From positions 230,878,221-230,942,220 of the forward strand of contig NC_133618.1 of assembly GCF_048593235.1 (NCBI RefSeq): a stretch of DNA of 64,000 nucleotides, written 5' to 3'. The DNA comes from Sminthopsis crassicaudata (taxonomy: Eukaryota). How positions within the stretch are numbered: the stretch's first letter is position 1; each line of letters begins with the position of its first letter. Positions 1 to 64,000 of this stretch are shown here, one piece after another. The notes under the pieces were generated by a model. The model worked only from the letters and a program-made list of their open reading frames with translations. It did not search any database and had not been told where the DNA came from. The translations under genes and the position numbers were made by a program.

Positions 1-573
1 CCATAAAATCATTCTTTTGGAAAGCATACATTTGGTATTTGAACAATGTGGCCAACTCAATGGAGTTTTGAGGTCACAGTGAGCAGAGTCAGGACTTGAA
101 CTTGGGCTTCCTGATCCTAGGCTGGGACTCTTTCCCCAAACCAGCGTCACCTGCCCTGATCTACTAATATTATTTTTTAAAACGAATTTTCGTTCATATC
201 TTTTGTTGTTCTTATACCATCTAAATTTCTCCCTGTCCCATTCCCTCCCCAGAAATATCTCAAGTCCCTTAGTTTCCCATGTGGTATCAATTTAGCTACT
301 TTTCTCCAAAAACAAGAGATGGGAGGAGGGGATATAGACCCAGTTGGAGGCAGAAATCTTGTTCCTTAATCTCTGTCTTCTAATGCCAAGAAAAATACCA
401 GTGACCCCCATTAGCCTAGCAAAAACCAAACAAACTCCCTCTCTCCTGTGCTTAGCTTTGGCCCAGCCATTAGCTGGATTTTCTATCTTAGTGGGACCTC
501 CAGGCTGAGGGGCTGGCTTCTTTTCCTGCCTGGTAAACTCACTTCCATTTTTGGAATCTCTCTTTCCATATAG

Positions 574-689
574 GGGCGACCTCACCCCTGATGAAGTCGT
601 GTCTCTCGTCAACCAGGGCTTGCAGGAGGGCGAGCGAGACTTTCACGTCAAAGTCAGGTCTATTCTATGCTGCATGCGCCACATGCCAA
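574..689 (+). CDS. ADA: Adenosine deaminase, exon equivalent to human exon 5 (gene continues upstream of window)
   Basis: tag|G acceptor, 116 bp, CCAA|gtaatg donor; encodes [38 protein letters not shown], matching mammalian ADA residues ~122-159. Confidence 0.97.
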
Positions 690-1768
690 GTAATGTATTA
701 TGGTCCCTCTCTTTACCTCCTCTGGCTTGCCCCTATCTAATTCATCCCTTCCTCCTTCCCTCCCTTCCTTCCTTCCTCTCTCCCTTCTTATCCCCTCTAA
801 CTCATTTACCTCTTCTTCCCTTCTTTCTTCTCCATCCTTTTTTCTCTCTAAGGACCACTGGACCTTTGCAGCTGAGACTGCCAACAAGTGTTGTCTCCCG
901 TATAAGAACATGAGTAACTTGAGAACACATCCACCTTTTCTATTTGTATCCTTAGCATTTAGCACAGTTCTTGGCACAGAGTATGTGTTGAGAAAATACT
1001 TTTTAATTCGTCCATCCCCTCCATCTATCTACCCTGCTCATTTCTCCCTCCCTCACTTCCTTCCATTCTTCATCCCTCTGCTTCCCTTCCCACTTGTGTT
1101 CTCACTCCCTCTTCCTCTCTTTCTCCCCCTTTTGGTAGTTCCCATTCTATTCACCTTTCCTTACTTCCTAGGAGCACTAGCCTTAACACAGGGAACAGGG
1201 ACTAGGAAGAGAGTTTGTGCCTGTGCTCTTTTCTGCACTGGCTTGTCTCCTTCACTTATACACCTATCCTTGTGCTGTTAGCTAGTGCCTTTCATCTTCT
1301 GTGCCTTACCTCTGTCTCCCTCAAACCAGGAAGGGCTTCTCACATTTGGAAGAAGAGCAGGAGATGGGAAACTGGCTGGGTGGTTCCCTCCTTTGTCTTT
1401 TTAGGGTCTAAGGTTGCCAGCGCTAGAGTTAAGCTGGGTGGCAGCTTGCAGGCTTGACATAGATGAGCCAGGAAAAGGAAGGGAGGGGGCTTCTGCCAAT
1501 CTCACCATCTGTCAGAAAGATTTTCAAATTCTAATCTTTTTTTTTCATATTAAAATGTTTTTCTTTAACTAGTTCTTTTTCTTCTCCAAAAAAGCCTCTT
1601 CTGGAGCTGCCACAAAGGGCAGATGTCTATTTGGATTATAAGTTAAAGAGAGATTTAGGAAAATCCAGGAATCCATATGGCTTAGTGAGGACGCAACATG
1701 ATATAGGGAATAACATATCTTTGGTATCAAAAGACCCAAGTTCAGATCCCTAGCTTTGCTGTAGACTT

Positions 1769-1815
<47 letters not shown>

Positions 1816-3072
1816 CTGTGAGCACATCTCTAAGCACATCTCTACCTGAATGTCACATGGTCTCTAAAGGTCTTGGGGTTCAGCCGGAGAGGGGGTGTTG
1901 CTTCACCCTAAGGTAGCTACCCGTCTGGGGTAATTCTCATTTATAATAGCTCAGCTGCCAGTCCTGCCAACTGCTGATGGCCAGCAGAGATAGCAGCACT
2001 TAGGGATGTCGTGACAGCGAAGCTTGATGCCTTCTGAGACTAGTCTATTGAGCCCCAAGTCTCCTTGAAAAAAGGGTTCAGGGCTTTTCCTGGCTGCCCC
2101 TTTCAGAGAGGATGGGTCTATTGCAAAGAGTCAGGAAGTTCTTGCTGCCTTGCTCTGAGCAGTGTTGGATGTGGATATAGGTTTCCAAAGCCCTCAAGCT
2201 CCCTGGCCAGAAGCTTCCAAGTATGGTGGGGATTCCTTGTTCTAGGTCTTACTAGCACTGCTTTACTGAAGTTAAGGTCAGGGCCCCTCTCAGGAATCTC
2301 TGATACTCTGGTTTTGGGCTACATGCTCCAACAGGGTTTAATTTGTCCGGCCTCGTGGTCATAATTACTATTTTTTTTTTTTTTTTTGGAGAGTAGGAGA
2401 ACGGTTGTGAGGCAATCAGGATTAAGTGACTTGCCCAAGATTTTATAAATAGTAAGATTCCGAGACTGGATTCAAACTTGGTCCTCATGACTCCAGAACA
2501 GGTGCTCTACCCACTGTACCACCTAGCTGCCCCTCAGAATCAGATTATGAGTTATATATAAATTAGAAGGGACCTTAGAGATCATCCAGTCCTGCTCCCA
2601 TTTTATAGATGAGGAGACTGAGTCTCAGTCTCAGTGAGAAAATGACCCACTCAGGTCTTTGAGTTCCAACCATGAACTATTGTTTTCTACCATCCCACAA
2701 ACTGGTAATGGGCTTTTGTTTCCTCAATTCTGCTGAAAGCAAAAAATGTACCCACAGATTACAGAGCTGTCCTGGTTCTTTAAATGTAAATTCATAGACC
2801 TCTGAATTTGGTGCTGTCAGCACCATGTAGGATCAAGCTGGGGTGAATTAGAGGAAGTGGGCACATTTGACCTAGAGAAAACCTAGGGAACTAATTGATA
2901 GTCATCTCCAAAATGGGTGAGGGACTGGAAGGGAGATCAGACTTGTTTTGCTTAGGTCAAAAAAGCAGAATAAAGAGAAGTAACTGCAAGTTGCAGAAAG
3001 GCATGTTTTCACTCAATATAAGGGGGAAAAAACCCCAATAATGAAATCTGTTCCAAAGTGGAATGGGATATC

Positions 3073-3224
3073 NNNNNNNNNNNNNNNNNNNNNNNNNNNN
3101 NNNNNNNNNNNNNNNNNNNNNNNNNNNNNNNNNNNNNNNNNNNNNNNNNNNNNNNNNNNNNNNNNNNNNNNNNNNNNNNNNNNNNNNNNNNNNNNNNNNN
3201 NNNNNNNNNNNNNNNNNNNNNNNN
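3073..3224. other. Assembly gap (152 N)
   Basis: Run of N abutting the 3' end of an antisense L1. Confidence 0.99.
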
Positions 3225-3698
3225 CATTTTTCCAAATTACCCCCCCTCCCTCTATTCCCTCCCCCCGACGACAGGCAATACCATACATTTTACATGTGTT
3301 ACAATATAGTCTAGGTACAATACATGTGTGCGAATATCATTTTCTTGTTGCACAATAAACATTAGAATCCGAAGGTACATGCAACCTGGGCAGACAGATA
3401 TTAGTGCTAACAATTTTCATTCCCCTCCCAGTGTTCCTTCTCTGGGTGTAGTTGTTTCTGTCCATCATTGATCAACTGGAAGTGAGTTGGATCTTCTTTA
3501 TGTTGAAGATTTCCACTTCCATCAGAATACATCCTCATACAGTATTGTTGTTGAAGTGTACAGTGATCTTCTGGTTCTGCTCATTTCACTCAGCATCAGT
3601 TGATTTAAGTCTCTCCAACCCTCTCTGTATTCCTCCTGCTGGTCATTTCTTACCGAGCAATAATATTCCATAACCTTCATATACCACAATTTACCCAA
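3225..3698 (-). mobile_element. L1 3' fragment (ORF2 C-terminus + 3' UTR), relatively young subfamily, in ADA intron 5
   Basis: Minus strand encodes [30 protein letters not shown]; very similar to the L1 at 35845-36760. Confidence 0.92.
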
Positions 3699-4168
3699 GT
3701 GAATTCTCTTTTCTTTTTGGGGTGGGGGGAGGCAATCAAGGGTTAAATAACTTGACCAGATATAAGTGACTAAGGCAAGATTTGAACTCGGGTTCTTCTG
3801 ACTCTCCACTGTGCCTCTGGCTGCCTCTGGGTTCTCTATTGCAGACAGTTGAGGAGAGGCCAGATGGGTACATTCCTGTGACCTCAGAGATCCTGCAGTG
3901 CTAAGAGGGTGTGGTTTGGGGATATTCTTTCCTGCTCTGTGCTGCTTATGGACAGAAATGGGAGTGGGCAGCATGAAATGTCTGATTACAGGCCTATCAT
4001 GATTGTTTTATGTCCTGTGGTTGGGACTAATTTTATACTCCACTGACCACTACATTCTGGTACTCTGCAGACAGAGACCTCATTAACCTTGGAAGATGTG
4101 TTTCTCAGACCCTGAGGTATGTCTCTAATCAAGCCGATGGGAGATGGACACAAACGGTGGTTTCTTCT

Positions 4169-4402
4169 TATATACTAGTATTATATCAGTATAATATGTA
4201 ATATTATACTACTATATATACTATTAATATTATAATTAATTATTATCAATAATTAATATATTTATTAATGGTTACATATATAATTAATTACAATATGTAA
4301 TTAATATAATAATATATATTATAGTAGTATGTATACTAGTATACTATAGTATATAGTATTGTATACTATATACTATATATAAGTATGCACGTATATACTA
4401 GT
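4169..4402. repeat. AT-rich palindromic low-complexity tract
   Basis: Several perfect hairpins; flanked by direct repeat TATATACTAGT. Confidence 0.85.
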
Positions 4403-4484
4403 GTTAACTGCCTGTCTTGCCTACAGCCCAATTCCTTTCAAGTTCACCGGCCCCCATGACACATGGTTTGGGTCTTGCCTACAG

Positions 4485-4612
4485 ATTGGTCCCCTGAGGT
4501 GGTAGAGCTCTGTAAGAAGTATCGCCATCAGACCGTGGTGGCCATGGACCTGGCTGGAGATGAGACCATCGAGGACAGTAGCCTCTTTCCTGGGCATGTT
4601 GAAGCCTACAAA
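4485..4612 (+). CDS. ADA: ADA exon 6 equivalent
   Basis: cag| acceptor, 128 bp, |gtaagt donor; (N)[42 protein letters not shown]; phase fits previous exon. Confidence 0.97.
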
Positions 4613-4732
4613 GTAAGTGCTGATGGGTAGTGGGGGAGGATGGCAATGGTTTACACATAATGAACCAGTCTTGCTTCTCAGCCAAGAGACACCTAAGCAG
4701 TTAAGAGCTTAGCTTCTTAGGAGCCATTTACT

Positions 4733-4908
4733 CCTAGCTTCTTAAACTGTGGCTTGCAACCCCATATGGGATCGTGTAACTGAATATAGGAGTCATGAAA
4801 TTAGAATATATTATCAGCAAATGTTTAATGTGCATACCTGTTTTATATACCTGTAAAAGTTTCTCAGGCAAAAACGGGTCACCAGTGGAAAAAGTTAAAG
4901 CAGCCTTG
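4733..4908. mobile_element. hAT-type MITE, same family as 42564-42741 in opposite orientation
   Basis: Degenerate terminal inverted repeats (gcttcttaaact ... agttaaagcagc); internal similarity to the 42.6-kb copy. Confidence 0.65.
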
Positions 4909-5402
4909 ATTTAGAGAATATGAATATATGTAGGTTGGGAAGGTGGGATTTAATGTTATGGTAGAATAAATCCTGCTCCCTCTTGAGAGACCCTGGGGTG
5001 CCATCCTGGCTCTACCAGTGAATTACTTTGTGACCTGGAAGTCAATTTTGCTTGCTGGACTTCAGATCACTCCTCTTGAGAGTGAAGGTGGCCTCTAAGG
5101 TCCCTTCCATCTCTCCTGTTCTATCCTAATTTCTCCATTCCCTCATTTTCCCAAGGATTCTGGCTCTCCACGTTCTCTCTTCCTCACTCCAAGCAGATCA
5201 GTTCCTCCTGTATTAGGAATTATTGCAGGAGAAAGAATCTGCTGTCATGCAGTGGAAGACTGGTTACAGGTCATTGTGGCTCTCTGGAGGTCTCCATCAC
5301 ATGTAACTCCTTGGAGCTGAGAGGCCCTTGGAGAAGGGTACGATAGTTTCTCTTAGTCCCTTACAGACTGAACTCTCTCCTTCTCTTGCTGTGCCTTTAC
5401 AG

Positions 5403-5474
5403 GAGGCTGTGAAAAGTGGCATTCATCGGACTGTTCATGCTGGAGAAGTGGGGCCTCCCAGCGTTGTTCAGCAG
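5403..5474 (+). CDS. ADA: ADA exon 7 equivalent (Zn ligand His and catalytic Glu, HAGE)
   Basis: cag| acceptor, 72 bp, |gtgagg donor; [24 protein letters not shown]. Confidence 0.97.
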
Positions 5475-5557
5475 GTGAGGCTAGGAGTCGGGCAGAGAGG
5501 CTGGGGGTGTGTCCGTGTCTGGGCCCTGCTCTCACTGCTGCCCTCCCTCCCCTGCAG

Positions 5558-5659
5558 GCAGTGGATGTTCTCCATGCTGAGAGGATAGGCCATGGCTACC
5601 ACACTTTGGAAGATGCCACCCTGTATAATAATCTGCTGGGAAAGAACATGCACTTTGAG
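5558..5659 (+). CDS. ADA: ADA exon 8 equivalent (GHGYH motif)
   Basis: 83-bp upstream intron; 102 bp; [34 protein letters not shown]; |gtgagt donor. Confidence 0.97.
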
Positions 5660-6166
5660 GTGAGTCGGTTGGCTAGGTGAAGCCTTCTAGTATACATTTG
5701 GGGATGCTCTTGGTGCACTGCATCCTCATTTCTCCCATCATGGGGCAAAGGAAACCTAAGGAGGGCTCCCCCCCGCCAGTCCTGGGACAAATGACAAGCT
5801 GTGGAGCATCCACAGAAAAAGACACCAGATTTGGAGACAGAAACTGTGTTTGAATTCTGACTTTGCTACTTCCTCACTGGCTGAGGAAGTCATTTTATTG
5901 GTTCTAGATATTTAGAACTAAAAGACGTTAAGAGATCATTTGGGCTAACTATCTCCTTTTACAGATGGGCAAATATTAGTTCTATGTTGTACTCATACAA
6001 AAAGCAGAGGAATCAGGATTTGAACTCACGCCTTTGGGCTCTGAAGTCCATTTTATTCTACTACACTGTCTCCTTGGACTTCATTTCCTTTGCCTGTAAA
6101 ATGAAGGGGTTGGATTAAATGACGTCTTGTTCTCTCTCACTCTTCAAGTTATCTTTTCCCACCCAG

Positions 6167-6231
6167 GTATGCCCCTGGTCGAGCTATCTCACAGGAGCCT
6201 GGAAAGAAGGCACTGAGCACGCAGTCATACG
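6167..6231 (+). CDS. ADA: ADA exon 9 equivalent
   Basis: cag| acceptor, 65 bp; [21 protein letters not shown](R); |gtgagc donor. Confidence 0.97.
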
Positions 6232-6833
6232 GTGAGCTGGCCTTCTTCCCGCCCTGCCGGGACCCTTGGGGAAGCATGGAATGTCTGGTCTAGGACGGCT
6301 ACGCTGAGGTCGGGACCAGCTTAGCCCCTAGCTGACGCTTACCTGCTGGCAGTCTGCAGGCCAGTGGCACCTCACCAGCCGTGGAAGGCTCACCTCTCAA
6401 TCCATGGGGTCAATAGGATATGTCTGCCTTGCCTATAGCCTGATTCCTCTCAGGTTCGATGGGTTCCATTGACACGTGCAGCCTCCTTCCCACACCATGT
6501 GTCCATCAACCATCCTGGAGGCGCCCTAAGAACTGGGCGTGGCAGGGGACACTGACCCGCTCACTTGTAATACACATTATATGGTAGCTCGGGATTTGCT
6601 CGGCACTAGATGTCATATTCTACAGAATATATGTTTGGGACATGTTTGTAGTCATGCATGGGATGGCCTCAGAAATGCCTTCAGGTGCCAGGGTGGAAGT
6701 GGCAGGTGGATGGGTGAGTGCTACGTCCCTCAGGGCATGTTCCTCAGGGCTAGGGAAGAGGTAGCCATTGCAAAGGCCCGTTTTCTAGCAGGGATTCACC
6801 CGGGGTGTCCTTTTCCTCATCTCTCCTCTCCAG

Positions 6834-6963
6834 GTTTAAAAATGATAAGGCTAACTATTCGCTCAACACAGATGACCCCCTCATCTTCAAGTCTACCATT
6901 GACACAGATTACCGCATGGTAAAAATGCAAATGAACTTCACTGAGGAGGAGTTTATAAGACTG
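6834..6963 (+). CDS. ADA: ADA exon 10 equivalent (NTDDP motif)
   Basis: cag| acceptor, 130 bp; [43 protein letters not shown]; |gtgagt donor. Confidence 0.97.
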
Positions 6964-7103
6964 GTGAGTATGGGGAGAATCACTGAGAAAGGTGGTGAAC
7001 CAGGTCCTCCCTCAACCCCAGGAGGTCTAAGGGCCGCTATTTGCTTCTTCACATTAGAAAAGGGTCTTTCTTACCCAGTTCTCTCTTAGGGAAAGCCCAC
7101 CTC

Positions 7104-7508
7104 TGTAGAGAGCCAGAAGTCTGGAGAAGAATACTTGAAGCAAGGTGTTAACTCAGTGGAATTGATGAGATGATGGTTCTCTAGTTCACATATATACTTA
7201 GTACTTAGTATGGTGATGTAATGGTTCTCTAATTCACACAAACTCACTATGCTGTAATGATGTAATTGTAATAAAGTATGTAAGGCCTGAGAAGGCCTGG
7301 AAACGATTCATTCCATTTTTGACCATCCTCCTGGTGGCTCTCCTGCCTCCGGCATTCCTCCACTAAGATCAAGGCTGGGCCAGAATAAAGACTCTAGGCT
7401 CTATTCCTGACCTGACCATCCTCGTGGTGTCTATCTTGCTGAGACCACGGCCCATCCAAAGGACCTCCAGACCCAGTAGCCCAGATCTCCAATAGCCCAA
7501 ACATTACA
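7104..7508 (+). mobile_element. Solo LTR (ERV2/betaretrovirus-like family), 405 bp, in ADA intron 10
   Basis: TGTA...TACA termini; perfect 6-bp TSD CACCTC (7098-7103, 7509-7514); AATAAA 7384-7389; homologous to LTR at 60796. Confidence 0.93.
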
Positions 7509-7869
7509 CACCTCGAGCAACTCCTCTAGGTTGGACTAGTGTCCCATCTATAGATAACATTTGGTATACCAAAGACAGAGGGATTCAGAGACCCTGCCAT
7601 CATCAACCTATCTGATATACAAGCCCCTTACCCTCTTCTTGGCTCGCACCAAGCTTCTCTATATATTTCTGGAGCAGAACGTGATGAAAATACCCTGGAC
7701 CAGGAAGTGACATGCAAGCTAGTTCCCCATTGATATTGCTAACTGTGCAACTTTATACTCATCACTCTGCTACTTAGTTAGCCCTTCCCTACATAAAATG
7801 AGGGCACTTGGACTGTTTGGTGTTTAAAAGTGTTAATTCTGACCCTATTGGCCACATTGGTTCTTCCAG

Positions 7870-7962
7870 AATATCAATGCAGCCAAGTCCAGTTTCCTTC
7901 CAAACAATGAGAAAGAGGAACTCCTTGCCCAACTGCGCGAGGCCTATCAGATAGAAGTCTAA
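7870..7962 (+). CDS. ADA: ADA exon 11 equivalent, last coding exon with TAA stop
   Basis: cag| acceptor; NINAAKSSFLPNNEKEELLAQLREAYQIEV*; TAA 7960-7962 followed by AG|gtaggt donor (exon ends 7964). Confidence 0.95.
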   Translation, partial: NINAAKSSFLPNNEKEELLAQLREAYQIEV

Positions 7963-8559
7963 AGGTAGGTGTGTTCCCTGGCTTTCAGGCCACTGTGTCT
8001 GCTTTGAGAATACTCAGAAACTCCCCTAGAGTCCCATGTTCTTTCCCTAAGAAAAGCTCTGTCAGGGAAAACCATGTGTTCTGTGAGCATGATTCCCTCC
8101 CCTGGGAAAGTACAGTATCTCTAGGTGAGCTAAAGTGAATACTCTAGGTGAAGCTAAAGAAATTCAGAAATAGATTCAGGGCCTCATAACCTTAGCGTGT
8201 CCCCTAAAGGGGAAAGAGAGTCTGCTCTGAGCCCAATATAGGTCCGGGATTCCAGCGTATGTGGGGGTATAATTGGGACTCAAAGAGCATGGTTATCTCT
8301 GTTAAATTTGGGAGAAAATTTGAGATGTAATTCAAGTTCCCCCCCTCCCAGTTTTATAGATGAGGAAGCCAAGGCCTAAAGAGAAATGGCTTTTAACCAA
8401 GCAATACCCATTGAAGTGCCTATCACGTGCCAGGCTCTGTGCCAAGCACTAGTCTGTGTAAGACCACCTAGGTGGTATGCAGCAGGTATAGGCTACAAAT
8501 CCAGGTCCTGGGTTAGTGACAAAGACTCCTAATTCTGGCTTCTTTGGATCCATTCACAG

Positions 8560-8985
8560 CGCTGGAGCGATGATGCATCCAACAGGACAGAACAAGAAAA
8601 ACCCCAGAAGGCCTCAGTAATCACCATGTACTCAGGAACCAGATTCAAACTCCTTAGGGTGGGGGCACTACACCTTTTCTGTTTTCTTTCATAGAACAAT
8701 CAAATTAACATGATCAACTCTTTTCCTGCTGTACACACAGCCAGCTGTACATTAAAATACCTCAATGCAGAAACACCGATCTCAATGACTGCTCACTATC
8801 TGTTAGACTCAGGGATTCTGCACATATATCATTTTAAAATCACTTTGCTCACATGACCAACTGTCAGAGGCCACTTCTGAGGCACCTCTGAAGGAGAGAT
8901 CCTGTAGGGCTGCTGGGCACCGTGGGGGGGGGGGGATGACACAGAGGGAGGTGCTCCATCAATAAATTAACAAATTCATTTTTTG
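8560..8985 (+). other. ADA: Probable ADA non-coding terminal exon (3' UTR)
   Basis: Pyrimidine-rich ttcacag| acceptor ending 8559; ATTAAA 8751-8756 and AATAAA 8961-8966 downstream; 3' end is estimated. Confidence 0.55.
8961..8966 (+). terminator. Candidate ADA polyadenylation signal
   Basis: AATAAA followed ~12-20 nt later by a U-rich tract (ttttttgt). Confidence 0.55.
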
Positions 8986-9188
8986 TACTGCAAAGTTCAC
9001 CCCAGATTGAAATGCGTCAATAGTTACTTTGGGGAGGGAGGACACGGCTGTGCTGACACAACCTGGATTATCCCCTGAAAGGCCTCAGGGGAGGCTGGTG
9101 CTGGCCCAATGGGCCTCAACTCCACCAACCTGGGCCACACCATCAGCTAGTCTTCAGTGGGCGGCTGCGGTGCTGGGGGCCAGCAGCA

Positions 9189-9217
9189 TCACCCTCCCTC
9201 AGTGACCCCTTGGCTTT
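9189..9217 (-). CDS. PKIG: PKIG second coding exon using the first AG after the pyrimidine tract: (E)SQGVTEGG*, giving 59 aa; an alternative frame ends at 9143
   Basis: Long pyrimidine tract then cag| at 9220-9218; phase-1 join gives GAA AGC CAA GGG GTC ACT GAG GGA GGG TGA; PKIG-like tail AAGPQHRSRPLKTS* is in another frame. Confidence 0.65.
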
Positions 9218-9752
9218 CTGAGGGGTTGAGGAGTGTGGGAGGGGTGAGGGAGGAGAGTCTGGGTCTGGGTTTCCTTTGCTTGGAAGCAGGCAAGGAAAGG
9301 AGGGCAAGGAAGAAGTCTGCCCAATCTCGTGTTTGACAGTGGCCAAGCACTTTCCCATCTGCTGTCTATAAGACAGCTCTGATTTGTGAGAGAGGGAGAA
9401 AAGGGAGGGAATAAGCATTTATATAGCGCTTCCTAAGTGCCAGGTACTAGGCCAAGAGCTTCCCAAATAATTATTCCATCCTCACAACTCTGGGAGATGG
9501 TGATTTATGATCCCCCTTTTACAGATGATCTAATTGAAACAGGCGGAGGTCACACAGCTAGCTAAATGTCTGAGGCCAGATTTCAACTCAAGAATTCTTA
9601 ACTTCAGGCCTAGCACTCCATCTGCTGGGCCACCAGCTGCCACCTGTGCTGTGAGAAAGGGCTCAACTGGGAATCAAGTGACCTGGGCTTGAACTAACCT
9701 CTGAGTGGCACATCAGGACTGAAACCCAGAGCTCTTCGGATCCAGGACTCTG

Positions 9753-9827
9753 CAAGCTCAATGTCCCTCCCACTATTCCAAGCTCATTGTCCCTCCCGCT
9801 ACTCCAAGCTTAGTGTCCTTCCCACTA
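9753..9827. repeat. 26-bp minisatellite, ~2.9 copies
   Basis: caagctcaatgtccctcccactattc / caagctcattgtccctcccgctactc / caagcttagtgtccttcccacta. Confidence 0.85.
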
Positions 9828-11510
9828 AGGGGGGACTTCTAACAATGGGACTTTTCACATATTCTCAGCCATTCTAAATTCCACTGGAGTTCAAGGGGTC
9901 AGAGCTAAAGATTCTGTGAGGAATGGATCTCAGGGCAATTCAACATAGAAGTAATATTTAATATTTCAGGAAAAAAAAGAAAAATCAACCACACAAAAGG
10001 TATGAATTTATTTTCCAAGTGGTAAGCATCAAGTATCTTTATAGAAAGGAGACACAATTTAGTAAAATTGGGAAACAAAATGATTCCCTTAAGAATGGGT
10101 TTGGAAGAGTTTGGGAATCATTGTCTCTGAGCAACACAGGTCAAAGAGTTAAAAAATTAAAATATTCCCCTGTTTCCTTACCCCTCCCCCCCATGGGAAA
10201 AAAGGCAGATCTCCACTGGTTTTTTTCCCCCTTCTTAGTTGTTCCCACCTCCCCTCCCCTCCAAAAAACAAAAACAAAACGTGGATAATATTTAAAGTCA
10301 AAGTTTAAAAAGAATAAAAAGGAACTAATCCAGATGGGTTGGGAAGAATCTCTCCCTTGATCCTGAGGGTCAGAGATGAAGCAATCAACAGCCCTGAGGA
10401 CAGGGTACTCCTTAAGGTCAGTAACCAGGTTTCATTCATCTTTTTGCTTCCTTCAGAGCCCTGCACAGAGTAGGCACTCAGGAAATTTAATGAAGTGAAT
10501 TGAGAGGTTCAATGTAAGGGTTGATGATGTTTCCTCTAAGAGGAACTAGGAAGACACCTGGCTTCTAGCTGTCCTCAGAGGAAGGGAGCAGGTGGTACCC
10601 TCCCCAATCCTACCCCACAGGTATAAACCAAATAAATAATGTTTGTAATTGACAAAGACAATAAGACAAATGGGCTTGGAAGAAGTAAAGGTTCATGGTA
10701 AGCAAAACCACAAGGTTTCCCTAGGCTGGGGTAGAGCTCTTAAGGCACCTCTGGAGGCTAGCCTCAGTCTGAGGTCCCCATAGAAGGGCAAACCTGCCTT
10801 GAGCACAGACTTCCTCTGGGGAAGGGAGAGAGGATGAGAGAAAAAGTAGTGTTTGGGGAGGTCCACATGGCTTCATTGTGCTCAGAAGGGTTACTGTAGG
10901 GGAGGGAAGTGGTCCTCAGGGAGGATGCTGTCAAGTTTGTCTCTTGGGAAGCATGGGCTGGTTGCTTCTTCCTTCATCCACTGAACAAAGGGAATGGGAT
11001 GGGAGTAGCTCTCAGGATGTGGTAGTCCCCTCATTCCCCTCAGGCGTGTTACCAGCTTCCTTGTCTGATGTGTTTCTCTCTTCCTGCCCTTCTGAAAAAA
11101 AGAGAAAGAAAAGGATGCACAATATTCCTAAGTTAATCCAATCAGCAAGTCATTTCCCCCCTTTACAAACCTCCATTTCCTACTCTAAAATGAGAAGGCT
11201 GGTCTAGAATAGGACTCCTTTCACTTTTTCCACTTGCTATTTTTCATGGGAGAAACTTAAGAAGTTAGGGTCTAGATAACTTCTTAAGATTTCTTCTCCT
11301 ATCAATACTATGTGCTATAAAGTGACATTTACGGTCTAAAGTTAGCTTCCAGTTCTAGTGTTTATATTCTTTATTCAAAGGTTCCACGTAAATCTAGCCT
11401 TCTATGTTTTGAGGCGCCTTCCAGTTCTAATGCACTGTGTTCTAAGGTCGCTTCTGGGTGTCCAATTTAATGCCTCAAAGGTTCTCTTCTGTCATCCAGA
11501 TAGTACTTGC

Positions 11511-11661
11511 CTGCTCCTTCAAGTGCCAGCTCCCCCATGTTCCCTGTCAGTTTCCTCACACTCACTGCCGCAGAATCATCCTGGATGTCAGGGACAGCAT
11601 TCCTACGACCCGTTCTGTCACAGGAGATGAAGTCTGTATATGAGGACTCAACCTCCATCAT
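11511..11661 (-). CDS. PKIG: cAMP-dependent protein kinase inhibitor gamma, first coding exon (exon spans 11684-11511)
   Basis: [50 protein letters not shown]; PKA pseudosubstrate GRRNA and leucine-rich NES present; acceptor ttcacag| at 11685; donor CAG|GCAAGT. Confidence 0.96.
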
Positions 11662-12329
11662 GCCTCTTGCATTGCTGAGCAAGGCTGTGAAGAGGGGAAA
11701 GTAGGCAAGAAGCATTCTTAGTCTGCTGATGACAACTCTTCAGGGGAGCACACAAGTTAGTTTTCTTGAGTTTAGGTCCTTTGGACTATGAACAATTATT
11801 CAAATAGCATGTAATAAAATAACCACTGCTTGGTTTCAGAAGGAATAATTAGAACTATTAGGAAGGAAGTTAAAAGGAGAGATATTTCAGCTGAATATCA
11901 TGACCTTCCCAATAGCTAAAGCTTTTGGAGTGAAGTGCCGAGTTGTCAGGAGATAAGAAGTCCACCATAATATGCAAAAGCTTGAAGGGAGTGTCATGGA
12001 GATAGATTCATAATTCAGGTGGATGTTGGCACTGCAGCCCATAGAAGTCCCAGCTCTGCAGATCCTATGGTTTGACTGTATATAAGTGCTATATATGAAA
12101 AAAAAAACTTTAAATTAAAGATGCAGTCTGTTCACACCCATTAAATGGATGTTCCCCAACAGCCTATTCTCAACCTTTTTCTCCATGTGCTGTTAGCACA
12201 CAGTTTCAACTATTACCTCTAGAAAGCTATATCTCTACCCCTGATTTATTTTCTAAAATGAATAATCAAGGAGAGTGATCTCATTCCTTACCCAGGCAAA
12301 TGCCTCCACCTGCACAAAGGAGTATATTT

Positions 12330-12930
12330 GAGAAACGTTGAATGGGTAAAATCAACAGACCTTGGCAACACCTCGGATAGGGAGTATGAGAAGGTGAGAG
12401 CTAGTGAGGAGTCCAGGAAGATTCCTAGATTGTGAGCCCGAGGTATTGGAGGATGGTGTTGTCCCTGCCAGTACTACAGAAGGCAGGAGAAAATTTGAAG
12501 GAAAAAAGACTAAGTTTACTTTGGGATGTACATCTATAGGACATCTGATTTGAGATGTCTAAAATGTAGATCAGCAGAGACGTTAAGTCAGAACAGGTAG
12601 ATTTGGGAATCATTAGCACAGAGATAATTAAATCCCTGGGGCTGATGATATATCATATAGAGGGCCAAACAGAAGCCTGCCTATGAGACACAGTTAAGAG
12701 AGCCCAGTTAAGAGACTGAGGAGTGATCCGACAGATAAGAGGAAAACCAGGAGAGAGTGGTGACAGGAAAACCGAGAGAAAAGAGAGTATCACAGAGGAA
12801 TGTGATCACTAATGTCAAAGGCTGCAGAAAGGTCAAGAAGGACGAAGACTCAGAAAAGACCATTAGATTTGACAATCAAGAGAATATTAATACAATTGAA
12901 GAGAGCCTTTTCAGTTGAATGATGAGTCTA
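12330..12930 (-). mobile_element. L2 LINE RT fragment (further L2 pieces through ~15760)
   Basis: Minus strand near 12600 reads like the L2 RT YADDSQI motif (LCANDSQI); approximate bounds. Confidence 0.6.
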
Positions 12931-14290
12931 GATGTTAGGTTAAGAAGACAATGTAATATCTACCTATGGTAGATGGCCTGAAGCACCATCTTCCCTCCAT
13001 AACACTCCCTAGTTCACTATGTTGGAAAGCTCAGCTCTCCACTAAATTAATGTGGATTCCACCTCCACAGCATCTGTTGCCTCTGTCCTGTCTCGTGCTA
13101 CCACTCCAGTGCTTCCTCAGCTACTCACCTAAGCTATTGGAATATCCCATCCATCTCCTCAACTCATCCCTTTTTCATGCTCAATAAATTTGTGATGAAT
13201 ATCTGTTGAATTGAGAAATTGCTAAATATTCTTCCCACAGATCTTGTCAACAGATGTAATGGGAAGAAGACTGGACTTTGAGTCAAGAGACCTGAATTTG
13301 AGTCCTGGCTCAAATCTGAGGCAAGCCACTTTAGTTTTCTCATTTATGAAATGAGAACAGTAATTGTGTTCTCTGTCAATCTCTGTCAATCCATTATTAA
13401 ACATTTGTTGAGCATCTAATATGTTTCAGTAATTGTGCTAAATGTTGGCAATACAAAGAAAGGCAAAATGCCCCTGCTCTCAAATGAACTCACAGTGTAT
13501 GCAGAAGATATAAACAACTATGAACCAACAGCTCAGACAGGATAAACTGAAAATAACCAATAGGAAAGGTCCTAGAATTAAAAGGAGCTGGAAAAGGGTT
13601 TCTATAGAAGGTGGGGATTTTAGCTGAGACCTAAAGGGAGCCAGGAGTGAGAACATCCCAGGCCAGGGGAGATAGCCATTAACAAATAGAAGAGATGGAA
13701 CAAATAGGGAGATGGAAGGTCTTGTTTGAGGACCAGCAAGGAAGCCAGGGAGAAGAGTAAGAATATTGAAAAGGGAGGAGGAGCCAGGCTCTATAGAGCT
13801 TTTTATATCAAACTGAGGATTTTGTGTTTGAATTCTAGAGTTATAAGTAGCCACTAGATTTTACTGCATAGAGAGTGACATGGTCAGATCTGTATTTTGA
13901 GAAGATTGCTGTAACAGTTGAGTAGATGAAAGACTGTAGTGAGGAAAGACAGACATGGAGATCACCAGCTGCTGCTAGTCCAGCTAGTGGGGCTGGTCCA
14001 GGCTGGTGGCATTGTCAGAGAAGGGAAGATATACTTGCGATGTTATGAGGCTAGAAATAATAGGACTTAGCAATTGATAAGGGAGGGGAGGAAGAGTGAG
14101 GGATCAAGGATGACCCCTAGGTTGGGAGCCTAGAGAATGGTGGTAAGAAAAGGTAAGATAGCTAGAAAAAACATGAATTCTATTTTGAACATGCTGAGTT
14201 TAAGATGTCCTACATCTTAATGTTCTATAGAATATCCAGTTCAAGATGTCCAATAGGCTTGGTCAAACTTGGCTTTAGAGAGATCAATAT

Positions 14291-14437
14291 GAGGAGCAGC
14301 TGGGTGGTGCAGTGGATAAAGAACTGGCTCTGCAGTCAGGAGATCCTGAGTTCACTTGAATTCAGACGCTTGATGCTAACCCTAACCTCTACTGTCATGC
14401 CAACCCCCCCCAAAAAAAAAACAAAGAAACAAAAAAC
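14291..14437 (+). mobile_element. Marsupial WSINE1-like SINE
   Basis: gagcagctgggtggtgcagtggata head, A-rich tail. Confidence 0.7.
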
Positions 14438-16718
14438 CTAACATTTCACTTTTGATTGTATGTGTATAATCTATATCAGATTGCTTGCTCTCTTGGGAAA
14501 GGAAAGGGGAGAAAGAAAAGGAGAGGGAAAAAAATTAGGAACTCATTTTCTAAAAATGAATGTTTAAAACTATATATGTAATCGAAAAAAACATACTGCT
14601 CCATTAGATTTGGTAATTAAGAGATTAATGGTAACCTTGGAGTTTCAGGTGAATGATAAACTCAGAAGTCAGGCTGTAGAAAGTTAAGAGAGGAGTAGAA
14701 ATGAAGGAGAGGTATCAATTGTAGACAGTCTTTTCAAGGAATTTATTTACTAAAGGGAGAAGATATATGGAATTATAGCTGGGGAGAGAAAATGGATACA
14801 TCAAGTGAGGAGCTTTTGAGGATGAGGAAATCCTGGACATATTTGTATTCAATAGAGATTAAAAATAAGTGAGAAAGTGGGAATGATTTGAGATTGAAAT
14901 CTACTAAAGAATATGAAATGGGATGTGATCACTATATAGATTTGTGTTTATCTTGGCAAGGAAAAGGGCTGTCTCTTTGCAGGAGTGGAGGTGGAAAAAG
15001 TGGCAAATGGAATCTGGAAGATTTGAGCATGAGGTAGAGGGGAGAAAAGATTACTCTTGGCAAATAAGTCTTTTTTTTTTTTTCCAGTAAAATATGAGGC
15101 AAGATTCTCAGCTGAGAGGGTGGGGGAAAGGGATAGTTTTGGAAGGTTTGAAGAGGAATGAAAAGGTTTGGAATAGCCACTCTGAAATGTAAGACTTCAG
15201 TTTGGGAAGTAGAAAAAGATTGCTTTGTTGCACTGAAGACCCAGTTGGGATTATATAACATAAATCCAATAGACTAAATTAGCATGGTTTCATGATTTAC
15301 TCCAGCTTTGTTAAGCAACATGTATAGGAGCAAAGGCAGCAGACTGGTGGGAGGGATCCAAAGCTGAATCTTGGCAGAACAAAATCAATGATATAAAGGA
15401 TCAAGGAACTCAAGAGAAGAAGAAGAGGTAGAATTGAACTGGTTCATCAAGGGGATCAAGATATGAAAGGGAAGAAGAGTGCAGCCAGCATAGGAGTGAT
15501 TGCCTGTGAAAGAAAGAAATAAGAGGCTGAGTGACTGGACGTTATAATGAGGAAGAACAACAGAATTTGAAGTTAAAAGACCAAAGGTAGAATGAACAGA
15601 TTGTAAAATTTCTGAGTTCATGACCATAGAGGCTCATGTGGGCAATGACAACTTCAGGGATATGATGATTTTGGTTAATAGCTGCAGTGAGGTGAAGTAG
15701 GTCATGAAGAAATAAATAAATGAATTAGAAGGATAGAGTGCCTGAGGAGCATCAATATATACAAAGCCCCCTAGTATAAAGACAAGATTTGGAGAAGAAT
15801 TCTGTCTGTGATTCAGACATTGAACTCATTAAGACAATAGCTACAAGAATTTTGATTTAGGGCAGATACAGTGAGTGAAGGGAGAGCAGTTGCTGAATGG
15901 CAGTGGTAGAAGGTGAGCCTGGAAGCAGCAACAAAGATCCTACTTCTTTTACCTGGCTCATGTCTGTGAATAAGCTTGTTATTATAAAGCAAATGTACAA
16001 AAATATAATGTTAGCTATTTATTCGGTCCTCAATTTGTGGTTCAGACAGCAAGGAAATTCCTATAGGAACGTGGAAGAAGGAGAGCCTGGACAATTAGCT
16101 GAACAATTCAAGGAAAGCTCATAAAGGGAAAACAATTTGCCGAAGATCACTAAGATGAAAACTCAAAATTTTCAGGCTCGTTCCTGCTTCATTGTCTAAA
16201 GATTTGCTCCTAGTTGTAGCAATGTCATTAGGAGTTTTTCTGGAGGACCTAAAACTCCATCAGAGGCAATGCTCACAATGTACCAGCAGATGGTGCTCTT
16301 TATATAATTTCCCATACAATTAAGATGCCACAACCCGTTTCACTGTCAGTTTCACTGATATATTTTAAATATAAAATAATTTTTATTATATATATTATTA
16401 AATATATATTTATATAAATAAAATATATTAAATATTTTTTAAACAAACAAATAAAAAAATAAATCACAAAACAAGGACAAATGAGCTGCAGCTTTAGGAG
16501 CTTTAAGGATCACAGGTCATAAGATCTCAGACTACATGAATCCAAACTCCTCCTTTTACAGATAAGGAAACTGAAGTACAGAAAGGTTGAATCTTCTGGG
16601 GTGGATCACATTGCAAAGCAAGTGTCTGAAGTTGGATTAGAATTCTGATCTTCCCAAATCCAAATGTAGCTTAGCTGCTTCTTAGAATCACAGCAGCCTG
16701 CATTTAGAAAGCACTCTC

Positions 16719-16871
16719 TTTTTCTTTTTCTTTTACTGAGGCAATTGGGGTTAAGTGACTTGCCCAGGCTCACACAGCTAGGAAGTGTTAAGTGTCTGAG
16801 ACCAAATTTGAACTCTGGTCTTCCTGACTTTCAGGGCTGGTTCTCTATCCACTGAGCCACCTAGCTGCTCC
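16719..16871 (-). mobile_element. WSINE1-like SINE (similar minus copies at ~2371-2533, 21400-21505, 37795-37942, 47509-47668)
   Basis: gaggcaattggggttaagtgacttgccc...cacctagctgc with T-rich tail on +. Confidence 0.85.
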
Positions 16872-16898
16872 GCATTTTATTTTTTATAAAGTTTTTCA

Positions 16899-16980
16899 TA
16901 GAGGATGTCCCCAAAATCTGAGTGCAATAATAAGCTTTAATAGCCTTAAAACTGCACCAAAATTTTGGGCACATCTTATA
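16899..16980. mobile_element. Short Tc1/mariner-like MITE
   Basis: Imperfect TIRs gaggatgtccccaaaat ... attttgggcacatctt flanked by TA. Confidence 0.6.
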
Positions 16981-17244
16981 TGTAGTTTGAGCTCAACAAT
17001 AGCAGCTATATGCTTGCTGGAGAGAATATGATTGTCCCCATTTTGTAGAAAGTTAAACTAAAATTCAAAGATTAAGATGACTTTCAAAGTCCAGGTAAGT
17101 GACAAATCCAGGGCCCCTAGGTTTTTTATAGAGAGCTAGGTTTAGGAGAACAGGCACAAAGGACACAGAAAATATTTTATTTTCAAGAAAATCAAGGCTT
17201 CATGATAACGTCTAAGTAATTCTGCGATCTTAAAAGTTGCCAAC

Positions 17245-17743
17245 CCAAGAAACTGTAAACTGAGTGTTTGCCCATCAATGGGAGAGTGGTTGAATAAGTT
17301 ATGGTATATGAATATTATGGAATATTATTGTTCTGTAAGAACAGTGATCAATTCTGATATGGATCTCTTCAGCTATGAGATGATTCAAACCAGTTCCACT
17401 TGTTAAGTGATGAAGAGAGTCAGCTACACCCAGAGAGAACTATGGGAACTGAGGGTGGACCACAACACAGCATTCTCACTCATTCTGTTGTTTGTTTGCA
17501 TTTTGTTTTCTTTCTCAATTTTTTTTCCTTCTTTATCCGATTTTTCTTGTACAGCAAGTTAACTGTATAAATATGTATATATGATTTAACATATATTTTA
17601 ACATGTATTGGACTACTTGCCCTCTTGGAGGGGGGTGAGGGGAATGAGGGGTTAATTTGGAACAGAAGATTTTGCAAGAGTCAATGCTGAAAAATTACAC
17701 AGGCATACGTTTTGTAAATAAAAAGCTTTAATAAAAAAAAATT
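17245..17743 (+). mobile_element. 5'-truncated, internally deleted L1 3' end
   Basis: ORF2-end remnant, L1 3' UTR, A tail; TSD AAGTTGCCAAC (17234-17244, 17744-17754). Confidence 0.85.
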
Positions 17744-19381
17744 AAGTTGCCAACTTTTAAGAGTGGCTGATAAGCTCTGGAAGTTTATCAATTCATTTCA
17801 TTTGAGTAAATATTTACAAAATACCCGTTCTATGCAAGGCACTCTGCTACAAGCCTAATTTACTTCAGTAAGCCTAGTTTCCTTTAGTAGTAAGATAGAA
17901 AGGCTAGTATAAAAATGTTAAAAGTAAATTTTAAATTAAAATTTAAGACAAATACAGTCTTGATGATGTTCTGCATTTATCATTCAAGGACCAGTCAGGT
18001 TCCCTCTGATGAGGCTCATCAACAGAAATTTGGGAAGTCGATGATAAATGCTTTGGCCACAGCAGCACTGAAGGGCATCTGCCTCAGTGGGAAGTGCTGG
18101 GCACACTGTATTGGAGGAAAGAACACTCCTATTTAGGAAACCATAGCTTTACTGTAATGAGTAGTGTATGTGATAGGGGGCAGCACTTTCCCAGGATGGC
18201 AAAGGATCCAACACAGAGGAGATCCTGCAGAAGTACTTTTAGATTGATTTCTAGACAAATTCCAGTAAAGAAAGAGCACTAAAATAGAAATTATGACCCC
18301 TTGCCTTTTCCTAAGTTTTAGATGAGACACACTTTTCTCCAAGTCCCAATTTCTCAAGTTATAAAATAAGGGAGTTGAAGTAGATGATCTCCAAAGTCCC
18401 CTTTCACCTATCTTTCAGAGTTATTATGAGGACCAACTGCAGTAAGAATTCTAAAATGCCACATAAGTGCCATATAAATGCCAGCTATTATTCCCTATGT
18501 GAAAGAGGCATTTCCTGTTTCACACTTTCAGCATTAATTTATGAATGCTCAATTTCTATAGGTGTAATCTTGCAAAGTGGATATGCTCTTTAGGATTACC
18601 ATTCAATAACAAACAAACACCTAGTTTTTCTAGTTTTTCTAATATTTTGTTCAGAACTTCAAATCCTTTGTTATATTTTGTCTAAATTTGAAACAGACAC
18701 AATGAAGTTATAAAAATTGCACATCTTGTTATCTGGATCTTTTTAAATTCAACTAGCTTTTCCTTTAATACTTTAGAGCCTATGAAACTGGGTGCATATG
18801 TTCAATGTTGTTAATTATTAATTATCTTTGGTTCCTATAAGCACAACATGGGTTCTCTGTCTCTCTTTATTGATCCTATTTATTTTACTGATACCTTGTA
18901 GTCTAAGACTACAAAGGCCAGTCTAGCTCATTTGAATCTAGACAAAATATCATAAATTTTATCTCAAACCACCATTTCTGTTTTATAAGAATCTGTTTCA
19001 AGTGTGCATTATATTATTTATTTATTCTATACTCCTCCTGTTTTAGGAGCACATCTAATTCATATTCAATTTTGATTGTTATTATTTCCCTTTTGTGAAA
19101 TTCTATTATGAGAAAATCCTGTACCAATCTTCACCATTCAGATCTAAATTATATAATTTCTCCTTGTATTTAACTGATAACCAACCTTAGTTTGTTTTGT
19201 TTGAGGTAATTTCCTACCAGTTTCCTTTCATTGGCTCAGAGCTATTGGAATTTGTTTACTTAAGTTTCTTTCATCTGCTGCATTTATATCTCATATGTCC
19301 ATTTTTTGGAGTTATTTAAGCATTTCCTAAGTGAATACTTGGTTTCTTCTCAAATTCCTAGACTATCCTGTTGACATTGAC

Positions 19382-19975
19382 TGTGAGGATGGAATTCTAT
19401 TGTGTCTCTCTCAAAACTCTGTGCGCATCTTTAAAAAACAACCTTTGAGATATTGATTAGCATTATCTTTATTCAGATCTGGGACCTGGTCTGCCAAATG
19501 CATTCCATCTGGCTCTTTGATCCTCCCTCTTGATTTTGAGCCTTTATGCCTGGGGAACTCCATAAGCTATAATTTCCCCTATACAATATCTGGTTATTGT
19601 GAAGATCTTTACTAAGTTCTTTTCAGGAGTATGCCCATTATGAATGAGGTTACTTTCTTTTTTTCTCATAGTGCCTTCCCTTTAATGGCACCTTTCTCCT
19701 TACTCTAGCTAATTCTGAGTAGACAAACCTGATGATCGATGGCTTTCTTCCACCTCGTGGAGTATTTCCTTTCTCCTGGTTAATTGTGAGTTCCCCTGGG
19801 GAACTTGTTTTTTCCTTGCTAACTATATGCTCTACCAACTTTATTTCATATTTTCCACTCCTGTAGCCTCTTTCCCTAAATAAAGCTTTTTTTTTCCTTC
19901 TTTTTGCCAAAGAGAATGGCCACTGTGAATTTGCACGTTTGTATCAAACTAGGATTTGTTACCCCAACCCCATCA
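19382..19975 (+). mobile_element. Probable solo LTR (ERV1-like)
   Basis: TGTG...CATCA termini, internal AATAAA; 3' end resembles LTR 57005-57665; no TSD found. Confidence 0.5.
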
Positions 19976-21239
19976 CTAAGCAACTCTATTTGCATTTTTC
20001 TTGACAAAGATACTGAAATGGCTTGCCATTTCCTTCTCTAGCTTATTTTGTGACAAGGAAACTGAGACAAACCGGGTTATGTAACATCCTAGTAAGCATC
20101 TGATTCCAAGCCCAGAGCTTTATCCACTGTCCCTTGGGTCCATATCCTCCCATTAACTGATGACTGATCTAAGCAACACCCCCTAGTAGGTATATCCACT
20201 GAAAGACCTCTATCTCCCTTTATATCTTCATGAAAGCATTCATCAGTGGTATCCTGTCACCCCTAAAACAATTTCCCCTAATTCACTCCTTTCCTTTGCC
20301 TTCTTATCTATTCTTTTGTAGGCTTTCTTTTCCCTGAGAGACTTACAAGAATTACTCATTATTGCTGTTGACTTGTGACTTGATTTAGAGTACAATATAT
20401 AGCATTCCTTCTATCTTCTGCCTCTCTTCTCTCATCCTAATAGCAGGTGGCTAGCATCTGTATAATGTGTACACTGAGCTAAGCATTTTACAATTATTAC
20501 GTCATTTGATCCTCTCCAAAAAACTGGGAGGTAGGTAATATTATTATCCTCATTTACAAGTTGAAGAAACTGAGGCAAAGACTAAGTGATATGGCCAGAG
20601 TCACACAACTAGTGTCTGAGTCCAAATTTGAATTTAGTTCTTCCTGACTCCATGCCCAGTTGTCCCTCTATAATTTAGTCTCAGAAAAACACTGATTCAT
20701 CTGTTGTGAGATTTAGTTTATAATGTTCAAGCCTATTTCTCTACCACCACTTCTATTTAACATCTGCTTTAACTTTGTCTCTTTGTGTACTTTTAGAAAG
20801 AAATCTCTTAATGAGTTCTCTCTCTCTATTTTTGTCTTGTTCTTTCTTAATGAGTTCTCTCTCTCTCTCTTTTTTTTTTTTTGTCTTGCTCTTGGTTGTA
20901 GTTTTTATCTTTTTTTTTTCTTCTTTATATTCTGTTGTTTCGCTTATTTACAAAGAAAATAGTCTATCCAGGTCTGATTTTCTTTCTAGGAATGCTTCAA
21001 ATGCCTCACTTACTTTTTTTAATCAAAGTTTAGGGCCAGGTTTGCAGAATATGTTGCCTTAGTTTGCATCTTGAGTCTTTTGCTTTTTTCTTGGGGGTAC
21101 AGAATTATCTTATGCTACTTAAATTTCTTTGTATTTGAAAATATTTCTCTTGGTCACTTAAAAGAATGATTTGTTAATTACCCATGCATATATCTTGTAA
21201 ATAAAAAGCTATAATTTAAAAAAAAGACTTACTTGATAC

Positions 21240-23870
21240 TGGAATTGTTCAATTTAACTACTATGTCTTTGAATTTGCAACATAAGAATTTTTTTCCTAG
21301 GGGCAACCTGTGGAATTTTTTTTTTTCAACTGGCACTTATTTACTGTGTTTAGAAGTTCTGGGTAGTTTTCTTATATTATTATTTTATCTTTATTTATTT
21401 TTTTGCTGAGGCAATTGGGGTTAAGTGACTTGCCCAGGTCACACAGCTAGGAAGTATTAAATGTCTGAAGCCAGATTTGAACTCAGGTGCTACCTAGCTG
21501 CCCCCTTATATTATTTCTTGCATTATGGTATGCTTAAAGTTTTTGACTTGTGTTTTTCCAAAAAGACCTATAATATCTCTATGTATCCTGTCTTTGAGAT
21601 GAATAAAACTTTATATAAACATATTTTTTTTCTTTGAACATTATTGATTTTTACTTCTTTTCTTCCAGATAGTCTTTTACTTCTCTGTATTTGAATTTCC
21701 AATAACTTATTCTCTCTTTTGTTTATAGATTTAGGTTCTTCTCTTTTGTCAATTATTTTTGCTGATCAGGTCATAAATTCTGTTTTCATAATTCTTATTT
21801 CTCTTTCAAAACATTTAGGAAAATCCTGTTGTGGTTCCATACTTTCTTGGCAATCCACAAAATCCCCTGCCTCATAAGCTGTTGTTTCATTTGTCTTTGT
21901 CCTTGAATATTTTTATTTGAATATTTATTCATAGATATCTATAATTTTTGGAGTATCGATGATTTGGACTGATTTGGAGGCCATATTCTCTTCTGTTATA
22001 ACTGCCTTCACTGTTATTTTATCTGCTTATGCTCATGTTCTTTGGCTAAGTTTTCTTTTTTCTGAGATCATCTGGCAGTTTAAGTCTTTTCTCCTTATAT
22101 TTCCCAATTGCTTACTTTCTAAATTCTTTCCCTTTGATGGAGTTTCCCTAGAGGCTAGGCCTTAAGAGCTGGGTCAGCTTCCTCCCAGGTTGGGCAATTC
22201 ATGTTCAGTTGCCCAGTCTCTGCTCTCAAGCAACTTCTTAGGGGCTTGAACTGGATGCTGAAGGCAAAACTGGGTGCTGAGCTTGCTTCTTCAGGCTTGG
22301 GGTAACACTACAGGGACATAGGTGCGTTCTGCCCTGGTTTCTTCTATCACTTGGTTCTCTGAGCTTTTTGCTAGCTACACCACAAAGCACTCACTGAACT
22401 ACAGAGCTATCCCAGCCAGGTCAGACTTCTGCTTTTTGGTTTCTACTGCCCTGAGAGGAAGGGGGATTAGAAGTGAGTTCTGTTGCAAGCCTTTATTGGG
22501 CCATTGGGGGATGAGGGTACTGAGTGAGTACAGTCATTCATTGTTGTTGCCTCCTTGATATTTTTGGAGCCCTAGACGTCTGTAGAGGCAGCTGAAATTG
22601 TTTTATCTCTTGTGCATAATTCCTTTTTTGGAGAGGTCATGAGGATGAGGGAAAAAAAATGTCTAAAACGCCATCTTATGAATCTGGAAATTCATACTTC
22701 AACTATGACTCCCAACCCTAAATTTTCCCAAGAGAAATGATCAGAAGGCATTGATTCTGTACTAAGTCCTTTCTGCCTACTTCAGCAGGATAAATTATTC
22801 TTGGGTATATGCCATTTTTCTTTGCTTTTCAGAATCTCATATTCTAGTTTTTCTTTTTTTTCTTATTGATAATAAATAAATCTGCATTGTAATGGGCCAG
22901 AACTCTGTACTTGAAACAAGAATTCTTACAAGGTGATAACTGAGTGGAATTGATGAAACAATGGTTATCTAGTTGAGCATGGTGATTAATAGTAATCTAG
23001 TTCAGTATGATTGAATTAATCTTACAACAAATAATGGTTCCCTAGTGATATAATGATTGGCTTATACCCAGTATGATGAATGGATTTAATTGTAATAGAG
23101 TTTTTAAGAGGCCAAAGTCAGACCTACAGAGGGACTGAAATAGACTCGGGGAAGATAGAGGACTGGAGGCTGGAGCACAAACTCCAGGACTCAGGAAGAC
23201 TTCAAGACAGACACTGTGGTGGTGGTCCTCCTGCTTCCTCCACAGAAACCAAAACACACACATTCCAGAGGATCCGGAAATGCTGGCCTGGACCCCAGGC
23301 AAGAAAAAAGACTGTGAAGAAGATAATAAAGAATTTGGACTTTATCTCTAGCTATTCTCGTGGTGATTACTCTGCTGAAATGAAGGCTGGTCCAGAGACC
23401 TCCAGAAAACTAACCAGAACTTTACACTGCATGATGATAACTGGAGTTTCCTAGTATTGATCTGTTTCTGATTATATTATATTTTCTCTGTCTTATGTAT
23501 TTTGTAAACTTGACAGTAGTTTTTCTGGGTGAGTTAAGATGAGGTTCTTTTCTGGTGGCATTCTGTGGATTTCTTCAAAGTGTACTTTGTCCTCTGGCTC
23601 TTATATTTCTAGACAATTTCCTTTGACGACTTCTTAAAACCATTAATTCTGAAATAATGACCTAAATATACGTGTGTTCAAATTTTTTGTTAGTTTCATT
23701 ATGTTTTTCTAGGAGGCCAATGAATCTTGTGTGGCAGGTATTATCTGGCTTCATTCTCACAGAGTGAATGAAGCCTGCTATATCTTCTCTTCTCAGGGAA
23801 ATTCTTTGCTGTATCTCTTCATTACTGCCTTTAGTTTGGGCCTCCACTTATATTTCCCTATCACCAGTTA
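21240..23870 (-). mobile_element. Old fragmented L1 5' UTR/ORF1 segments, interrupted by SINE and LTR (related ORF2-start piece at ~18560-19370)
   Basis: Minus strand near 23550 reads FEEIHRMPPER, like L1 ORF1 IERIHRSPPER; near 22800 resembles the ORF1 PRITYPAKL region. Confidence 0.65.
22888..23426 (+). mobile_element. Solo LTR (ERV2-like), 539 bp
   Basis: TGTAATGGGCCAGAA...TTACA; perfect 6-bp TSD CTGCAT (22882-22887, 23427-23432); AATAAA 23325-23330; U3 matches LTR at 63807. Confidence 0.93.
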
Positions 23871-25459
23871 CTGACATATCCTATTCTATTTTAGTAGTTA
23901 TTTAATATCAATTAGCTTTTGGAAAAGTATATTGTTTTTAAGATATAGCAAAAAAAAAAAAAAGTATAAAGATTTTCTTCCAACACTTCAATGGTACACC
24001 CCATTCTATAATATCTTATTCTTTGATGAGAATAAGATGTGACATGACTTCCCCATGAATCCTTATCTTGGCTATTGTTGGGCTAAGCCCCTGAATTTAC
24101 TCCATAATGATCTTTGGGGCACTGATTGTAAGCTAGCTACAAAACCTAGCATGGACTTAGCTCTCAGACTCCAGGATTCTCAGAAGCTTTTATTCTACAT
24201 CATTTGTTTTCTGTTTTTATTGTAGATCTCAGGTATTTTTTCAATTTTGCCAACCTTTTATCTTTAATATTTATTTTGTTATTTTCTTAATGTTATTGTT
24301 AATTTTCTTGTGTTATTGTGTTATACTCCATTTTTTTTGGAGAGAGGGGAGGAATTGCTCAGTTTCTGGGATAGGTCACAAATTCTCAGTTTTCATCAAG
24401 TGTGATAATTTCACTCCTTACTACTTTTCTCCAATTCTTAAATATTATATCTTTCATTCTTGGGATTCTCAGGTTACACATTTTCTTTTCTGGTGTTCTA
24501 GCTATAGTTTTTATAGAACACTTTTTCAGAGTTCTTTTGGAGCTTTTTGTCTTTGCATTTCTAACATTTGGCATACAGTTAGCTTAGTATATATTAATTG
24601 AATTGAAATGAACTGAGTGTGATCTCTTCATTGGAAGTTTTTGAAAATCAAGAAAGCATCAGACCCACAGAACTAGACTTACAAACAGCACTAGGGTACT
24701 TCCCCAGCTATAATTATTTGTTCACCATTCTAAGTCCCTTCAGATTCTATCATTCTGTGATCTTTTCAATTATTATTATTATTTTTTTCCATCTTCTATG
24801 TCAATTTTTCAGTCCTGTCACAGTGGGTGCTTAAAAATAGTCTCCCTTCTCCAGCCCTAGGAATTTTCTGTTGCTTCCAAGCATAGAATTTTGCAGGGTT
24901 TACATAGATCCCTCATCTGTCCCAAGTTCCCAGATCACATATGTGACTTTGTCAGGGTAAGAAATGAAAAAGACTGTTCATTCTTGCTCCATGGGACACT
25001 TCATATCATTGGGTCAAGGATACTATTAAGCTTCAGAAAGTAGGGGTTCTGTAAAGCTTCCCATCAAACTGCTTCCCACTTCTGTTTTTAATATTCTATC
25101 CCACTCATCAAGGGATGCAAAAGCTTGTAAACTGAAGAACCCCTCGTGTTTGCCAAGAACTACACTGCTCTTTTTCCAGATTCTGTGGTTTATTAATCCT
25201 CACCCCTAGACCAGAAATTCCATTACATATTAAAACTGTTTTCCAAATGCATCAGGAAAGGTCATTTCCTGTTTCTTTAAGGAAAAAAAATCGTATTTGC
25301 CAAAATCCACAAAGAGAAAAGAATCCATTTTCTAAAGGACAAGGAGAACAGAAATGAGGCTTATCCCATTGGAAAAAACTTCTCTTAGCAGGGAAGTTCT
25401 CAAAGTCATCCCCCTGTAGTAGAATGGATAGTAAATATAGTTCACATTTCTATGACATA

Positions 25460-25655
25460 TGATTGACAAACTAAGGCCCACGGGCCAAACCTACCTGCCT
25501 ATGTTTGCAAAGCCTGTAGACTGAGGATGTTTTTTTTTACATTTTAAAATATAATTTTATTGTATTTTTAAAATGTAACCATCATTATTAGCTCAGGCTG
25601 TACAAAAATGGGCAGAAGGCCAAATTTGACCCATGGGCCATAGTTTGTCCACCTT
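25460..25655. mobile_element. MER58-like hAT MITE
   Basis: TIRs gacaaactaaggcccacgggccaaa ... tttgacccatgggccatagtttgtc. Confidence 0.75.
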
Positions 25656-28600
25656 AATTCTTAAAGCACTTTTATCATAAAAATTCTGCAAAGTAGGAAA
25701 TATGAGTTATTATCATCCCCCTCTTAGACAAATGTAGAAAACTGAGGTTCAAAAGGGGGAAATTGTCTGAGTCATACAGTTAGTAAATGGCAAAATAAAG
25801 ACTCAAAATCGTGGCTATTAAGTCTAAGACTAGTGCTATTTGTATTACACTCTACTGCTTCTCAGAATATTGAAGTGATCACTTGATGTAAACATGATAA
25901 AGCCAACATGATAAATCTCCCAGAATCTTGTGCCCTAAAGTTCAATTCTTTTCAAATCAATAAAAATTCATTAAGTACTTATGTACCAGTTATGTACCAA
26001 ATTATGCTTGACCTAATTAGATACATCTACATTCTACAGAGGAAAAACATGTAAACCAAAATGCATATTCAAAATATACATAAAATAAAGACCAAGTAAT
26101 TTTGGTGGAAATGTGGAAAGTAAGAAATCATTTCACAAATGGGTGAATCAGGAAAAAGGATCTTAAGCTTAGCCATGAAGGTAACAAGTAATTCTAAGAA
26201 ATGATGGTGAAAAGGAAGAGAATTCCAGGCCTGAGGACAGCCTGTGGAAAGGAATGGTGACAAACACAACAGCAAAAAAAAAAAAAAAGTCTAGCAATGA
26301 GACCAATTTGTTGAAACACAAAAGTGTATCAAAGTAATATGAAATCAGTATAGAAAAATAAGTCAACCAGACTGTGAAGGGCTATAAATACCAAGCTGAG
26401 GAGTGTGGTTTTTAATCCATGAAACAATCAGCAGATGCTTAAGTGAGGGGAAAACATGGCTGGAATTGTATTTTAGGAATATTAATTTAGCAACTGTGTG
26501 GGGAATAGATTGGAGCAAGGAGAACCTAGAAGCTGAGAGACCAATGAGGAGGTGAGAGGAGATGAGGTGATTGTGTGAATAGAGGGAAGGGAGAAAATAA
26601 AGGAAGTATGTGAAGGCAGAATTAACAAGATCTGAAAACTGACTGGGTATGGGCAGTGACAGAGGCAGACAGAAGAGTCAGGGATGTCAAAGTATATGAA
26701 CTGGCAGAAACAGGGAAATTAGGAAGAGGGTTGGATTGGTGGGATAAGAAAAGAAGTTCTGTCTTGGTAATATATCTGTGAGACAGAGATGTAGGAGGTA
26801 CAGTGGATAGAGTGCTGTAAGTAAATTGTATTTGGAGTCAGCAAAATCTAAATTCAAATCTTGTCTGGTATCTGGCCGTATGATTCTAGGCAGATCTCCT
26901 GACATCAAGCCTCAGTTTCCTTACTTATAAAACAGAGTAACAACAGAGTTATCGTGAAGACTTCAGAAGTAAAATGTTTTGCAAACCTTAAAGTTCCATA
27001 TAAATGGTAGTTATTATTGCTATTATTTTTATATTCCATTCATTTTGAGATGTAAGGGGAAAGCCAGTTGGCAACTGGCAAAATATGATCAGAGTTCAGA
27101 TATGAGTATAGTCTATGTAGATAGGGTATATAGAGTAGAGATGATAGCTAAACTCACACAAGTTGATAGAATCACCAAGACAGAAGAGAGTAAAGAGAAG
27201 GAGAGAGAAATAAACAAGAGAAAGAGCAAAGAGTGAGAAGGGTCCAGTACAGAGCTCTGGAGAATACACACAGATTGATAGTAGTACATGGAAGATGACC
27301 CTGTAAAGAAGACTAAGAAAAAATAATCAAACACGAGAAAGATCCGCTATAAAAATAAAGGAAGATAAAAGCATCCAGACGGAAAGAGGGGATAACAAGA
27401 TTAAATGTTGCTAAGAAACAGGATGGAGATTGAGAGGTCATTGGATTTAGCTATTAAATAATTACTGGTGATTTTGGAGAGCAATTTTAGGTGAATGGTA
27501 GGGTTAGAGGCCAGGAAAGAGAGGTGAAAAAGTAGAGGCAGTAAATAAGGACAGATTTTTAAAATGTGTTTTGTTGTGATAATGATACAGGACAATAATA
27601 GTTTTGAGGGAATGGTAGCTATAGGGTAGTTGTAGATTTAGTTGGGCTAATGGACTAGAAACCACTATTTAATCTGTAGCAGGGAGAAAGAAATGAAAAT
27701 GAGCACCCAGAAATATAGAGCAAGGTTCCTGTTGTTTGTTGTTTGAGCACAGGGATTAAGCAGGGAAGGGGGCAGGAGATAAGGAATTTGAAAATTAGAG
27801 AAAGAGAAAAGGGGAATTAAAGGGTCAGCTTCTATAGATAAAGGGAGCTTGAGAGGGGGTGGGATCCAGTTCATAAGTGATCTCAGCAAAATAAAGAACC
27901 ATATATTCTTCAAATACTAAGGCTGATGATGGCAGATATAGTTGAGGCTTAGAATTGAGAAGAGGAAACAGTTAACTTGTCTATTCCCAAACCTCTTCCT
28001 GAAGCTTTTCCAGCATGAGAGAATCTGCTCTTTATAATGTAATGACACAGGCTTCAAGAATGCAAGGTCTTCCACACTAAAATGAGGCAGTGAATGGAGC
28101 ACAGGAAATAGGGAGTCAAGAAGACTAGAGTTCAAATCTTATCTCAGATAGTTATTGGTTATATAAGCCATTTAACCCCTGGGCACATTATTTAACCCCA
28201 ATCTGACTCAAGTTCCTCAACTGTAAAATGGGACAATAATAACATATATGCCCTAGAGTTGCTGTCAAGATTATATAATATTTCAAAAGTGTTTAGCATA
28301 GTACTTAGCACACATAGGCACTTAGTAAAGGCTTGTTTCCTTTTCTCTTTTCCCTATGCTTTCCCCAGATTCAGCCAGGGATTTCTTGGCAAAGATACAA
28401 GGGGAGTTTCCAGATCATTTTACAGATGAGGAAACTGAGGCAAATAGGGTGAAGAAACTTGCCCAGAGTTACACAATTTGTGTTTGAGACCAAATTTAAA
28501 TACTCAAATCTTCCTAACTCCAGGCCCAGAAATCCATCCATACACCATCTAGCTGCCTAAGGATAACAATACTACACAATTACTGAGAAGTATAGAATAT

Positions 28601-29089
28601 AAGGAAGTGATTGGTCAATGTGATGAAATATAAGCTAGTAGTAATAACTCACCTCTATACTTCACATCTGAGAAGTCTAAGGCTCAAAAGAGAGAAGGAA
28701 ATGGCTTACTCAATATCATGTAAATCTAAGTGACAGAGTTAAAACTCAAAACTAGGCCTTCTAATTCTAAGTCCTTTCCACTACACAAAAAGCATAGTTT
28801 TACTTGGGGAAAAGCGAAATAACAATAACAGCTAGGATTTATATATCATTTTAAGATTTGCCAATTGTTTTATAAAGATCTTATCTTTACAACAACCCTG
28901 GGAGATAGGCACTATTGTTATCCTCATTTTATGGATATGGAAACTGAGGTAGAGGTTAAGTGATTTGCTCAGGGTCCCATAGCTAGGAAGATCTAAAGCT
29001 GGATGTGAATTTAGGTCTTCCTGATTCCAGATGTAGCTCTCCAGTCAATTAGTTGCTCCAAACTATTAATCCATGTTTATATAGTGTTT

Positions 29090-30045
29090 ATTATTTGCCA
29101 GACAATGCTAAATGCTAGGGATCCAAAAAGAGGCAAAAGATATCTTTTGTCCTCTAGGAGTCTGATATCTAATGGGAGATTCAACATGCAAACAAATATA
29201 GTCAAGGCAAGTTATATTTGGAATAAATAGGAAATAATTCACAGAAAGAAGACACTAAAATTAAGAGGAATTGGAAAAAGCTTCCAGTAAAAGATGGGAT
29301 TCTAGTTTGGACTCAAAGGAAGGCAGGGAAGTCAGTAGGTGGGGCTAAGGAAGGAAAGGATTCCTTGTAAGGGGCCAGCCTGAGATTGACATCATTGGAC
29401 TGGGCTACATGTGGAGAATAAGATATAAGAAAACTGGAAAGGGGGTGGGGTTAGATCATGAAAGGCTTTGAATGCCAAATGTGCTTTTTTATTTGCTATA
29501 GGAGTTGACGGAGAGCCACTGTAGTTCCTTGAGTGGGGAGGTGAAGAGGAGCTAGGGAAGTAACATGAATGGATGCCTTGTATTTTCTGAAAATCACAGT
29601 AGTGTCTGAAAGGAAAATGAATTAAAGAGTGAGGAGAGGCTTAAGGCAGGGAGCTCAACCTGCTGGCTATTGTTATGGGAGGTGATAGGGCCTGCTAGCA
29701 GTGACAGAGAAGATAAAGAGCCATATTTGGTAGAGGATGTAAAGGTGAGATCGACAGGCCTTGGCCACAGTTTGATGATGGGGAGTCAGAAGTAATGAGG
29801 AGTCAAGGATGACTCCCAGCTAGGAGAGTGATGTCCTCTGGAGTAGCAGGGAAGTTTAGGGAGAGGGAGATAATGAGTGTGGTTTGGGCTGTGTTTAGCT
29901 TAAGATGTCTAGTAGACATCTAACTTGAGATGTCTGAAAGACAGAGTTGAGAATGGGAGTGAGCAGAGTGTCTGGGGCAAAATAAGATAGATTTGAGAAT
30001 CATCAACATGGAGATGGTAAATAAGTCCATGGGAACTGATGAGAT
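29090..30045 (-). mobile_element. L2 LINE fragment (other L2 pieces ~26000-27910)
   Basis: Minus-strand ORF 29909-30121 contains YHLHVDDSQIY, a decayed L2 RT YADD motif. Confidence 0.7.
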
Positions 30046-32005
30046 AATGATCTATTTTAGGTTTTTTATTTGGTACCTGGGCCTGGCTTACCAGGGGAAG
30101 TCTAATGGACAAGGGAGGCAATCATCTGGAGTAACCTTTCTGATTCCCCACAATGTCAGGGCTAGCAAACACATGTTACAGTTCTGCTGGAGCCAAGCCC
30201 ACAGAATGAGATTACAAAGGAAAACATGTGGCTAGGGAGGGCAAGAAAGAAAGGGAGGCTAAAGCCAGGAGGTTGGGTTCAAAAGCAGCCACAGAGAAGG
30301 GGAACTCTAGTAAAGAGAGATGAACCAGGAGTCAAGAGACCTGGTCCTTACCCAGTCTTACTCCCAATCCCTGTTCGACCTTGCCCAAACCACTTCCTTT
30401 CCCAAGGCCTCTGTTTCCTCCTATGTAATGAGAGGGTAAAGAAGGGCAATCTCTGTTATCCCTTTTAGCTTTAATGACATATTCTAAGACTCCTGTCTCT
30501 GATATTATTTATTATATTTTATGATGCCAATTCCCGCTCTAACATTCTGCCCTAAGGTCTCTCAAAGGTCACACATTAACTGACACAAACCAGGCTTTGA
30601 ACCTAAATCTCCTGGTTCTCCTCATGAGAACCACTGAAAATTTGACAGCTATGATATACGAAGACTTAACCTTTCCAATGAGTACTTCTTTGGAGTGTGA
30701 CACTAAGGAAACAGAACCCAATCGCAGGGCTTTATATGATGGCAAGATGATCCTGTGCTGAGTTCCTGATCATTCTAACACCAAAGGAAAATCATCCTCC
30801 TCCATCCTCTTAAAACAAGAATTCTCAACAAGAATCACAGGATAAAATTTTTTTGTAAGACTTGGCAGCTAAGAAGCTCCCAAATAAAGAGGAATTCCTC
30901 AGAAAAATCCTGACTTTAACCTTGGAGAAACCAGAATTCTAAAATTCATAATGATTTCATACTTTACCAATTAAAAAGTCCTGAACTTATAAAGTTATAA
31001 AAAACAGGTTCAAATCCTAGCTGTGCCATTCATTTGCTATTCGGTTTTAGGCAAATCACTTCTCATTTCTTCACCTTGGGTATCTATAAAGGATAATAAT
31101 TCCCTCTGAGCTTTCCACATGGAATTGTAATAACCAAATAAAGTAATAGATGGCATCCCAGCAATTCTTTCTTTCTAGATACTTTTTCAGTTCTTTATCC
31201 CCATTGCACATAGAATAATGGTTTGTTGTCCATTGCCCCTATTAAGTCTATAGACTGTTAAAAAAAAACAAAACTTCTCTAAAGAGAAAAACACTGTTCT
31301 ATGTGGAATATTAATGGATGTAGCTTTCTGTTGGGAAACATCTGTGTTCAGAAAACTCAAAGAATCTAACCAAACTGTCTTGAAAACAGAGCAAGCAGAA
31401 CAGTACAGTAGTAGACAGTTCTAGTCTCTGACATTAATTCACTATAGGACCTTGGGTGAATCACTTTATTTCTCTGGGCCTCAGTTTCCTCATATGAGGA
31501 AAATCCTCAAATGAGAGAACTAGATAAGATAACCCCTCTACAATCTCTTAGAGTTCTAAAATTCTGGGTTCTAAGAATCCTTTTCTGTTGGACACTGCAT
31601 GCTGTATTTTCTAAAGTCCCTTTGGGCTTTAAATAACTTTCTGTATTCCATGTTTTAAGGTACCTTCTAGCAGTGATATTCTGTGCTCTATGTTCCAGGA
31701 ATTTTTCCAGCTTTAAACATCCTATGAAAATCTAATTCTATGTAACTATAAAGCTCTTTATAAATATAAGCTATTGTAATAATTCACCATTTGGTGAAAT
31801 TCTGCTGGACAAATAGTTTTCTTGGGCTTATCAGAAAACTGATCTCTTTTGGAGGTAGTGGGGGGAAGGGTCTGACCAAAAATTAACTTACATTTTTTTA
31901 ATGCTTAGGTGAATCTTTAGTTTTGTTTGTCTCATACCAGGGCCTTGCTGATCCTAGAATATCAAAGTTGCGAAGGTCCTTGGAAATGCACAATGTTATT
32001 AGCTT

Positions 32006-32290
32006 TTTTTTTTTTTATTGAAAACAAAGTCACTTTATTATAAATTTTTTTTGACAGTATATATGCATGAGTAATTTTTTTTTATAATATTATCCCTTGT
32101 AATCATTTTTCCAAATTACCACTTCTCTCCCTCTACTCCCTCCCCTAGATGACAGGCAATCCCATACATTTTACATGTGTTACAGTATAACCTAGATACA
32201 ATATATGTGTGTAAATCCAATTTTCTTGTTGCACGTTAAGTATTAGATTCCGAAGGTATAAGTAACCTGGGTAGATAGATAGTAGTGCTA
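32006..32290 (-). mobile_element. Short 5'-truncated L1 insertion
   Basis: L1 3' UTR with poly-T on +; 16-bp direct repeat ACAATGTTATTAGCTT (31990-32005, 32291-32306). Confidence 0.9.
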
Positions 32291-33309
32291 ACAATGTTAT
32301 TAGCTTGAAGGAATATGTCTTAAAGCATATGACCACCTATTTTAATCTCCTATCGATGAAGAAATTGAGCTTCAAAGAAGGAATGATCAATAACCAAGTA
32401 ATGATCAATCATGTAGCACCATAGCAAGTCTCTAAGCAAGCAATTATCTGCCCCCAAGGCTCCACCAGTCTGTCTCCTCATTAAGCCTCATGAGGAGAGG
32501 CTCAAGAAGATTCATGTCTTGCCCAACTCATCCACATCAGAAAGGGCTGGGGCAAGATTGGAACCTAAGGCTCTTATTTCTGAGTTCAGCATGCTTTCTA
32601 ATACAATTTGCAGCCCTTTCTTCAAACATGGTCCACCTAAAGGCCAACATTCCTTTGGTCAACGGCCTTATATTATTATTTTCCCCTCTTATTTGATGGG
32701 AGGTCCCAGGCCCTTCTCCCACTCTCCGCCTAATCAATCTCAAAGCTGATGAGGTCATTCTCATGTGGGGTTAGCCTAAACACACTCTGTCCTCATTCCT
32801 TTCTCTTTCAGCTGTAAGATGGAGAGGAGGCTCAAAAGTCAGGCAAAAACACTCTCTGCCTCTTATTAAGTCTGCCAGCACTGGGGGAGGCAAGATCCTG
32901 GCTTGTATCATTATAGAAAGGGGCTTGCAGAGGCCACTCTCTTCATATACCTGGATGGCTTCCCAGATTATACTTTAGTTTTTTAATGGCTCTACATAGA
33001 ACATCTATATCCAAGATGAACCTCCACAATTCATAGGAAAGAAAGTAATCTACCTACTTTAATAATATTCATTCAGTCAACAAATATTCATTAAACAATT
33101 GCCACATCAGGGTCTTTTGCTAGGTGCTAGGGAGACATAGATAAATAAGTAGTCCTCTTCCTTCAAAGAACCAATGGTAGAGTATTAGTAATACTCAGCA
33201 TTTCTAGAGTACTTTATACCTCAAAATAAGGAACATGAAGGAATACTAGGCCTGGAATCATTATACCTGAGTTACTCTGCTGCCTATCACTCCTGTGACT
33301 TTGAACACA

Positions 33310-33742
33310 TTTTTACATTCAAAGATCATGAAGAATGAGAAAGGTGCCATAATATTGGGGAAGGGAAAGTGTCCTAGTTTTCAAGAAAAGAGAAACAAGA
33401 TCTTAAAATTGCAAGCCAGTGAGCTTGTCTTTGATTTTGGATTAGATCATTAAAGAGAGAGCTGCAAATATCTAGAAAGGGAAGCAAGATAATTACAGTC
33501 AGGACTTTACTAAAAACAGGTTATGCCTACTAACCTCATTTCCTTTTTTAATAAGATTACTAAATCATGAGTGAAGGCAACAAGATACAGTTTTTCTATA
33601 CTTGTGAAAAACTTTTCATAAAATATCTCATACTATGCTTGTGGAAAAGATGAGATACCAACTAAATGACTAAACAAGTAGATAGATTGAGATTGGCTGG
33701 ATGCTCAAACTTAAAGAGCAGCTGGTTAAAGGTTCAATATCA
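33310..33742 (+). mobile_element. CR1/L3 RT fragment
   Basis: Decayed match to CR1 RT motifs (RPVSL, TNLISF, LDFSKAF region). Confidence 0.7.
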
Positions 33743-33744
33743 AT

Positions 33745-34135
33745 ATATCATTCATCCCTACTGAAATTCCTTCATTTAATTTCATTCCTATTTGGCCCAA
33801 CATTTCAGCTTGTCAAGCCTCTTGGATCTTGACTCTCTTATCCAATGTGTTAGCTATCTCTCTCAATTTTGTGTCACCTGTAAACTTAATAAGTGCATTT
33901 TCTGTGTTTAGCCTGACACTAATTTTTAAAAGAACAAAACATCAGAGGGACAACTACAGATCCCTGGAACTCTTCTCTAAAGACCTTTTTTAGGTCTAAC
34001 ATTCAATGAGTTCAATGATTCCACCTAACTGTAATCTCATCTAATCTATATCATGCCATCTATTCCTCCTGCCCCAACTTCCACAAAAATAGCATGAGAG
34101 AGTTTCTCTAGATTTACATCTCGGTGAACTATGTC
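33745..34135 (-). mobile_element. CR1/L3 RT fragment, facing the preceding one
   Basis: Minus strand reads like GVPQGSVL...LIKFADDTKL. Confidence 0.7.
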
Positions 34136-34642
34136 TCCTCTTTCCCCCAGTCTTTCAAAGATTACTGACAGTGCCCCAGCAGTCATACTGTTAGTTCTTT
34201 AGGTACCTGAAGATAGCATTCATCTTTGCCAAGTGATTTGAATTCTTCAAGGACAGCTGGGTACTCTTCCACCATTTTTTGACTCAGGTATCAACTGCCT
34301 AGGAGGCATGCTTTTTCTCAGGATCATTCTCTTTGTCAGAGAAAGCAGAAGCCAAGGAAGGATGGAGATCCACATTCTGTCTTTGGGGACTATCGCCACA
34401 ACCCTATCCTTTATGGATTATCTTTTGTTGTTAAAACATAAGTTCCTATAGGACAGGGGCTAGCAACTGCTTTGCATTTGTGTTCTCAGTACTAAACATA
34501 GGGCCTGGCACACTAAATATTTAATCAATGCCCTTTTCTTCATTTAACAACCTCTTAATTTGTCTCTTTTCTCAAGTCTCTTTTGTTTCCAACTTTTATT
34601 CATATGTGTGTGTGTGTGTGTGTATACATATATATATATATA

Positions 34643-35062
34643 CTTTTTTATTTATAAGACATATGCATGGGTAATTTTTCAGCATTGAGAATTGCAAAAC
34701 CTTTTGTTCTAGTTTTTCCCCTCCTTCCCCTCCCTGCCCCAGATGGCAGGTCGATTAATACATGTTAAATATGTTAAAGTATAAATTAAATACAATATAT
34801 GTATACATGTCCAAACAGTTGTTTTGCTATAAAAAAAGAGTCGGACTTTGAAATAGTGTACAATTAGCCTGTGAAGGAAATCAAAAATGCAGGTGGACAA
34901 AAATAGAGGGACTGGGAATTCTATGTAGTGGTTCATAGTAATCTCCCAGAGTTCTTTCACTGGATGTAGCTGGTTCAATTCATTACTGCTCTATTGGAAC
35001 TGATTTGGTTCATCTCATTGTTGAAGAGGGCCACGTTCATCAGAATTGATCATCATATAGTA
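34643..35062 (-). mobile_element. L1 3' UTR fragment (second subfamily)
   Basis: Closely similar to 54960-55380; next to a (TG)n(TA)n microsatellite. Confidence 0.85.
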
Positions 35063-35844
35063 CTCCAACTTGTATTCTGAAAACACAAATCTGACCATCT
35101 CATTTCCTATGGTCAATTAACAACAGTGATATCTTACAATCTCTGGGATCAAGTACAAAACTTTTGCTACATGGCATCTAAAATCTTTTACTGCCTAGTT
35201 ACAATCTATCTTTCCAGTCTTATTAATATGCATTATACCCCTTTATATCCTCCTATGGGTCCAACCAAAATGGCCTTATTTAAACATATATCACTTTATC
35301 TTCAGTTTCTGCACCTTTGCAAAGATCTTTCCCCAGGCCTAGAGTGCTCTCCCTCTTAACTTTTGCTTCTTACACTACCAAGCTCAGCTCTAGTACCACC
35401 TCCCCCATGAGGCTTTTCCTTATCCCCCCAGCTGCTCATGCTTTCCCCCTGACCAATTACTTTATGAGATACATGTGTGTTTCTGTACATGTATGTGTCT
35501 ATATATGTCAAGTTACTTTTTGATGGATGGGTGTGTATATGTACACACATATATATGTACAGTTATCTTTTCATTTTTTTGTCTTTCTATTCCCAATGTC
35601 TATTAAAGTGCCTGGTATATAGCAGGCACTTAATGTTTATTAAATCACTGATCACCAGGTCTCATAATATTTCCATTTATTTATTACTGTAAAATAGTCT
35701 TGCAAAAAAAGGTGCACCAAAATTTATGAAAGAAATGCTGTATGGCTTATAATGAGATGTTCTGATCATCTTAATTTATTAGCTCATTCAAAGAAAAAGT
35801 TTAGAAGTAACAATTATGATGAATATATTAATAAGTATGATCAC

Positions 35845-36810
35845 CAGAGAAATGCAAATTAAGACAACTCTGAGATACCACTATACACCTGTCAGATTGG
35901 CTAAGATGACAGGAACAAATAATGATGAATGTTGGAGGGGATGTGGGAAAACTGGGACACTGATACATTGTTGGTGGAGTTGTGAAAGAATCCAACCATT
36001 CTGGAGAGCAATTTGGAACTATGCCCAAAAAGTTATCAAACTGTGCATACCCTTTGATCCAGCATTGCTGTTATTGGGATTATATCCCAAAGAAATACTG
36101 AGAAGGGGAAAGGGACCTGTATGTGCCAAAATGTTTGTGGCAGCTCTTTTCGTAGTGGCTAGAAACTGGAAGATGAATGGATGTCCATCAACTGGAGAAT
36201 GGTTGGGTAAATTATGGTATATGAAGGTTATGGAATATTATTGCTCTATAAGAAATGACCAGCAGGAGGAATAGAGAGAGGTTTGGAGAGACTTACATCA
36301 ACTGATGCTGAGTCAAATGAACAGAACCAGAAGATCGCTATACACTTCAATGTTGTATGAAGAGGTATTCTGATGGAAGTGGATATCTTCAACATAAAGA
36401 AGATCCAACTCACTTCCAGTTGATCAATGATGGACAGAAATAACTACACCCAGAAAAGGAACACTGGGAAGTGAATGTAAATTGTTAGCACTACTGTCTA
36501 TCTACCCAGGTTACTTACATCTTCGGAATCTAAAACTTAATGTGCAACAAGAAAATGGTATTTACACACATATATTGTATCTAGGTTATATTGTAACACA
36601 TGTAAAATGTATGGGATTGCCTGTCATCGGGGGGAGGGAGTGGAGGGAGGGGGGGGATAATTTGGAAAAATGAATACAAGGGATAATGTTATAAAAAAAA
36701 TAACTCATGCATATATACTGTCAAAAATTTTTATAATTAAAAATAAATAAATAAATAAATTTTTAAAAAGGAAATGAAAGACAGCAACCACCAACCCCCC
36801 CACCAAAAAA
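35845..36810 (+). mobile_element. 5'-truncated L1 with open ORF2 C-terminus, 3' UTR and extended tail
   Basis: ORF 35816-36274 ([15 protein letters not shown]...HCWW...MEYY); TSD AATAAGTATGATCAC (35830-35844, 36811-36825). Confidence 0.95.
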
Positions 36811-37404
36811 AATAAGTATGATCACTACAATGATGGAATGGCATTATGAATAATGTAAAAATTAACCTCAAAGTAATCTGCAAGGCATCTGAAGCACTTC
36901 TAGAGTTAGAAGATTGAGAACTTGAGAACTGTTGCATCTACCCATGCCCACATATATGGGGCTTTAGCATAGATACTTGGAGAGTGTCTATTATATAAGG
37001 TGGCTCTTGTCTGTTTTAGCTTCACCACCATGCATCAATTTTTACCCACTGTTTCAGTATTTGTTTAAATGACTTTAATGCAAACATTTGGTATGCAGGA
37101 AAAACTGGTATCATACCCAGTTTTATTAGCAAATTTTCTCCTTATTAAATTTTCTTAACAGTCCCATATAAATCTTGTAAGAAACTGTTCACATCTAATT
37201 AAAATTAAGTAACACGTTCTGTCTTAAGTATGACATACAGTGTATGAAATATTAAATTTTAAGGCACCATGGCATAGAGAAGGGGCCTCAAATATTAGTG
37301 TGTAATTTTAGGTAAAGCACTTCACCTCTCCAGGCCTCAGTTTACTCATCTATTAAATGGGGATAGTAATTTTTGTAAACTCTAAAGTATTATATGAAGA
37401 GGTT

Positions 37405-38690
37405 TTTTTAATTAAATTTTCAAATTTTTAGTTCTAAATCCCATCTCCCTCTAGCTCTTCCTCCATTGAGAAGATAAGAAATTATACTCATTATATACAT
37501 GAAGTCATGCAAAACATATTTCCATATTAGCCATATTGTAAAAAATATAAGCAAGAAAAAATAAAGTAGTAAAAATACAAATTCATTAATTTATTCTCTG
37601 CGTGTGCATACATTTTTCATCATAAAACCTTTGGATCACTGTACAGATGAGAATAGTTAATTCTTTTACAGTTGGCCATAGTGTAATATTTCTGTCACAG
37701 CTACAATCTTCTTCTCATTCTTATCTTCTTTATTTTGCATCAGTTCATGTAAATCTTAACTGGTTTTTCTGAAACCATTCTATTTGTCATTTTTAGATTT
37801 TTTTTTTTTTTTGAGGCTGGGATTAAGTGACTTGCCCAGGGTCACACAGCTAGGAAGTATTAGTGTCTGAGACCAGATTTGAACTCAGATCCTCCTGAAT
37901 TAAGGGTTGGTGCTCTATCCACTGTGCCACCTAGCTGCCCCCTATTTGTCATTTTTTACAGCATAAAAGCATTTCATCATAATCGGATATCACACTTATT
38001 CAGCCATTCCCTAAATGATGGTTATTCCTTCAGTTTCCAGTTCTTTGCCATCACAAAAAGCACTTTTATAATTTGTTTTTACATATATAGATCCTTTTCC
38101 TTTTTCTTTGATCTCTTTGGGGTATAAATTAGTAATGGTATTTCAGAGTCAAAGGACATACAGAGTTTCATAGCAAAAAATAGTTCCAAATTGTTCTCCA
38201 GAATGGCTGAACTAGTTTACAATGCCACCATCAGTGCGTTAGTGTCCGTTTTTCCACATCCCCTCCAGCATTTGTCATTGTCCTTTTCTGTAATGTCAGT
38301 CAATCGATCTGAAAAGTTCCAAGTGATATCTCAGAGTTGGTTTAATGTGCATTTTTCTAATTATTAGTGATTTAGAGTATTTTTTTCATATGACTATAGA
38401 TAGCTTTGAATTCTTTTTCTGAAAAATGTTCATATCCTTTGATCATTTATCATTTGGGGAATGACTTTTAGGTTTGATAAATTGGCTTAGTTCTCTATAT
38501 ATTTAAGAAATGAGATCTTTTTCATAGAAATTTGCTGTAAATTTTTTTTCAGTTTCCTAGTTTTCTTCTAATTTTGGCTACATTGGTTCTATTTGTACAA
38601 AACCCTTTTAATTTAATATACTTAAAAGTATCCACTTTACTTTGCATATTTCTTGTTTGGTCATGAACTGAGTGAGTTTACTTTTTATTA
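37405..38690 (-). mobile_element. Old L1 3' region containing a nested WSINE1
   Basis: Antisense ORF2-end motifs (cagccattc..., gttccaaattgttctccagaatgg); SINE flanked by ctatttgtcattttt repeat. Confidence 0.75.
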
Positions 38691-41600
38691 AATATTGAAA
38701 TATTATTAATAATTCTAGAGTCATATTTGTCTTTTGTGTAAGATAAGTAAAAAAATCTCTTTTCTAATAATATATAACAATTCATTTTTTCCTACAACAA
38801 AAACACAAGTACTTAAGAAAATACTTGTAAGATTAGAAGGTATATATAAGCTCCCACCTGCTTTAGTTCTCTTCTCTTCCCATCGTGTCTTCAGATTTTC
38901 AGCTCTTGACTACTATAGACAGTCTGAAGAACAAAAGGGTAAAAAAAAAAGTTAAGGTCAGAGAAAAGAGGTTATTTATTAAATAAGTGCTTACTATGTG
39001 GTCAGCATAGTGCATTTTGAAGAATGGATAAAATGCCAACATGTTGTGAAGTAGGAAAGGCACAGAGAATGGTAAAAACAAAGATCTGGAGGTGGAAAAT
39101 CTTGATGGTGTAGAAGAACATGTGTTGAAAAGACTATATACTCTAGAAGGGGAGCAACAGAAAACAAGGCTATAAAGAGGCTGCTTGGAGCTAGATCATA
39201 GAAGACCTTGAATGTTGAAATGAGGAGCTGGGACAGATAACAAATCATTAAGTGCTAAGTTCTAAGATTTTTCCATTGAAGATGCCTGTTCTTCAAGACA
39301 ACCTGAAAATTTTAGGCAGGATTGCTTTAACATTCCCTTAGGTATCTATGCTCATTCAGTGTAAATAGGATTGAGACAGAGGTCAGAAAGTTATGTTATC
39401 TAAGAAGTTTATCCTATTGAGAGGGTAAGCTTTGCTTATTTCACTTAAGTCTAACCCTTTTATTTTTCTGTTAAATTCTTAAAATTTTGCTTAAAAAAAA
39501 AAAAGGTTGCCTAAGATCTTGTTTTAGGGCTATAGTCATAGAAATGTCAGAATTGGAAGGCCTCTAGATTACAGAACATCAGAACTGGAACAGATGCTAT
39601 AACAGAAGAGCTAAAAGGTGCCCTAAAGGATCATCTGGTACAATCTTTTCATTTTAAAAATGAGTCATGAAAAACATTGAGAGGGAAAGTGAATTATGTA
39701 ATTATTCTTACATTTATGTACTCTCAATTCACAAACATTAAGTTAGTTCTTTGTAAAAGCCCATTTAGGATGGAGTTCATCTTTCATGTTGTAATTTTAT
39801 TTTCATAATTCTCAGAAGCAGTAGGGTATCTACCTGAAACCCAGTTAAATGCATTTTCTCATATGCTTATAAGGCTCTGCTGTTGAGTTACAAGCCAGTA
39901 GTAACTCTCAGTGACCAAGACCCTAGATGCCTCAGGAAGATATTCTGGCCTTCAAATCAAGTGAGCCTTTCTTAGTGGTTAGAAGGTCAGAAACAGTAAA
40001 ATAAGATGATTCAATGAAAAAAGGGCACAATACAGTTTATCTCAGGAAGTAAAAATAAGAAAAACAAAACCAAACAAAGGGAAGGTTTAGCCCCTCCTAG
40101 AAAGAAAAAACATAAAGATAGGAAGTACTTTAGTACTTGTCAGAACTGGGAGGGACCTTAGAACTGAATGAGAATTGGGAGAAAATTACTTTAGAGGTCA
40201 TTTAGGCCAATCCATTTTACAGGAGAAACTGAAAACATGTGGAGTTGCCTTAAAAGTCAAATGTAGTATATTCTATTTCATTTCTGGACAGCTCTTTTAC
40301 TTTAAATTTATATGTTCCAAATTTACAAGAAAAAAATATAGATTTAGAGCTTAGAGATCATCTTGTCTAGTCTAGTCATAGATAGGAAAGCTAAGGCCCA
40401 AAGACAGGGAAGGGTCTAAGCTCACTGAGTCAGTTAAGAAGTGTAGTCTGGACAAGAGCTTAATTAAGTTCAGTATATTTTTCACTACAACATGTATCAA
40501 ATGGGACAAAATACAAGTAGGTTTGAGCAACTGCCAACATGTAGCCTGAACCAGGATGAAATTCAAGCCATGGTTAGATAAAAGATCCAGTGATAGTATT
40601 GTACCAAGTTTTCATTCCATTTACCCAAATTGTCTCGAATTTCATATATTTCTAGAACAGAGCTCCCTGGTCTTTTTGAGGAAAACTTCTTTTATTTCCT
40701 CATAGTCCATGATCAGATGATCAGGGCCTAGAGCTAAGAGTTCTTCACCTTGTCTGTATCATAGACCCTTTTTGAGGTCTGACAAGGTCTTTCTTTAAAA
40801 ACAATGTTTTTAAATGCATAAAATAAAATATATAGGATTACAAAGGAAACCAATTAAATTAAAATACAATTCACTCACCACACACACACATTTAAGTTCA
40901 CATTCCCTAGGTTAAGAATCCCTATATTTTACAGATGAAGAAAGCTCAAGAACTATATGACTTGCCCAAAGGCTACATAGTTAATAAATTTCAGAATAAT
41001 AATATTCGGAACCTAAATTCCCTGACTAAATCTAACACAATATCACATAGGTAAGGTGTGATAAGTTTTGCAGATGGAAGAGCGAATGAATTACTGGGAT
41101 CAGAGAGCATGATCCCCTTCTTGCTAGAAATCCTTCTGAGCTGCCTTGAGAGACTGCCCAGTAAACCTTCACTACCCAGTGACTACTACTAGCTTGTGTC
41201 TTATCTGGCGGTGGGACTTTTAGGACCTTCCACCACCTGGTGCTCCCTAACCGTTCCAACTGTGTGTCATGTTCCTTTCCTTCAGTACTCTAGGCTTGGT
41301 ATTCATGGGTCTGCGAGAATGTCCCTCTCCTCATATTCTAGGCTTTACTTGCTCATGCTATTATACATCCCTAGAAGCTCTGGCTTCAAAAAATATCCTA
41401 CCTATCTTTAAGATGCATCTCAGACACCAGATCCTTCATGAAGGTTTCCTGAGCCACACTGCTGTCTCCTACTCCACCCCATCACTATTCCATGTCAGAA
41501 TTTTTTCATTCCCTTATTTCAAAAGCACTTTGTTCCTGTTATGCTTTTATGATGTTATTTTTCTGCTGTTGTATACACAAGAGGTTGATCAGAGGTATTC

Positions 41601-42563
41601 TCAAGGGTAATGAGTCTTTGGCACCTTTTGCTCATTAACAGGGATAAACTTATTGCCTCAGAGGTCTCCTCTTTGCGCTGACACAAGAGGGGATGTCAGC
41701 AGCAGAGCTCGGTCTCCTTTGCCTTTTTTTCTCTTCAGAGGACAGGTCAGAGAGCAGCCCAACTAAGATTAGAGCCGTGGGTCCCATTCCTAATTGAAGC
41801 CTTGAGCCAGAGGCTTGGGGACAGGATAGGAAGAAGGCTGCATTTGCTCTCATCCATGCAGTCCATTAGAGGAGTTCCTGTTGAATCTTAAATCCTTGCC
41901 TCCAGCTTTGAGTGGCAGTGCCATGAGCTGAGAGAGGCAGCAGGCCTGCAGCCATGAAAGGGGAGCCACACAACCAAATGGTGCAATTTTCTGCATCTCA
42001 GCTACCTGGACAGAGGCTAGGGGATGTCCTTGTCACCTCTGGCTTGGCTGTCTTGTTTCTCTAGCAACTCCCAAGTTTTAGAGTTCCAGAATCCAGCTTT
42101 CCAATGCTTTCCTGGCAAAACTAGCCTCTTGAGGAAAAAAGTCTAACACTCTGGTCTCCAGAACTAGAGGAGCAAACAGTCTAAGTCACAATATGAAGGT
42201 ATAACAAGCCCATTCTTTGCCCTTCACTATTACCATGACTTATTTGGACATTTCAGGGATATGGAGGAGGGGTCTGTAAAAACATGTAAGCTCATTGAGA
42301 GTAAGGATTATTAAAGCATGGTGTCTGATATTTGTTAGGTTTTTAGTAAGTGCTTATTGCTGCTTGCTTCTCTAACAACCCCAAATAAGTACAAAAGGTT
42401 CCTAAGTCTTTAAGCTATAGTATCATAAAGTATGTGACTATATGGATTTCTGGGGTCAAACTGGAGCATATCAGAATACTGGATGTTGCTCTTTCCTAGC
42501 AACTTCCAGTTCATTTCATTCATTTTTCAGGAAAAACAAACCACTGGCCACTATGATTTTGAG

Positions 42564-42741
42564 CAGGGCTTCTTAAACTTTTTCCACTCATGACCCATTT
42601 TCACCTAAGAAATTTGTATATGACCTTGGGTATAATGGCATATGAAATATGTATACAAATCAAACATTTACTGACAATAAATCATAATTTCATGACTCCC
42701 ACAACTATATGGGGTCAGGACCCACAGTTTAAAAAGCTTTG
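42564..42741. mobile_element. hAT MITE
   Basis: TIRs cagggcttcttaaact ... agtttaaaaagctttg; 8-bp TSD 7/8 identical (attttgag / atttagag). Confidence 0.8.
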
Positions 42742-45700
42742 ATTTAGAGGACTACATATACTCTGTAGGAAGAGGCAGAAGTGAAACTCATCAGAGAAAG
42801 AAGGATAATGTTATCTACTATTTATGGTCTAGTACAAATATTTATGTTTTTCTATATTCTCTGTCACGTGGAATAAAGGTTATATCTCACATGGCCTTGT
42901 TACCTTGAGTGTTTAAATGGGATCTTGGTACATTTTTACTTAAGAGCTGTGCATAAGCTACACAAACTGTAGTTGGGAGAATTCCCATAGGAAGCTCTAG
43001 GTAGTAACAGCATGAAAAAAAAAAAAAAAAAAAAAAAAGGAAGAGTAATTTGGGGAAGCTGCCCCTCAAGACTAAACCCAATTCACACAAACCCAAAAGC
43101 TGGGCTTCTTGGCCAGGTTATATATAACTCCCAGGTTCGCAGGATCATAGATTTATAGCTGGAAGGATCTTCAAGGCTGAGATCAATACATGTATTCTCA
43201 TTTTATGGGAGTGCAAGTTCCGTGACTTGAATTGCATCTCACAACTAATAACAGTTTCTGAAATGGATTTGAATATAGCTCTTCCTGATTCTAAATCTAA
43301 TTCTCTACTACTCTAGGCTGCTCCTACAACTTTACTATGATTAAATTTTTTTTTAATTTTATGAAAAAAGTAATAAACTCACATTTCTATGGCATATTAA
43401 CGTTTACAAAATACTTCCCTCAAACAACTCTGTAAGGAAGGAGGAATGAGGCCAGTGATTTCTTGGGAAAATAAACAAGCTTCTGCTGGGCAAGAGGAAT
43501 CTACTTTCTGATTAAGGGCCAATGCTGGCTCCTTCCTATATTATAGCATCAGTCTTTCTGGCCTTTAGTATTATTACTTTCTTAAGTGGTTACTGAGGGT
43601 AATGACCAAAACACTATTCTTCTCCTTAGATGAAACAATGTTCAAAAGCTTTCCCAAGGCTTTTCTGAAAGGCCTGTAGAACAGTGATCTCAGATCCACA
43701 CTCAGATTCCATGTTTTTTTGCAATTTGAATCCTAGACTGTCCAGATCAGTTTTCAGCTTGGTATCACTTCTGACCTCTCATTCAGACACAAACAGCAGA
43801 GAGCTTAGGGGTCAAAGAACTGATTTCTTCAAAGTATGCAGGAAGTAACACCTGCTAGCAGCTTCTTTAAATAATTCCAGCAAAGTTTCTCTTGCTTCTG
43901 GGGTAGGATCCACTTCTGCTTTAGGTCCAGTTTTACAACTGTGACTTTAGCCTCCAATTACTATAGTACCAACAGTCTCTAAATCCTACTTGTAATGGGA
44001 AATCAGTAGCATTTCTAGGTCTCATCCATCACAGGTCAGTAGTGATATTATTGAATTAAGAAATGACTTTATTTTACTCAGAATAAACACCTTCCTGAAG
44101 TTGACCTCTGCTTATAGTGGTACAGCACTGGCTGAAGACTGGGAATCTCTTTGGAGTTAAACATATGCTATACGCCTGTTATGTGTTCCTGCACCAATGT
44201 CTAAAAAGCCTGTAACAAACCCAATGAATGGGGGATGGGGTAGAGAATGGTTTAAAGTGAAAAGCCTAATGCAAGGAGAGATAGTGATAAGTGGAGTGTG
44301 CTAAAACACTGCTGGAATGGAAAGACTAATATTTATGTTATTTGTCTCACTGAGTTATGAAAAAATACTTTGTCAACAATAAAGAATCAAAAAAATATGA
44401 GTTACTATTAATGCTATTTTATCAGATACAACAATATACATATGTATATATTCTGGCTAGTATTTCTATAGTTCTTTATTAGTAGCAATTTATTTTTCAT
44501 TCAGAGCAGCAATAAAAATTAAGAATTATAAGATTTAATCATTTACTAGTGAAATAAAGACAATTTCCCCCAATCAATAAACAAAATATATCCCAGTCTT
44601 TATAAGGATCCAAAATGCTGTGAAATCCCCTAAATTTCCAGTGATTTAAGCCTTAGGTCTCTGCCTTTTCTCAAATCCAGCACTGCTCAATTTAATCCCA
44701 TGCAGAAAAATATAAATGATCCATGGAAAAGAGGAACAGTCATTTTTTTAGAATAGTAACTTCCCTGATAGTCCTAGAACTTAGAGATATTAGAACTCAG
44801 AACAGAGAATATTAGAGCTAGAAGGGACTTGGAGGTCCTCTGGTCTAGTTCTTCCTTTGACAGAATAAAAAATTGAAGTTAGAGGCTCTTACTTCAGGGT
44901 AAGCTTTGAGAGGTTAACTTTTATTTTTTATTATATCTTGAATTGGGATAATTTCCCCCTCTTCTCTTCACATTAGAAACTGGAACGCCAATATAATGGA
45001 AAATTTACTGGGCACAGAGTTGAAGGACCTAGGTTTGAATTCTTCTCATTGGGCTACTTGCTAGCAAAAGGAATGTGGGCACAATCACTTACCCCTCTGG
45101 AACCCTATTTCCTTGACTACAAAATTAGGAGGTTGGTTAGGTAAATTCTAAAGTCCCTCCCAACTTAAAGTCCTAAAATCTTATTTGATCCTTGTTTTCT
45201 CCCTCACTTGCCTCTATGAAATATGAAAAACGGCTAGAAACTTGTTCCCAGCATCTGTGTCAGTTCAAACAGTGTTGACTCCCCTCAGGGACCAGAAATA
45301 TTTTCTTCCCTACGGCCAGATTTCTTTCAAGTTCTGACCTAAGTTTGTGTGAATCTTGGCTTATAGTTTCAGTGGTAAAACTTTTGAAATATATTTAAAC
45401 TACTTTTCAGGGATGGTGAATGGGAGACAACATCCTAAGATAACTATCCAATCTCACATATTTTCAACCCACTGTGATTGTGCCCATGCTTTATAGCAAC
45501 AATAATTTCATGCCTCCCTTTTAGTACTAAAGTGGTTCCTTATATTTATATACCTGAAAGCAGGTAACCACCCAAGAACTTACATGCTCTATTTGCCAAA
45601 AATAAATAGCAAATTACAAAAACAAAGAAAACACCATGTGGCAAAGTAAATGAGAACGGAACGTGTTTGGGGATTTAAAATGCCATCTATCTCAACATTT

Positions 45701-48700
45701 GTTCTTAGAACCATAAAATGTCTGATAAAGAAAGAGTCTTAGAAGAGAAAAATGTTGACACTGGAAGAATCCTCAGAATACAGACTATCAGAGTTGAGAG
45801 GAGTCTTAACATACTTACAGCTTTTAAAAACAACATATATCTGCATTCTCTCAATTCTACAGTTGAAGAAACAGAAGTCCTGAAAAATTAAAGTGGCTTC
45901 TTTAATGTCACTAATCTATCAATCTAGTTGGTGGCAGAGCCAGAATTAAGAATCCAGATTCCTTATATCTCAGACCAATATTCTTTCTACCATACCAAGA
46001 TAATATAGTCTATATAATTAAAACATGATCATCTAACTTTATAAAACTTACTGATATTCTTAACCCCCAATTAAATATCCACTTTTTCTAGACAAAACCT
46101 AACAGGAACATATCTGGATAACACAACTGTCTTAAGAAGTTTCAAGTAAGGCATCATTTTCAGGGCAAATATCTATTTCTATACATATCACATGTGTAAG
46201 TCAGCTGTTCAGTTACCAATGTGCCATCAATGTCTCTTTCTAGAAAGCTCATCTCTATTCTTGGCCTCTGCTTTTCCCTGGAAGGGATTTGAGATTCTAC
46301 TTACAGAGACTCTCTGGGCTCTGGGAATTTCCACTTGAGAACTAGGCATGTAAAGCAAGGAATCCTGGTTACCACCCTGGCTGTCAGCACAAGAGAAAGG
46401 ATGGCTTGGCTGCCGTAGAGGGAACTGTGAGGAGAGCTGCTCCTCTCTATCTCCTAAATGAAATGTGTTTCTAGGCTTTAGTGGGAGTTTCCCACATAGC
46501 TTGCCAAGCAAGTCCCCATTTGCTGTAATGCAATGCTCAGCCTGATGATGTCAACCAGTCATTTGCCTAGCTTCCACCTCCAAGCCCACAGCAGAGATCC
46601 GCTTCCTCAGGACAATGAACTTGGTGCCGTAACTTCATCCTAGGCTGGCCACATATGTCTGACATCCTTCCTTCCATTTTCAGCACTGCTCTCAGTGACA
46701 AAAGGTTTCCTATGCTCACTTCATTAGCCCTGGGATCCAGGCATCCTTACCCTTTGTTTCTTACTGCCTGATGACTAATTTATAATGTTTGCTTTGCAGC
46801 ATTTCAATGATTTTCTTTGGACCAGGGTGTTTTCCCCATTACCTTCTTCCTGTCAAGTTGATGAAATTGTTTGGTTTCCCACAGAATTTCATTAAAGAAT
46901 ATGCAGTAAGCCCACAGGCTAGGCCCAGCACTGTACTGGGGGCTTAAAGCCAGCAGCTCAGGTTTCATTCCAGCTTCCCTGACAGTGATAAGAAGGAGGT
47001 GCTGTAACCATTGGCCTCACTTTAGAATGAGGGAATTGGGATTCAGGAGGCTCTTGCCCCGGGGGGGTCACACAGTGGAGTTTTGAAACAAATGACTCCT
47101 AGACCAATGTTCTTTAACTACAAGGCCTCCTACAAAGCATGACACAGGCTGAAGACAATTCTAGAAATGAAAATATAAATGGATTCCAAAATGATTGGAC
47201 ATTTATGGATGACAGCTACTTTTCAAGTTCACATCCGAAAGGGGGTCTTTCCTTTTTCACAGGCTCCTGCAGGTCCTCTGATGGTCACAGAACACTGGAC
47301 TGGGAGACTTTGTCCCACTTAACACACTCATTTACTACTTCCTAGGGCACAGTTTTCAAATCTGTAAAGTGAAGGGATTAGATTATTTCTATATTCTGTT
47401 ATAAAGAGGAACTTTCAGCTCTAGCAAAATGGAGAACTCTTATGATTTAATTCTCTTTCTGAACCAGTTTTACCATGCCTAAAATAATACCAGAACTGCC
47501 TTCCTATGTCTTTTTTTTTTTTTTTTTTCTTTTGCTGAGGCAACTGGGATTAAGTGACTTGCCGAGGTCACAAAGCTAGGAAGTGTTAAATGTCTGAGGT
47601 CATGTTTGAACTAAGGTCCTCCTGACTTCAGGGCTGGAGCTCTAACCACTGCACCATCTAATTGCCCCTTTCCTGTGTCTTAAAGATGTTGTAAGAATGA
47701 ACAATATCCATGAAGTCAAAAGTTCTGATGTCTGGGAAAAGGCATTAAATACACTGAAGACATTATTATTAGTGATGGAGCAAAATTCTCCTAAGTATCA
47801 AAGGAAGTATTCTCCTAAGCATATTCAATGTAAGGGGCTTGCACTTACTTTGTAATCAGGAAAGTATGTCTTCATTCCAACAATTTGAATGGGCTTCAGG
47901 AAATGGAAACAATTTCCAAACAGCTCAGTTGATGGAATTATTCTCTTTATTCTGAATCATGCACCAATACTTAACCAAAATTAAGAAACAACAAAAACAA
48001 AGCCATCATTTTCTTCTTTTATAACCCTTAATTTATAAAACTTCCCCTGAAGAGAAAACTGTTCTTCATATATCAACTAATTTATAAAAGAAAACCTTAA
48101 CATTAAATTGACTTCATTTCAAAGGAATTGACTTTCTGCAATTCCTCCAACATTGACTACTGCCATTTTGGGGTTATTTTTGTTAATTGGCAGATAAAAA
48201 CTCAACTGTTCTTTCCTCAATAGTATTTTATTTTTCCAAATACATGAAGATAATTTTCAACATTCATTGTTATAATATTTTGTGTTCCAAATTTTTTCTC
48301 CCTCCTTCCTTTACTTCCCTATCTCTAAGACTGCAAGCAATCTGATATGGGTTTTACATATATAATCCTTTTAAATATATTTTCATATTTGCCATATTGT
48401 GTAAGAAAAATCAGACCAAAAGAGAAAAAGCCATGAGAATAAAAAAAAAAAAAGGTGAAAATACTATGCCTTGAATTACAGTGAGTCTCCATAGTTCTCT
48501 CTCTTTGATACTGATGTCATTTTCTATCTCAAGTTTTTTGGAATTGTCTTGGATCACAGCATTGCTAAGAAGAGCTAAGTCTATCATCAAATAATCTTGC
48601 TGTTACTGTTTTGGTGGGGTTTTGTTTTGCTTTTGCAAGGCAATCGGGGTTAAGTAACTTGCTCAGAGTCACCCAGATAGTAAGTATCAAGTATCTGAAG

Positions 48701-49319
48701 CCAGGAATACTTTTTCATGTGGTTATGAATATAGTTTTAATTTTGTAATTCTTTTGAAAACTGTTTCTTCATATCCTTTGACCATGTATTGGGAAAACTA
48801 CTATTAGCCATAAACATATACACATATATGTACATGTAAATATTTTTTGTTAATTGTTTCTGTATATTGAATATTAAACCCTTATCAGAGAAATCTGAAA
48901 CAAAGATTTTTACCGTTTAAAAACTTTCAAATAGTTTTAAGGGTCAAATGAGTTAATATAGATGAACATTTTTTTATAATCTTAATAATGCTTTATTTAT
49001 GAGATTCCAGGAGCTCAACTTGGAAGAGTCTTCCTTTTACAAATGAGTGAAGCGTGGCCTCAACATATTAATGCACTCTTTTGCCTAAGGTCACAGAGAT
49101 ACTAAGTAGTCAGAGCAAGGACTTAAAACTCAGGTCTTCTGACTTCAAATTCAGTGATTTTTAAAATGTATCACAATGACTATTATCCTATTTATACTTT
49201 ATAGTGAAAAAATCTGAGGCCTAGCATTCACTGTATAAATGGAAGAAAAGAATCAGAGGCTTATTAACGTTAAGATTTGGACAGGATTATCAAAAGCAAA
49301 TTTGGGAAGCAAGGGAATA

Positions 49320-50165
49320 GTTTACGTATAAGATCTTTGGAGAAGAGAGGAATTTATGACCAAAGAAGAACTAAAGAACATAATGAAATGCAAAATAGAC
49401 AACTTTGATTACATTAAATTCAAAAAGGTTTTGCACAAACAAGACCAACATCAACAAAATTAAAAGGAAAGCATAAAGCTGGAAAAAAAAATTTTTTTAC
49501 AGCTAGTGTTTCTGACAAAGACCTCATTTCTAAAATATAAAAAGAATTATATATAAAATGTATAAAGATATTTATGATAATACAAGTCATTCCCCAACTG
49601 ATAAATAATCAAAGATATGAGCAATTTTCAGATGATGAAATTAAAGCACTCTACAATCATATGATTTCAATCACTGTTGATTAAAGAAATGCAAATTAAA
49701 ACAACTCTGAGGTACCAGTTCACACCTCTCAGATTGGCTAAGATGACAGGAAAAGATAATAATAAATATTGGAAGGAATGTAGGAAAACTGAGACACTGA
49801 TGCATTGTTGGTGGAGTTGTAAAACGATCCAATCATTCTGGAAAGCAATTTGGAACTATCCAGCAATACCACTACTGGATCTATATCCCAAGGAAACATA
49901 AAGGAGGGAAAAGGATCCACATTTGCAAAAATGTTTGTAGCAAATCTTTTCGTGGTAACAAAGAATTAGAAAATGAATAGATGCTTATCAGTTGGGGACT
50001 GGCTGAATAAATGATGGCATATTAATATTCCATTAAAATTATGAACAAGTTGATTTTAGAAAGGCCTGGAAAGAGTTACATGAATTGATACTGAGAGAAA
50101 CAAGCAAAACCAGAAAGACATTACACACAGTAACAGTAAGAATGTGAAATGATCAACTGTGAAAG
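49320..50165 (+). mobile_element. Old L1 ORF2 3' fragment
   Basis: ORF 49677-49901 [23 protein letters not shown]...HCWW. Confidence 0.85.
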
Positions 50166-51618
50166 AACTATTGAGGCTTTGGCTTATTCTCATCTATCTT
50201 TCTAATTTCAAGAGACACATTACTCTCTCTGCTTCTAGCCATGCCTTTTCCTTAACCCTCCCAATAGCTCCCTATAGCTCATGCCACATAGACATCACCA
50301 ACACAGAATAATGATAGACTGAGGATATTTAGGTGTGGACAGCTATAATAAAGGAGAGCCTAGAGGAGCAACACCCAAGGAATGGATAGGTTGGGGAAAT
50401 AATGCTTTGTCTTGCTATCTTTCTTGAGTCAGTCGGTTTCCTGACAGGGCCAAAGAAACAACATTTTAGCACAAACTTGGGCTGCGTATATAGGAAACAT
50501 GTTCCTTCCCTAAAAGAGAAGTGTTCCACAGAGTCACAAAAATTTAATTCAATTAAACTCAATTCCACAAAAATTTATTAGATATTAACTATGCACAGGC
50601 ATGGTGCAAGTAAGGAAGAGATCATCTAGTCCAATCCCATTTTCTTAAATAAGAGAAAGGGAGTAACCTAGAGAAATAGTCATTTGTCCAAGGTCACATA
50701 AGCAATAAGGAGCAGAGTAAAGATTCGAACCAGATCCTCTAAGTAAAAATCCAACACTCTTTTCACTATGCCACTGCTTCTTCATAACCTACTTATGACT
50801 GGCTCAATATAATAGGCTCTTGCAAATGAATGCAACAGAAGTGGAAAATATGTAGGAGGGTCTGATTTTTTCCAAAAGGAAAAATTTAAAAATAAACTAT
50901 GGAATGTCCAAAACTGTTCTCAGGGCAACATTTTGCTTGGCTTATTCAAGAGGCTTTTGAAATGTCTACAGCTTGCAGAAAATTTAGCTAGTTAGGCTGG
51001 AGTATGCTCAGTGATCCACTAAGGGCAACTCTGAAAGCAAATGACTCCCTACTCAGGGAGCGGCCATGTGCATGTTGGCCTTGAAAAGAGGGAGTGTGTG
51101 GCAATGGAATCTGCTTCTCAGTAATTAGCCATGTGTTCCTGTCTTTTTATAGTATCTATAAAATTTGTGATCTAAACAGCTCTGTAACAGGCAAGAGCTG
51201 GCAATGGTGTTCAAGAAGGAAGAAAAAGCTGGTCAAAGACAAATTTCATTCCAGGTCACAAATGCCACATTACAACTTTGCAAAATCCTTGACATTCTCC
51301 CAATCCAGGAAAAGAGCTTGATTTCTACAGATAGAAGAGAGCCCAAGTTTGGGCTAAAATGCTGTTTCTTTGGCTTGGTTACCCAGGCTCCTGAACAATG
51401 GGCCAGCAACAGCAAAGGGGGAAAGAAACTGTTTACTTGCAGCTACAACTATTTATAGCCTTGGCAATCTGCTCAGATTTGGATGATAAATCTCTGTGTT
51501 TCAAGTGAGCAGTTGTTTTGCTTCTGGAAAGTTTCTTCAAACAAATTTGTTCCCCTTATTGTCCCTTCCCAAGACCACTCCTCATATGTTCTCAGGAAAT
51601 TTTATTTGAACTTCTGTT

Positions 51619-51622
<4 letters not shown>

Positions 51623-51664
<42 letters not shown>
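51623..51664. repeat. (CA)21 microsatellite
   Basis: Direct reading. Confidence 0.97.
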
Positions 51665-51668
<4 letters not shown>

Positions 51669-53429
51669 GAAAAGATTTAAAACACAGAAAGTCAGAATTA
51701 GAGAAGCCCATAGAACTGAGAATATAGAAACTGGAAAGGATCTTTATACACAGGTCATTAGCACTGGAAAGTATCTTATTGATCAAATAATCCAACTGCC
51801 TTATTTAATGCAGGAGACAGGTCCATTCTTCTTTTCAATTTGCCACAAAGCCTCTTTTATAAAATGTAAATCTCATTCCCTTTATCAGTGTAGGCCTCCA
51901 TTGCTTAATGTAGTATTATTTTAAACCATGTAAAACTAATAAAATTAAATGATGAAACATTTGTATTACACTTAAGTTGCTCAAAACATAAACTACTCCA
52001 AACATAAACATTCCTGTAACAATAAAGTTCATATCTGAATGTCCCAATCACTATAATGAAATTAGGATTCCACTGGTAAATTGAAAGCTCCTGGTTTTTT
52101 GAAACAATGAGATTACCTAGACACTTGTTTTTCCAGGAATGATAACAATCAGTATACTTTCACAAACAATAAGAAATGATAGATATACTCACATATAAAC
52201 ACAAGGGAGAAGCACATCATTCACCCTGTCAAGGATGAAATGCAACAGCTGTTTCCCCAGGTGCAGAGAATATCTCTCAGTCTCTTCCAACCCCCAAAAC
52301 ATGCAAATACTTTCAGTGGAAAGGTTTGGTTATTTAAAAAAAAATCCAGAGCCTTCTGCACAGTTTCAACTCACAGAAGAGGTTATACACTCGCCTACTG
52401 GTTTGAAAAAAAAAAAAAAAATCAGTTGACTTCACTTTATGCCTAGCTCTTGCAACAGAAATAATGCAAATTAGCCTCTCCCCTGAGTCCTGTTTTGCCT
52501 AATTCGGAAGGGATGGAAATGGTTGATAACCACCATTTATATTGACTAAAGTGCTGCAGCTTCTAGGCCTATCACATAACCTGAACACCGAGAGTCCCAG
52601 AGAAACTTGCAAGGAATAATTAAGAGTACCAGTGTGTACTCTCTGACAATTAATTTAGAGAAAGAAAACAGTAACATTTCTCAAAGGGATTAACTTGTTT
52701 TCCTATCTCTTCACAGTACTAATGAAGCTTGTTAAAAGACAAACAATAATGCTTATAAATTTTTAATGTGCTCACATTTTAAATCCAAGAGAATCATAGG
52801 TTTAAAGCTTTAAAGACATTCCCCATATCTAATCTATTGCCAAGGTAACCAATTTACCTTCACGACATCTCTTATACTCCTTTCTTTTTCTGTCCAACAC
52901 CCTGGTCCAAGCCCTTGTGATTTCACACATTGGACTACTGGATCACTTCTGAGTGGACTCTGTCTCAAGTCTCTTCCCACTCTGGTCCATCTTTTCTGGT
53001 CAGTTGTTAAAGTGATTTTCCTAAAGTATAAATGTGACTATATCACACCTCCCCCCACCCCAATTCAATAAATTCCAGGGGCTCTATAACTTCAAATTAC
53101 TGCAAATAAAATCTAGCATTCAGCGCCTTCATAATCTGTTTCCCTTGTATCTTTCCTGCCACCTTACACATCACCCTTCCTTTCCAATTCTACAGTCCAA
53201 TACCACTGGCTTCCTTGAGATCCCTTGAATAAAACACTTCAACTTCCAACTCCTGGCATTTTCTCTCCCTCCACATCTCTGCTTCCTGGCCTTCCTGTCT
53301 TTCTTTAGTTTCAGCTAAAATCTTAACTTTCTATAGAAAACCTTTCCTGATATCTTCTCTCTGTTGATTATTTCCAATTTCTCTTGCATATATCTTATTT
53401 GTCTTCTATTTGTCTGTGAGCACATTTAG

Positions 53430-54930
53430 AGCAGGGGTTTATTATTATTATTATTATATTTTGAATAGATATACATTTAAATTTGAATTCTAAATTCTCT
53501 TCCTCCCTCTAGGTCCTCTCCTACCCACTGACAAAGCAAGCCATATGATATCTATTATACGTGTGAAAATCAGATAAAACATATTTCTATATTAGCCATA
53601 TTGCAAAAAAAAAAAAATGAAGCAAGAAAAATAAAGTGAAGAGAGTTATACTTCAATTTGCACTCAAAATTCATCAGTTCTTTCTTGGGAGGTAGACTAT
53701 ATTTTTTCATCATTGAGTCCTTTGAAACTGTCTTGGATCATTGTGTGTTTATTAAAGTAGCTAAATCTTTCAGAGTTAATCATCCTTACAATATTGCTGA
53801 TACTATGTATAATGTCCTCCTGGTCTTGTTCCCTGAACTTTGCATCAATTCATATAGGCCTTCCCAAATTTTTTTTTTTTTAAATCACCACCCTCATAAT
53901 CTTTTAAAGCTAAATAGTATTCCATAACAATCATAAACCCAACTTGTGTAGCTGTCCCTCAATGGATGGATATCTCTTCAATTTCCCATTCTTAGCCATC
54001 ATAAAAAGAGGTGTAGGTCCTCTTCTTCCTCTTTCTTTGATCCCTTCAGGATAAAAATTTAGTATTATTGTGGACTCAAAGGATATGTGTAGTTTCCTAG
54101 TCTTTTGGGAATAGTTCCAAATTGTTCTCTAGAACCATTCCACCAACAATGCATCAGTATCCTATTTTTTCACATTCCCTACAGCATTTTGTCATTTTTC
54201 TTTCCTTATTATAATTTCCCCACACACATTTTCTTGCTTTCCTTCTAATTTTAGTTGCATTGTTTATGATTGTGCAAAATTTCATGTTATTAAAATTCAT
54301 CCACTATTCTTCCTATGATCTTCTGTCTTTTGTTTGATCACAAACTCTTTCCTTCTCATGCTCCCCTACTTTCTGCCAAACAATCTTCTAGTTTTCCCAG
54401 CAATTTTTCAAACATTGAATTTTTACCCCCAAAGCTTGGCTCTTTGGATTTATCAAATACTAGATTTACTATGATTATCTACTATTGTGTATTATGTATC
54501 TAATCTATTCCACTGATCCATCATCCTATTTCTTAGATAGTACTAGATTGTTTTGATGATTATCATTTTACAATAAAGTTTGAAATCTGGTTCTGCTAGG
54601 TTACCTTCCTTCATATTTTTGAAAATTGATTCCCTTGATATTCTTGAATTTTTATTATTCTAGATAAATTTTGTTATTATTTTTCTATAAAATAATTCTT
54701 TGCTTATTTGATATGGCACTAAATAAGTAAATCATTTTAAGCAAAATTGTCATTTTTATTACATTAGTTCAGCCTACCCATGAGCAATTATTTCTCTATC
54801 TGGATCTGACTTTGTGTGAACAGGGTTTTGTGATTGAGTTCACAGAGTTTCTGAGTTTGTCTTGATCGGTTTATCTTGGGGCAGACTTCCAAATATTCTA
54901 TACCATATGCAGTTATTTTAAATAGAATTT
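53430..54930 (-). mobile_element. Old L1 3' region hosting the younger L1 at 54933
   Basis: Antisense L1 3' UTR/ORF2 motifs; approximate bounds. Confidence 0.7.
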
Positions 54931-54932
54931 CT

Positions 54933-55847
54933 TTTATTATTTATTATTTTTTAAATAGTTTTTATTTACCAGATATATGCATGGGTAATTTTACAGCATT
55001 GACAATTGCCAAACCTTTTGTTCTAATTTTTCCCCTCCTTCCCCCCCACCAGATGGCAGGTTGACCAATACAGGTTAATTATGCTAAAGTATAAGTTAAA
55101 TGCAATATATGTATACATGTCCAAATAGTTGTTTTGCTGTACAAAAAGAATCGGACTTTGAAATAGCATATAATTAGCCTGTGAAGGAAATAAAAAATGC
55201 AGGCAGACAAAAATAGATGGATTGGGAATTCTATGTAGTGGTTCATACTCATCTCCCAGAGTTCTTTCGCTGGGTGTAGCTGGTTCAAGTCATTACTGCT
55301 CTATTGGAATTGATTTAGTTCATCTCATTGTTGAAGAGGGCCACATCCATCAGAATGGATCATCATATAGTATTGTTGAAGTATATAATGCTCTCCTAGT
55401 CATGCTCATTTCACTCAGCATCAGTTTATGTAAGTCCCTCCAGGCCTTTCTGAAATCATCCTGTTGGTCATTTCTTACAGAACAATAATATTCCATAATA
55501 TTCATATATCACAATTTATTCAGCCATTCTCCAATTGATGGGCATCCACTTAGTTTCCACTTTCTGGCCACTACAAAGAGGGCTGCCACAAACATTCTTG
55601 CACATACAGGTCCCTTTCCCTTCTTTAAGATTTCTTTGGGATATAAGCCCAGTAGTAACACTGCTGGGTCAAAGGGTATGCACAGTTTGATAACTTTTTG
55701 AGCATAGTTCCAAATTGCTCTCCAGAATGGCTGGATGTATTCACAGTTCCACCAACAATGTATCAGTTCCCTCCTTTTCCACATCCCCTCCAAAATTGTG
55801 CATTATCTTTCCCTGTTAGTCTAGCCAATCTGACAGGTGTGTAGTGG
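54933..55847 (-). mobile_element. 5'-truncated L1
   Basis: ORF 55509-55793 ([17 protein letters not shown]...); TSD TTAAATAGAATTTCT (54918-54932, 55848-55862). Confidence 0.93.
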
Positions 55848-57004
55848 TTAAATAGAATTTCTCTCTTCCTGCTGGGTTTGGTTTTGTTGTTGTTGTTGTT
55901 GTTGTTTGTTTTTTGGTCGTTTTTTTTTTGGGTAAGTGCAGGAGAGAAAAGATGCTAAGCTACCTACCAAACAAAGTCTACAGAACCATTGTGTTGACCT
56001 CATTGTTGTAGACCTGTGAAACTCAGACAGCATACCAGTGTCATACCAGAAAACTGAACCACAAAGAGGCCAGGAGTTAACTAGAGATAAATATAAATGT
56101 AATTAAGGCAGAGAGCTAAACTTTTGCCCAAAATGTTAGGAATCATCTTAACTGGATGCTCACCACTTCCTCAGCAGCAAACTAATTTGCCTGGAGATGT
56201 TTTCCTCACCCAATTTTGCCCTCATCATTGGTGCGTTCCTGGCCCAGATCTCTACCCTGATGGGAGCCCACAATTGTTCATTTCATTCCTAGCTCTCCTC
56301 AATTTTTGTATTACTCCACCTCTTCACCAACTAGCCCTTCCTACCACCCTTTTATGTCTGACCTTTCCCTATTTATAATGTAAGCTTTTTGAGAGCAGGG
56401 AGCACCTTATCTTCCTGTATTTGTATTCTCAGCACTTAGCACAGACTGGCAGTGGTGAACACTAAATAAATCTTCTATCTGAACAACTGTGGTTGTACTC
56501 CTTTTGGTTTGATATAAATTCCTTAAAGAAGCAAAGGCAGGAATAAAGTGAGCCAGAAAGGCCATTATATTTCCCCTGGGCTAAAAATTACTCAATTACA
56601 GTAACAGGGTGAGGCTGATAAAAGTTCTGAGGCTCCAGAGACAAAAAGAGGTAGGGAGGAAAGGATGATGAAGATCTATCCCCTCGCTAGCAATACTTTT
56701 ATCCACCATAGTTACATTTACATGTTGTCATCCTTCTTTAGAAGGTAAGCTCAGGGACTGTTTTTGCTTCTGCCTTTGTATCCCCAGGGCTTAGCACATT
56801 ATCCTTAATAAATGTGTTGATCAGTTGATTGCCTGGTACCCATTCAGGGCTGTTCTAGCTCTCTCTCCTTGGAAATCAATTTTTTTTCACCCACACCTGC
56901 TGTATCCTTGGCAATCCAAAAATGATTCTCTTTGGCTGAGAAAACACAAGCAAAATAAAAACAGAGTCCTTCTGCCTTGTCTCCTTTGTACATTATTGTC
57001 ACCT

Positions 57005-57665
57005 TGAAGAAGGGACCCCAAAACTCTAAAAGTCCTTAAAGGAGAAAATCTCCTTCAATTCTGCCTCAGTGAGGGACTCCACCCCAAGGGACAAACAGTT
57101 TCATCCTTGTTATCTGCGTGGGGTCAACTCAGTACTGAAATTCATTGAATTTATTTCAAATTCCAGCTCAAGCTGAAACCCAGCAATAAGCCAACTTGGT
57201 ACTCCATCCATGAGCCCCCTTCAGCTTGTAGCCAAAGCTTCCATTATAAAAGAGCCAAATTAAAACCCTCTCTTTGCAGAGGTTCCAAACATGCCAATTC
57301 CATGCTTGGGATACCAAGGCTCTGTCCACTGGAATACTCTTTCCAGTGCCACCCTCGCTTTATCCTCACCTCTTTCCTAACCAGACTTTATGTCTCTCTG
57401 TCAGGATTTCTAACCTTACTTCCAATCCCCATAATAAACCTCTTTTAACAATCTAAGTTTTTGGGTCTTTTTCAGAGAATCCCTGTGACACCAGAAGGGA
57501 GTCCCTAAAACTCCCTATATGTGCCACAAATTCCAAGGGGTTGCAGAGGAAACAAACCCCTCCATTTGGTTCCCTGAACCCTGAACCTGCCAGTAGACCT
57601 CATTTAACTCCCTGACCACCAGAAACCCTAATCTCATTTTGGTTCCCTAAATCTAAACCTCATCA
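57005..57665 (+). mobile_element. Solo LTR (ERV1-like), 661 bp
   Basis: TG...CA termini; 4-bp TSD ACCT; TATAAAA at 57245; AATAAA 57433-57438. Confidence 0.8.
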
Positions 57666-59537
57666 ACCTCTTGTTATTTCCCCTATTGGACTGTGAGCTG
57701 GAGAGCAACAATTAGTTTTTGCTTTTCTTTGTATGCCCCTCTGCTTAGCACAGTAGGTAGAAGACATTTGATAGATGCTTGTTGAACTGACTTGAACATT
57801 GAATTTATCCTTTCTTTAAATATCCCTGTTTCCCTCAGGTTATGTTGCTGCCCTCAGCTTTGCTCATCAACCTCAGCTTAGTTTGAATCCTCTTGCTACT
57901 CTTACAGAACTGTCCCAATTTTCTGTTTTCATTCTATCACCTGTCCCTTATTCCTATCTTTGGGCATAAGTCTTTAAAAATCTCATTTTGCTGTTGAATT
58001 CCCTGTGCATCTACACTGATGTATTTAGACAATCCTTCCTTTTCTAGTTCACTGGATATGTCTCTTTTGTGACCAGAATTTCATTATGAAAAGCTGACTG
58101 AGCTGACTTCTAATACTTAATATGATTTATATATGGTCACAGTGATGTCTGAGGATATGGCCAATGTTCAAGAGGTCAAGTGCACAAGCCAATGCATTTT
58201 CCTCTGCACCAAATTGTCTTTTAGGAGCTTATTTACCACGTGATGTAAAATTGGCTTGCTTGTATTAAGTATGTTTATACCCTTAATATAATCTAGCCAT
58301 AGTGATTATTAAAAGAGTTTAAAACTTGCCAGAAAATAAATTATTTCAGGTCTAACTTTTATTGTTAACTGATTGATTTCTTTCAGGCAGTCGGGGATAT
58401 ATGACTTGCCCAATCTGAGGCTAAATCTGAATTCAGATCCTTTTGACACCAGGATCAGTGCTCTACCCACTTAGCTGCCTCATTAATTGAGTTGTCTTAA
58501 TTCAATTAAAATTTATTGTTATTAATGTTAATTACAGCTAACATTTGCATTATACCTTAAAGTTTACAGTGAGTTTTAGACATAGTTATCTCACTTGGTA
58601 CTTACAATAACTCTTTAAATTAGGGGCTACTGTTTTTCCCATTTTACAAATTAGAGCACTTGAGATGGAGACAGGTTAAGTGATTTTAATTGCACAGTGC
58701 ACTATCAGAAATGTTTTGTCAGATAAGTTTTACTTAATTATTTTTCCTTATTACAGGCAGAGTCAATGAGGAAATATATTATGAAACTGTGATATAAAAA
58801 AGCAATTAAGCTCAAACATCAACAAATGAAATTTAAACAACTCTCCATTAAGTCCTGCTTTAGTTGAATTCTATGTCTAGATCTATCACAAACAAATATA
58901 GTACCATATAAACATTATTGCAAAACAAATTAAACTATGTTGAATGTCAACATCAGCCAACTGATAATTTTAGCCACCTTAACTCATATTCAATTTAGAA
59001 ATAAGTGTATGGAGACTGAATGTAAATCAATACATGCTATGTTCACTTTTTTTTCTTTTTCTTCTGTTTTTTTCTCTCATGGTTTTTCCCTTTTGTTCTG
59101 ATTTTTCTTTCCCAACATGATTTACAAAGAAATGTGTACTAAAAAAAATATATATATAAAGAGCTAATTTTTAAAATTAATGTGCATGTACAACTAGAAA
59201 AAGAAAAACAATAAAAAAGGAAAGAAAAAAAAGAAATAAAAGTTGTACTCCCTAAAACATAAAAACTTCTAATTATTTGAAAAAAGAAAAGCAAGGTTTT
59301 GCCTACTAGCCAGGCCAAACCAATGTTAAAAATGTTAAAAAATTAACCATGTTAAAATTAATTGGTTTATTAAAAGTCAGAATTTATAGTTAATGTTTAA
59401 ATTTAAAGGATTAAATATGAATTTTAGAATTTGAAATCAACATTGTGAGCACCATTGGAGACCCTCAAATATCATCCCCTAAAGTGTCTTAGTCATTCTA
59501 TTAATTGGCTAGCAAGTAGACCTTCTGCTTGTTTGCC

Positions 59538-59568
<31 letters not shown>

Positions 59569-59590
59569 ATAGATAGATAAATAAATAAAT
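59538..59590. repeat. (TAAA)n/(TAGA)n microsatellite
   Basis: Direct reading. Confidence 0.95.
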
Positions 59591-59652
59591 GAAAGAGTAA
59601 AAAAGACTTCTTAACTAAGTGGAACTAGAATATATAAATGTATATACTTGTC

Positions 59653-59715
59653 TGTGTGTATGTGCATGTGCATGTGCGTGCGTGTGTATGTGCGTGTGTG
59701 CATGTGTGTGTGTAT
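59653..59715. repeat. 63-bp alternating pyrimidine-purine tract
   Basis: Uninterrupted TG/CA/CG/TA alternation. Confidence 0.9.
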
Positions 59716-60559
59716 CCTGGCTAATATTGATATTATCCAAAGTGAGTTCTAGTTATAATTTACATAAGTACTACTGTATCTGACTAATAAGGTTTATGAA
59801 ACATTCAGATATTAAAAGGACCAACTCTATGAGGACTGAAGGAGAATATTTTATACAACATGAATCTTAATAATGAATGTTTCTTTAGTTGAATTGACTT
59901 AGTAATCAACAGTGATACATTAATAACCAAAGTTAATGTAATGCACCTCTTTGAGCCTTTTTCTTCTTAAGTGCTTTGATTCTATGGCTCATTATTGCAG
60001 GAAATAAAACAAACAAACTCTCAAAACATGAAGTCCAGCAACCAATACAGTTTATTCAAAAGAGGAAAAGTACAAATAAAATATAAATACCCCAAATCTG
60101 TCTCTGCTGAAATGCCTCCTTCTTTTCCAATTCTGGCACATGGATTTAAATTCAAATTCAGTGAAAGTTTTCTTTTAAACTTACTCAAGGCCAACAGGGA
60201 ATGTTGCTTATAATCTAAATACATTTAGATATATAAACTTTATTTGGATACTTGACAAAATAAAAGTATTTTAGGTCAATGTATACAAAAATATTTATAC
60301 ATTTTATATCATATTATTGGCCAAATTTAAAGAAAACAATTCTAGAGTAGAAATACTTCTACTGAAGTATATTTTAGATTATCTTGAGAATAAAAGATTT
60401 CTAGGAAGTTGGAAGGGGTTGTAATTTTTTAAAAAAAGAAATACAGAGGGCTTAGAAAAAAACAATAAAATAAATATGGACCCCTATATTTAACATATTT
60501 TACAAATTAGAGGGTAGGGGATAATGTTTTTGTTTTTGAAAGAACATCTTATAATGAAA

Positions 60560-60795
60560 AATATTGGAAAGGATGTGGGAAAACTGAGACACTAATGCAT
60601 TGTTGGTGGAATTGTGAACTGATCCAGCCATTCTGGAGAGCAATTTGGAACTATGCCCAAAGGGCTATGAAACTATGCATACCCTTTGATCCAGCAGTGT
60701 CTCTACTGGGTCTATATTCCAAAGAAATCATAAAAGAAGGAAAAGGATCCACATGTGCAAAAATGTTTGTAGATGTTCTTTTAGTAGTGGCAAGG
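60560..60795 (+). mobile_element. L1 ORF2 3' fragment interrupted by the ERV
   Basis: ORF 60595: [22 protein letters not shown]...KMFVDVLLVVAR stops matching L1 at the LTR start. Confidence 0.9.
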
Positions 60796-61189
60796 TGTAA
60801 TGGGCCAGAACTGTGGAGAAATATACTTAGGACACAGTATGATTGATTTAATCCTACAACATGGTGCTAACTCAGTGGAATTGATGAGACAATGGTGATT
60901 TAGTTTACATATACTTAGTATTTAGAATGATAATGTAATAGTTCTATAATTGATGTAATTGTAATAGGGTATTTAAACTGGGGACAAACTCAGCCACCAT
61001 CATTCCATCTTTGATTAGCCTCATGAAGGCTCTCCTGCCTCCTGCACTTTGGGAGACATTGGTTCAGACTGGGAGACTGAAGGAGACAATAAAGACCTAG
61101 GACTCTATCCCTGACCATTCTTATGGTTGTTATTCTGCTGAGACTAAGGCTGGTCCCCAGACCTCCAGAAAACCAGCTGTAACATTACA
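60796..61189 (+). mobile_element. 5' LTR of ERV (394 bp)
   Basis: TGTAATGGGCCAGAA...CATTACA; AATAAA 61088-61093; immediately followed by PBS. Confidence 0.95.
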
Positions 61190-61192
61190 TTT

Positions 61193-61210
61193 TGGCACCC
61201 AACATAGGAT
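61193..61210 (+). promoter_or_regulatory. Primer-binding site, tRNA-Lys(CUU) type
   Basis: TGGCACCCAACATAGGAT vs TGGCGCCCAACGTGGGGC, 13/18, all differences transitions including two CpG decays. Confidence 0.85.
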
Positions 61211-61339
61211 AAGGACCTACATCCAACTGACAAGATCATGAGTTCAGTGGAGAAGTCCCCATGATGTGGAAATAGGGTGAGTATAAAAATAGACACGCAA
61301 GAAACTTTGGTAAGGGCTAAACTAGTATTTCAGCCAAAT

Positions 61340-62630
61340 TGGACAATGCTTAGAAAAGGGCCTTCCCCACCACAAAGGAAGTGTTTAGAGTGCATGGTTA
61401 AGCTAGTGTAAAAAAAAAAAAAAAAACAAGCTTTGATTGTAACTTGGAAGCAGATCAACAAACTCTTAGAAACTTTACAGTACATGTCTCCTTGGTTCTC
61501 TAAGGAAGAAAAATTAGAAACTAGTGGAAACTAGTAGGAGGGCAATTAATTGAATATTACAATGATAATGATCCTAATTCAATTCCTAAGGAAACACCAT
61601 TCATGAAGCAGCTTTGTCCACCCCTTATGACAAGATTCCAAAAGACACTAGTTAAAGCTAAAAATGACAGGATATATCTGATTTAAGAATAAAAGCCTAC
61701 TCTGTGATTGAAGAATTTGATTCTTCAGGTCAAGCCAGGAGAAGATACACTCCTTTGATCTGGAAATTATCAAAGATCTGAAAAAGGGTTGCATTCTTTA
61801 TGGAACTTCATTGTCTTATGTTAAGATGTTAGAGAATTTGGCTTTTGAAATTTTAACCCCTAGTGATTGGAAATCCATAACAAGGACATGTTTAGAACCT
61901 GGACAAAACTTGTTGTGACTTTCAGAATATAGTGAACTCTGTAGAATACAAGACCAACAAAATAGGCAAACTGGAATTAATATACCAATCACCTTTGATC
62001 AACTAGCAGGTATAAGTTATTATGCAGGCAGATTAATTACCCTTTGACAGCAAATCAGCAAATTGCTGCTGCTGCTATAAAAGCATGAGGCACCTCCCCA
62101 GGAAAATAAGATAGAGGGGAAGCCTTCACAAAAATAGCACATGGTCCAAATGAACCCTTTGTTGATTTCAAGGGATGTCTGCAGACAGCTGTTATATGAA
62201 CTATTGGTGAAAATGTAGCAACAGGAATAATGATAAAACAACTTGCTAGAGAAAATGCTAATGAGGTTTTAGAAGAATTATACTAGGACTACACAAAGAT
62301 GCTCCTTTAGAGGAGATCATAAGACGCTGTACCACAGTGGGCACAAATACCTTTTATATCCAGGCTATGATGCAGAACATGGGAAGACAGAGTCCCTTTC
62401 AGCAAGGGACTTCCAGAGACACTCATCAATGCTTTCAATGTGGTAAAGTAAGGCATCTGAAAGCTCAATGTTGGCATAGAGATAGAGCAAGAAAATAGAG
62501 ATACAGAACAAGACTCAAAACTCCATGTCCAAAAGGCAACAGAGGCTTCCATTGGGCATCAGAATGTAGATTGACTCAGGGAAATGAGAGGTGGGGCCCA
62601 CCTCCAGGGCCCCAGGCAAAAAACAGGTAG
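61340..62630 (+). pseudogene. gag: Decayed betaretrovirus-like gag (MA, CA, NC); start approximate
   Basis: MA KQINKLLETLQYMSPWF; CA DLEIIKDLKKGCILYG...LTPSDW; MHR FTKIAHGPNEPFVDF (62125-62169); knuckles CFQCGKVRHLKAQC (62430-62471) and CPKGNRGFHWASEC (62526-62567); internal stops and frameshifts. Confidence 0.92.
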
Positions 62631-62797
62631 GGTATGATGGCAGCCTAGGTTACACCCAGAGAGTCTTTAGAAGTTCATGATCAATCTGCCCAAAAGCAAT
62701 CTGATGGGAAAAAGGGATTACAATTGGGGAGAATAAAGGTTTTATAACCCGACAGAAGGGCAGTGGCCAGTGCAAGCAGCTCCAATATAATTGCCAG

Positions 62798-62926
62798 GTG
62801 ATGTGGAGAGATCCATAAAGTGGTGAATGGAAGGGACCAGATAGGTTAACTGCTTGGGGAAGAGGGTTTGCTTATATCTCTCTAGATAGAGAAGGAATTG
62901 CATGGATGCCAACAAACCATATTCAC
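62798..62926 (+). pseudogene. pol: Integrase C-terminal domain remnant
   Basis: VMWRDP*SGEWKGPDRLTAWGRGFAYIS...WMP, matching the betaretroviral IN pattern W.DP....W.GPD....WGRG. Confidence 0.85.
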
Positions 62927-63072
62927 CTTTTCCACTGGAGAGAGATAGAAAAAAGAGAAAAACCTTGAAACAAAGGAGAAAACTCAAGAAATATTGGATG
63001 ATTCCATCTCTGATTACTGAAAAAACATGACTGTTTAACTCAATGTGTATGGCAATTGACTCATGAACATCA

Positions 63073-63344
63073 AAAATTATTGATAAGACTGTTACAGAAC
63101 TTCAAAACCCACAGGAATCATTGAATTCCCTAAGATGAAAAATTGTTGATAAAACTGTTGTAATTATTGATAAGACTGTTACAGAACTTCAAAACCCTCA
63201 GAATCATTGGATTCCCTAACACATGATGAGACTATTGCAGGACTCCAAAACTTTTAGGAATCATTGGATTTCCTGACACATGAAGTAATGGACAATAGAT
63301 TGGTTTTGGATTATCTCTCGGCTGCTGAAGGAAGTGTATATATG
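63073..63344 (+). pseudogene. env: env TM remnant (heptad region and immunosuppressive-domain-like motif)
   Basis: DETIAGLQNF*ESLDFLTHEVMDNRLVLDYLSAAEGSVYM, resembling NRLALDYLLAxEGGVC of gamma-type TM. Confidence 0.75.
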
Positions 63345-63619
63345 ATTGTTATTTATATACCCTCCTTCTAGGACTTATGGAAATCAATTATAATACCATA
63401 TTGAATCATATTGTTTGTTATATCACTACTTGTATGAATTGTATAATTCATGTTTGTTACACCACATTGAGCCTGTTGAGACTGTGGGGAGAGCCATCAC
63501 TAGTAGCCTATGTTATATTACTATGTGCTTGTGTAATACCTCCCATGCTGATAGACTTGTGTAAACCTGTTTCAAGTGAGAAACTCGCTAACAAAATCTG
63601 GTTTGACTCCCCATTTCCC

Positions 63620-63780
63620 TTTGGTGTTTTCATCTCCATTCCTGAGATGTCAGGGAGGGCATGATCACCTTGTTTTTTGGTGTTTTCACCCCCTTTTCTG
63701 AGAAGTCAGGGAGGGCACGATTATGTCCTTTTTGGAGTTCTCATCTCCCTGAGAAGTCAGGAAGAGCATGACGACCTATG
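63620..63780 (+). repeat. Three tandem ~55-bp repeats in ERV 3' untranslated region
   Basis: Units start tttggtgttttca/tttggagttctca at 63620, 63676, 63731; each contains ctgagaagtcagg-like core. Confidence 0.85.
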
Positions 63781-63783
63781 TTC

Positions 63784-63806
63784 AAAAAACAAAAGAAAGG
63801 GAGAGA
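63784..63806 (+). promoter_or_regulatory. Polypurine tract
   Basis: aaaaaacaaaagaaagggagaga directly before the 3' LTR TG. Confidence 0.88.
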
Positions 63807-64000
63807 TGTAATGGGCCAGAATTCTGGAGAAAGGTGTTAACTCAGTGGAATTGATAAGACAATGGTTATATAGTTTAGCATGGTGATTAGTAATTCTCTA
63901 GTTCAGTATGATTGATTTAATCTTACAATAAATAATGGTCCCCTAGTGATATAATTATTGGTTTATACTCAATATACTGTAATGATGTAATTGTAATAGA
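63807..64000 (+). mobile_element. 3' LTR of ERV (truncated by window end)
   Basis: TGTAATGGGCCAGAA start after PPT; U3 similar to solo LTR 22888. Confidence 0.93.

Follow-up and report, generated by a model that had tools for sequence, protein, structure and literature searches.

A pol-less betaretrovirus-like ERV family in Sminthopsis crassicaudata that likely used its own Gag and likely passed its capsid to a young autonomous family

The analysed stretch of the Sminthopsis crassicaudata genome (64,000 nucleotides of NC_133618.1, referred to as the window) ends in an endogenous retrovirus (ERV) in which gag is followed directly by the end of the integrase. Is this the remnant of a one-off deletion at this locus, or one copy of an amplified defective family that is copied by autonomous relatives? 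A preliminary description of the sequence preferred the second possibility and saw an analogy with recombinant KoRV-type elements. The observations in that description are partly confirmed here, and its interpretation is supported with corrections.

The element spans positions 60796 to 64251, with the end lying outside the window and being read from locus L001, and all its features are on the forward (+) strand. It is inserted in the 3' end of an L1 (60551 to 60795), which resumes past the 3' LTR outside the window, and is flanked by a 6-bp target-site duplication, GCAAGG, at 60790 to 60795 with a second copy directly after 64251. The 5' LTR (60796 to 61189, 394 bp) is of a short subtype and differs from the 3' LTR of the long subtype (445 bp), which occupies 63807 to 64000 in the window and runs on to 64251. 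Between the two LTRs lie 2,617 bp, in line with the ~2.6 kb given before. The cis elements said to be kept are indeed present: both LTRs, a purine tract before 63807 and a decayed primer-binding site-like site at 61193 to 61210, which we take to be of the tRNA-Lys type. Two forms of the primer-binding site occur among the copies, one in L027, L016 and L138 and the other in L062 and L185, presumably resembling tRNA-Lys3 and tRNA-Lys1,2 sites.

The decayed gag (approximately 61330 to 62737) comprises matrix, capsid, two zinc knuckles and the gag/pro overlap, and contains at 62618 to 62624 the motif A AAA AAC, a putative -1 gag/pro frameshift heptamer. It is followed by the family-wide junction of a ~3.0-kb pro-pol deletion (62735 to 62738), located within what is the stop codon of gag in the pol-bearing relatives, and by the C-terminal domain of the integrase (62738 to 62990) with an 8-bp family gap near 62785. 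Further downstream are an env remnant (63075 to 63345), consisting of a 56-57-bp tandem and an ISD-like stretch near 63300, and a 3' untranslated region (63620 to 63806) with a 56-bp tandem and the polypurine tract. The env-remnant tandem (63075-63283) grows to ~11 copies in one young lineage (L063, 5931-6606). Within 12 window fragments, Pfam matched Gag_p10, Gag_p24, zf-CCHC_5 and IN_DBD_C, two of these matches being below the curated cut-off, and gave no match to protease, RT or RNase H, as had been noted from the sequence. The 6-bp duplications, the TG...CA LTRs and the heptamer are class II (betaretrovirus-like) features, and the pol-bearing relatives carry class II domains including RVT_thumb. 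According to the available text of PMC3835772, the same heptamer is the gag/pro -1 frameshift site of MMTV and IAP. The element is a decayed, old copy of a betaretrovirus-like class II ERV derivative.

Part of the damage is private to this copy. At 61595 it lacks 231-415 bp (mostly 270-290, ~280) that are kept in all 27 measurable siblings, and its gag carries six stops and several frameshifts in the part that aligns to a pol-bearing copy. Of the earlier reading of gag as full length but decayed, only the decay therefore stands. The integrase end had been placed ~170 bp after the gag stop; the integrase tail is there and a stop near 62628 fits that distance, but this stop was seen by eye in one of 29 aligned copies, and the true break is at the parental gag stop codon. 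The two LTRs are only 78.8% identical from end to end, with 149 gap columns, and each matches other loci at 81-90%. Such a mixture of subtypes could stem from gene conversion or from strand transfer between co-packaged subtypes. The pairing of a short 5' with a long 3' LTR recurs at a separate locus, L005; in the window copy it coexists with a perfect target duplication.

A search of the species' own genome, in which the best 40 of 14,397 candidates were scored and 30 loci were read, showed that the gag-to-integrase junction is identical in all 30 nearest copies. Searched with a 21-base pattern across the junction, the genome gives 161 exact matches, the control none. Since 13 of 43 junction copies that were found independently of this pattern match it exactly, ~530 copies can be estimated; this is probably too low, because a T run varies in late copies, and the family probably counts ~500 or more. 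When the integrase tail alone was used, the best 30 loci comprised 16 of the deleted type and 14 with integrase upstream. The flanks differ between copies, with locus-specific 6-bp duplications where readable. The family is thus amplified, as had been proposed: the junction is common to many loci, and relatives with pol exist as well. At L014, L017 and L021, part of a second element directly adjoins a deleted copy, in tandem or nested.

The window holds two further insertions of the same LTR family, solo LTRs at 7104 to 7508 and 22888 to 23426 (+ strand), with perfect 6-bp duplications CACCTC and CTGCAT, respectively. Three insertions within 57 kb had been reported as independent, which their own duplications bear out, but the clustering is mild. 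An LTR motif retained in 15 of 68 LTRs has 2,540 exact matches in the genome, which implies ~10,000 LTRs of this family, and ~56 windows of 64 kb with three insertions are expected genome-wide. Clustering was therefore dropped as a signal. On C7, the interval 49.5-50.6 Mb contains seven or more nearly equal matches to the 3' LTR, spaced ~100 kb apart, which suggest a large tandem segmental repeat.

How the deletion arose can be read from its two sides. On the left, the break falls in the codon with which pol-bearing copies terminate gag; integrase-derived DNA starts at ~62738. Pol-bearing relatives align on both sides, with 2,984-3,009 bp between. One base is common to the two broken sides, within 16 bases of loose similarity. 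This fits a template switch, and a single such event would have produced the deletion. Across the join, the gag frame continues into the last ~85 residues of the integrase. However, the second, 8-bp gap about 45 bases further (near 62785) closes this frame, so that the fusion ends after about 17 codons. This gap was found by script in 91 of 94 junction copies, with five exceptions counted by eye; no pol-bearing row in the latter comparison has it, which points to one origin in two steps. A lasting Gag-integrase fusion was rejected, as this gap ends the frame in almost every copy. At the junction itself gag and integrase are in frame, as gag and pol are in IAP I-delta-1.

Judged by sequence, the parent is MEBrv 3, described by Harding et al. 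(2024; PMC11334065, available text) as an env-less betaretroviral ERV clade of dasyurids with an ISD remnant and with elements of ~7.3-kb carrying gag, pro and pol. Gag and integrase of the relatives closely match its representative, with three differences in ~90 residues of the integrase end between L062 and the published supplement, as compared by eye, and env is likewise reduced to an ISD remnant after pol. The element in the window differs from MEBrv 3 as a derivative without ~3.0 kb of pro-pol, whereas its relatives keep gag, pro and pol. In the available part of PMC11334065, the pol-less family, selection on its gag and the mosaic young family considered below are not described. Since the env remnant is common to the pol-bearing, env-less parent, the env stub was inherited: the remnant near 63300 is real, but it is no mark of the deletion, the parent having the same junction there.

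Exact matches in the genome to the undeleted integrase side number 1,862, and those to the old-type undeleted pro side 410. The preliminary description had suggested looking for an autonomous helper with the same LTRs. L132 and L134, which have a complete pol region, do share the LTR family of the deleted copies, and both are old, but most sampled pol-bearing copies carry other LTRs; the helper search with Pfam returned mostly young families of the latter sort. Two old copies with other partial deletions, L137 and L138, also share the LTR family. Other internal deletions in pol-bearing copies were observed at L137, L138, L139, L216, L221, L227 and L233. A separate young betaretrovirus-like family, represented by L061, has open frames of 998 and 887 codons and no DNA match to the element.

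LTR pairs of the deleted copies, measurable in 20 of 69, are 82.8-97.3% alike (median 89.3; median K2P 0.116). With a neutral rate that we assume to be 2-3e-9 per site and year, and with CpG decay uncorrected, the median age is ~20-30 Myr and the youngest ~5-7 Myr. The late subfamily has a median of 89.7% (7 of 20 measurable copies), and LTR pairs show no separation in age between late and early subfamilies at these numbers (7 of 20 late, 20 of 69 overall). In public contigs from four other organisms, the element is represented by short stretches. Of those listed, one bridges the junction (62678-62791) and none spans the insertion site.

The deleted copies form a ladder of subfamilies, and the gag changes fixed along it are mostly silent. 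For the main test, changes fixed in the late subfamily (28 copies) were polarised on 14 early deleted copies and 13 old pol-bearing ones. These late-fixed changes comprise 37 silent and 29 replacement changes against 106 and 471 among singletons (P=2e-10). The silent excess holds without CpG sites (P=1e-9) and for transversions (P=4e-4), and a second ruler gives a like result. Outside CpG sites, variants present in at least eight copies are silent or replacement in a ratio of 71:88, compared to 119:644 for singletons (P=2e-14). A cruder test, which kept only shared variants of which one allele was missing from all of 11 pol-bearing copies, yielded six silent and 20 replacement changes and was not significant (P=0.28), with a filter biased against silent sites.

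The lesions in gag are largely individual. Frameshift events number 258, of which 219 are private, and even the commonest occurs in no more than six of the 58 deleted copies. An open capsid-nucleocapsid core was found in none of these 58. Three stops are common to 25, 21 and 13 of the 58 copies; they have a CpG-decay pattern and cross both subfamilies, and three lesser shared stops do not have this pattern. In spite of the CpG-decay pattern, the three main stops may have been inherited. In the late subfamily, one frameshift bin covers as many as 11 of the 28 copies by one ruler and seven by the other, probably as alignment noise. The frameshift heptamer is kept in two of 26 late copies versus 34 of 60 earlier ones, a loss that can be explained by the site being no longer needed without pro-pol. 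Overall, the substitution pattern points to a gag that stayed functional while the deleted family spread; the preliminary description had spoken of a possible satellite or defective-interfering element.

A young pol-bearing family offers a further clue to the fate of this gag. It has 858 exact marker matches in the genome, its LTR pairs are 98.9-100% alike (measurable in nine of 10 sampled copies), and an open pol frame of 895 codons is present in all 10 sampled copies, which were chosen for that frame. Its gag and pro form one frame, the slippery site being deleted. This single frame has 792-797 codons in L062, L266, L274 and further young copies; a sister young lineage (L063, L276) keeps three frames. 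The LTR of the young family is unlike that of the deleted family. Of the 28 pol-bearing rows in trees of the capsid-nucleocapsid region, 24 group together and L137 and L138 (old, partly deleted) fall among early deleted copies, whereas L062 and L068 nest on top of the ladder of deleted subfamilies, behind several strongly supported forks. Forcing all pol-bearing rows together is rejected (p-AU 1.9e-47), for a grouping that was chosen after inspection of the tree. Truncated or interrupted rows were omitted from the trees (24 of 81, two of 20 and two of 29), and some trees were made on chosen subsets.

Windows along L062 show a mosaic: matrix and pro-pol are nearest to the main pol clade (up to 98%), and capsid-nucleocapsid and the 3' region are nearest to late deleted copies. 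In four of five trees of pro-pol segments, the young family falls within the main pol clade (SH-aLRT 82-99), the 5' RT segment being without clear placement. The 15-base patch that precedes the frameshift site looks like that of early or main-clade copies and unlike that of late copies. The best 30 loci to the late-type gag are all deleted copies. A gapped pattern for pol-bearing copies with the late-type zinc finger found two matches, one in the young family and one in the old clade, neither on the ladder; its sensitivity is ~1 in 5 (11 of 54 copies), and with the best 40 of thousands scored, rare pol-bearing intermediates could be missed.

Taken together, it is likely that hundreds of MEBrv 3-type copies sharing one deletion were copied by a helper while using their own Gag, and that their capsid was passed to the young autonomous family. 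We also lean towards a fuller history, in which a Gag-only lineage persisted for many Myr with its capsid under purifying selection, discarded the frameshift signal and then regained autonomy by recombination with a helper, so that the young family would unite capsid and 3' end of the parasite with matrix and enzymes of the helper, and would obtain its protease from gag and pro fused in frame. Under this scheme, a template switch would have made the pro-pol deletion once, giving a Gag-integrase-tail fusion that the 8-bp gap would later have shortened. The deleted RNA, transcribed from the LTR, would be translated into its own Gag, which may package that RNA preferentially in cis into particles inside the cell that also contain Gag-Pro-Pol of the helper. 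The helper's RT and integrase would then reverse-transcribe and integrate it, mobilising it in trans, and recombination between co-packaged RNAs could have carried the late capsid gene into the young family. The loss of pol in a family with dispersed target duplications leads to this view of the mobilisation.

The most serious competitor is an ordinary parasite whose gag owed its selected state to an unsampled pol-bearing helper: deleted copies would have re-acquired gag from it repeatedly, and the young family would be its direct descendant. We consider this unlikely but worth keeping in mind, since there are clear signs of recombination, pol-bearing copies contain both alleles of 133 shared variants, and L137 and L138 combine the LTR family and the gag type of early deleted copies; the poorly placed 5' RT segment and the early-type patch before the frameshift site fit it too. 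However, no pol-bearing ladder copy was seen among the best 30 loci, 18 old-type pol copies or the two pattern matches, and the four pro-pol segments placed in the main pol clade do not suit a direct descendant of such a helper. Neither does the fact that late deleted copies have lost the frameshift site, a loss that a helper could afford only with gag and pro fused; the young family has that one frame.

Far less probable is a junction that arose many times, for instance from copies of spliced RNA of complete elements. The integrase side does resemble a splice acceptor, with a pyrimidine run and CAG-G, and in the gag tree the deleted copies do not make up a single clade. Yet the joined letters match no donor-acceptor product of the pol-bearing copies read, so that splicing was rejected as the source; pol-bearing copies do not have the 8-bp gap linked to the junction, and the lack of monophyly results from pol-bearing rows nested inside the deleted copies. 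A deletion at this locus after integration, or spread by segmental duplication, has hardly any credibility left: this copy does have private damage in its ~280-bp gap and unlike LTRs, but 161 exact junction matches and copies with differing flanks and locus-specific duplications speak against it.

Non-autonomous ERVs are a known kind. The KoRV-type analogy of the preliminary description does not hold, as IAP I-delta-1, a simple deletion, is closer and replacement of the centre by an unrelated older element, as in recKoRV, was rejected: there is no foreign insert, and both junction sides align to the same pol-bearing relatives. According to the available text of PMC6466679, the mouse IAP I-delta-1 is non-autonomous and loses 1.9 kb including part of gag, with gag fused in frame to pol and a cis role proposed for the translated product. 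Both cases share one internal deletion in many dispersed copies and an env-less betaretroviral parent, and the junction here would at first have fused gag in frame to pol as well. Here, in contrast, the gag of the family is whole and pro-pol is nearly all lost, the fusion is closed after about 17 codons instead of being long, and a long subfamily ladder is estimated to cover 5-30 Myr. ETn/MusD, the ERVK[2-1-LTR] D-type of cattle and recKoRV are likewise amplified defective partners of competent ERVs (PMC6466679, PMC10924933); as far as the available texts describe them, they swap their centre for other DNA and have no intact genes, unlike the clean deletion and selected gag found here.

Donation back to an autonomous family is known from Athila in Arabidopsis. 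According to the available text of PMC2410132, purifying selection acts on the gag of pol-less Athila elements, which recombine with autonomous ones and give rise to new autonomous lineages. A pol-less group with a selected gag that seeds an autonomous lineage would be common to both systems; Athila is a plant Ty3/gypsy group with tens of copies, whereas a mammalian class II ERV with hundreds on each side is concerned here. The literature searched, mostly outside subscription papers, yielded no report of a mammalian ERV donating its capsid back to an autonomous family and no description of the deleted family, for which a Dfam or Repbase entry may exist; the available part of PMC4408412 describes other devil ERVs.

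Defective ERV partners are usually seen as dead-end parasites that may drive their helpers extinct (PMC10924933, available text). In this marsupial, it seems that a defective lineage retained a working capsid and gave rise to one of the youngest autonomous families of the genome. Whether defective partners serve as a reservoir of genes, and whether the exchange of capsids aids the persistence of ERVs, thereby becomes testable in a mammal. Surveys based on pol would miss hundreds of copies of the dominant dasyurid ERV clade and, with them, part of its history.
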